Shown here: in pieces, positions 1-44,797 of the stretch
Numbering within the stretch: position 1 is the first letter of the stretch
Layout: every line of letters begins with the position of its first letter
DNA from: a virus
Lineage: Duplodnaviria > Caudoviricetes
IMG/VR virus record: IMGVR_UViG_3300020045_001886
Location: 1-44,797 of that record
Strand: one strand, 5' to 3'
Length of the DNA: 44,797 nucleotides
Notes under the pieces: generated by a model
The model's database searches: none
Seen by the model: the letters and a program-made list of their open reading frames with translations, nothing else
What the model was told of the DNA's origin: nothing
Position numbers and translations under genes: made by a program

Positions 1-2
1 AG

Positions 3-182
3 GATGACTGGGCGTTGTCCAAGGGTTACACACATGAGGTGGATGTAATGGACGGAACGAGATTCGCTAGGGTTAAGAAGACTGTAGCTTATGTTCTATG
101 TGACGGTGAAGGCTGGTACGATGATCCGAAGGAACAGAAGTGGTTACTTAGTAAGAATGTAGAATTTAAACAAAGCAAGTAA
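3..182 (+). CDS. 3' end of hypothetical protein (truncated by window start)
   Basis: Open frame DDWALSKGYTHEVDV...EFKQSK ending in TAA at 180-182, overlapping the AAGGAG SD of the next gene. Confidence 0.7.
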   Translation, partial: DDWALSKGYTHEVDVMDGTRFARVKKTVAYVLCDGEGWYDDPKEQKWLLSKNVEFKQSK

Positions 183-185
183 GGA

Positions 186-881
186 GTGAATATGAAAGAC
201 AATGTAAAGAACAAAAAGAACCCAAACGGTATCCCAGAGGATTACCGAGTAGCTGAGTGTATCGAGGATTTTAAAGCAGGTGATATTGTGTACTGGGGTT
301 GGAAGAATTCACCTATAGTAAAAGGTGTAGTGGTTAAGGTTGATCATTCTTCTAAGAACGTGCACATCTCGTGGGAAGGTTCAGCTTATACTCCTTCGCA
401 CGGTGTTCGAGCGTTTGATTACATCTATGTTCAAGAGAAACAGAGTAAACCAACCAGTGTATTCTATGAAGATCAACGTGTACGTTGGCTTGGATCAAGT
501 ACAGTAGGTGTTGTATCTGGGGTTACAGACAAGGAAGTATTCGTCCGATGGGTTGGTCGTACGTACTCAAGTGCTTACGGGCTGGATGCATACGCGGAGA
601 TGCTTGAAGTGGTATCTGAATTAAATGCTGAGATGCAGCCAAGTGTGCACAGTCAGAAGCTCTGCAGTGGTTCACCAATACAACCAGTGAACAGTAAGAG
701 TGATATTACAGTTGATCTGAAGTTAACCTTGGATTTCAGTACTGAAGGTATTCGTGCAGTTATCCTAGATTGTGTACAGGCTGTGTTGAAGCAGGAGAAG
801 TACACTGAAGCAAAAGAGTTGTGTGAACTGTTGATTAGTCTCAAGGGATTAGAAGATTTAAATTCCAAGACTACAAAATAA
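186..881 (+). CDS. hypothetical protein with two short repeated beta-rich (SH3/KOW-like) segments
   Basis: 231-aa ORF with AAGGAG upstream (ATG 192 is an alternative start); FKAGDIVYW..GVVVKV..VHISW resembles FYEDQRVRW..GVVSGV..VFVRW. Confidence 0.75.
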   Translation: MNMKDNVKNKKNPNGIPEDYRVAECIEDFKAGDIVYWGWKNSPIVKGVVVKVDHSSKNVHISWEGSAYTPSHGVRAFDYIYVQEKQSKPTSVFYEDQRVRWLGSSTVGVVSGVTDKEVFVRWVGRTYSSAYGLDAYAEMLEVVSELNAEMQPSVHSQKLCSGSPIQPVNSKSDITVDLKLTLDFSTEGIRAVILDCVQAVLKQEKYTEAKELCELLISLKGLEDLNSKTTK

Positions 882-1167
882 ATCAGAAAATCGGAAGGGG
901 TTTGTGATTAAAAAGTCCAGATGCCCTTTTGGAGTCTTTGTTCTTTTCTACACCTGAATTAATTCATACAGAATCAGTGCTTTAAATTTCAAAAAGACCG
1001 TTTGGGTCTGGAATGGTTTTAGACTAAAGCCTCAGGGCAGTAAACCCTAGAAATTGCTCGAAAATAGCTGAAAATACCGTTCAGTCAGAGAATAGATTGG
1101 TTAGTTTCTGACTGTACAGTTCAGTCGTTTACTAGACTGTTCAGTATTATTCGGACTAGAGGGTATT

Positions 1168-1444
1168 GCTGGCAGGCTCATACACCAGGACGCCTACCGC
1201 TGACGCTGGCAGGCTCATACACCAGGACGCCTACCGCTGACGCTGGCAGGCTCATACACCAGGACGCCTACCGCTGACGCTGGCAGGCTCATACACCAGG
1301 ACGCCTACCGCTGACGCTGGCAGGCTCATACACCAGGACGCCTACCGCTGACGCTGGCAGGCTCATACACCAGGACGCCTACCGCTGACGCTGGCAGGCT
1401 CATACACCAGGACGCCTACCGCTGACGCTGGCAGGCTCATACAC
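1168..1444. repeat. perfect tandem repeat, 37-bp unit GCTGGCAGGCTCATACACCAGGACGCCTACCGCTGAC, 7 full copies plus an 18-nt partial
   Basis: Units start at 1168, 1205, 1242, 1279, 1316, 1353, 1390 and 1427; identical, no spacers; unit is 24/37 GC. Confidence 0.97.
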
Positions 1445-1591
1445 TGTAAGTAAATCGCGCATATACGCGTAGCATTTATCGTGCCATTTAGCTGGGATTT
1501 ATTTTTACGTTTATTTTCACCTTTTAGCGTACTGGGTGAATTTATGCACAAAATGCCGTTATACTTTAGCCATGCCAAGCAATAACGCAAG

Positions 1592-1807
1592 GTGAAACAA
1601 AAGAAACAAATGAAAAACACTAACTCCTTGTGGTTTAACGCAATGATCAAATACAGCAACACCGTGAAAAACATCACAAGCCTTTGGAACGTACCCCGCG
1701 CAATCGCTCAGGATATCCAGCGCAACATTGCAACCCGTCAATCGCAAATTGAGTGTAACAATATCGCCAAAATGTCCGCTGAGCTTCGCAGTCAGGTAGG
1801 TTTCTAA
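1592..1807 (+). CDS. small hypothetical early-region protein
   Basis: 71-aa ORF (ATG 1610 alternative), co-oriented with the following small-gene cluster. Confidence 0.5.
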   Translation: MKQKKQMKNTNSLWFNAMIKYSNTVKNITSLWNVPRAIAQDIQRNIATRQSQIECNNIAKMSAELRSQVGF

Positions 1808-1814
1808 ACAGGAA

Positions 1815-1850
1815 TAACCCTAGGAAAACCTAGGGTATTTTCTAGGGTTA
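1815..1850. repeat. inverted repeat with three CCCTAG/CTAGGG motifs
   Basis: TAACCCTAGGAAA...TTTCTAGGGTTA, running into TAGAAT; intergenic. Confidence 0.6.
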
Positions 1851-1887
1851 GAATCTAGGCTTACAACAACCAACTGAGATAAACAAA

Positions 1888-2073
1888 ATGAATTTCACCC
1901 GCTCAATTTTCAGCACTCCAAGCGGCCACCGTGTCTATGGTACAGGTACTGCTGTAATGGATGTGAATAAGTACGGCATTGTCACTTATTCCAATTTACT
2001 ACCTCACGCACAGGAATATAAAAATATGGTAGAATTCTATCAATTATCAAGCACAGGATCAAAATCAAAATGA
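1888..2073 (+). CDS. small hypothetical protein
   Basis: 61-aa ORF whose stop overlaps the next ATG (ATGA). Confidence 0.6.
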   Translation: MNFTRSIFSTPSGHRVYGTGTAVMDVNKYGIVTYSNLLPHAQEYKNMVEFYQLSSTGSKSK

Positions 2074-2144
2074 AAGCTCTAACAATTATCAACCTTGCAT
2101 TGTGGTTTTTTATTCTACCCTTGATCAGTTATTTAATGGGCTAG
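2070..2144 (+). CDS. putative 24-aa membrane peptide
   Basis: MKALTIINLALWFFILPLISYLMG; ATGA-coupled to the upstream gene, AGGA upstream; below ORF-track cutoff. Confidence 0.45.
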   Translation: MKALTIINLALWFFILPLISYLMG

Positions 2145-2266
2145 GGCGCAATTACAAAGTGCAACCGCTTTTGGGGTAGAATCAGCACAGTAAAGCGACA
2201 CATTAAACCCTTAATTAAACGAGGGTTTAACGGGTAATTTTACCCTTACATTTATGAGTTTCTATC

Positions 2267-2563
2267 ATGGCTAAAATCTCTAGTTCTTTGGTCCAAACTG
2301 GTCAATTCTGCACAGTGACCTTTATCACGAACTCCGGCGAAATCAGGACAATTAACGGGCGTACAGGTGTGACAAAATACAATACAGGCAAGGGTAAACG
2401 GTCGGCTCAAACTGAGCGGGATTATCTTTTGATTTATACCCGGTGCGGCTCTGTTCGATTCGATGCCCCGCGCAGTATCAACCGCATGAATATTATCAGC
2501 GTAAAAGCGCACGGCATTAAAGCGCAGAAAAACCCAGCGTCTGACTATGCAAGTAACGTATAA
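2267..2563 (+). CDS. hypothetical phage protein (SH3-like beta fold suspected)
   Basis: 98-aa ORF with the F-x-V-x-F...GEIRTINGRTGV pattern typical of small phage proteins. Confidence 0.7.
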   Translation: MAKISSSLVQTGQFCTVTFITNSGEIRTINGRTGVTKYNTGKGKRSAQTERDYLLIYTRCGSVRFDAPRSINRMNIISVKAHGIKAQKNPASDYASNV

Positions 2564-2605
2564 TCCAAGCTTGTATAAATTGGATTGCATTCAAAGGACT
2601 TTATC

Positions 2606-2845
2606 ATGCGCTACGTTAAAACAGTCACAATCACTTCTTATCGTGACCTAGAAAACATCCAGGTAGGCCAGTGGTTTAAATTCGCCACTATGCGCCGATC
2701 AACAGCAGGCCGTGGTCAATGGCTTGGAAAGACACCTGAAGGAATTGACGCGGTTAGAATGCAAGTTGGTTCCTTTGGTAAACCCAGTGACTTAACCAGG
2801 AATAAGTTGCAGCGTACGTGGGCGAAATCTAAGGGAGCTAAGTAA
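2606..2845 (+). CDS. hypothetical protein
   Basis: ATG 2606 preceded by AAGGA; 79 aa, basic. Confidence 0.65.
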   Translation: MRYVKTVTITSYRDLENIQVGQWFKFATMRRSTAGRGQWLGKTPEGIDAVRMQVGSFGKPSDLTRNKLQRTWAKSKGAK

Positions 2846-2846
2846 A

Positions 2847-2969
2847 ATGGAAACCAACGAAATGAGCTACAATAAAGATATGAACAATCAGGACTACGAA
2901 GATAAGCGACAGCAGGGGAAACCCTCAAAAGAACGCCAGCAAGCACGCGAACAAAAGCGGCAGTTTTAA
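2847..2969 (+). CDS. putative 40-aa hydrophilic peptide
   Basis: METNEMSYNK...REQKRQF; GGAG upstream; fills the gap between neighbouring genes. Confidence 0.45.
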   Translation: METNEMSYNKDMNNQDYEDKRQQGKPSKERQQAREQKRQF

Positions 2970-2991
2970 TTCAACTTTTAACAGGTGAGAT

Positions 2992-3195
2992 ATGATTTAC
3001 AGAAAGTATACAATCGAAACACAATACTTACCTGGGGCTGACTTTACAGTAGATAATAATGGTAAAGTAAAGGACAGAAAACCGACTATTAAGGATGTGG
3101 ATTATTACAGCATTACAGCGCCTTGCGGTGCAAGGTTAGTTAATGAGCTTACACTAACAGAATCAAAGCAATCAATAGATAGGTGCATATCATGA
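2992..3195 (+). CDS. hypothetical protein
   Basis: 67-aa ORF, AGGTGA upstream, ATGA overlap with next gene. Confidence 0.65.
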   Translation: MIYRKYTIETQYLPGADFTVDNNGKVKDRKPTIKDVDYYSITAPCGARLVNELTLTESKQSIDRCIS

Positions 3196-3386
3196 AATTA
3201 ATCCAGACAATCCACCGGGCGAGCGGGCACAGTGCGAAGGTTTTCTACAGGGACATTGACAGTAATTACGTTGTTATTTATTACTATAAGGGCTCACCAT
3301 TGCGCGATTATTTCACATCAGTTTTACAGGATGCTATTGATACAGCACAACTTGAACTGATGGTAATTCAGGATTTAGACGAGTAG
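3192..3386 (+). CDS. hypothetical protein
   Basis: ATG 3192 with AGGTG SD; 64 aa. Confidence 0.65.
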   Translation: MKLIQTIHRASGHSAKVFYRDIDSNYVVIYYYKGSPLRDYFTSVLQDAIDTAQLELMVIQDLDE

Positions 3387-3470
3387 AATTTCAGATTATG
3401 CCGCTATTTAAAGTGGTGGCATAGTCGGGGATTTTCCCGGCTTGGCTTTACATTTAACAGAGCATATATT

Positions 3471-3929
3471 ATGGCTTACCTCAAAGACTCAAATGGTTTC
3501 GTTTTTACTTCAGATTACCCACAGCATCACATGGACTGCACCAAGTTGACTATTAAGACAGGTAAATCTGAACTGAAAGCACAGTGTATCGTTAATCTTA
3601 AGGCACTGATTAAACCCGGCGATACTGTGAGCACGAGTTGCTTGCACGTTTCAAGCTCTGGACTGTCGCGCCGGATCAGTTTCTATATTGTTGATCCACG
3701 CGATAACTCTATCTTAAACATCGATCATTACGTGTCGGTTATCACCGACTACAAGCACAGTGACAAGGGTGGTTTAATCGTAAGTGGATGCGGAATGGAT
3801 ATGGGCTTCGCGGTGGTGTATAGGCTTGGGTCAATGCTGTGGCCTACAGGGACGGATACCCCACACGGAACGCGGAATGGATGCCCTGATAGTTCAGGGG
3901 GTTATGCGCTGAAACAGCGGTGGTTGTAA
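3471..3929 (+). CDS. conserved phage hypothetical protein
   Basis: 152 aa; HVSSSGLSRRISFY and GCGMDMGF motifs recognisable from phage early-region proteins. Confidence 0.8.
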   Translation: MAYLKDSNGFVFTSDYPQHHMDCTKLTIKTGKSELKAQCIVNLKALIKPGDTVSTSCLHVSSSGLSRRISFYIVDPRDNSILNIDHYVSVITDYKHSDKGGLIVSGCGMDMGFAVVYRLGSMLWPTGTDTPHGTRNGCPDSSGGYALKQRWL

Positions 3930-3970
3930 TCGGGTATAGTTCATTCTCTTTTCATTATTCAAGTACTATT

Positions 3971-4882
3971 ATGTCAATCACAAAAACCAAGCAATCAAAG
4001 CCTCAGTCAATCGGTTCGACCCTAAAGGTTCGCCCCTCGAACGTCATCCTATACGAGGGGTCATCGTTAATCGACGGATCACCCATCGTAGTGATCTTGA
4101 CGGGTTTAAGCCAAGCATCATCGAACGCTAAGACAGGGGACGCTGACAATCAGATGCTACAAACTTGGATACTGCGCGGGGATAACGTCAATCCAATCGA
4201 AGCATCCAGACTAGGACTAGATCGTGGTATCTGCGGGGATTGTCCGCATAAGGGAACCCCTAATTTAACCAAAGCTACAGGCTGGGCAGATAATCGGAGT
4301 TGTTACGTTAACCTCCTGTTTGCACCTTCAGCTATCTACAAGAGTTATAAACGCGGCTCTTACAAGCGCATCACACGAGATCAGATAAGCGCAGTCGGTA
4401 AGGGTCAGAGTATCCGCTTGGGTAGTTTCGGTGATCCGGCCGCTTGCCCTCAATTTATCTGGGATGAATTATTAAAGCACAGCGTTAGCCATACAGGATA
4501 CAGTCACGCGAGCGGCTCCAAGGGTTCAGACGGCAAGAGTATTAAGGTTGATCCTGCTTTAATGGTCAGTGCTGATAGTCGTGCAAGTGCTCACGCTTAT
4601 CAGTCGCTATACCAGCGCCGCACCTTTAGGGTTATCGATGTGAAGACTTGGGAGCAGCAGGGTAAGAAAGCTTTGCTTAAAACTGAAGTACTCTGCCCAG
4701 CATCAACCGAAGGGTTCAGGGAGGGGGTTACGTGCTCAACCTGCGGCTTGTGCAACGGGGTAATCGTTGATAACCAGCATAAGAACAACGCACAGAGCAA
4801 CGGGGGAGCAACGCAAGTAACTATGCGGAAGAGCATCGCTATTGTTGCGCATGGTACCAGCAAAGCATCGTTCAAGGGCTAA
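3971..4882 (+). CDS. Cys-rich putative metal/Fe-S enzyme (Gp88-like, radical-SAM-like suspected)
   Basis: SNAKTG, CGDCPH...CYV, IRLGSFGDP, HTGYSH, MVSAD and CPA...CSTCGLC motifs; family assigned by resemblance only. Confidence 0.6.
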   Translation: MSITKTKQSKPQSIGSTLKVRPSNVILYEGSSLIDGSPIVVILTGLSQASSNAKTGDADNQMLQTWILRGDNVNPIEASRLGLDRGICGDCPHKGTPNLTKATGWADNRSCYVNLLFAPSAIYKSYKRGSYKRITRDQISAVGKGQSIRLGSFGDPAACPQFIWDELLKHSVSHTGYSHASGSKGSDGKSIKVDPALMVSADSRASAHAYQSLYQRRTFRVIDVKTWEQQGKKALLKTEVLCPASTEGFREGVTCSTCGLCNGVIVDNQHKNNAQSNGGATQVTMRKSIAIVAHGTSKASFKG

Positions 4883-4883
4883 C

Positions 4884-5114
4884 ATGACAACATTATATAT
4901 AAAACCAGCGTTAACAGATCAAGCAGGGCAATGCAGAATATACCTTAACCCTAAATTAGATTGTGGCACCTACGATTCAAACCCGCAGGCATGGCGCGAA
5001 GTCGGTCTAATGAATAGCGAGGGGTTTATTGTATGCGGTGAGCCAATAGTGTACTCTGAGATGAAAGATTGTGAACCACTGATGGCAGGTATGCTTTTTA
5101 AGGTGAAAGGTTAA
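4884..5114 (+). CDS. hypothetical protein
   Basis: ATG 4884 immediately after the upstream stop; 76 aa. Confidence 0.6.
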   Translation: MTTLYIKPALTDQAGQCRIYLNPKLDCGTYDSNPQAWREVGLMNSEGFIVCGEPIVYSEMKDCEPLMAGMLFKVKG

Positions 5115-5117
5115 TCC

Positions 5118-5237
5118 ATGCTTATAGTCATGTACTTTTTGAGCGTACCGTTCACGGTCTATGTAGTGCTAGGAATGGCGGTAGTGGCGTTGCAGATCAT
5201 AGTATGGGGGCATGATATGCTATATCCACCAGCATAA
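5118..5237 (+). CDS. putative 39-aa membrane peptide
   Basis: MLIVMYFLSVPFTVYVVLGMAVVALQIIVWG...; AAGG SD; followed by a terminator. Confidence 0.45.
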   Translation: MLIVMYFLSVPFTVYVVLGMAVVALQIIVWGHDMLYPPA

Positions 5238-5262
5238 ACAGAGCTGATTTTCACGCTATAAC

Positions 5263-5284
5263 GGCCCCTTCAATGGGGCTTTTT
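5263..5284 (+). terminator. rho-independent terminator ending the early cluster
   Basis: GGCCCC-TTCAAT-GGGGCT followed by TTTT. Confidence 0.75.
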
Positions 5285-5974
5285 ATCGTCCATTGATATA
5301 CACGTTTATGCGCTGAATATGATGCTGGGTTTAACCATTCGCTATCGTCGCACGTGTAACCAGCATAATCCACTACATTTATCACTATCCACGCTATAAA
5401 CCCACGTTACACCCTCATTCCAGCGCAATAATCCACTATAAAGCGCCGGTATAGCAGCATAAAACACCGCAGAAGCGCACGAATAAACGGCGATAAAATG
5501 ATGCTACAGCGACCGTAGATATTTTAGGTTCTTAACGGAAAGTGAAACGGGGTGGCGGGGTGTCTGTCTAACCCATGTGCCGGCCAGCAGTTAGCAACCA
5601 ATGAACTATCAACGATGTAACAAAAGATTAACAACTGATTCCACCATTGATATTACACACATGAAACACACGCTACAGCACTGATTAAACGCCACCAAAC
5701 ACACCTAGAACGCACGATAATCAGCACGGAGTACACACGTAGCCAACATAAGCTCTAGCGGTTGTACGGGTGTTTAAATGAAGGTGTAACGAAGGCTTAC
5801 TTAAGGTATACCCTACATTGCAATACACATAGAATATGCATTGTTCTTGATATTTATGCTTAGTTTTATTTACTAGCTTCTTAATTACTGGTACTCTAAA
5901 ATTTATAAATACTTAAGGGTAAGACACGTAGAAACACACATTGTCTTTCATGTAGTAGATGGATATTTACAGGT

Positions 5975-6008
5975 AAAAGAAAAGACCCAAGGATTTCTCC
6001 AAGGGTCT
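5975..6008 (-). terminator. rho-independent terminator of the minus-strand cluster
   Basis: AGACCC...GGGTCT stem preceded on + by an A-tract; just downstream of the Clp-like gene. Confidence 0.7.
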
Positions 6009-6034
6009 ATGTAATTTTAAAATTTAATTAGATA

Positions 6035-7084
6035 CTACTTCTGGTTTGCAATAAGTGCTTTAATTTCTAACCCATCAGCTTCTAGCATTTCTGAAGCATG
6101 CAACGCCCATATATCCTTAGTACTCTCATAAACACTATAGAAATGTTTTACCAGATTAGTACGCGCTGCTCGTGTGAATTTACTACCAAGTAAAGTCTTG
6201 TCTACTGGAATATCTTTAGGTTGAACATCAGACTTTACCTCCGCACAAGGCCACACACCCATAACCTTAACTTCATCTGTGAAGCAATCGCATGTAGAGC
6301 AATCCTTACCTACACCACAACCTAACTTCTCGTCGCACTCTTCGTACTCACCGCAACTACAATTATCACAGTCTCCTTCGCATTCAATCTCTACTTCCTC
6401 CTGCTCCAGTAGCTCCTCTCGCTTAATCAATCTATTCTGAATCTCTACTGCATTTAACCACAGCTCCTTACCTTCGATACAAGCACCGATCTCATCCTCC
6501 GTCAGAAACCCCCAGTAGATGCCTCGGAATACTTCAGCACCTGTATCATGCGTGTGGTCAACGAATGCTTTAATATCACTGGACTTACCTGCAGTTCCAT
6601 ACCGAACGAAGTGGCACAGCATACTAGCAAAGGGAGATACCTGTACCTCATCACAACTCAATGCAAGCATACTAGCTGCTGAGTGGCACTCTCCGTTCAT
6701 GTACGCTATGGTAGTAGCCTCTGTACGTAATACTGCAGACAATAAAGCTGTGAGTCCATTGTAAGCTCCACCGGGTGAATGAATCTCGAATTTGATTAGA
6801 TCATTCTCGGATGTGTTAGTGATACGTTGAGCTACGTGACGGTAGTAACTAGCTTCTCGGATACGTGTATCAATAGGGATGGTCAAGCACACAGATACTT
6901 GCTGTTCTTCGGTATAGCCAAGGAATGATTCCTGAGGTTCTTCTTCGTAGTCGTCTTCGTTTAGACGTGGAGAACTCATACTTGCTTTGATAGCATAACC
7001 TACACCTTCTTGATATTTAGTAGAGTGATATTTGCCTACCTGATATTTACCTGTAGTGTATTTATTTGTATTGTTGAATTTCAT
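6035..7084 (-). CDS. ClpP-like serine protease with N- and C-terminal extensions
   Basis: IHSPGG, ECHSAASML (catalytic Ser), MLCH (His) and ELWLNAVE motifs of the ClpP/S14 fold. Confidence 0.85.
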   Translation of the reverse strand: MKFNNTNKYTTGKYQVGKYHSTKYQEGVGYAIKASMSSPRLNEDDYEEEPQESFLGYTEEQQVSVCLTIPIDTRIREASYYRHVAQRITNTSENDLIKFEIHSPGGAYNGLTALLSAVLRTEATTIAYMNGECHSAASMLALSCDEVQVSPFASMLCHFVRYGTAGKSSDIKAFVDHTHDTGAEVFRGIYWGFLTEDEIGACIEGKELWLNAVEIQNRLIKREELLEQEEVEIECEGDCDNCSCGEYEECDEKLGCGVGKDCSTCDCFTDEVKVMGVWPCAEVKSDVQPKDIPVDKTLLGSKFTRAARTNLVKHFYSVYESTKDIWALHASEMLEADGLEIKALIANQK

Positions 7085-7142
7085 GTATTGTCCTTATAAG
7101 ACGAACCCTCAGAGGCGAGGATTCTAGTTTTAAAATTAGTAG

Positions 7143-7919
7143 TTATCGACCAACTTTGAATTGCTTGTCTGTGTTAGATTTAGAAATAATAGCAGTACCA
7201 TCCAGATCAGCTTTCATCTCTTCCTCAAAAGCAATAACGAAATCACGAGTAATATCACTACGACAGATATCATCACGATTGAACTTAATATTAGCTGTAT
7301 CTGGGATATTGTATTTCTGTACCAGCTTCTCTAAGTACGTCAATCCATCCATACCGTTCTTAACATCAGTCTGTAAACCTGAGTTATCACCGCAGAAGAT
7401 CATCTGAGAGTTTGTACCAATGCGAGTAGTCAAGGCTTGAATCTCAGGTACGAACAAGTTCTGTGCCTCATCGACAATAATAATTGCATCCGACCAACTG
7501 CGACCACGAATAGTCTCTAGCGAACAAATCTCAATACTTCCATTCTTGATGTAAATCTCTGTGGATGCTTTGCCTAAGTAATCCTCGAAGTAGTCAACCA
7601 TTTGTTGGTAGTACGGCATCAGTTTAGCCAAAGCATCACCCGGCATAAAACCAATAGTTCGCCCAGCCAAAGGTTGATATGCACGCAGTAGAACCACCTT
7701 CTTAACATCACCAAAGAACAACTTACGTGCTGCGTGGTGAACCCCTAAAAGTGTTTTTCCAGCACCAGCGCTACCTTGAGCAACAATGATAGTATTGAAC
7801 TTCAGTGCATCCAGCATTTCCTTCTGATGTTCATTCATTGGAAGAAGAACTGGGAATTGTACCCGAGTGAACTTCTCTTTTTGTATACGATCTGATTGGA
7901 CTTTTTGATTACGTTTCAT
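7143..7919 (-). CDS. phoH: PhoH-family ATPase
   Basis: GSAGAGKT, GFMPG, IRGRSW, IIVDEAQN, TRIG and FCGD motifs. Confidence 0.95.
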   Translation of the reverse strand: MKRNQKVQSDRIQKEKFTRVQFPVLLPMNEHQKEMLDALKFNTIIVAQGSAGAGKTLLGVHHAARKLFFGDVKKVVLLRAYQPLAGRTIGFMPGDALAKLMPYYQQMVDYFEDYLGKASTEIYIKNGSIEICSLETIRGRSWSDAIIIVDEAQNLFVPEIQALTTRIGTNSQMIFCGDNSGLQTDVKNGMDGLTYLEKLVQKYNIPDTANIKFNRDDICRSDITRDFVIAFEEEMKADLDGTAIISKSNTDKQFKVGR

Positions 7920-7984
7920 ATTTTGATACCTTTCTTGGACTAATAAAATGTACCTGCAGCTAAACAGGCACGGTACTTACTCTG

Positions 7985-8266
7985 TTACTCCACTACCTCA
8001 TACGTCATCTCTAGAATGCCAGGTTTACACGGGTAAAACTCACCCTTAACACCTTTAATAATCCAGTCGTTAATACTGGCGAACATACGTCCTTCAAGTG
8101 TATGAATATGCAGACCTTCTTTCTGTACTAGGTCAACGTACTCTGACCATTTGCCTGAAGAAATACCAGTGTGATTATCTGTGAATTTAATTACTTCAAC
8201 TAGATTTAAACCAGTCCACTGAACAGCTTCAATTACTACTGGTTTCTTACGGAATTTCATAATCAT
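7985..8266 (-). CDS. conserved phage protein (PGDYG-like family)
   Basis: KFRKKPVVIEAVQWTG...TLEG...DWIIKGVKGEFYPCKP...TYE, a widespread phage pattern. Confidence 0.85.
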   Translation of the reverse strand: MIMKFRKKPVVIEAVQWTGLNLVEVIKFTDNHTGISSGKWSEYVDLVQKEGLHIHTLEGRMFASINDWIIKGVKGEFYPCKPGILEMTYEVVE

Positions 8267-8277
8267 TCTATTTCTCC

Positions 8278-8526
8278 TTAAGTCTTAACCATACCACTTA
8301 AGTTGAACTTAACTGGATGACCATATTGATTGCACTCAATCTCGATACTACTGTACTTGAATGTACTGTATGAAGCACCACCATCTTTAGTCAAGACAAT
8401 AGGATACTCCACACAATCCAGAGTAAGTTCAACAGTGTCAATCTCCGTGACTAGCCTGAGTTCAACTCCAGTGTCTGCACAATATACCTTAGCTGCGGTG
8501 TCAGTGTTGGCTGGTGTGTAAATCAT
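8278..8526 (-). CDS. hypothetical protein
   Basis: 82 aa, AAGGAG SD. Confidence 0.75.
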   Translation of the reverse strand: MIYTPANTDTAAKVYCADTGVELRLVTEIDTVELTLDCVEYPIVLTKDGGASYSTFKYSSIEIECNQYGHPVKFNLSGMVKT

Positions 8527-8536
8527 TTAATTCTCC

Positions 8537-8815
8537 TTACTTCTCCTTGCGTTTATACTGCCGTGCGTACTTCTCAGCTACCTCTTTTAACACCTCGGGT
8601 CCAACTGTTGGTTTATCCTCCTGTACTACACCACCAAGACCCGGAAAGGGCTCTTCTGTGGTCTTCACAAGTGTGAACGTAATCATACTACCGAATTGCT
8701 GCGGGTATCCTTCGTTGCTCTCTAGATCAATAGTATAACCCATGATAATCCCATCTTGAGCCTGCTGCAATGCTTCAGCTAGACTGTAGGCTTGTACTTT
8801 AATAATCTCTGTCAT
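8537..8815 (-). CDS. hypothetical protein
   Basis: 92 aa, AAGGA SD. Confidence 0.75.
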   Translation of the reverse strand: MTEIIKVQAYSLAEALQQAQDGIIMGYTIDLESNEGYPQQFGSMITFTLVKTTEEPFPGLGGVVQEDKPTVGPEVLKEVAEKYARQYKRKEK

Positions 8816-8878
8816 GTATATTTCCTTTCGTGTATAAATATCTCTTTAAGCGGATATTGTTGCTTTATCTTGTATGAG

Positions 8879-9109
8879 CTATTGTAACTTAGTTTTAAGC
8901 CACTGCAAGACTCTCTGTATTGTACTTAATCTTAATTCCCAGTACTTACACTCCTTAAACCATCCACGTCTGGCATAGCACGATACAGCTTTTGGTCTTC
9001 CATCAGAAGGACTCACTGGTGATATTACAGGATGCTCACACCACAGACTGACGCACGACCTACTGTACTTACAATCCGTGCAGTACTTCGTTTCTAGCTT
9101 ATCAGACAA
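8879..9109 (-). CDS. small Cys-rich hypothetical protein
   Basis: TTG start with AAGGAG SD; CTDC...CEHP...C...C. Confidence 0.7.
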   Translation of the reverse strand: MSDKLETKYCTDCKYSRSCVSLWCEHPVISPVSPSDGRPKAVSCYARRGWFKECKYWELRLSTIQRVLQWLKTKLQ

Positions 9110-9126
9110 TTTTATTCTCCTTAGTC

Positions 9127-9360
9127 CTAAGATAACTCAAATTCTTCAATACAGTAATTTGTGCAGAACGTAGCATATACCTCCTGCAGTCTATCACGTT
9201 CAACTTCAGCTTTATGACGGTCTAATGTGCAGTACACAACTGAGTTGTAATTACTCTTAGCATCAATGCACCATACAAGGTACACTAAAGGTGTAACTGG
9301 CTTATCCTCAAGACTAGGCCAGTGTATGACTGTGAATTTAGCCTGCGTATCTGTAATCAT
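9127..9360 (-). CDS. hypothetical protein
   Basis: ATG 9360 overlaps the upstream stop, AAGGAG SD; VYLVW...YCIEEFEL. Confidence 0.7.
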   Translation of the reverse strand: MITDTQAKFTVIHWPSLEDKPVTPLVYLVWCIDAKSNYNSVVYCTLDRHKAEVERDRLQEVYATFCTNYCIEEFELS

Positions 9361-9794
9361 TCTACGTCTCCTTGTTCTTCTGTTTTCTTCATGTGCAAGT
9401 ACCAGTTGAACTGTGCTTTGATACATCCCATTAATTCCTGTTGACCGTAGTTGTAATCATCTGGTATATCCAGAATTATAATCTCCTTTGATTCGCAGAA
9501 ATCACCTCTGGTCTTAGTACAGGCTAATTCCTCTGGACTAAGCTGTGAGTAATTCTCTGGTGAACAGAACACAATCATATCCGCCCATAGAATCAATGCT
9601 TCTGAGATAGGCACTAGAGCATATTCGTGTGATGTACCACAGGAACGTGTGTTCCAGCCGTAGGTTGTATTCAGGTACATTGCTACAGACGGTGATCTGA
9701 GTAAAGAAGCTGAACAGACTGTGAGAACACGCTTAGCTGTACCTTGTGCTGAGTTATTTATATTGTGTCGTTGGTTACGTGTAGCTTTGATCAT
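9357..9794 (-). CDS. low-molecular-weight protein-tyrosine-phosphatase-like protein
   Basis: VLTVCSASLLRSP (CX5RS P-loop), WAD and LDIPD motifs. Confidence 0.85.
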   Translation of the reverse strand: MIKATRNQRHNINNSAQGTAKRVLTVCSASLLRSPSVAMYLNTTYGWNTRSCGTSHEYALVPISEALILWADMIVFCSPENYSQLSPEELACTKTRGDFCESKEIIILDIPDDYNYGQQELMGCIKAQFNWYLHMKKTEEQGDVE

Positions 9795-9967
9795 TCTGCA
9801 TCCTCCGTATCTGTGTATGAAACAACAATTGATTCGTACAGTGTATCATCATTATTTGATTCTCCGTCTAAAAATAAAGCTATCTTTTTAGCTTCTATTG
9901 TACTCTCAGCTTGGACTTCAACAGTAGTTGTGTATGTGTAGACATTTGTTACTTTGTAAATTGCCAT
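9791..9967 (-). CDS. small acidic hypothetical protein (58 aa)
   Basis: MAIYKVTNVYTYTTTVEVQAESTIEAKKIA...; AAGG SD; ATGA overlap with the phosphatase gene. Confidence 0.7.
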   Translation of the reverse strand: MAIYKVTNVYTYTTTVEVQAESTIEAKKIALFLDGESNNDDTLYESIVVSYTDTEDAE

Positions 9968-10553
9968 GTTAACCTTTCGTTTAATTCGGTTTGTTGTATG
10001 TTTAGATTGTAACGTATGTTCTACGTGCGGTTCAGCTAAAGATGAACTTTATTTCATTGCACGGTGCACATACGTAGATCGATAGGTGAGCTAATAGTCT
10101 AGCACTAAAAAGATAAGACAAAGAAGTAAATAACCAAGTAATAAACAATACAAGAATAAGCCATAAAAGAAAACACAATAAGATTACTTTATTCAGGAGA
10201 GTCTTTACTTGTAATGGAAGGTGCAATGTCTGTTTGTACTTGGTAGTTTAAGGTTGACCAGACGGTGTTACTTCCGTTTAAGCTGTAGGTCTTCTGGTTT
10301 GTGTTTACTATTTTATTTCTATTCTCTGTGCTAGAGCTTTAGCTGAACTGCAGGTGTACCGGAGTTTGTTGTGCGATGCACCCTACGAAGTAGATTGTAC
10401 TGCACGTTCATCCACACAAATACAACAGATTTAGAGAGTTTATTTGAGAGCTATAGCTAGACGAAAGCGAAAAGCGAAAAGCTCTGAAACCCAAGCCCAG
10501 CCTATATTTACTGCTATTAAAAGCATAGTGACTATTACCACTCAAGTTGTAAA

Positions 10554-11918
10554 CTATAAATCCAACCAGTCTTTTACTAGCCTTTTCATTCGCGGTGATG
10601 GTAGATACAACTTCATATTAGCACCGTTCGGATCACGAATACATCCTCTCCAGATGAACTGCAGTACCTCAGCCAGCGCGTATGCATCTGGTTCAACCTT
10701 CTCTGCGTAGTTCTGAAGGTAGTACTGAATATTTACATTCGGATAAATATTTATTAAGCACATACATAAGTCCCTCTTTCTGTACATATTCGTGGCTTTT
10801 GTGCTAACAGGAATCCACTTTGGAGGTCTGATTGTATTGTCTAAATCTGTACCTGAGTCATCATTAATACCTTCAACTTCTAGCTCTGTCAGTTGTTTTT
10901 GCTTTACTTCGAACTTCTCATTGGTGTAGTGACAAGTATTCCGAAGATACTTCATGCTGTGTTTATCAAGTAATGCATTTTTAGTTGAACCGATAGCTAC
11001 AACACTCTTAGGTGAACAGAAGTAAAATGAATTAGAGTGCTGGCTATTATTTACAAGCCAGTTACTTACACATTTCATATAATCCTTAGCGTACCCTTCT
11101 TTTAGTGCTTTATCCCACCAAGAATGTGACATACTCGTATCTCTGAATTTACTTACAATTCTGTCAGCCATCTTAATGTCCACGAACTCAAGTCTGTGCT
11201 TCAGTGATGCTTTAACCTGCTTTTCTTTCTCAGCTAACGAAGGAATACTTAAGAAGTTAATCGTGTACTTATGGAGCTTGAAGAAAGCAGCCATTGAACT
11301 AGCATTGAACATATACGTCATTACGATAACCTTCTTTGCAGCGTCAAGCATCACAGGTGGAATCTGCAGGTTAAGTAGATTCTCTGGTTTTGTGGTGCTG
11401 TATAACATACCCATGTCGCAAATGTCGTGGAGCTTCTTGTAGTGATTACCTTTAGACACATCCCAGTTCATACTGACTTTGCCTAGGTTGTCTTTATCAG
11501 CAACTAGATCACCTCGTGTGAACAAATCCTTTACGTCATCAGTGGAATAATCCTCGTATGGTTGAATATAGTCAAGTACTTCATCAAGAATAATAACGTA
11601 CTGCTGCTTCTCGATCTGTTCAATGTGCTTACGGTTCAGACTCTTGAACATCTGGTGCGTAGTACTGATATTCGCACCAGCTTCAAGTAGCTCCAGCAAA
11701 TGATCACCCTTAGCTCTTGTGTTGTTGAACTCGTCTTTATCTAGAGGTGTTTGCATGGATATACTCGCGCATTTACTCACCATTACGTTCTTAGCTTCAA
11801 ACAAAAGTGGAGTCACGTAGATGTACTTATCTTGTGCATTATTGATCATGAAATCAGTGATGTATCTGGTCTTACCAGTACCCATCATATAGTCAATGAT
11901 GTTAATTGTTTTACTCAT
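10554..11918 (-). CDS. SF2 helicase-like / putative origin-binding protein
   Basis: IIDYMMGTGKT (Walker A), YVTP, STTH, ILDEV (Walker B) and QFIWRGCIR (motif VI-like). Confidence 0.8.
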   Translation of the reverse strand: MSKTINIIDYMMGTGKTRYITDFMINNAQDKYIYVTPLLFEAKNVMVSKCASISMQTPLDKDEFNNTRAKGDHLLELLEAGANISTTHQMFKSLNRKHIEQIEKQQYVIILDEVLDYIQPYEDYSTDDVKDLFTRGDLVADKDNLGKVSMNWDVSKGNHYKKLHDICDMGMLYSTTKPENLLNLQIPPVMLDAAKKVIVMTYMFNASSMAAFFKLHKYTINFLSIPSLAEKEKQVKASLKHRLEFVDIKMADRIVSKFRDTSMSHSWWDKALKEGYAKDYMKCVSNWLVNNSQHSNSFYFCSPKSVVAIGSTKNALLDKHSMKYLRNTCHYTNEKFEVKQKQLTELEVEGINDDSGTDLDNTIRPPKWIPVSTKATNMYRKRDLCMCLINIYPNVNIQYYLQNYAEKVEPDAYALAEVLQFIWRGCIRDPNGANMKLYLPSPRMKRLVKDWLDL

Positions 11919-12220
11919 AGTACACCAGCATCTACTGCTTTATCTTTATTTATTGTGTATTTGTACTGAAGTCTATTCTTGATTGATAAGCTCTCGTGCA
12001 TTGTGATTAACCCGTCGTTGTGCATCTTACGTAGTGCCCTAGTAATAGCTAGTGACGACATACCTAGTGATTGTGCTAGTTCCTTCAGAGTCTTTGTACA
12101 GAATTCCATGTACCAAGTGTCGTTCTCAATGATAGCTAAAAGCATTTTACTTGAACTTGTAAGACTGTTGTTATTGAAAATGTACCAAGGGATGACTAGG
12201 CTATTATCATTGTATCTCAT
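11915..12220 (-). CDS. winged-helix HTH DNA-binding protein (replication-initiator-like)
   Basis: LTSSSKMLL...TLKELAQSLGMSSLAITRALRKMHNDGLI pattern; overlaps the helicase-like gene. Confidence 0.8.
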   Translation of the reverse strand: MRYNDNSLVIPWYIFNNNSLTSSSKMLLAIIENDTWYMEFCTKTLKELAQSLGMSSLAITRALRKMHNDGLITMHESLSIKNRLQYKYTINKDKAVDAGVL

Positions 12221-12296
12221 TTGTATTACCTTTCATTTGTTGTGATAACACATCTTAACACAACCGAGCAGATAACACAAGATTTATCCACAAATA

Positions 12297-12325
12297 TTTA
12301 CACCCACCACGACCTGTGTTACAAT
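12297..12325 (+). promoter_or_regulatory. sigma70-type promoter
   Basis: TTTACA-17 nt-TACAAT with TGn extension, upstream of ORF 12360. Confidence 0.6.
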
Positions 12326-12359
12326 CCCTCTTATACCACAATTACACCACAAGGACTAC

Positions 12360-12914
12360 ATGAATTCCACCCAAGATACACAAATTATACCTCCAGACTC
12401 AAACCCCCGTCTCCTCTATAGTTCAACCTTCCCTAACATAGCCTATGACCTCTTGAACGGCACCTTCTGGCGCATTGACAGCAGAACCAAGGCTACCACT
12501 AGGGAATTACCTCTGGACGATTCTAGCAGGGTTGTATGCAAGTCCAGTATCACCGGTAAGAACACTAATAGAAAAGGAGCTATCCTAGCATGGGAGATGC
12601 TGAACGGTAAAGAGCTTCCGGTGGATCACGTGGTGTACTTTAAGGATATGAATGAGGGTAATATTCGCGGTTATAATTTAGGTTGTTGCACCAAAGCTGA
12701 GTGGAGTTTAATCAAGGATGCTACTGCGAATCTAAGCGGGTATGCTAAGTTAGTCCCGCATAAGACGGAGGTTTATTCGTATAAGGTCAGGTATAAGCAA
12801 GGCGGGTTCAGCACTCATCAGAGCTTTCATGATATTACGGCAGCGAAAGCCTTCCTTAGAATGCTGGTTTGTACTGGGACTGTGCTGCTGAATAAGTATA
12901 TAGTTTCAGCCTGA
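12360..12914 (+). CDS. degenerate HNH-endonuclease-like protein with AP2-like C-terminus
   Basis: YDLLNGTFW, ILAWEMLNGKELP..VYFKDMNEGNIRGYNL: HNH scaffold lacking the usual catalytic His. Confidence 0.65.
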   Translation: MNSTQDTQIIPPDSNPRLLYSSTFPNIAYDLLNGTFWRIDSRTKATTRELPLDDSSRVVCKSSITGKNTNRKGAILAWEMLNGKELPVDHVVYFKDMNEGNIRGYNLGCCTKAEWSLIKDATANLSGYAKLVPHKTEVYSYKVRYKQGGFSTHQSFHDITAAKAFLRMLVCTGTVLLNKYIVSA

Positions 12915-12963
12915 GCGTAGCGACAGGCGTTGAGAGTGCGTAGTGCCTGTATAGCGCCTGAGC

Positions 12964-12992
12964 TTGACTTAATTAATACCTTACGATAAACT
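12964..12992 (+). promoter_or_regulatory. sigma70-type promoter for the ncRNA/tRNA region
   Basis: TTGACT-17 nt-TAAACT. Confidence 0.7.
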
Positions 12993-13014
12993 GCCCATTA
13001 AATCAACCAGACAT

Positions 13015-13188
13015 ACCGTAAGTTTGAACTACAGTACAGCTTGACGTAAGAATAGGTATTAAGCGCCTATTGACTGCTGTAGCATACGTACCTAGTATTT
13101 ATCCTACGGTCAATCGCTTGTGGTCTTCTGTTGTGTACTTGCGAAAGCATCCACAGTAGAATCCGGCAAGGCTAGACCCGTTACTAGC
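13015..13188 (+). ncRNA. candidate structured non-coding RNA
   Basis: Nested helices ACCGTA/TACGGT, CTACAGTA/TGCTGTAG and AATAGGT/GCCTATT; GAAA-capped long hairpin; GCTAG/CTAGC hairpin; starts just after the promoter. Confidence 0.5.
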
Positions 13189-13259
13189 ACTAATACACAT
13201 GATTACACCAAGTAGTTATGCCCGATAATCCAACTATAATAAGAAGAAGAACAAATACT

Positions 13260-13493
13260 ATGCAATGCGTAATCTGCCGAGCTACCTTCCGTCTAACAGC
13301 CTATAACCGTACAGACATCTGCCAGATGTGTCAGGTTAATACACCGCAGGAACCTCAAGATGATGAGGATTTAGAGCTGGAGTATAACCTCATGACTACT
13401 CAGGGGAGAACACTGGCTGTGTTCGATTCGGATGTGTATAGCACTGGGGGTGATATGGGGAATGATTTTGAGGATTACGGGCATGGACTCTGA
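13260..13493 (+). CDS. small Zn-finger-like protein with acidic tail
   Basis: CVIC...CQMC; the ORF can extend upstream to ATG 13218. Confidence 0.7.
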   Translation: MQCVICRATFRLTAYNRTDICQMCQVNTPQEPQDDEDLELEYNLMTTQGRTLAVFDSDVYSTGGDMGNDFEDYGHGL

Positions 13494-13775
13494 GGAACGA
13501 TGAGGACTGACCTCTACGGCCACGGCCTGTGATAGTTGGGTTATAACCCACGTACATTAGAGAAGGTATCTCGTTAAGCACACAGCTTAAAGATCGCTGG
13601 CTTAAATGCCAGTATGTACGTTGGTATCTTTACTTGCATATACTACTTATGCTTAATCTGTAGTATAATACGCAGAATGCTCCGGGGCTTACACCGAGGA
13701 TAACACGGCTGTTTCTAGTGGGTATATCCTGCGTGGATCAGGGAGCCTAACGTAAGACGAGTGTTGAGAACATAC

Positions 13776-13862
13776 GGGCTAATATCATAATGAGAGTGCA
13801 GCTACACCAGAGGAATACTGGGTGTAGAAAGTGTTGGGTTTAAATCCCAGCTTAGTCCACCA
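13776..13862 (+). ncRNA. tRNA-like RNA with elongated anticodon arm
   Basis: Acceptor GGGCTAA/TTAGTCC + ACCA; T-like arm GTTGGG-TTTAAAT-CCCAGC; central arm of about 9 bp CTACACCAG/CTGGGTGTAG with loop AGGAATA. Confidence 0.6.
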
Positions 13863-13867
13863 GATAA

Positions 13868-13944
13868 GACCCGGTAGTTCAATTGGCAGAACAGCGTGAC
13901 TCCAAATCCGCGTGTTGTAGGTTCGAATCCTACTCGTGTCGCCA
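13868..13944 (+). tRNA. tRNA-Trp (CCA), slightly irregular
   Basis: D arm GTTC/GAAC, loop CTCCAAA, T arm GTAGG-TTCGAAT-CCTAC, encoded CCA; one acceptor mismatch and a 1-nt bulge in the anticodon stem. Confidence 0.85.
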
Positions 13945-13950
13945 GATATA

Positions 13951-14024
13951 GCCCTGTTAGTTTAATGACAGAACACCGTGACATGACTACGGAGATGAAT
14001 GTTTGATTCATTCACGGGGCACCA
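13951..14024 (+). tRNA. non-canonical/pseudo tRNA, nominal anticodon ATG (His-like)
   Basis: Full cloverleaf with GCCCTGT/ACGGGGC + ACCA, CCGTG/TACGG stem and loop ACATGAC (no U33); T loop TTTGATT; D loop lacks GG. Confidence 0.7.
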
Positions 14025-14063
14025 GATAGTTAATTTTAATATAATAGATATTGGAGCAGAAGT

Positions 14064-14411
14064 ATGGCGTTTGTTAAAGGTGTGTCGGGCAACATCAATG
14101 GAAGACCCAAGGTTTTAGATGCAGATAAGCCAACTAATAGGGTACTGCGTGAGCGATCTTTACTAGAAATGGTACGCAAATTTAGACCTTTGCAATCAAA
14201 AGCAATTGCCGCTGCTGTCCACATCTTAGATAATAAAGATGCTTCGGAGAATGGTAAGCTACGTAGTGCTGCGCTGATTATTCAGACGTATAAAGACTTG
14301 ATTAAAGAGGTCTATGACCAAAAATACGATGATTCCGAAGGTGTTCCTATGCAGGAAGATAATAAACCAGTGTTTAGTCTTCACATGATTCCGAGTAAGG
14401 ATAAAGAATAA
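14064..14411 (+). CDS. terS: terminase small subunit (putative)
   Basis: N-terminal FVKGVSGNINGRPK motif typical of this family; position upstream of terL. Confidence 0.8.
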   Translation: MAFVKGVSGNINGRPKVLDADKPTNRVLRERSLLEMVRKFRPLQSKAIAAAVHILDNKDASENGKLRSAALIIQTYKDLIKEVYDQKYDDSEGVPMQEDNKPVFSLHMIPSKDKE

Positions 14412-14500
14412 GTTACGACAAGGATAGGTTGGCCGACCGACAAGTGAGTTTCCTCGCTCATTTCCTTGTTATTTTACGAGGTGTATTAATAGGAAAATAT

Positions 14501-15724
14501 ATGAATTATGATTTTAGTACTGCGGTAAACACAGAAATGATTAAGTTAGCTGCTGAACGTGGAGATAGACTACTTGGTGCAGCTGGGAAGAATTACCCTC
14601 CGGGTAGATCGTGTGATTATCGTAGTATGCTCTTATCTTGTGGTCATATTCAAGATATACGCCCTGTTCATTATAGAAAAACAACAGCAACATGTCAGAC
14701 ATGTTGTACAAACAAGTTGAACGCTGTTGCTAAATCTCAAGGTCTTACGCTTTTAAGCCTAGACATTGTTCAGTACTCAAATGAACGTTTATATATTAGA
14801 AACTGTGGTCACACTGAAATTCATAGTAATGATTACTTAGAAAAGCACAAACTAGCTGAGTGTCAAAAGTGTATAAGTAGTGAAGTTGATGCTAACCTTA
14901 AGCACAAGAATTTTACAGTTGTTGGAAAACCTAGAGATGGCTATTCTATATCTTGTAACACTTGCAAGAATATAACAGTATCTAGAACGGATGTTGCAAG
15001 AAGCGGAACTCCTTTGTGCATGGTGTGTTTCTCAGAACTTTTAAAGAAAGAGGCCACAACTGTAGGTTTTACTTACCTGTCTGAAAGAGAACCAGACCGT
15101 GTTACTACAGCATCTAGGACGACTAATTATAGATGGTACTCCTGCAACACATGTAGTAATATAGATACATTTTCACATATAGCGATGCGTTTAAATAATG
15201 TTCGCTGTACTAAATGCTATCTTGAAAGACGTAAAAGCGAAGCTGTAGCTCAAGGGATGGAGTATTTAGGCTGGTCTAAAGGTATGATGCACAACTATAG
15301 ATTACCTTGCGGTTGTGAACGAGAGATTCAACCTCAGGCTGTTCTAAGAGGTATCTGGGCATGTAAAATTCATGATAACACTCATTACCACAGACCAAGT
15401 GGAATATATTTACTTGAGATTAAAACACAAGATTTCTCGTGGTTAAAGTTCGGGTTTGCTAAAGACATTGGTATTCGCATTAAAGGGTATGGTCTACCAG
15501 AAGATGCAACTATTGAAGTTATTTTCAATATTAAAGTTGATACAGGCTATGAGGCACTAGAGGTTGAGAAAAGTATTCATAGGGATTTAATCAATGAGCG
15601 TATAGACCCGTCTTTAATGAAAGAAAAGTACATGACGTTCACAGGACACACTGAGTGCTATCCGTTAAGTACCAGTCCACTAATAATTTCTAAAATGAAA
15701 GGATTCTATGAGCAAAAGTTCTAA
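14501..15724 (+). CDS. free-standing putative homing endonuclease: repeated CxxC Zn-ribbons plus C-terminal GIY-YIG-superfamily (T5orf172/MUG113-like) domain
   Basis: Many CxxC/CGH motifs; GIYLLEI..LKFGFAK..R...EKSIH...GHTEC; ATG 14501 with AGGA SD; overlaps the terL start. Confidence 0.75.
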   Translation: MNYDFSTAVNTEMIKLAAERGDRLLGAAGKNYPPGRSCDYRSMLLSCGHIQDIRPVHYRKTTATCQTCCTNKLNAVAKSQGLTLLSLDIVQYSNERLYIRNCGHTEIHSNDYLEKHKLAECQKCISSEVDANLKHKNFTVVGKPRDGYSISCNTCKNITVSRTDVARSGTPLCMVCFSELLKKEATTVGFTYLSEREPDRVTTASRTTNYRWYSCNTCSNIDTFSHIAMRLNNVRCTKCYLERRKSEAVAQGMEYLGWSKGMMHNYRLPCGCEREIQPQAVLRGIWACKIHDNTHYHRPSGIYLLEIKTQDFSWLKFGFAKDIGIRIKGYGLPEDATIEVIFNIKVDTGYEALEVEKSIHRDLINERIDPSLMKEKYMTFTGHTECYPLSTSPLIISKMKGFYEQKF

Positions 15725-17491
15725 GAAAATAGTAATCGCACCAGCTAGTAAAAAGCAGGAAATGTATATTAACGATGACGCAGATGTTGTTATCTTTGGT
15801 GGCGGAGCAGGCTAGCCGGTAAGAGCTTTCTAGGGGCTATGGATGTTCTTAAACATACAAATGATCCAAAATTCCGCTGTCTAGTTGTGCGAAGGATAAG
15901 TCCACAAATACATGGTCCCGGAGGAATCTTTGAAACTTTCGTTAACCTACATCGTGAGGTATACGGTAGTGCATTAAAGATTAAGAAGCGCGACGGAATT
16001 ATTGAGTACCCAAATGGAGGTACTGTTTCATTTAGACACTGCCAGTATGAGGAAGATAAGCATTCGTTCCAAGGCTGGCAATTAAGCATGGCTGACTAGA
16101 AAGTTATTAGACGAGGCCCAACAGTCACTTGTGGTAGCTGTTGTAAAATCCCTTGAATTGCTGGAATCCCCTTAGAGCCTGTAAGCTACAACATAGTTAG
16201 AAATGACAAGTGTGAACGCTTAAAAATTACAGGATTGGGCAATCAGCAGCTAAGACCCGTACAGGGTAAAGTTCAACGACTATTCCGTAAGGAAGTAGAG
16301 GTAAGTGCCTCGAAGCGGGGGAGTACGAAAGTACATGATATAGTCTATTCTGGTAACGAAAGTATCAGCAGCGAAAGCGGTTTAAGTGGTAACGTACTTA
16401 AGCGAATTCTAGTAACACAATCTCAAGTCATTTATATTATGTCCAGACTTCGGTCTGAGGCAGATATGCGCCCTAAAATGCGTATGACTTGTAATCCAGC
16501 AGGTAAGGGGCACTGGTTAACAAATTGGCTTGAGTGGTATCTATTACCAAGCGGTTTACCAGACCCTGAACGGTGTGGTGTACGTAGATACTTCACTATG
16601 CGTGATAATGAAATGGTTTGGGGTAATTCTGAGGAAGAAGTTAGAAACCTTATTCCGGGTTGCTCACCCCTAAGTCTAACCTTCATAAATGCAAACGTAT
16701 ACGACAACCCCATCTTAATGGAGAGGCAACCAGAGTACGTAGCATGGCTTGAAGGTCAAGACCGTGAGACTAAAGAAGCACTACTTTATGGTAATTGGTA
16801 CGTAACAAAACAACAAGAGAACTACTACCGTAGAGCTTGGAGTACTGTGGTGCATGAAGCCCCGTATGTAGCCCGTAGAGCACGCGGGTTTGACCAAGCA
16901 GGTAGTTTGAAGGATGAGGTTAACAAAGACCCAGATTATACCGCTACTGTTCTTATGAGTAAGACTAAAGAGAGTCGATACACAATTGAGCATAGTAATA
17001 GAATTCGTGAAAGATACCATACAGTAGAACAGTGGATGTTTGCACTTAATGAAACAGACGCTAGTGATATTACTTGGATTCTTCAGGTTGATCCGGGTGC
17101 AGCAGGTAAAGCATACGCAGCAAGTCTTCAGAAGCAACTAGCTGAAAAAGGCAGACACTGTGTACTTCAACCGTTAAGTACTAAGAGTAAGCTGATTCGT
17201 TTTCGTCCATTAGCATCTATTGCACAGGCTGGTTATCTTGATGTTGTATCCGCTGATTGGAATGACTGGTTCTTCGATGAATTAGAACAGTTTAGAGGCG
17301 ACGGTAAAACTCACGATGATGCACTTGATGCTGCAGTATCTGCATTCTGGTACTTGAATAAGACTATGGAACTACCCTCCTTCACCCTGCCTGATCTACA
17401 CCAGTCTAACTCATATTCTAACCTCGGCTTCTCCCATCCGGTATTACCTCAAGGTGAAGCACCTAGGATTATACAGGGAGAATTCCAGTAG
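15708..17491 (+). CDS. terL: terminase large subunit, interrupted: exons 15708-15813, 15816-16093, 16104-16125, 16413-17491 (1485 nt, 494 aa joined)
   Basis: Joined protein reads VIFGGGAGSGKS (Walker A), QGWQLSMALLDEAQQLTQSQVIYIMSRLRS (Walker B), MTCNP, DNP..YGNW, and nuclease motifs FDQA, PDYTA, HDDALDA. Confidence 0.9.
15814..15815 (+). other. 2-nt insertion (AG) in terL Walker A, creating TAG and a frameshift
   Basis: GGC T[AG]CC GGT AAG AGC; removal gives G-S-G-K-S (removing TA at 15813-15814 gives G-A-G-K-S). Confidence 0.8.
16094..16103 (+). other. 10-nt insertion (GACTAGAAAG) just before terL Walker B, creating TAG and a frameshift
   Basis: ATG GCT [GACTAGAAAG] TTA TTA GAC GAG; removal restores QG-x8-DE spacing; exact boundary could slide by 1 nt. 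Confidence 0.8.
16126..16412 (+). mobile_element. ORF-less group I intron (IA-type core), 287 nt
   Basis: P1 exon CAACAGU pairs with IGS GCUGUUG (U16125.G16137 wobble); P10 UUGUGGUA/UAACACAA; P AAUUGCUGGAA, Q AAUCAGCAGC, R GUUCAACGACUA, S AUGAUAUAGUC; extra hairpins between R and P3'; terminal G16412; splicing restores the frame. Confidence 0.95.
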
Positions 17492-17606
17492 GGGTTATCT
17501 GGTGATTAATAGGCATAACTAGAAAGTTCAATACTCTCGTGTTATGCTGGTAGCTTATGCGTGTAATTTACGTGCATCCCTTGACTAATACTAACAGAAA
17601 GAATAA

Positions 17607-19091
17607 ATGGCTACACGTAAATTAAAAACCCAAGAAGTAACCAAAGCTAACTACCTAGATACTCCTGACCGCTTCCGACTTGGTGAAATCGGCCATCTAG
17701 GATTGAACTTATTCAACGGGATTTCGCAGGAAGAACTCAAGCGCGAGTTGAACTGGCCGAACAACATCAAAATCTACAAGCAGATGACCTACAGCCCGTC
17801 TATCAATTCCGCTTTGACTCTCTACGAGAATATCATTGGAAAAGTAGAATGGGCATACACCGCACCTCAGAACCCCACAGAAGAGGATACTAAACGTGCT
17901 GTAATCATCAATGAAATGATGCGTGATCTTGACGGTGGTACATGGCGTGAGTTCATTAATGATGTGCTTTCAATGATGGTGTATGGCTTTAGTGTACATG
18001 AGAAAGTATACCGACGTAGATACAAGAGTAATGGCTCTAGGTTTAATGACGGTGTAATCGGCTGGAAGAAACTCGCTATTCGTAACCAAGAGACTATTGA
18101 GCGCTTCACCTTCAGCCCAGACGGCTCCGATATAACGGGTGTAAAGCAGAACCTATACGGTGTAGGTGATACTCTAGGTCGGTATAGCTCCAGAGGTTCA
18201 CAAGAGGTTATCCTCCCACGTAGCAAGTTCATGTTGTTCCGTACAGGTAAGCATAAAGGTAATCCTTTCGGTGTATCTCATTTACGTGATGCGTATAGTT
18301 CATGGAAGTACTTGACTGCAATTGAAGAGATGGAAGTTGTTGGGTTTAGTAAAGACTTAGCAGGCGTTCCAGTGCTCAGATTACCACCACAGTATATGTC
18401 AGCAGATGCCAGTACAGAGCAGAAAGCTATCTACGAATACTACAAAAATGTAATTCGCAACCTACAGCAGAATCAACAGTCCGGTGTTATCTTACCTCAA
18501 GCGTTTGATCCAGAGACTAAGCAACCACTATTCGATCTGAAGCTACTCTCAAATGAAGGCGGCAAGAAAGCGTTCGACTCAGATAAGATTAAGGACTACT
18601 ACAAGCGTGCTATTTACGTAGCGTTATTCGCTGAAGTACTGATCTTCGGTTCAGCTTCAGGTGGGAGCTTTAATCTAGGTGTTATCAAGAATAGTATGAC
18701 GGGTGCAGCAGCGGAATCAATGCTGAAGAATATCCGTGATGTACTTAATAATGATCTACTGGTACAGACGTTTGAACTTAACGGATGGAATACCGAAAGG
18801 CTGGGATCATTCGATTTTGATGGTGTAGATTCCGTAGACTTGGAATCACAGAGCAAGGCACTACAGCGGTATGCAAGTACTGGTTTACTTGAGCTTGATC
18901 GTGAAGTGCTAAATGCAGTGCGAGTAAGTATTGGAGTTGATCCATTGCCAATTGATATGCCACCACAGACGGATATTTTGACGGGTAATACTTCTCGCAG
19001 TGGTGATGGATTTTCTAGCCCAACAGGAATCGGCACGAGTACACAGATTACTGGTGAAGATACTTCATCGAACAATCTCGAAAATGTTTAA
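17607..19091 (+). CDS. portal protein
   Basis: 494 aa directly after terL; YGFSVHEKVY, GNPFGVS.L...Y..WK and KDLAGVPVL motifs. Confidence 0.92.
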   Translation: MATRKLKTQEVTKANYLDTPDRFRLGEIGHLGLNLFNGISQEELKRELNWPNNIKIYKQMTYSPSINSALTLYENIIGKVEWAYTAPQNPTEEDTKRAVIINEMMRDLDGGTWREFINDVLSMMVYGFSVHEKVYRRRYKSNGSRFNDGVIGWKKLAIRNQETIERFTFSPDGSDITGVKQNLYGVGDTLGRYSSRGSQEVILPRSKFMLFRTGKHKGNPFGVSHLRDAYSSWKYLTAIEEMEVVGFSKDLAGVPVLRLPPQYMSADASTEQKAIYEYYKNVIRNLQQNQQSGVILPQAFDPETKQPLFDLKLLSNEGGKKAFDSDKIKDYYKRAIYVALFAEVLIFGSASGGSFNLGVIKNSMTGAAAESMLKNIRDVLNNDLLVQTFELNGWNTERLGSFDFDGVDSVDLESQSKALQRYASTGLLELDREVLNAVRVSIGVDPLPIDMPPQTDILTGNTSRSGDGFSSPTGIGTSTQITGEDTSSNNLENV

Positions 19092-19144
19092 GTAAATAAT
19101 AATAAGAAGTCTAACCCTTTGGGCTTCGTCTTAAAGGAGCATCT

Positions 19145-20665
19145 ATGCCTTGCGTACATTGGGGTATTCTACGTGATCAAACACTACCAGCAATGAAGGA
19201 TAAAACCCTAGAAGAGCGCAAGCTCTTCGCCAAGGTAGCTAACGCTGCTTTGTCCCAAGGTAAACCCGAGAAGGATGCCATTGTAGCTGGACTAGCTGCT
19301 GTGAAGAACATGGTGCATAAGGCTCAGGCTATCCCTCTACATCTTCAAGCAGTTCTTGATCTTGTGGAGAAAGCCAAAGGTGAACCACAGGTAGGTGCTT
19401 CTATTAAGCCATTAGAGGCACCTACAGCGTCTTCTAACTGGTTTAGCAGCACAATACACCAAGCTAATGCTACGGTCGATTCTAGGGGTGTTCTAGAGGG
19501 TTTAAATGCTAGTCCATCTTCAGTACAGACTCGTAATCTAATACGTGCAAGCTTCGATACTAAAGGGCGTCTAGTCCTTGGCTTCGACAACGGTGATACC
19601 ATCGTTACAAACGAACAGATTCTGAAGGAGTACATCGAGCAGTACGTTACAGTTCATACTACCCCGTTCTTTGACTGGATTAAGTTCAATACAGAGGCTG
19701 TAGTACCTAACGAGGATTTCACAGCAGGTATGCTCAGGTGGAATTCCTTCGATGGTACTCTGGATTTACGCATGGGCGATAACGCTACTCTACAACTAGG
19801 TATGGAGATGTACTGCCCGCCTGTATTGAACATAACCGGAAGTACTATTCCACAAGGTTCTATCGTAGCTGCTACAGGCGGTGACATTGGTACTTCTAGG
19901 ATTACCTTCGGACTAGCTACAGCTAATCATGCGTTTAATTCCTTCAGGGTTCTAGGGATATGTACTGAAGATATTCCTTCAGGTATGACTGGATTCGTTA
20001 CTAACTTCGGGTTAGTTCGTACCTTGGATACTACAGGTGTACCCTATGGTGAAACATGGGCATCTGGGGATATTCTGTATGTATCATCCAATGTAGCAGG
20101 GCAGTTAAGCAATGTTAAGCCCATACCACCTAACGAGAGTATCCCAGTAGCCTTCGTGGGTATTGTGAGTTCAACTTCAGGGACAATCTTCGTTAAACCC
20201 CAAGCTGTAACACGGCTGGATTACGCTTCGTTCTATGATACTACAACGCAGATACAAACAGCTACAGAGACACCTAGTGCTATCCGTGTAAATACTACCA
20301 AAGAAGCCTACGGTATATCTGTAGTGAATAACACAAGGATAACCTGCAGTACTGCGGGCCTGTATGAATTCCAGTTCACTATGCAAGTATCTAAGAGTAA
20401 TTCCAATGCTCAGAATATGTGGGTATGGGGCAGGATTAACGGAGTAGATATACCAGCTAGTGCAAATAAACTCAGTGTACAAGGCTCAGGTACTCTGTTG
20501 GTTCCAAGCTGGAGCTTCCAAGAGGCGATGAACGCAGGGGATTACTTTGAGCTAATGTGGGCAGTGGATAGTACAACAATTACGCTCATAGCTCCTGCTA
20601 GTACTGTGTTCTGCCCAAGTACTCCTAGTTGTACTGTGACTGTAGCGCAGGTTAATATTAGCTAA
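19145..20665 (+). CDS. virion-associated multidomain protein (ChaB-like N-terminus, beta-rich C1q/BclA-like C-terminus)
   Basis: LP.....LFAKVANAAL..G..E..AI..G.AAVK at the N-terminus; GLYEFQFTMQV...GDYFELMW at the C-terminus. Confidence 0.6.
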   Translation: MPCVHWGILRDQTLPAMKDKTLEERKLFAKVANAALSQGKPEKDAIVAGLAAVKNMVHKAQAIPLHLQAVLDLVEKAKGEPQVGASIKPLEAPTASSNWFSSTIHQANATVDSRGVLEGLNASPSSVQTRNLIRASFDTKGRLVLGFDNGDTIVTNEQILKEYIEQYVTVHTTPFFDWIKFNTEAVVPNEDFTAGMLRWNSFDGTLDLRMGDNATLQLGMEMYCPPVLNITGSTIPQGSIVAATGGDIGTSRITFGLATANHAFNSFRVLGICTEDIPSGMTGFVTNFGLVRTLDTTGVPYGETWASGDILYVSSNVAGQLSNVKPIPPNESIPVAFVGIVSSTSGTIFVKPQAVTRLDYASFYDTTTQIQTATETPSAIRVNTTKEAYGISVVNNTRITCSTAGLYEFQFTMQVSKSNSNAQNMWVWGRINGVDIPASANKLSVQGSGTLLVPSWSFQEAMNAGDYFELMWAVDSTTITLIAPASTVFCPSTPSCTVTVAQVNIS

Positions 20666-20676
20666 TATAGAGTCAC

Positions 20677-20705
20677 TTGTCAGATAAACACTGGCATGAT
20701 AGACT
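20677..20705 (+). promoter_or_regulatory. sigma70-type promoter
   Basis: TTGTCA-17 nt-TAGACT with TGn extension. Confidence 0.6.
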
Positions 20706-20773
20706 GTTCGGTTAATAAACACCAATAACATATCGCAGCCTATATAAAGCTGCTAATAAATAGAAAGAATACA

Positions 20774-21019
20774 ATGCTTACTCAAGATACATCACCAAGC
20801 CCTTACGTTTTTGCAGTAGTACCACACGCTAGTACGAATTTTACACAAGAGGTTCGTCAGTTATATGCAGGTACTGCTGGGGATATTACTGTAGTTAATC
20901 TAGATGATACCACTGTAACATTCGTGGGTGTTAACGCAGGTACAACCCTAGGCCCATTTTATATTAAGCGCGTGAATGCTGTGGGTACAACCTGCGCTAA
21001 CATCGTGGCGTTTATCTAA
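20774..21019 (+). CDS. head spike base protein (RcGTA Rcc01079-like)
   Basis: AVVP...RQLYAGTAGDITV....TVTFVGVNAGT..P..IKRVNAVGTT pattern; 81 aa. Confidence 0.8.
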   Translation: MLTQDTSPSPYVFAVVPHASTNFTQEVRQLYAGTAGDITVVNLDDTTVTFVGVNAGTTLGPFYIKRVNAVGTTCANIVAFI

Positions 21020-21050
21020 GAGTGCTACCTTTATTTAAGCGGAGGTTTCT

Positions 21051-22865
21051 ATGTTCATAGGAATGGGGATTAGAATAGGTGGTAATAAGGTTGTATTATC
21101 AGAAATATCTAGAGCGATTGCTTTTCTGAAAAGTCAAGGTGATAATGCACACGTCTGGCTGCCGGGCATTAGTGCGCTCAATGGCATCCAAGCAGGTAAC
21201 TACCTAGATTCCGCTGGCACTACGCTTGCTGCTGTTGATGGGCCTGTTGGTCGGGCTAATGATGCGATGGGTGTGTTGGGGGTGGAGTTTGCACCAAGCA
21301 CCTCATCGGTGGCGGGATGGGGTTCTGGAGGAACTTCAGTTGTATCTTCAGTATCTGAATCAATTCGCATTACGTCGAATAGTGTGGGGGCTGTGTCAGC
21401 CAGGATTGCCGATTACAGCTTGTCGGGATTTACTATTGGTAAAACTTACAGGCTGAGCGGGTTCGTTTCAGCACAGGGTGGGACCCTGGCCACGGCAAGC
21501 ACTCCACAAATGGCAGCAAGGGATGGCGCAACCCAATTGGTTGCACTTAACGCACCAACTAACGCTGGGAATGCGGCGCTATCTGGTGTGTTTGTTGCAA
21601 CAGCAGCCATACTCACTATTCGGTGTAGGTGGGATTCATCCGCTGCTGTTGACCTAACAAGCTACTTCGACTTTAGCCAACTCTCAGTCCGCGAAATCTC
21701 CGGCATCCAGCTGACACAGCCCACAACCGCGAGTAAGCCTGTATTGCGGAGGGGGTTGTTGAATCTGCTTACTTGGAGTAGTGACTTTAGTAATGCGGCT
21801 TGGTACTCAGGCACGGTCAGCCCCGTAAAAAACGCTATCGGGCCTTATGGCGCAAACGATGGGTGGACGTTCACCACAGTAGCTATAGGCCACGCAGCAC
21901 AAAACAGACCGACTGTGCTACCAAACACAACGTACACCTTTGCGTTTTGGGTTAAGCGCGGAACAATGACAGACTTGAAATGGTCTGTTTACGATTTAAC
22001 AAATTCTGCAAATATTGTCGGGCCAACTTCGTACTACAGTCAGACAACTAGCGAATGGTCTTTGCTTTGTTTTACGTTTACTACGTCGGCAACCTGCACA
22101 GCCGCAGCTGTGTACCCAATACGTGATTCGGGTGTAACCGGCACGGCATATTTTCACAGTGCTGGCCTATTCCAAGGCACCCTAACCGCAGCCCAAATCC
22201 TAGCCCAAGGTGGCATCCCAGTAACCACTACAGCACCAGCAAGCAATCAAAATGCAGGCTCGTATTTCTGGCAGTTCGTTGATTCAAACGACTCTCTGAA
22301 CGCCACAATCCCAGCAGGCTACGAATCAGCCACAATCATTGATGCAGCGCCTACGGGGGCTGTTACTGTGCAAGGGGTTAATGTTTCAGGGGCGCATAGC
22401 GTTGTTGGGGCTTATACGACTGGGGTGGAGTTGGTTACGAATGGAGGATTTGACAGCGGCGCAAACTGGAACCCGGGAGCGGGTTGGGTAATTTCAGGGG
22501 GTGTTGCAACCTGCACGGCAAGCAACATAAATATAAATCAAACCATAGCTGTTGTCGCGAATAAAACATACAAAGTTGACTTTGATGTTGTAGTTACATT
22601 GGGGAGTATTCGTGCAGAACTAGGGGGTAATATTGCAGCAGCGTCAAGCGCATCAGGTAGCTATTCTGCGGTGTTAACACCTACGGCAGGTGGATCACAA
22701 GCCCTATTCATTTATGGTGGAGGTGCATTCTCTGGATCAATTGACAACGTAAGTGTCAAAGAAATAGCCCTAAACACCCACGGGCGCATCCTCTTAAAAG
22801 ACGCACCAACAGCACCACAACTGACACTACTGCAAAACTTGGCAAACAAACTGGCGGGCAAATGA
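21051..22865 (+). CDS. head spike fibre / carbohydrate-binding protein
   Basis: MFIGMGIRIG N-terminus following the spike base; NLLTWSSDFSNAAW and ELVTNGGFDS...IDNVSVKEI CBM-like modules. Confidence 0.75.
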   Translation: MFIGMGIRIGGNKVVLSEISRAIAFLKSQGDNAHVWLPGISALNGIQAGNYLDSAGTTLAAVDGPVGRANDAMGVLGVEFAPSTSSVAGWGSGGTSVVSSVSESIRITSNSVGAVSARIADYSLSGFTIGKTYRLSGFVSAQGGTLATASTPQMAARDGATQLVALNAPTNAGNAALSGVFVATAAILTIRCRWDSSAAVDLTSYFDFSQLSVREISGIQLTQPTTASKPVLRRGLLNLLTWSSDFSNAAWYSGTVSPVKNAIGPYGANDGWTFTTVAIGHAAQNRPTVLPNTTYTFAFWVKRGTMTDLKWSVYDLTNSANIVGPTSYYSQTTSEWSLLCFTFTTSATCTAAAVYPIRDSGVTGTAYFHSAGLFQGTLTAAQILAQGGIPVTTTAPASNQNAGSYFWQFVDSNDSLNATIPAGYESATIIDAAPTGAVTVQGVNVSGAHSVVGAYTTGVELVTNGGFDSGANWNPGAGWVISGGVATCTASNININQTIAVVANKTYKVDFDVVVTLGSIRAELGGNIAAASSASGSYSAVLTPTAGGSQALFIYGGGAFSGSIDNVSVKEIALNTHGRILLKDAPTAPQLTLLQNLANKLAGK

Positions 22866-23221
22866 ACCAATACAACCACACCATTTCAATCAGACTACCT
22901 ATGGGGTTAGCTGGCATTGCCGCAGCCATTGGCAGAGCTTTAGATAGCGATACCGGGGGAGATAAGAGTTTCGTTCTCGATGCTGACGGATTGACCATTT
23001 CAACCAGCGCACCCTGCACCTCAGAGTTCTACACCCAAGCGCAGTACATGCTGCTTTACCCCGAAGCACTGCACGCCGCCGTGGCCGCTGACTACGCTGC
23101 TCGGTGGGGTGAGCTTGCAGCGCCTACGCTGGATGAATGCGCGTTGTTCTGCGAGAGTATAACTCCTGCATCTATAACACCAGTCTCTATACCCACTATC
23201 CTGCTGGGAAACGAAGTATGA
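22862..23221 (+). CDS. hypothetical protein coupled to the spike fibre gene
   Basis: 119 aa with ATGA overlaps on both sides. Confidence 0.7.
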   Translation: MNQYNHTISIRLPMGLAGIAAAIGRALDSDTGGDKSFVLDADGLTISTSAPCTSEFYTQAQYMLLYPEALHAAVAADYAARWGELAAPTLDECALFCESITPASITPVSIPTILLGNEV

Positions 23222-23661
23222 AACTCGCGTTATACAAGTATAAACACCCAGCTGTACTCAAGGGTTTACCTGATGCTTTAATCCGATGGTGGACTTCTAG
23301 TAAGTACTCCCATGCTGAGTTAATCATTGATAACCTATGGTACTCATCATCTGCTCAAGATGGTGGTGTTAGGTGTAAAGATATTACACTAGATAAAGCC
23401 CGCTGGGATACATTCGAGCTAGATAGCACATTAGACGAGCAAGTAGCACTTAAATGGTTCGATGCACATAAAGGACAGAAGTATGATTATGCTGGTGTAG
23501 CTCGATTTGTACTTCCGTTTCTACCTAATATGAACAACAGATGGTTCTGCTTTGAAGCTGTGGGTGCAATGCTAGGGATTGAAGATACAGATAAGCTCAC
23601 TGGTAAATCGCTGGAGGAGTTCGTGTCGAAGAATACCCGCCTTGACATACAAATCCAGTAA
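23218..23661 (+). CDS. permuted papain-like (NlpC/P60) amidase family protein
   Basis: YSHAEL (His), GQKYDY and RWFCFEAV (Cys) in permuted order. Confidence 0.8.
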   Translation: MKLALYKYKHPAVLKGLPDALIRWWTSSKYSHAELIIDNLWYSSSAQDGGVRCKDITLDKARWDTFELDSTLDEQVALKWFDAHKGQKYDYAGVARFVLPFLPNMNNRWFCFEAVGAMLGIEDTDKLTGKSLEEFVSKNTRLDIQIQ

Positions 23662-23670
23662 TGCTATTAT
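23642..23670 (+). promoter_or_regulatory. sigma70-type promoter for head genes
   Basis: TTGACA-17 nt-TATTAT with TGn extension. Confidence 0.7.
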
Positions 23671-23742
23671 ATTAGCTAATTAAATCCATGAGGTTAATAG
23701 ACTTGAGCTATTACTAAGTGGATACAGAATAAGGAGTACGAC

Positions 23743-24138
23743 ATAAGTACTGCAAAAGATACTACAAAAAGCATCCCTATTGTTAAAGCACTTAATGAAG
23801 AATTAATGCAGGTTACATATGTGGCAATGAAGCCCGGTGTTGACTTGCATTTTCACTCCGTTGACCTAGAAGAAATCCGACTAGCTAAAGAGTCGTTCAA
23901 TAAAAGTTTAATGCGGGCTAATCTGTTCCACATGACTATGACTGATTCATTCAGCATAATTGAGTCATACCTAGCGCCTACGGACATGATTTTAAATAAG
24001 CAGCTCGTGACTAAGGGTGAATGGCTAGTTACTCTCCAAGTTCACGAAGGTCATGAAGATGTTTGGAACATGATTAAAGATGATTCTATCACGGGCGTTT
24101 CAATTGGTGCTATGGGCATCCTAGAAGACGTTGAATAA
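23743..24138 (+). CDS. XkdF-like putative prohead protease; probable ATA start
   Basis: PGVDLH, NLFH, IIESY.AP, KGEWL and GVSIGA motifs; AAGGAG 6 nt before in-frame ATA 23743; first ATG only at 23806. Confidence 0.8.
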   Translation: MSTAKDTTKSIPIVKALNEELMQVTYVAMKPGVDLHFHSVDLEEIRLAKESFNKSLMRANLFHMTMTDSFSIIESYLAPTDMILNKQLVTKGEWLVTLQVHEGHEDVWNMIKDDSITGVSIGAMGILEDVE

Positions 24139-24152
24139 TACAAAGGATACAT

Positions 24153-25238
24153 ATGACAGATACAACCCCACGTAAAGCACAGAAGAAACTACGTTCACTT
24201 GATTTCTCAGGCACTGATAGCCACATGGCTTTAGTCCACAAGGAACAGGGTGGATGCGCTTCTGGTGCGAATTATAAACTTGTGGTCAAGGCCACTTCTA
24301 AGTTCTCTGATGCTTTCGTAACTAAAGCAAGTAAGATTAAAGTAGAGCTAGACATTAACGAGTACCTAGAACGATTCTATCATATCTACGGTGTAGATAA
24401 TGAACTTCTAGCACGCACTCTTGGTTTCACTACTGCAGGTATGGACAAAGCTGCAATGGAAGTAAAAGAACAAGCACTAGAAGATACAGAACCACCTGAG
24501 TATCCAGAGTGGGATTCAGAGCCCGGTGATACTGACTATGAAGCGTATATCAATTCTAAGCTAATGTCTATTTCAGTAATGAAGGCTTTGCATGACGCTG
24601 AGAGTCAAGCTGAAGTCCTAGCTAGTCTGAGCGAAACAGAGTATCTAGTGATGCTGAAAGATCAAGCTATGTTAGAGAAAGCCTTCAAGAAGATTGATGC
24701 AGCTAAATTAAAGAACAAGCCTCTAACCAAGGCAACCAAATCCAAGACTGTAGTAGTCGAAGATACCTCAAATATCGCTAGCGAGGTAAACAAGGGGGTA
24801 TCTATCCCTATCACAAATAAGGAACTAAAAATGACTGTTGAATCAACTGTAGTTGAACAAGAAGTTGAAGTAGTTGCTAAGAGTGCTTTTGTTGAACTTG
24901 AGAAGAGCCTTGGTGCTCAACAGGTTGAACTTCAGAAAGCTCTTGCATCTATTGCTGCTTTTGAATTGAAGGAAAAAGAGCAGATTGCTAAAGCCCGTAA
25001 AGCTCAAGTACTAGATGCTGTTAAAGATGAAGGTAAAGCTCAGGTACTTTTCAAAGCTGTATCAGGCGCTTCAGACGTGGATTTTGCTGCTGTGGTTAAA
25101 GCCCTCGGTGAGATGCACAAGCAAGTCGAGCAGAGTGAACTGTTCATCGAGAAGGGTGCTAGCGTTGAGACTGAGGCTCAAGTTGAAGTATCTCCATTGG
25201 AACGTATGCTTAAAGCTAAGTTCGCTCCAGCTAAGTAA
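24153..25238 (+). CDS. head scaffolding/maturation protein
   Basis: HMALVHKEQGG.A.G N-terminus, coiled-coil C-half; lies between protease and decoration genes. Confidence 0.8.
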   Translation: MTDTTPRKAQKKLRSLDFSGTDSHMALVHKEQGGCASGANYKLVVKATSKFSDAFVTKASKIKVELDINEYLERFYHIYGVDNELLARTLGFTTAGMDKAAMEVKEQALEDTEPPEYPEWDSEPGDTDYEAYINSKLMSISVMKALHDAESQAEVLASLSETEYLVMLKDQAMLEKAFKKIDAAKLKNKPLTKATKSKTVVVEDTSNIASEVNKGVSIPITNKELKMTVESTVVEQEVEVVAKSAFVELEKSLGAQQVELQKALASIAAFELKEKEQIAKARKAQVLDAVKDEGKAQVLFKAVSGASDVDFAAVVKALGEMHKQVEQSELFIEKGASVETEAQVEVSPLERMLKAKFAPAK

Positions 25239-25256
25239 TAAATAAAGGAAAATTAA

Positions 25257-25652
25257 ATGACAATTATTGCCACTGATTCTTATCGCCTGTCTAACCTAGT
25301 CAAGCAAGAACTCTTCCCTGAAATCGCATATTGCCGCGAAGTGGGTGTATTTAACGGTCTAGCCGGTGACTTGAAAATCGGTACTGTCTTAGGTAAAGTT
25401 ACTGCTACTGGTAAGTATATCAAGGCTGTTCAAACTGCTGTTGACGGTTCTGCTGTTGCTGCTGGTCTACTCATGCAGGATATTACTGTAGCTGCTACCA
25501 CCGATACCAAAGTCCTGATTATGGTTCGTGGTCCTGCTTCTATTAGTAAGTTCGGTCTTGTGTTCGATGCTACCTACGATCTAGACGCAGAAAAAGCTGT
25601 TGTTTATGCTGCCCTTGAAGCTAAGGGTATTCAAGTTCTTGACGCGGTTTAA
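25257..25652 (+). CDS. head decoration protein
   Basis: GTVLGKVTATGKY...DGS..AAG...VRGP...LEAKGI; immediately before the major capsid gene. Confidence 0.9.
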   Translation: MTIIATDSYRLSNLVKQELFPEIAYCREVGVFNGLAGDLKIGTVLGKVTATGKYIKAVQTAVDGSAVAAGLLMQDITVAATTDTKVLIMVRGPASISKFGLVFDATYDLDAEKAVVYAALEAKGIQVLDAV

Positions 25653-25689
25653 TCCACGTAGACTCATTAATTAAAATAAGGATTAAATC

Positions 25690-26715
25690 ATGCCCATTAT
25701 TCGCAGTTATGCAAACGCATTTGAAGTAGTTGACTATACACAGGAACTAGCTATTATCCCTAATAGTTTTACGTTGCTGAACGATGTAGGTCTATTCTCC
25801 GAAGAGTTTCTTTCTACCCCTACTGTTACGTTTGAAGAAACCAATAGTACCCTTGGTTTGATTACTGATCAATTCCGTGGTGCTAAACCTTCAGCTAATA
25901 AGGACGACATCCGTAAGATTCATTCTTACTCTATCCCTCACTTCCCGATGACTGACCTCGTGCTTCCACAAGATATTCAGTCAAAGAAAGCCTATGGTTC
26001 TGCCTCTGTTGCTGAAACTGAAGCTGCTGTTCTTGCACGCAAGATGGAGCGTATCCGTCGTAATTATGACATCACTATGGAAGTCTCTCGTTTTGCTACG
26101 TTGACTACTGGTAATGCTTATGCACCTAACGGTACAATCTCAGGTAACTTCTTCACACAGACTGGTATCACTCAAACTGTTGTTGATTTCGTGTTGGCAA
26201 CTGCTACTACTGATATTATCGGTAAATGTGAAACTGTTCTTGCTGCTATGCAAGATAATGCAAATACTGGTGATGTTATTTCCGGTGTTGTTGCTTATTG
26301 CAGCCCTGAATTTTTTAGCAAGTTAATCTCTCACGCTAAAGTGCAAGATGCTTATCGTTACTACTCCGCTACTTCTGGTCAAGAAATTCTCCGTAATCGC
26401 GCAGGTGGCGGTGGTGGGTTATACAGAGAGTTTAGCATGGGAAATATCCGCTTCGTAGAAAATCGGGGCATCCTTGCTGGCACCCGTATGATTCCTGCTA
26501 ACGAGGCAGTATTTGTGCCTGTTGGAACTATGGACTCCTTCGTTACATATTTTTCACCGGCTAACAAGTTGGACTTTGTTAATACTATGGCAGAACGTGC
26601 ATATATGTTCACCTTCCGTAGCCCTAAAGGTGAATCAATCGAGATTGATTGCGAATCAAATTGGTTGAATACTCTTCGCCGCCCAGCTCTAGTTATCAAA
26701 GGTACAACAACCTAA
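25690..26715 (+). CDS. major capsid protein (lambda gpE-like family)
   Basis: 341 aa; IPHFP..D.V.PQDIQ, F.TYFSPAN and ESNWL...RRP. Confidence 0.93.
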   Translation: MPIIRSYANAFEVVDYTQELAIIPNSFTLLNDVGLFSEEFLSTPTVTFEETNSTLGLITDQFRGAKPSANKDDIRKIHSYSIPHFPMTDLVLPQDIQSKKAYGSASVAETEAAVLARKMERIRRNYDITMEVSRFATLTTGNAYAPNGTISGNFFTQTGITQTVVDFVLATATTDIIGKCETVLAAMQDNANTGDVISGVVAYCSPEFFSKLISHAKVQDAYRYYSATSGQEILRNRAGGGGGLYREFSMGNIRFVENRGILAGTRMIPANEAVFVPVGTMDSFVTYFSPANKLDFVNTMAERAYMFTFRSPKGESIEIDCESNWLNTLRRPALVIKGTTT

Positions 26716-26723
26716 AGTAACTT

Positions 26724-26743
26724 AACCTCTTAATTGAGGTTTT
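26724..26743 (+). terminator. rho-independent terminator after the major capsid gene
   Basis: AACCTC-TTAATT-GAGGTT plus TT. Confidence 0.6.
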
Positions 26744-26904
26744 CTACTGCAAAGTATTCTCACAAGGAGTACTTTGTGTTAGAATACAATTTAACTTGCA
26801 GTCAGGTTGCAGCCTGATATTACATCCCAAACGAATCCTGCAAGGTTCTTCTGCTTTGTTGAGCAGATAGGGATACCTACAAACCTTAACAACAAAAGGT
26901 ACAA

Positions 26905-28170
26905 ATGATTACTGGTGAACTGCTAGACTACTACAATACTCAAAGAAAATGTAAAATAACTGAACACTCAAAGGCTAAGATTACTAAAGCATTAACTGCT
27001 AGAAATCTTAACGTGAAGGTTGAGTGGGATTTTGCAATTCTTGTAAAACAAAATAAGCGCGTAATTGTTACATGCCTCAACGATGGGGATCAAGTATATA
27101 GGTCAGCTAGTGATCTAGCAGAAGGCCTATATGAGTGTAAACTGTGCGTATTAAATAGTTGGAAGACTATTGCCAAATCCAAAAATTATACGCTGATAGA
27201 TCGCTCTGGTAAATTAGATGTTCTTCTCAGATGTGATAAATGTAGTGCAGACTCTGTTAGACCTGTAACTAACCTACTTGGAAAGAATAATATAAACTGT
27301 GTATCTTGCCAAGCAGCTAGGTATAAGTGCGAAGTAGAGTCTTGTAACATGGAGTACTTATCATATACAGGATCATCCGCTAACCTGCGTATACTAGTAC
27401 GCTGCAATGTCTGTAAAAATACACATACCGTAAACAATTCAAGTGTATATTCACTACAGAATAACAATTGCCCTGTTTGCAAAGTAGATAAGGTAATTAA
27501 AAATGCAGCACTAAAAGGCTGGAAGTATGAAGGGTTATCTGGAACACTCTGTAGACTGTCTTGCATTACTTGCGGAAGTAAAAGAGAATGCACAACAAAT
27601 ATTGTCAATATGAAAAGTGGAATTCTTTGCCATGCCTGCAGATTAACAAGGTACAAAGAGCTTTGTAGGGATAAAAACTGTGAGTATATTAAAACAAATG
27701 TTGAGAAGGATGGGAAGACTTCTGTATCGTTCCTAACTCCAGCCGGTGAGGTTATGTCTACTACATTATCTAGTCTTACGAATGGGAGGTTTGCAACGTC
27801 TGATGATAATCACTGGAATATGCCATATCAGTTATACGTCATCATAACTCAAGTAGGTTCAATCCTGTACCATAAAATAGGTTTGGCTCAGTATGCTAAA
27901 TTACGGGCTAAAACACTGAAAATAACCGGGATATACACTGTAGAAGTACTTCATACATTTCCTGATAGGTGGCTGGCTTTTGAGGCTGAACAGTATCTTC
28001 ATTGTACTTTTAAAAGTAACTCTATAAGTAGAGAAGAAGCTTCGACTTTTACATCTAATGTTATTCTAGGAAGAACTTCTGAATTGTCTGATGGAAGCAC
28101 AGAGTGGTTTAAAGGTGTAGATATTATAAAAATTAAACAAGAATTTAAGGATAAATATGGCTTTAACTGA
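26905..28170 (+). CDS. second free-standing putative homing endonuclease (CxxC repeats plus T5orf172/MUG113-like domain)
   Basis: Multiple CxxC; LYVII...HKIGLA...R...EQYLH...GSTEWF; AT-rich; overlaps the next gene's start. Confidence 0.75.
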   Translation: MITGELLDYYNTQRKCKITEHSKAKITKALTARNLNVKVEWDFAILVKQNKRVIVTCLNDGDQVYRSASDLAEGLYECKLCVLNSWKTIAKSKNYTLIDRSGKLDVLLRCDKCSADSVRPVTNLLGKNNINCVSCQAARYKCEVESCNMEYLSYTGSSANLRILVRCNVCKNTHTVNNSSVYSLQNNNCPVCKVDKVIKNAALKGWKYEGLSGTLCRLSCITCGSKRECTTNIVNMKSGILCHACRLTRYKELCRDKNCEYIKTNVEKDGKTSVSFLTPAGEVMSTTLSSLTNGRFATSDDNHWNMPYQLYVIITQVGSILYHKIGLAQYAKLRAKTLKITGIYTVEVLHTFPDRWLAFEAEQYLHCTFKSNSISREEASTFTSNVILGRTSELSDGSTEWFKGVDIIKIKQEFKDKYGFN

Positions 28171-28582
28171 CGTACAAAAGATTAGAATTGCTGTAGCTGA
28201 TATGGACGTAGCCATTCCTTTTCTTGACGACTCCACATATCTCTATTTTCTTGAGAAAAATGATAATTCACTAAACCGTGCGTCTCTTGATGCTGCTAGA
28301 ACTATTCTACTGATGCTCGCACAAAGAACATCCTCAACTGTAGATGTTCTTTCATTCTCTGGTCAAGCCAAAGCTGCGGAGCAATACAGACTAGCCCTGC
28401 AGATGTTCCTACGCGACCCCAGCATGAATCCAGTGCTGACTAACTGCCAAGGTTACGCAGGTGGTATCAGCATTTCAGACATGCAAGCTAACGTAGATAA
28501 CACCGACAACAATTACGCCCGTGTACCTGACGATATTCCAGTACAACCCCTCGTGTACCCAAGTGATTACTTCCGTATCTAA
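28157..28582 (+). CDS. head-tail connector (adaptor) protein
   Basis: IRIAVAD....FLDD..Y.YFL...YAGGIS pattern; synteny. Confidence 0.75.
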   Translation: MALTDVQKIRIAVADMDVAIPFLDDSTYLYFLEKNDNSLNRASLDAARTILLMLAQRTSSTVDVLSFSGQAKAAEQYRLALQMFLRDPSMNPVLTNCQGYAGGISISDMQANVDNTDNNYARVPDDIPVQPLVYPSDYFRI

Positions 28583-28585
28583 TCT

Positions 28586-28951
28586 ATGAGTATCCACCTA
28601 GAATTCATCCGGTCAGCTAAACAACTGATCTATCCGAACGGTGTAAGCATCGTGTATTCTGCAGTTACTACTGGTGCGTATAACGTAGAGACTGGTACTG
28701 CAGCTAACACCACTGTTGATACAACTCTCGTAGCATTCCCTAAAGTAGTTAAAGTATCCCAATGGAACTATCCTAATCTAGTGAATAAAACAGTAGAGGA
28801 GTTCTTGATCGTAGGTACTGACCTAGCTACTACACCTAAACCCCAAGATAAGATCACGAGAGATTCTGTCGTATATACCGTGGATTCAATCCGTGAACAC
28901 GTAGCGGGTGGTGAAGTAGTAATATATAAGGTGCTTGCATATAAAGGCTAG
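28586..28951 (+). CDS. head closure/stopper protein
   Basis: G.YNVETG...PKPQDKI....YTV pattern; synteny. Confidence 0.7.
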   Translation: MSIHLEFIRSAKQLIYPNGVSIVYSAVTTGAYNVETGTAANTTVDTTLVAFPKVVKVSQWNYPNLVNKTVEEFLIVGTDLATTPKPQDKITRDSVVYTVDSIREHVAGGEVVIYKVLAYKG

Positions 28952-28998
28952 ATTGTAAATCTGGACTAATGAGGTTAAATAGCCAGAAGGAGTTAGTA

Positions 28999-29475
28999 AT
29001 GCTTGAATTCGATACTACTGCACTTCTAGCTAGTCTAACCAAAGCACATGAAGATGCTATCAAGCGTCTAGAGCAGATGGTACGTGGATTCGCTTACGAG
29101 TTCAGTCTACGTGCTATCGAGAATACACCTCTGGGTGATGCTGGTAAGTACTGGGAATACTACAGTGCTAGAACTGATCTTCCACAAGAGGAGGGACTAG
29201 CAAGAGGCAACTGGCAGTTCAGTACTGACAGCTCATTTGCTCTACAACTAATCTCTGGACAGGATTCTGGTACTGTAGCTTCGGATAATATCAAGAGAAC
29301 AAGCCAAGCATATACCTTAGGTTCTACATTCTATATTGGGAACTCCACACCTTATATTGATGACCTAGAAGCTAATTCTAGCTATCAGACTAATCGTGCA
29401 GGTATTATGGCACCAACTGTAGATGACATAACTGGTGCTTACTCTGTGGACTTTCAGATGCACTACAACAAATAG
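28999..29475 (+). CDS. neck/tail completion protein (HK97 gp10-like)
   Basis: TPLG...GLARGNWQ...YIGNSTPYI..LE...S.Q...G; AAGGAG SD before ATG 28999. Confidence 0.8.
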   Translation: MLEFDTTALLASLTKAHEDAIKRLEQMVRGFAYEFSLRAIENTPLGDAGKYWEYYSARTDLPQEEGLARGNWQFSTDSSFALQLISGQDSGTVASDNIKRTSQAYTLGSTFYIGNSTPYIDDLEANSSYQTNRAGIMAPTVDDITGAYSVDFQMHYNK

Positions 29476-29499
29476 ACCGTAGATTAAACAGAGGTATAA

Positions 29500-29907
29500 A
29501 TGTCCCCAATCCTAGCAGCTAAACGAGCAGCAGAACGAAAGCTCAGTACGTTATCTCCTGCTCTACCAACAGCATATGAGGGCGTTAAATTCGTTCCTCC
29601 TGCTGGTATGTACCTCAGGACTCAATTCACGTTACAACGCCCAGATGACCCCACGCTGGGCTCTACGTACTACCGTGAGCGTATGAGCTTTCAGGTGTTC
29701 GTGTGTGATGTACTGAACGTAGGTACTGCTGGTGCGTATGCTAAAGCTGAAGAGGTTCGTGGGTTGTTTACCAAGGGTTCTTATATGCTTGAAGACAGTA
29801 AGAATATCTATGTGTTGAATACACCTCAAATAGCTGGCTGTACTGTAGCGGGTGATCGTTTGGTTGTACCTGTGATTATTCAGTTAGTCGTAGAGGTACA
29901 GGGCTAG
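29500..29907 (+). CDS. tail terminator protein
   Basis: AYEGVKF.PP...YLR...FQVFV...GT....AE.VR.LF; precedes the tail tube gene. Confidence 0.8.
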   Translation: MSPILAAKRAAERKLSTLSPALPTAYEGVKFVPPAGMYLRTQFTLQRPDDPTLGSTYYRERMSFQVFVCDVLNVGTAGAYAKAEEVRGLFTKGSYMLEDSKNIYVLNTPQIAGCTVAGDRLVVPVIIQLVVEVQG

Positions 29908-29990
29908 TAAATGAATATGGTTCTTCTTAGCTCCATTGTAAAAGCTAAGATACTTTGCAAAGTAATTTAAATCAATAAGGAAAATATAAT

Positions 29991-31199
29991 ATGGCAATTG
30001 CTACTGGAATTCAAAAACGAATCTATGTGAAAAAAGAAGCTACGTATGGTGTACTGCCCGGTGCTACTGGTGCTAAGGCACTACTCCGAACCACTGCTGA
30101 TTTTAACTTAGAAAAGGAGACGTACCAAAGTGAAACAATTACCGACAGTTTCCAAACACAAGATATGCGCCACGGGGTTCGTAGCGTAACAGGTTCACTT
30201 AACGCTGAGTTCGTGCCGGGTGCCTACAGTGAGTTCTTCGCTGCTGCTCTGGCTAAGGCTTTCGTAGTTGGTTCAACTGCTGCAGCCGTTAACTTAACAG
30301 TAGCAGCTTCTGGTTCACAATATACGCTGACTCGTGCTACTGGTTCATACATCACTGATGGTCTACGTGTTGGTGATGTTATCCGAGTGACTGTAGGTAC
30401 TGGCTTGAATGCTGATGTGCTTAATAAGAATCTATTAGTTACTAGCTTGGTTGCTTTGGTTGCTACAGTCTCAGTGATGAATCTGTCTACAATGACTGGT
30501 TCTACATCTGCTTCAGCTACTATTGTTGTGCAAGGTAAGAAGACGTTTATTCCTTTGGCTGGTCATACTTCTGACTCATTCACGTTCGAGGAATTCTATC
30601 AGAATCTTCCTGTGTCTGATGTGTTCGTAGGTAATAAGATTAATACCATTGGTGTTACAATGCCCGCATCTGGTATGTCTACTTTGACCTTTGGTATCAT
30701 GGGTAAAGACATTGGGCAGACTGGTACTACTCAGTACTTCACTTCCCCTACTGCTGCCAGTACTGCTGGTATCTTAGCGGGTGTGAACGGTCTGGTTGTA
30801 TTCAATGGTTTGCCTGTTGCTTTGATTACAGACGCTTCTATCAATATCAACCGTAATATCACAAATGCTACTGTGCTCGGTTCTAACAGTATTGTAGAAG
30901 CATTTGATGGGCGCTGTAATGTTGACGGTTCATTCAGTATGTACTTCACTGATAACGTAGCACGTAACGCTTTCAAGGATGAGACCGAAGTATCTTTGAT
31001 TTTTGCTTTGACCTCTGGTAGCTCTGCTACTGCTGATTTCGTAAGTATTACAATGGGTCGTTGTAAGCTAGGTAGCTTCTCAAAATCAGACGGTGCTGAC
31101 GCGATTACGGCAAGTTGTGACTTCACTGCCTTGTTACCTATGACTGCAGGTGCGATTGAACAGACTACTATCTCTATTCAGGATTCACTTGCTGTTTAA
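29991..31199 (+). CDS. major tail tube protein
   Basis: KKEATYGV, YQSETI...Q..D.RHG...V.GS and SFTFEE motifs; strong SD and downstream terminator. Confidence 0.9.
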   Translation: MAIATGIQKRIYVKKEATYGVLPGATGAKALLRTTADFNLEKETYQSETITDSFQTQDMRHGVRSVTGSLNAEFVPGAYSEFFAAALAKAFVVGSTAAAVNLTVAASGSQYTLTRATGSYITDGLRVGDVIRVTVGTGLNADVLNKNLLVTSLVALVATVSVMNLSTMTGSTSASATIVVQGKKTFIPLAGHTSDSFTFEEFYQNLPVSDVFVGNKINTIGVTMPASGMSTLTFGIMGKDIGQTGTTQYFTSPTAASTAGILAGVNGLVVFNGLPVALITDASININRNITNATVLGSNSIVEAFDGRCNVDGSFSMYFTDNVARNAFKDETEVSLIFALTSGSSATADFVSITMGRCKLGSFSKSDGADAITASCDFTALLPMTAGAIEQTTISIQDSLAV

Positions 31200-31220
31200 G
31201 TAATAAGTTAACCTACATTA

Positions 31221-31254
31221 ACCCCTAGTTCCTTCTGTGGTTCTAGGGGTTTTT
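31221..31254 (+). terminator. rho-independent terminator
   Basis: ACCCCTAG...CTAGGGGT followed by TTTT. Confidence 0.8.
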
Positions 31255-31311
31255 CTACGTCTGTACTTACCTATACCACAAATACTCCATCCTTGAGTGT
31301 ACGCCCTTGTC

Positions 31312-31340
31312 TTGACAATATAACCCCTGAATGGTAAACT
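31312..31340 (+). promoter_or_regulatory. sigma70-type promoter
   Basis: TTGACA-17 nt-TAAACT with TGn extension. Confidence 0.75.
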
Positions 31341-31406
31341 ACGCTTCAATGAGAGGTATGCCTGAGCTATCTCTATCATTAATCATTAATCTAAAGGAAA
31401 ACATAC

Positions 31407-31838
31407 ATGGCTACTAAAGCACAATCTACTCTATTTGACCTGTCTAAAAACGACCCATCTAAATCCGCTGAGGCCGGTTATGAATTCCAGTTAGTACTTC
31501 CGGGTTCTAGCGAAGCAACTGGTGCTTTCGTTACAGTACGTGGTGAGCATTCACCTGTTGTTAAACAGTACGCAAAGAAGACTTACAACGAGTACCAGAT
31601 GCAAGTGCAAGCAGCTAAACGTAAGGGTAAAGACTACGAGATCAATTTAGAAGACGCAGAGTCTCTTGCCGTTGAATCAGCTACTAACCGTGTAATCTCT
31701 TGGCGTGGTATTGCTAACGAAGGTACTGAGGTTGTATTCTCTAAAGATACCTGCGCTGAAATCCTCAAGCAACACTCGTGGATTCGTGAACAAGTTCTAG
31801 AGGAGAGCCAACAGGCTTTCAACTTTCGACCTAAGTGA
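31407..31838 (+). CDS. tail assembly chaperone (G-like)
   Basis: Between tail tube and tape measure genes; ISWRGI...WIREQV...NF C-terminus. Confidence 0.85.
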   Translation: MATKAQSTLFDLSKNDPSKSAEAGYEFQLVLPGSSEATGAFVTVRGEHSPVVKQYAKKTYNEYQMQVQAAKRKGKDYEINLEDAESLAVESATNRVISWRGIANEGTEVVFSKDTCAEILKQHSWIREQVLEESQQAFNFRPK

Positions 31839-32211
31839 TATTGAGGAGTTATACCTGTATTGTACACAAGAATTCAAGCTCGGTTCAGGCTCAAGTAGTC
31901 TACGTGCTCAACTTGAATCCGTACAGAGACAAACAGGTGTAACACCACCAGAGCTACTTGAGTTAGCTAATCTGCCTAGTTCTATGATTCAAATATGGAG
32001 TAACTTCATTGATCTTCATAATACTAGAACCGCAGGTATGAGTTCAGCTAACCCCATACAGTACTCAGAGATACTCGCGTATTACACTCTGAATAAAGAA
32101 GATCCTGAAGTATGGGAAGTCAGAGCTATAAAAAGACTAGACGGTATTGTGCTGCAGTATTACAGTGAGTTAGCCCAGAAAGAGCAGGCAAAAGCGAAGG
32201 CTAAAAAGTAG
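31825..32211 (+). CDS. tail assembly chaperone extension (T-like), reached by frameshift
   Basis: +1 frame open from 31801; LR.QLESV.RQTG..PPEL...W..F.DL...R...NPI.YSEI.AY pattern begins well before ATG 31984. Confidence 0.75.
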   Translation, partial: FDLSDIEELYLYCTQEFKLGSGSSSLRAQLESVQRQTGVTPPELLELANLPSSMIQIWSNFIDLHNTRTAGMSSANPIQYSEILAYYTLNKEDPEVWEVRAIKRLDGIVLQYYSELAQKEQAKAKAKK

Positions 32212-32231
32212 AACTAGAACATAACTCCATT

Positions 32232-32267
32232 ACCCCTTTGGCTGATAAAGCCCTTGGGGTTTTCTTT
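32232..32267 (+). terminator. putative terminator before the tape measure gene
   Basis: ACCCC...GGCT/AGCC...GGGGT followed by TTTCTTT. Confidence 0.6.
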
Positions 32268-32340
32268 CGTTTGAGCATTAGATATTATAGTGTTTAAACT
32301 AAAGATATAGAAATAGACAGAATCCTTAAAGGAGCAACCA

Positions 32341-35300
32341 ATGGATTTAGCAGAATTAAAATTCGTAGTTAATACTGACCAACTCAAGACAGCAGCAGAT
32401 AAAATCAAAGAGTTAGGTGATGAAATCACTAAACTACAAGCTCTACAGAAGACTAGCTTAGCTCAAGCCAAGGATGAAGCTCAGGCTGAAAAGGTCAAGG
32501 TAAAAGCTCAGACTGAGTTGATCAACTTAAAAGCTAAATTGGTTCAAGCTGAGACTGATGCTGCTAACGCAAGTACAACCACATCTAGAAGTTCTGATGC
32601 TGTCACTCGTGCATTGCTTAAACAAGCTGACGTATTGAAATTGACTCGTGGGCAATCAATTGAAGCTGCAGATGGACAGATTACGCTAGAGCGGAGCTTC
32701 CGGTCAAGCCAAGTGTCTGCTATAGCTACTTTAAAGGCTCTAGGAGCGACTACAGACCAGATCAGTGCCTTGTCTACTACCTTTAAGGAATTGAACGTAG
32801 CAGCGGGTTTTAACCCCTTGGATAAGATGTCTAGTGGTTTGACTCAACTACGTCAAGAGGTTAAAGAACTATCCTCTGTAGATAAGCTCATGCGTGATGG
32901 TATCAATCTCAGCCGTCAAGTCCTTGTTGGATTGTCTAGAGATATTGAAGCGACTACTGATGCAATGAAAGCTGAAGGTAAATCCTTCGGTGATATTGAC
33001 TCTGCGATAACATCATTGACTTCAGAGTATAAAGCATTAAGCGCACAGAAAGAAATTTCAATACGTCAAAGTAATGAAGCTGCTGCTGCTGCAAAGGCTG
33101 AAGCTAATGCTGCATTGAATCTAGCAGGAGGTAAGCGTCCAGAGCAACCAATGGATAAAGCCAATGCTGAATTCCAACGTGCTAATTCCAGAGCAATGCA
33201 GGATGCTGCTGGTTCTGCTGCTTTCCTTGAGAAGGAACTAAAGCGTGTTGACTTCGTGCTGAATGAAGTAAATTCTGACCTACAATTATCCACAAGTAAC
33301 CGTCTACTGAAGTTCCAAGAGCACTTGACTAAAAGTGGTGTAGTAGGTATTGACGCCTCTCACAAGCTGGATAACTATCGTAAGAGCCTAGAGAAGATTC
33401 AAACCACAAAAGCATTCAAGAAACAAACAGATGATTTAGCTGCTTACCAAGATAAAGTGGACTATGTAACTCGTGCTGTAGGGCCGCAGTTAACTGACAT
33501 TTTCTCAGGTTTACTAACTGGTCAACAATCGCTGTACACAATCGCTGTACAACAGGGTGGTCAACTAGCGGATCAATTCTCATTAGCTGGTATTGAAGCA
33601 GATAAGATGGGTGGTATTCTAGCGAGTGCTTTGCCTAATATGTACAAGAACATCACTAATATTGGTAAAGCCTTTGGTACTATGGCTGTTGGTGGTTTGA
33701 AGAATCTCGGTGAGAGCTTATCTACTGGTACTATTGAACTCTTTGGATACAGTAAAGCAATGCAAGAAGTTAATCTGGCAATGTCAATCAGAGCAGATGC
33801 TGGGGATAAGTTCGCTCAAACAATACTAAAACTAGGATCAGCATTTAAGATACTCGCTGGTGTAATGGCGGTATCTGGTATTGCTGTGTTGATTGCTATG
33901 GGTGTAGCTCTATACCAAGTGATCAAACAACAGGATGCTCTAGCAATTAGCTTAGCAATGAATGGTGCATCCTTGGGTGTATCTCAAGTACAAGCTATCG
34001 GTTATGCTAAGAGCATGAATGATGTTGGTATCAGCACAAGTAAAGCTCTGGATGTTATCGCAGCTATGGCTAAAGAAGGTGGCTTCGTAAAAGAAGAGAT
34101 TAAGCTAGTGACTGAATCTGCAGTAAATATGCAGAAGTACGCTGGTGTTGCTATTGAGGATACAGTTAAAGCATTTGCTAAACTCAAGGAAGATCCAGTT
34201 AAGGCTCTGTCTGAGCTGATCATTGCTACTGGCAATCTCTCACCTGAAGTTGTACGTGCTGTAGCTGAACTGCAGAAACAGGGGCTAATGGCAGAGGCTG
34301 TTGCGCTATCTATGAATGCAATGGCTGCAGCTAATCGCATGAGTACTGACCAAATGAAAGAAGATTTCAATGGTTTTGCTTTATTCATTAAAGACCTCGG
34401 TGCAGGTATAGCTAATTTCTTCTCTGCTGCTTTTAAAGGTATCATGTATAAATCCTCACCTATTGAGGCGTTACGTCAGCAGCTAGCTCAAGTACAAAGA
34501 GATCAATTAGACCTAGCTAATTACGAAGGTAACAAAGGGAATGAAGCTGCTAGATTAAAACTCATAGAAGATAGTATAAAGAAGCAGATAGCTGGAATTA
34601 ATGATCTAGCTGCAACTGAGGCTTCTCGTAGACAAGCTAACTCTGATGATACTAAGTCAATGACAAGAAACTCTGAGATTGAAGCTGGGCTGAACGCTAA
34701 ATTGCTAACGCAGAGTAAGACACAAGTTACCCAACTTGAGTATGTATCTAAAGCAGTACAGAACTATAGAAAAGACCTAAATGGTGCTGCGGAGAGTGCT
34801 GCAGTTCTAGCTAAGGTTGAGCAGGTTGCTAGACAAGAGTGGACTGACTCTCAGAAGAAAGCTCCTGTAGATAAAGTAGCTAAAACGAATGAACGTGCAT
34901 TAGAACGTCTTGCTGATATTAAGAATAAAGCCTTGGGGTTAAACAAGGATTACAATAACTCAGAACGTGACTTAGTGTGGTTGCTTAACCAAGGATTAAT
35001 TGGTACTGTTGAATACAGTGTAGCCCTGTCCGAGTTAAATGATCAACAACCCCGAGCAATTAAACTAGCGGAAGCCTTGAAGCAAGTAGGTGATGCTTGG
35101 AAGAAAACACTAGAAGAACAAGGTAAAAAAGACACAGCGATATTCAAGGACTTTGATGCTGAAGTCCTAAAGCGTAACGAACTCGTACTGCAAACTAAAG
35201 AGATTGAATTTCAAATGAGTCTTCTGGGTAAAACAGAAGAACAACAGAAGAAGTTGACTCAGGAATTCCAGACGCAGACTAAACTCAAGCAAGTTCAAGT

Positions 35301-37578
35301 TCAGCTTGAGAGGGACTTACTGGATATTCAAGAGAAATACGCTGGTGACGCTGGTACTATCAAGAGGTTCAATGATGAAGCGTACATGCGCTCTGCAGAG
35401 AAAATCAAAGCTATTAACGCAGGTGTAGCTCTGCAGTTCGCGCAGGATATGCAGAAGGAATTTGATGCGATTAAAGCGTCAATTACAGATGCTGTTGTAA
35501 CTGCTTTATTTGACGGTGGTAAAGCCGGAAGTAAAAAGCTCAGAGATTCTATTGTGGCTGCTTTCAGGAACAAGATTACTATAACTGTAGATGCTGTAGT
35601 TAACACCGTGATGAACTCAGCTACGAACTCAGTAATGGGTATGTTGATGGGTGGGACTTCTAGTGGTGGCGCTGGCGGTGCACTCGGTGTGGTAAGCGGC
35701 ATCAAGTCCATCTATGATGCTATTTCAGGAGGGTTTGCGAGTATAGGTACAAGTGTAACTGCTGGATTTACTCAGTTTGCTACAAGTGCAGCAGGACAAT
35801 CTATGGGGTTATCTACAGTACAAAGCGGGGTTAACTACGGGTTAACTACAGGCTCATCTTACGCTGCACCTACTGTTCAGATGACCGAGGCTGCTGCAAG
35901 CATGTCCAAATCCGCAGGTGCTATGAGTACAGCTGCTGCTCAATGGGCCGGTGGTATTGCTGTGGGCTCTTTACTTGCTGGTGATAAACAAGTCGGAGGT
36001 GTCAGCGGAACAGGTATGGCAGCAATTGGTGCTGCTGTAGGTACTTATGTTTTCCCTGTTGTTGGTACTTTCTTTGGAGCAGTCATTGGTGGACTTGTAA
36101 ATGCTTTATTCGGTATGAGTGAGAAAGAAGTAAATAGTACAGGACTAACTGGAACATTAAGTGCAACAGGTGGTGCTAACCTTCAAGAGTATGCTAAGTG
36201 GTCACAAGATGGAGGCTGGTTCAGAAGTAATAAAGAAGGTACTGACTACTCGTCGTTATCAAAACCAGCTACGGACTATTTCAACTTAGCACTAACTGCG
36301 ATAACAGCCGAGACTAAAACTTACGCTAATATTCTAGGATTAGCTGCGGACTCAATTAACGGTTACACCAAGAGCATATCTGTGAACCTAAGAGGCGTTA
36401 ATGTAGAGCAGACTCTTACTAATGTTTTGAATGATTTTGGTAACTCAATGGCTGAGACATTGCTCGGTACTTTTGAAACTGCAGTTGTAAGAAGTGGTTG
36501 GATGGGCATAAAAAGTTCTATAGTGACAACATGGAAACCCGGTGAATTCGTCAAAGAAGGTGAAACAGCAGGTACTGCACTGAAGCGCCTAGCTACTAGC
36601 TTAGTTACGGTTAACTCTGTATTTGACACGCTAGAGATTACATTAATGAAAAGTACAATAACAGCAGGTAATGCTGCAAGTACTCTAATCGATGCTTTTG
36701 GTGGTGTAGAGAAATTCGCTGCAAGTATAGATACGTACTTCAAGAACTTCTACAGTAGTACTGAACAATCCAATAAAGCACTAGAGATTGCTACGAAGAC
36801 ATTCGCAGGTATTGGTCTGGTACTACCTCAGACTACCGAAGATATGCGTGCGTGGTACAGAGGTGTAGTTGACAGTGCATTTGCGCTTGATCAAGGTGTT
36901 GTAGCTAACGCGCAATACACAGCGTATCTGTTATCGCTACAAGGAACTGTGAATGACCTAGCACCTACTCTAGATGAAGCCTCAAGTGCAGCAGCAGATA
37001 CAGCTAAGGCTATGGCAGATATGGTACAGGCAATGATTGATAGCGCTAACAAGCTCAATGCTGCTATTGCTGAAGTACGAGGCACTGGTCTATCCCCCAC
37101 TGAACTCGTGAAGAACCAGCAGTACGAATTTGATAAAACCTATTCAATGGCTTTGGCTACAACAGGTGAAACTCGGATTGGTTACGCAGATGAACTAGCA
37201 GCTATTCTACCTGATTTAAGCGCAGCAATCAAAGCTACGTCTAGTTCAAACGCAGAATGGATGGCTAGAACTGCTGCAGCTTTCGGGCAGGCTCAGAACT
37301 TGGCTAATCTAATGAGTACAGGTGCTGGTGCTACGACAGTATCTACTTTGGGTTCAACTACAGCACCTGCAGCCATCAGTACATTGCAAGCTCCAACAGG
37401 TGCTTCTATTGTGATTGATAACTCTGCAGTAGTAACAGCAGTGCAAGCCCTAAACGCTAATATTGATTTATTGCGTATCGAAGTGCAAGCTGATGTTATG
37501 CACAACGCTAAGACTGCTAAGTTACTAGATAGAGTAATTCCAGATGGTCAGAGCGTACAAGTAACTGTTGTGGTCTAA
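32341..37578 (+). CDS. tail tape measure protein
   Basis: 1745 aa, Ala-rich helical; PQLTDI...L..GQ.....AVQQGGQL lambda-type motif; follows the chaperones. Confidence 0.93.
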   Translation: MDLAELKFVVNTDQLKTAADKIKELGDEITKLQALQKTSLAQAKDEAQAEKVKVKAQTELINLKAKLVQAETDAANASTTTSRSSDAVTRALLKQADVLKLTRGQSIEAADGQITLERSFRSSQVSAIATLKALGATTDQISALSTTFKELNVAAGFNPLDKMSSGLTQLRQEVKELSSVDKLMRDGINLSRQVLVGLSRDIEATTDAMKAEGKSFGDIDSAITSLTSEYKALSAQKEISIRQSNEAAAAAKAEANAALNLAGGKRPEQPMDKANAEFQRANSRAMQDAAGSAAFLEKELKRVDFVLNEVNSDLQLSTSNRLLKFQEHLTKSGVVGIDASHKLDNYRKSLEKIQTTKAFKKQTDDLAAYQDKVDYVTRAVGPQLTDIFSGLLTGQQSLYTIAVQQGGQLADQFSLAGIEADKMGGILASALPNMYKNITNIGKAFGTMAVGGLKNLGESLSTGTIELFGYSKAMQEVNLAMSIRADAGDKFAQTILKLGSAFKILAGVMAVSGIAVLIAMGVALYQVIKQQDALAISLAMNGASLGVSQVQAIGYAKSMNDVGISTSKALDVIAAMAKEGGFVKEEIKLVTESAVNMQKYAGVAIEDTVKAFAKLKEDPVKALSELIIATGNLSPEVVRAVAELQKQGLMAEAVALSMNAMAAANRMSTDQMKEDFNGFALFIKDLGAGIANFFSAAFKGIMYKSSPIEALRQQLAQVQRDQLDLANYEGNKGNEAARLKLIEDSIKKQIAGINDLAATEASRRQANSDDTKSMTRNSEIEAGLNAKLLTQSKTQVTQLEYVSKAVQNYRKDLNGAAESAAVLAKVEQVARQEWTDSQKKAPVDKVAKTNERALERLADIKNKALGLNKDYNNSERDLVWLLNQGLIGTVEYSVALSELNDQQPRAIKLAEALKQVGDAWKKTLEEQGKKDTAIFKDFDAEVLKRNELVLQTKEIEFQMSLLGKTEEQQKKLTQEFQTQTKLKQVQVQLERDLLDIQEKYAGDAGTIKRFNDEAYMRSAEKIKAINAGVALQFAQDMQKEFDAIKASITDAVVTALFDGGKAGSKKLRDSIVAAFRNKITITVDAVVNTVMNSATNSVMGMLMGGTSSGGAGGALGVVSGIKSIYDAISGGFASIGTSVTAGFTQFATSAAGQSMGLSTVQSGVNYGLTTGSSYAAPTVQMTEAAASMSKSAGAMSTAAAQWAGGIAVGSLLAGDKQVGGVSGTGMAAIGAAVGTYVFPVVGTFFGAVIGGLVNALFGMSEKEVNSTGLTGTLSATGGANLQEYAKWSQDGGWFRSNKEGTDYSSLSKPATDYFNLALTAITAETKTYANILGLAADSINGYTKSISVNLRGVNVEQTLTNVLNDFGNSMAETLLGTFETAVVRSGWMGIKSSIVTTWKPGEFVKEGETAGTALKRLATSLVTVNSVFDTLEITLMKSTITAGNAASTLIDAFGGVEKFAASIDTYFKNFYSSTEQSNKALEIATKTFAGIGLVLPQTTEDMRAWYRGVVDSAFALDQGVVANAQYTAYLLSLQGTVNDLAPTLDEASSAAADTAKAMADMVQAMIDSANKLNAAIAEVRGTGLSPTELVKNQQYEFDKTYSMALATTGETRIGYADELAAILPDLSAAIKATSSSNAEWMARTAAAFGQAQNLANLMSTGAGATTVSTLGSTTAPAAISTLQAPTGASIVIDNSAVVTAVQALNANIDLLRIEVQADVMHNAKTAKLLDRVIPDGQSVQVTVVV

Positions 37579-37670
37579 CAGCTATTACACTGGACTTAAA
37601 CCTCCAGTGTTTCTTTAAGGTTTATAAGGATACTAATGAAAATAATTATAGATAAAACAAGGAGTGGATT

Positions 37671-39254
37671 ATGCTAGTTCTTAAACCCGCAGTATTCCCT
37701 AGTACAGACGGCACAATAACCCGAGCGAGTACAGCTACTTATGTTAACAGTTCAGGGTTAATTCAAACTGCAGGTATTGATGTAGTACGCTTTACCCATA
37801 ATCCACTTACGCTTAAAAGCGAGGGTGTTCTACTGGAACCAGAAGGTACTAATCTAGCAACGTATTCTGAGCAGTTCTTTGGGAAGACAACAAGTGACGC
37901 AGGTTCTATTGATAACACCACAATAGCTCCAGATGGCTTAATGTCAGCGGATACGTTAGTAATTAACGATTTAAGCGACCCGTACATATCAACAACAGCG
38001 TCGCCAGCAGGGGCTCATGTGCAGAGTGTATTTGTTAAGCAAGGAGGCGCTAACCCCTCCAATGCTGTGCTTTTTAGACCTATTATTTTTGCTTCCTCAG
38101 GTACAATTGATTACGCTATGTACTGGGACTTCAATACTCTGGAGTTCACAGGCAATACTGGACTACATACTGCTCGTGGTTACGTGGATTATGGTAATGG
38201 GTGGTATAGGCTTTGGGTTGCTTTCCCTGCTGTAGTTGGTCAAACATCCATAGACGCCCGTGTAGCCCCTAAAGCTAATGAAATAGGTAACACTTGTATT
38301 GTTTGGGGTCTTCAGGTAGAGAATGGAAGTACACTAACATCATACATTCCTACGACTTCCTCTACAGTAACACGCGCTGCTGATATTGTAACTGGTACGG
38401 GATTACTGTACTCCACAGCAACTGAAGCGTACTCCACGTATTCCTCTGGAACTACTTACGCTACAGGAAACAGAGTTACGTACTTGGGTTCAATCTACGA
38501 GAGTATCCAGAATACTAACCTGAATCACACCCCAAATACATCCCCGGCTTGGTGGGTGCTGGTTGGCCCAGATAATAAACACGCGATGTTCGACCAGCAA
38601 ACAGGTACTGCTACTACTGCAGGTACTTCCTTGACTGTAGTTATAGCCACGGGTACAATAGACTCCTTTGCCTTGATTAACCTCAACGCCGATGTTGTTA
38701 CTATAACAGTACGTGACGGTATAGGTGGAGCTGTTGTATATCAAGAAACCGTGGGGTTGTCTGGAGGTAATGTCCTGTCTTGGTATGATTATTTCTTCCT
38801 TGATCCTTTACTTAAAAGAACCCAAGTAGTGTTCCAAGGTATACCTCCGTACTTTAACTCCCATGTTACTCTTGAATTCACTTCAGCAGTTACTACGTCC
38901 ATTGGTGCAGCAGTATGGGGCAGTATTACAAAACTAGGTAATACTAACTATGGAGCTTCTTCAGGTATTATCGACTACAGCAAGAAAGAAACAGATGAGT
39001 TCGGGGCTATTACGTTCGTTGAACGTCCTTATAGTAAACGCTTGACAGCTTCTGTTAACGTAGAGAACTTCAACCTGAATAAAGTCCAGCAATTACTGTA
39101 CTCAATCAGAGCTAAACCCTGCGTCTGGATTGCATCTGATAATCCAACATACGAAGAGGCACTTGTAGTCTACGGTTTCTACCGGGACTTTAACACAAAT
39201 ATCGGATACCCGAGCTACTGCTTGTGTAGCCTAGAGATTGAGAGTCTAAGCTAG
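37671..39254 (+). CDS. tail tip protein with inserted carbohydrate-binding modules
   Basis: TRASTATY...GVLLE...TNL..YSE...WGLQVE.GS..TSYIPT......RAAD module; TYATGNRVTY.G.IYE..W module; C-terminal GIIDYSKKETDEFG...R.YSKR...VYGFYRDF. Confidence 0.75.
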   Translation: MLVLKPAVFPSTDGTITRASTATYVNSSGLIQTAGIDVVRFTHNPLTLKSEGVLLEPEGTNLATYSEQFFGKTTSDAGSIDNTTIAPDGLMSADTLVINDLSDPYISTTASPAGAHVQSVFVKQGGANPSNAVLFRPIIFASSGTIDYAMYWDFNTLEFTGNTGLHTARGYVDYGNGWYRLWVAFPAVVGQTSIDARVAPKANEIGNTCIVWGLQVENGSTLTSYIPTTSSTVTRAADIVTGTGLLYSTATEAYSTYSSGTTYATGNRVTYLGSIYESIQNTNLNHTPNTSPAWWVLVGPDNKHAMFDQQTGTATTAGTSLTVVIATGTIDSFALINLNADVVTITVRDGIGGAVVYQETVGLSGGNVLSWYDYFFLDPLLKRTQVVFQGIPPYFNSHVTLEFTSAVTTSIGAAVWGSITKLGNTNYGASSGIIDYSKKETDEFGAITFVERPYSKRLTASVNVENFNLNKVQQLLYSIRAKPCVWIASDNPTYEEALVVYGFYRDFNTNIGYPSYCLCSLEIESLS

Positions 39255-39333
39255 GCATTGCCTAGCGTTATAGCTTAAGTTAGTAGAAACTAACATTAAC
39301 CTAAGTCAGAGAATATAATCAATAAGGATAAAT

Positions 39334-40374
39334 ATGACAATTACTGCTTTACCAACACCACCAACAAGACAAGACCCCTCGAACTTCAGTGCAAGAGCTG
39401 ATGCTTTTATGGTAGCACTACCTACGTTCGTAACAGAGACAAATGCTACGGCTGTAGCTGCTGACGCTGACGCTGCTAGTGCATTGGCTAGCAAAATAGA
39501 CGCTGCTGCTAGTGCTACTGCAGCTAATGCTTCTGCTAACGTCACTAAATGGATTTCAGGTACTACTTACAGTGAAGGTGCTGTAGTATGGAGTCCTGTG
39601 AACTTCTTCAGCTATAGACGAAAAGTAGCAGGTGCTGGTAGTACTGATCCAACAGCAGATACTACGAACTGGGCATTAGTATCAGGTGCTGGTAATGTAC
39701 AGACTGATCTTACACAGACTTTGACCAATAAGACACTGAGTTCTACGTGCGTACTACAAGGTAATGCAGCAACTGCTACCAAGTTAAGTGGGGACAGTAC
39801 AAATTGGACTACCTACGGAACAATCGACAATGTGATTGGTCAGCTTGCTTGGAAACTCTACGGTAATAACCATACTATTTTTGACGCATCAGCTGGAACA
39901 TCGCCAAACGGTTCTGCTGTAAATAATACCAACCCCACAGGACAGTGGCAACCTTCCAGACCCACGCTTATGGGGTGGGACGGGACAGCCACATATGGTG
40001 TGAGGGTAGATAGTGCTAGGTACGCTGACACATCATTGGTGTGTACAGGTAATGCAGCTACTGCTACAACCGACAATCAGCATTTTGGTGTAGGTCAGTC
40101 TTGGCAGAATGTGCTTGGTAGTAGAGTATTTGGAACAACTTACACTAATACCACTGGTAGAAGTATTATGGTAATTGCAGGGGTTATGCTATCTGCAGGA
40201 GGTGGTGTTACTTTTAATGTAAACGGGGCAGCTTTAAATTACCGTAAGTGCAATTCAAACGGTACAGGTATAGACTTGCTCCATACTATTGTGGTCCCGC
40301 ATGGGAGTAGTTATTCCGTGGCGCTGGATGGTGGTACTGTTGGGTCGAACTTTTGGTCAGAATTGAGGGCATAA
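39334..40374 (+). CDS. tail fibre / receptor-binding protein
   Basis: ITALPTPPTRQDPSNF..RADAF N-terminus; GNAATAT repeats; GVGQSWQNV...R....TYTNTTGR.I.V C-terminus. Confidence 0.8.
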   Translation: MTITALPTPPTRQDPSNFSARADAFMVALPTFVTETNATAVAADADAASALASKIDAAASATAANASANVTKWISGTTYSEGAVVWSPVNFFSYRRKVAGAGSTDPTADTTNWALVSGAGNVQTDLTQTLTNKTLSSTCVLQGNAATATKLSGDSTNWTTYGTIDNVIGQLAWKLYGNNHTIFDASAGTSPNGSAVNNTNPTGQWQPSRPTLMGWDGTATYGVRVDSARYADTSLVCTGNAATATTDNQHFGVGQSWQNVLGSRVFGTTYTNTTGRSIMVIAGVMLSAGGGVTFNVNGAALNYRKCNSNGTGIDLLHTIVVPHGSSYSVALDGGTVGSNFWSELRA

Positions 40375-40751
40375 TGAAATATTACAAGAAAAATGATAAT
40401 ACAGTCTGGGCATTTGAAACAGACGGTACACAGGATTATCTAATTACAGGAGAGTTCAGTGCTCTCTCCAGTGCAGAACTCGTTGAACATTTAAAGATTA
40501 ACACTGTTACACCTGAATTTAAGAAGTTCACCAGCCTTGATTACTTGGATTTATTCACAGAAGCAGAACAACTCGCTGTAGTCCAAGCTACTATGCAAAA
40601 TGCACAAGTTAAGCTCTGGTACGACAAGATGCTTGCAGCGGGGTATATCACTCTAGATGACCCAAGAACTGAACTAGGCTTAGCTGCTCTAGTACAAGCC
40701 GGGTTACTTCAAGAGTCAAGAAAACTCATTATTCTAGCAGCAATGCAATAG
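40374..40751 (+). CDS. tail fibre-associated (assembly/chaperone-like) protein
   Basis: MKYYK....VWAFE.DG.QD; F.DLFT.AEQ.A....LDDPRT..GL; TAATG-coupled to the fibre gene. Confidence 0.7.
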   Translation: MKYYKKNDNTVWAFETDGTQDYLITGEFSALSSAELVEHLKINTVTPEFKKFTSLDYLDLFTEAEQLAVVQATMQNAQVKLWYDKMLAAGYITLDDPRTELGLAALVQAGLLQESRKLIILAAMQ

Positions 40752-40759
40752 GTGGAAAT

Positions 40760-41119
40760 ATGCTCACTACAACACTTTATGAGGTATTAAGTTACTTCTT
40801 ATACACTCTGGGTTTCTTGTGGTTATTCTGGGGATTCTATGTACAAGTTATGGGACTTTACCGGGTATCTCTCAGAAAAGAACTCAAAGGTATTAATCTA
40901 GCTTTGGCTATTCCTTATGTTCTTGTAGGCATAATCTGCGATGTATTCGCTAATGTATTTATAGCAACATTTGTATTCCTTGAGTTACCAAAGGAGTGCT
41001 TAGTTACTACTAGATTAAAGCGTTACAAGACTTATGAAAGTGGGTACAAACTAAAAGTAGCTACTCTGATTTGCGAAGGTATGCTTGATGTGTTTGATCC
41101 AACAGGCAATCACTGCTGA
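40760..41119 (+). CDS. membrane protein, hypothetical
   Basis: Two hydrophobic segments; LVTTRLKRY...LD.FDP.G.HC C-terminus. Confidence 0.75.
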   Translation: MLTTTLYEVLSYFLYTLGFLWLFWGFYVQVMGLYRVSLRKELKGINLALAIPYVLVGIICDVFANVFIATFVFLELPKECLVTTRLKRYKTYESGYKLKVATLICEGMLDVFDPTGNHC

Positions 41120-41655
41120 TGCTTATGAAGAACGATCTAATTAATAACCTGAGCAAAGCCCTATGGGATTCTGACCTTATAGCTTCAAGAATCTCTTTGG
41201 CTTTATCTGAGTTCTTCTGGGCTGTAATGCTGTTATGGCCCGGAGATACGTTCACTAGACCTACTTACATTCTCATGCAGAAAGTAACTAACGAAGAAGT
41301 ATGGGGCGTCCTGTTCTTGGCTTCAGCAGTAACTCAAATGAGCATTGTCCTGATGGATGATATGCACAGTAAGTTCGCAAGGTACTTCGCGGGGTGGAAT
41401 GCTACGTTGTGGGCTTATGTTGTAACCTCTATGTTAATCTCAGTACAACCACCCCCTGCTGCTATCGGGGGTGAGATTGCATTAGCTCTAATCGCTATAT
41501 GGGTATGGGCTAGACCTAATATTCTAGCTCGTGGAGTTAAGAAAATAGAACAAGGTGAGTTTATAGATAGTGAATGTCCAGATAGCAGGTATCTAGCGTA
41601 CAACGTGCCATTACATAAAGAGAAAATAGAGGTGGCTAATGCAGTACGAGGATGA
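41119..41655 (+). CDS. multi-pass membrane protein (lysis region)
   Basis: About 4 hydrophobic segments. Confidence 0.7.
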   Translation: MLMKNDLINNLSKALWDSDLIASRISLALSEFFWAVMLLWPGDTFTRPTYILMQKVTNEEVWGVLFLASAVTQMSIVLMDDMHSKFARYFAGWNATLWAYVVTSMLISVQPPPAAIGGEIALALIAIWVWARPNILARGVKKIEQGEFIDSECPDSRYLAYNVPLHKEKIEVANAVRG

Positions 41656-42091
41656 GGATCAGCACATTGACTACAGCGACTATTCAAACAGAGTAGACCG
41701 AAGGAATTACAACAGATCAGAAGCTAATACACAGCACCCTAATAGAAGGCACACAGACGGTCATTCTGGACCTTCAGCACCTAGTAAGCACAATCCAAGC
41801 CTGAAGGACATCTACGCTGTTCTAGGGGCTATACAGAAGCAGCTAGACACCATCGAGACTAGGTTGACTACACAGAGTAAAGCATTCACAAGAAATGAAC
41901 TAGGTGAGCCTGATTTCGACGGTCATAGAACATTTCATACAAAGAGTATAGAAGCTGCTGCTGCTCTGCAGAAGTACAAGACTGGGTTAACTAAATCTTT
42001 ACTGGAGTGGATTATGAAGGGTGGTATTGCTGTAATGGGACTGGGACTACTTAGCTTGATAGGTACTAGGCTAGGTGAGTTCATTAAGTAG
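41639..42091 (+). CDS. membrane-anchored protein (lysis region)
   Basis: Hydrophilic N-terminus, short coiled coil, C-terminal hydrophobic helix; GAGG SD. Confidence 0.7.
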   Translation: MQYEDEDQHIDYSDYSNRVDRRNYNRSEANTQHPNRRHTDGHSGPSAPSKHNPSLKDIYAVLGAIQKQLDTIETRLTTQSKAFTRNELGEPDFDGHRTFHTKSIEAAAALQKYKTGLTKSLLEWIMKGGIAVMGLGLLSLIGTRLGEFIK

Positions 42092-42114
42092 ATAGAACAG
42101 AAAAGGAGGCTAGT

Positions 42115-42612
42115 ATGCTAGCATTAATCTCAGGGATTATCACATCCCTTATAACAAATAATCTACCTAATGTAGCTAACGCTGTAGCTGCAAAGGGTTT
42201 GGATTATGTTCAGGATAAACTAGGTATTACGCTAGAACCCCAGATGACACCTGAGAAGATTCTAGAGGTACAAGCTAAGGCTGCAATGCACGAGGAGTTC
42301 ATGACAAAAGAAGCTAACGCTAATACTGCAGATGCCAGAGCAATGAACACAGCTATTCAGACGAGTGCAAGCTCTGGATTTCTTGCACAGAACTCAGCGT
42401 ATATCTTGGATTTTCTCATTGTGTCTGCTGCAGTTATCTGCTCATGGTTAGCTTTCTTTAAGGGTGTACCTCTGGAGAATAAAGAGCTGGTGTACATGGG
42501 CTTGGGTTCGTTATGGACAATGGCTGGTACTGTTGTGAATTTCCACAGAGGTTCTAGCCGTAGCTCTCAGAGTAAAGACCGTGTGATAGATAAGATGACT
42601 GAGAGGTTGTGA
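42115..42612 (+). CDS. putative holin
   Basis: ADARAM...two TM helices...VVNFHRGSSRSSQSKD; directly upstream of the endolysin. Confidence 0.7.
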   Translation: MLALISGIITSLITNNLPNVANAVAAKGLDYVQDKLGITLEPQMTPEKILEVQAKAAMHEEFMTKEANANTADARAMNTAIQTSASSGFLAQNSAYILDFLIVSAAVICSWLAFFKGVPLENKELVYMGLGSLWTMAGTVVNFHRGSSRSSQSKDRVIDKMTERL

Positions 42613-43223
42613 TGCAAACAGGTAATCCACTGACAGAACTACACCTGAAAGCTCTTGGTATAGACCTGAAGTACCTTGATGGTCTTAACCTATGTTTCTC
42701 TAGGTTCAATCTAAATACACCACAGAGACAAGCTGGGTTCATTGGTCAGTGTCAACACGAATCAATGAACTTCACTATTCTTGAGGAGAACCTGAATTAC
42801 TCCAAAGAGGGCTTAGTCAAGACATGGCCTGCTAGATTCAATAAGGACTCAGCAGTAAAGTACCACCGGAATCCTAAGATAATCGGGAGTAAAGTCTATG
42901 CTAACCGTATGGGTAATGCAGATGAAGCATCAGGTGAAGGTTGGCTATATCGCGGTAGAGGCCTCATACAGCTAACAGGAAAGCAGCAGTATATTCTGTG
43001 TGGTTTAGCTCTTGACGTTGATTTTACGGCCCATCCTGACCTTCTAATTGGTGTTCCTTATGCAGTATTAAGCGCAGGCTGGTACTGGGATAATAACACC
43101 TTGAATAGATTCTGTGATATACAGGACTGGAAGGGGTTGACGAAAGCTATTAATGGTGGTTATAACGGACTAGATGATAGGCTAGCTAGGATTAAGAAAG
43201 CATTAGTTGTCCTGAAAGGATAG
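42612..43223 (+). CDS. endolysin, glycoside hydrolase family 19
   Basis: QCQHES, ENLNYS, YANRMGN, YRGRGLIQLTG, SAGWYW and INGGYNGLDDR. Confidence 0.95.
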   Translation: MQTGNPLTELHLKALGIDLKYLDGLNLCFSRFNLNTPQRQAGFIGQCQHESMNFTILEENLNYSKEGLVKTWPARFNKDSAVKYHRNPKIIGSKVYANRMGNADEASGEGWLYRGRGLIQLTGKQQYILCGLALDVDFTAHPDLLIGVPYAVLSAGWYWDNNTLNRFCDIQDWKGLTKAINGGYNGLDDRLARIKKALVVLKG

Positions 43224-43247
43224 ATTGCGCTGATAGTATTGAGAACA

Positions 43248-43313
43248 TGACAAAAGAAAACGCCCGTAGCGCCTTGGAATGATCCTTGGTACTACGGGCG
43301 TTTTCTTTTGTCA
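43248..43313. terminator. bidirectional terminator between convergent operons
   Basis: Perfect 22-bp inverted repeat TGACAAAAGAAAACGCCCGTAG / CTACGGGCGTTTTCTTTTGTCA. Confidence 0.9.
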
Positions 43314-43314
43314 G

Positions 43315-43566
43315 TTATAGATTAAGGAAGCTCTGAAGTTCTTTCACAGTAGGCAATCCAGAGATTCGTTTCAGTTCTTTACCTTCATTGTCTTCTAGAA
43401 TCAAAACAGGCACAGCACGGATATTGTACTTCTTAGCTACTTCTGGATAGTCAAAGACATCATAGCTAATTGTAGCTGGTCGGTCTAGAGGGCTTACACA
43501 GTCAAGTAGCTTCTGGAGTTGATTGCACGGTTGGCAGTTCTTTGATTGTAGTTTAATCAGTCGCAT
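43315..43566 (-). CDS. thioredoxin/glutaredoxin-like protein
   Basis: CQPC, YNIRAVP and R.SG motifs; downstream of the RNR gene. Confidence 0.9.
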   Translation of the reverse strand: MRLIKLQSKNCQPCNQLQKLLDCVSPLDRPATISYDVFDYPEVAKKYNIRAVPVLILEDNEGKELKRISGLPTVKELQSFLNL

Positions 43567-43587
43567 ATTATCTCCTTAAAATGTTAA

Positions 43588-44205
43588 TTATAGCTCGGAT
43601 TGGTTAGGTGGTGCATTTAACAACATCCATTTTAGAAGAATTGTAATTTCTTCGATAGTTGCATTATTTTTAAGTCTGTTTGCTTTATTAGAAATAATTT
43701 GAATATTTTCTCTAGTATAGCCTTTTGAATTATCAATCCTATCTACAGAGTAAGTCCACTCAGTATCATTATAAATGAAGGCGTGATTATAGACAGGGCA
43801 TTTCTCTGGTAGTTTTATATCTGAAAGCTCAAGATTGAATTCAAGACCTTTTCTTGTAGCTCTGCTCTTTATTCTATGGAATATTCTTTTCTGGAGAGAT
43901 ACATTACTCCACTTAACCTTTGCACTTTTACACGCTTTACAACGGTAAGTATCAAAACCATTTCTAGTTCCGGTATGTCTACTAAACTCGTGTGCAGGCT
44001 TACTCTTACTGCAGCACTGGCAAACTAATATCGTATCATCTGGAACCACCTTACGTTTTGACACAACCCCTCTAAGCTCTATATTATTCTCTCGGAGTAT
44101 TTTATAGAAAGAATATGTAGTTAACGGAGGTACTGTTAGGTTAATAATATCTAAAATATTGTCACCAGCACAGTACCTCCTAATTATTTCATTATTTTCT
44201 ACCAT
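43588..44205 (-). CDS. HNH-type homing endonuclease
   Basis: CQCC...CKAC zinc finger; CPV...SVDRIDNSKGYTRENIQIISNKANRLKN. Confidence 0.85.
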   Translation of the reverse strand: MVENNEIIRRYCAGDNILDIINLTVPPLTTYSFYKILRENNIELRGVVSKRKVVPDDTILVCQCCSKSKPAHEFSRHTGTRNGFDTYRCKACKSAKVKWSNVSLQKRIFHRIKSRATRKGLEFNLELSDIKLPEKCPVYNHAFIYNDTEWTYSVDRIDNSKGYTRENIQIISNKANRLKNNATIEEITILLKWMLLNAPPNQSEL

Positions 44206-44797
44206 ACGATTTCACACTGACCATTTGAACAGCCTTGGCTACCGAGTGTATCAGCATTAATAAAAGTCTTCTCTGTTAGCTGCTTTGCAAAATCAATAGG
44301 CTTGATACTACGATTAATAGTAATCCACTTATGAAGATTGTAGCAATCCTTTAAGCAGTTCGTCATAACCAATACATCGCCTTTGAAGTAATTCACAGCG
44401 AACTTATTAGCTCGTCGAATCCAGTCGCGCTTAAGCAACTGCTCTTTGCACTCAACATCTAGCTTCTGACCAAAACCATTAGCTGTATCGCAAGCAACCC
44501 ATAGATTGCTATTAAAGGCTTGTAGACCGTCCACAATAAGGCCAGAGGCTAGTAGCGAAGCGTCTCCATACTTACCTAGAATCTGCTCTGCTGTGAACAC
44601 CTCTGTGAATGGGGCTTGAGCATACGCTTTATCCCCCATTGAACTCAACAAAGAAACACCAGCAAACCACTCACGGTTATCAAACAAGTACTGCTCAACT
44701 TCATCCCAGTCATCTACAGTAATTGTGTTACTGATATTATGACGCAGATTAGAGTCTACAGATAACTCCTTGTTTGTACCGTATTCAACCCAGTATT
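44199..44797 (-). CDS. nrdJ: ribonucleotide reductase C-terminus, probably class II (truncated by window end)
   Basis: Frame open from 44795: RHNISNTITV, AGVSLL, YAQAPF and C-terminal CSNGQC redox pair; no beta-subunit gene follows. Confidence 0.75.
   Translation of the reverse strand, partial: YWVEYGTNKELSVDSNLRHNISNTITVDDWDEVEQYLFDNREWFAGVSLLSSMGDKAYAQAPFTEVFTAEQILGKYGDASLLASGLIVDGLQAFNSNLWVACDTANGFGQKLDVECKEQLLKRDWIRRANKFAVNYFKGDVLVMTNCLKDCYNLHKWITINRSIKPIDFAKQLTEKTFINADTLGSQGCSNGQCEIVW

Follow-up and report, generated by a model that had tools for sequence, protein, structure and literature searches.

How can the terminase gene terL of a phage, broken by stop codons and frame changes in Walker A and ahead of Walker B, still encode its protein? 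The question is raised by a 44.8-kb phage record, ∼54% complete, which was analysed over its whole length and is referred to here as the window. Its terL frame opens at the ATG at 15708 and runs into Walker A (…FGGGAG), where it meets a TAG. A second piece (GKSF…QGWQLSMA) lies in another frame and ends at a second stop, and a third, with LLDEAQQ, lies in the third frame; past a 287-nt intron, reading runs on to 17491. The features of the locus are as follows.

14064..14411, plus strand: probable small terminase subunit, 115 aa (name inferred)
14501..15724, plus strand: free-standing T5orf172/MUG113 (GIY-YIG-like) nuclease ORF, a putative homing endonuclease, 407 aa from ATG
15708..15813, plus strand: terL exon 1, from the start ATG to the U of GGCU in Walker A
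15814..15815, plus strand: proposed micro-intron A (AG), 2 nt, its register set by the Ser of Walker A
15816..16093, plus strand: terL exon 2, 278 nt, with Pfam Terminase_6N and the 3′ end GGCU
16094..16103, plus strand: proposed micro-intron B, 10 nt (6-11 nt in relatives)
16104..16125, plus strand: terL exon 3, 22 nt, Walker B LLDEAQQ, with the proposed guide and the 5′ strand of the main P1
16115..16118, plus strand: proposed guide within the exon, GGCC (last base of GAG followed by GCC), which would form a helix P1′ with GGCU
16126..16412, plus strand: ORF-less group I intron, 287 nt, no P2 (Rfam RF00028)
16413..17491, plus strand: terL exon 4, with Pfam Terminase_6C

Joined, the four exons sum to 1485 nt and give a 494-aa protein. 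The nearest named phages, which we take to be Pakpunavirus-like and Felix-like records, are ∼40-44% identical in terL. Among 50,697 GenBank phage records no isolate closely matched the region: blastn matches were confined to the intron core, and terL homologues stayed below 60% identity. The ORF at 14064..14411 resembles the ORF directly before terL in intron-free relatives and occupies the same position; its Pfam match, to DUF5681, is weak and below the cut-off (E=5e-4).

The preliminary description of this DNA had claimed that terL holds, besides the intron, one insert of 2 nt and another of 10 nt, each preceded by GGCT, ending in AG and creating an in-frame TAG. Both are present in exactly this form, at 15814-15815 (AG; site A) and 16094-16103 (site B). 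In a tblastn comparison with the intron-free, 492-aa terL of relative G001, the window is longer by exactly 2 nt at the first site and by 297 nt (10+287) at the second. An assembly slip is ruled out because contigs of independent sequencing runs (X1 records 4 and 5, X3 record 19) bridge site A without gaps. Another contig (X5; 465 nt, 71 other letters) spans both sites, with four gaps elsewhere that cancel out. The statement that the other virion genes are intact held for the genes shared with five relatives, among which tblastn found no other split gene in the window; nor did tblastn among six records find micro-introns in other genes. A single stop flagged in relative G002 as a possible insert was rejected, as it sits before the start codon.

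Collected over the related contigs, the inserts number 29 (18 distinct), are 2-11 nt long and include one at a third site. The U|…G boundaries proposed for the two original inserts recur in 29/29; all are preceded by GGCU and terminated by AG, and their interiors are A-rich and variable. At site A they measure 2, 4 or 5 nt, and each gives an immediate stop with the exon T (TAG, TAA or TGA). At site B they measure 6-11 nt, and those of 6 or 9 nt that preserve the frame (five sequences in 6 contigs) all contain an in-frame stop. The third-site insert, 10 nt in exon 2 of the complete genome G006 (L015:3081-3090), follows the same GGCU…AG rule. At site A, U|…G is the sole register yielding Ser, the residue found at this junction in 27 of the 29 homologues with a readable Walker A (Cys in 2, Ala in none); two registers restore the conserved protein at site B and likewise at the third site, U|…G being one of them. 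The C|U…A|G register was rejected on protein conservation. It would place Ala in Walker A (0/29 homologues) and, at the third site, Arg, where Leu or Ile stands in 50/51 homologues and Arg in 0/51.

Is the interrupted gene used? Among the contigs that have the intron, hereafter carriers, mean pN in exon 2 is 0.127 versus a pS of 0.84; over exons 2 and 4, mean pN is 0.13-0.14 and mean pS 0.77-0.84, and the highest pN/pS values in 91 pairs are 0.25 and 0.26, respectively. Purifying selection acts on exons 2 and 4. An intact terL elsewhere in the genome was looked for in one complete relative, G006, which has direct terminal repeats and is 100% complete: there is no second copy, only one terL and one group I match. 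Judged from these sequences, terL with its inserts is very likely functional, and pieces of different lengths must therefore be removed precisely. Removal at the RNA level appears to be the only single mechanism found to fit. The one run presumed to be RNA (X4) contains no contig spanning the junctions, which speaks neither for nor against such removal.

The inserts and the intron occur together. All 14 intron-bearing contigs, which represent ∼11 lineages and include the window, have inserts at both sites, against 0/11 close relatives without the intron. The carriers are related, so these counts are not independent: two pairs are 94-97% identical, the window and L060 share a near-identical intron, and the rest are 67-81% identical in exons. 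Protein search of IMG/VR gave 15 relatives, and profile searches gave 18 and 20 loci; the 20 terL loci comprise 7 carriers, 11 close non-carriers and 2 distant terLs. A pattern for the intron P1 only matched 42 IMG/VR sequences, namely 7 terL loci and 35 unrelated sequences. The other IMG/VR patterns asked for GGCT…AG at site A, or for insertions of 1-27 or 1-29 nt with any ends at site B or A. All four different patterns returned the identical 7 contigs. Scanning metagenomes for the intron alone gave 7 loci, one of them a duplicate of an IMG/VR contig, and 7/7 had both inserts. These checks bear out the proposal that the inserts are found only with the intron. Several non-carriers have other group I introns elsewhere in terL, yet no insert. 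GTDB genome contigs gave 0 matches to the site-A pattern and 0 to the intron pattern, and no micro-insert was seen in the printed flanks of four related introns (ICP1, Vibrio 1.232.O, nepoznato and FPSV-D18). Since 19 of 60 database homologues begin just after Walker A, the co-occurrence holds for IMG/VR and is open to exceptions outside it. The observation as a whole is real and far from chance.

The intron itself has the build of a group I ribozyme. It matches Rfam RF00028 with 53 bits at 16096-16368 (cut-off 50), and its ends were set by comparison with the intron-free relative L001. The 3′ strand of P1 lies at 16137-16143 and P7 at 16278-16282/16341-16345. P1 has 7 bp, with a terminal U.G in 11/11 sequences, and is followed by a short A-rich linker and P3, with no P2. 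In the alignment of 11 sequences (72-98% identical), 98.9% of cells are paired, and 26 of 68 named pairs have two-sided changes, far above slid controls. The catalytic core P3-P9 is present, with P7, the G-binding site, invariant. The ribozyme is maintained by compensatory changes. Its P10 strand tracks changes in exon 4, so the intron's guide is accounted for by the intron's own splicing. The terminal G is conserved in 14/14; the preliminary description had the full intron ending in AG like the inserts, which holds in 12/14 carriers, the other 2 ending in CG.

What are the inserts, then? At 2-11 nt they have no catalytic core of their own and no common pairing element inside, and the conserved partners of GGCU all lie outside them. 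What they share with group I introns, in 29/29, is a 5′ exon ending in U and a last base G. Lacking both core and guide, the inserts do not themselves count as group I introns and have the look of substrates for one. In sequence, some resemble a short duplicated stretch of the flanking exon and others the 3′ end of the intron. Neither site A nor site B holds a full-length intron in any of the 20 IMG/VR terL loci, in which other introns occupy different sites; the inserts may or may not have arisen by collapse of full-length introns.

Comparative evidence supports the ribozyme-excision interpretation of the preliminary description. We regard excision of the inserts by the neighbouring 287-nt ribozyme as highly probable on this sequence evidence. 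The fuller reading, that they are core-less, guide-less micro-introns cut by this ribozyme with a guide predicted in the 22-nt exon, is probable. In this model GGCU at site A or B would pair with the GGCC of exon 3 (U.G, C-G, G-C, G-C) to form an alternative P1, which would stack on the intron's own P1 hairpin and dock in the core, the own P1 serving as P2. Guanosine would attack after the U of GGCU. The insert's last G would then enter the G site while its A would pair with the U after P7, in the manner of P9.0, and the flanking exons would be ligated, as in engineered trans-excision-splicing (TES). A U follows P7 in 13/13 introns read, and the penultimate base of the insert is A in 29/29; only 2-3 P10 pairs are possible. 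The inserts are probably removed first, the intron then splicing itself by its own P1 and P10, an order that the model leaves unexplained. A single guide would serve two sites here and three in G006.

The case for the guide rests on codon usage. Exon 3 reads GAG GCC, and the GGCC within it (16115-16118) can pair with GGCU as G-C, G-C, C-G and U.G. It lies just 5′ of the intron P1 and abuts it. GAG-GCC is found in 14/14 carriers and in 0/11 non-carriers, including 0/6 non-carriers in which Glu-Ala is likewise encoded. At site A, Gly is written GGC in 14/14 carriers against 0/11 non-carriers, and site B reads G-GCT in 14/14 against 4/11; the boundary-blind and metagenome patterns did not impose the GAG-GCC, GGC or GCT letters. 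Across exons 1, 2 and 4 of the 14 carriers, 0/45 two- or three-fold codons and 2/38 four-fold codons sampled are invariant, and the two are precisely the GGC and GCU at the cut sites; in 11 less redundant rows the counts are 2/45 and 2/39. The Leu and Asp codons just before GAG vary, with 7 and 2 forms. An unbiased scan for partners of GGCU conserved in 11/11 ranked exon-3 GGCC as the strongest and as one giving U.G, a pair that matters for docking (PMC1891724). The other four partners were a P5 motif, a P7 strand, the intron guide and site B's own GGCU. The P5 motif, UUAGAGCC, was tried as a guide and rejected: it complements GGCU with U-A, and UUAGAGCC/UUAUAGCC motifs also occur in unrelated introns.

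Folding gave a mixed picture. A side-by-side layout of P1 and P2 is familiar from other group I introns, and the local minimum-energy fold of the window sets the P1′ helix directly beside P1, with a pair probability of 0.67. Over the 14 local folds the probability of P1′ is at least 0.37 in 4, ∼0.1 in 3 and ∼0 in 7. Shuffled sequences fold as well as the window does locally with P1′ (z=-0.2), and in the fold of a longer fragment P1′ is absent. The P1′ helix is invariant, with no covariation. GGCU-N(0-12)-AG occurs 213 times in the window, which is the chance level, and in 8/14 carriers exon 2 has a further GGCU that holds no insert. Four base pairs make an unspecific guide; the specificity would have to come from proximity in cis, and the yield may be poor. 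No longer tether, in the form of a 5-6 bp pairing covering GGCU, was found for site A, which lies 300 nt away from the guide. The invariant UUA at the start of exon 3 is only partly explained by the guide model. Weighing these points, we consider it likely that exon-3 GGCC is the working guide.

The closest competing explanation keeps the same ribozyme and takes as guide the intron's P1/P10 strand, used one base off with a closing U-A, the exon GGCC being incidental or an aid; we judge it unlikely. This strand, UAGCUGU, is the one that the preliminary description had put forward, one register off, and its pairing is real. As an isolated duplex it beats the exon guide at site A in 13/13 cases and at site B in 11/13, its energies ranging from -4.6 to -18.7 kcal/mol where the exon guide reaches -4.7 to -6.3. 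It is dominant in 4 of the 14 local folds (L063, L059, L067 and L070; probability 0.96-1.0), in which site B and its insert lie in a long helix with the intron guide strand that displaces P1, and L061 has a G at the shifted position, restoring U.G. In 13/14, however, the pair is U-A rather than U.G, and the long helix has a probability below 0.1 in 10/14. The sequence of the strand is already fixed by the main P1 and P10, following exon 4 as it changes, and the invariance of GAG-GCC is left unexplained. Docked in its normal register, the intron guide would direct a C|U cut, giving the wrong frame or the unobserved Ala in Walker A and the equally unobserved Arg at the third site. The strand is thus probably not the working guide, the candidate with the canonical U.G being that at 16115-16118. 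One may speculate that the long helix modelled at site B either is the guide actually used or holds the intron back so that it does not leave before the inserts.

A different remover is much less probable still, whether another ribozyme acting in trans or a protein endonuclease and ligase of phage or host. Room for one exists, as the window is ∼54% complete and some carriers (G004, L066) have further group I introns in terL. Yet the single group I match in the complete carrier G006 is the terL intron itself, although the model used misses some introns, for example in L130; this also disfavours the preliminary description's alternative of a ribozyme acting in trans. Relatives with different terL introns, and without the 287-nt type, have no inserts, and the U|…G ends together with the U.G helix are group I signatures.

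Ranking marginally lower is the explanation that the RNA keeps the inserts and the ribosome passes them by hopping, frameshifting, stop read-through or an altered code. Hopping in T4 gene 60 is a precedent for ribosome bypass, and the inserts are tiny and start with or contain stops, as recoding signals can. But with 2, 4 or 5 nt to pass at site A and 6-11 nt at site B, genome-specific shifts would be needed, past stops that may be TAG, TAA or TGA, and no matching landing codon restores Walker A or B. An altered code is opposed by the 13 ORF ends checked, where all three stops end ordinary window genes. The link to the intron and the terminal AG would be left unexplained as well. Least probable of all, and strongly disfavoured, is that the alleles are dead, in defective phages, or are assembly errors: all sequences are metagenomic assemblies with no close isolate in GenBank, but the inserts recur in 14 contigs and in runs of other studies with varying lengths and fixed ends, purifying selection is strong downstream of the stops, and the complete genome has one terL only.

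How the arrangement spread is suggested by the ORF upstream. A nuclease-type ORF lies directly upstream of terL in 14/14 carriers and in 1/9 non-carriers, a count that leaves out non-carriers L002 and L009 (Fisher p=1.8e-5, the lineages not being independent). In the window this ORF would be 431 aa if started at the TTG at 14429; its own T5orf172 match in Pfam is below the cut-off (E=0.01), and its neighbours in the Atlas carry T5orf172. Of 13 carrier ORFs scanned (all except L058), 9 match T5orf172/MUG113, mostly weakly (E 1e-7 to 0.04), 2 match NUMOD4/HNH_3 and 2 belong to no nuclease family; the best orthologues are L067 (T5orf172, E=1e-7) and L011 and L064, which pass the MUG113 cut-off. 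A free-standing endonuclease-type gene thus adjoins an ORF-less intron and is co-distributed with it. In a tree of the C-terminal part of terL the carriers are scattered, with 7 changes, at least 3 of them forced by strongly supported branches; none of 200 bootstraps joins them in one clade, and a non-carrier is the sister of one carrier with support of 100/100. The scattered carriers and the upstream ORF fit collaborative homing as in the terL of ICP1, where a T5orf172 gene lies beside an ORF-less intron (PMC10448857, PMC3984707). The systems are alike in the T5orf172 or HNH ORF directly upstream, the ORF-less terL intron and its patchy presence on the terL tree, and differ in that the mobile block here also bears micro-inserts. 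Spread of the whole block by the putative nuclease via collaborative homing is likely from this pattern; with the inserts present, the intron could no longer be lost by itself.

The reaction proposed here has its nearest counterpart in the laboratory. Engineered TES ribozymes excise pieces of 1-28 nt in vitro, and a 1-nt piece also in E. coli (PMC2532722, PMC4094466, PMC6155759). TES ribozymes and 'spliceozymes', as described there, likewise use a group I core, remove a piece whose last base is G and which is preceded by a U held in P1, and ligate the flanks. The present case would differ in being natural, in an essential gene and in cis; its guide would sit in a coding exon of the substrate itself, and one putatively active ribozyme, also a normal intron, would serve several sites. 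The 'degenerate' group I introns of fungal SSU rDNA (56-81 nt; PaSSU type) are reduced group I-type inserts from which most of the core is absent; they keep a putative P1, P7 and P10, and one is reported to self-splice (PMC3160393). The terL inserts, at 2-11 nt, have no helix of their own, appear to depend on a neighbour and lack the features that define the PaSSU type. Multi-intron phage genes with small exons and exon skipping include Twort orf142, SIOphi terL and phiNIT1 (PMC11878797), and the ICP1 tape-measure gene is another multi-intron case (PMC10448857). These too have several splice events per gene, terL included, and in exon skipping one ribozyme uses its neighbour's splice site (PMC11878797); in the portions of both papers covered the introns are ordinary group I introns, and no 2-11-nt intron or exon-encoded guide is described. 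We found no natural micro-intron removed by a neighbouring ribozyme in the open-licence main texts of PMC and bioRxiv.

Given excision activity, small insertions after GGCU that end in AG would be tolerated, and the intron would then become indispensable; the inserts may also disrupt endonuclease sites. With somewhat less assurance than for the guide itself, we favour the view that this locus may be a natural miniature spliceosome: one ribozyme with a guide hidden in codons of a micro-exon that would cut 2-3 introns, down to 2 nt in length, out of an essential phage mRNA before removing itself. Any GGCU close by could then give rise to a new micro-intron, which would lock the ribozyme in and perhaps protect the allele against homing endonucleases. 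Should this hold, terL would contain natural introns near the smallest possible size (2 nt), and the locus would be a natural case of a reaction that we otherwise found described, in open-licence PMC and bioRxiv, for engineered ribozymes only. A group I intron would here act as a multi-substrate splicing enzyme with an outsourced guide, and ribozymes for the repair of small insertions could take it as a natural template. Models of spliceosome origin assume a step from self-splicing to dependent introns, which would be represented here in a system of 800 nt. For the phages themselves, the inserts would work as a ratchet, holding a selfish intron fixed in a gene that is essential, and some 'frameshifted' phage genes next to group I introns may be intact at the RNA level.

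Within the phage group to which the window belongs, terL was found to be a hotspot for group I introns, which occupy several positions besides the site of the main intron (window 16126-16412):

Loci with a group I intron elsewhere in terL: L007, L008-L010, L012, L013, L014, L064 and L066
Positions of these other introns: upstream of Walker A; within the QG motif; exon 4 (two positions)

A contig from sequencing run X4 that carries the window's putative nuclease ORF departs from the terL frame right after Ile-Gly (aligned to window 15733), possibly reflecting another intron close to the start of the gene. The sequence of P0026, an 815-aa database homologue of TerL, diverges exactly at the Walker A Cys (GGGAG-CFD…), and this looks like an intein at nearly the same position as the window's insert A (15814-15815). 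Outside terL, the portal gene of a relative (G003) contains a 980-nt insertion. In Flavobacterium phage FPSV-D18 (L141), a helicase-like gene also has a related P2-less group I intron, located in its Walker B motif; the exon preceding this intron reads as an open frame and holds no micro-inserts.

The first codon of terL exon 3 (window 16104-16106) is TTA in all 14 contigs carrying the main intron together with inserts at sites A and B, versus 5 of 11 close relatives without that intron. This TTA may provide a 2-bp P10, or may avoid a competing G. In G006, a complete genome among these carriers, terL exon 2 harbours a third insert of 10 nt (L015:3081-3090), which follows GGCT, ends in AG and lies between copies of a short direct repeat. 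The overlap between the two ends of the G006 assembly falls within the main terL intron.

Upstream of terL in the window, an Rfam int-alpA match (14417-14482) scoring 41 bits, above cut-off, falls in the stretch that separates the nuclease ORF from the probable terS, and may be a translational control element for the nuclease gene. Two tRNA-like genes lie upstream of terS (13868-14021); the anticodon loop of the second is unusual in its Rfam alignment. Finally, a non-coding stretch of the window contains 7.5 copies of a perfect 37-bp tandem repeat (1168-1444), possibly an origin or terminus-associated array.
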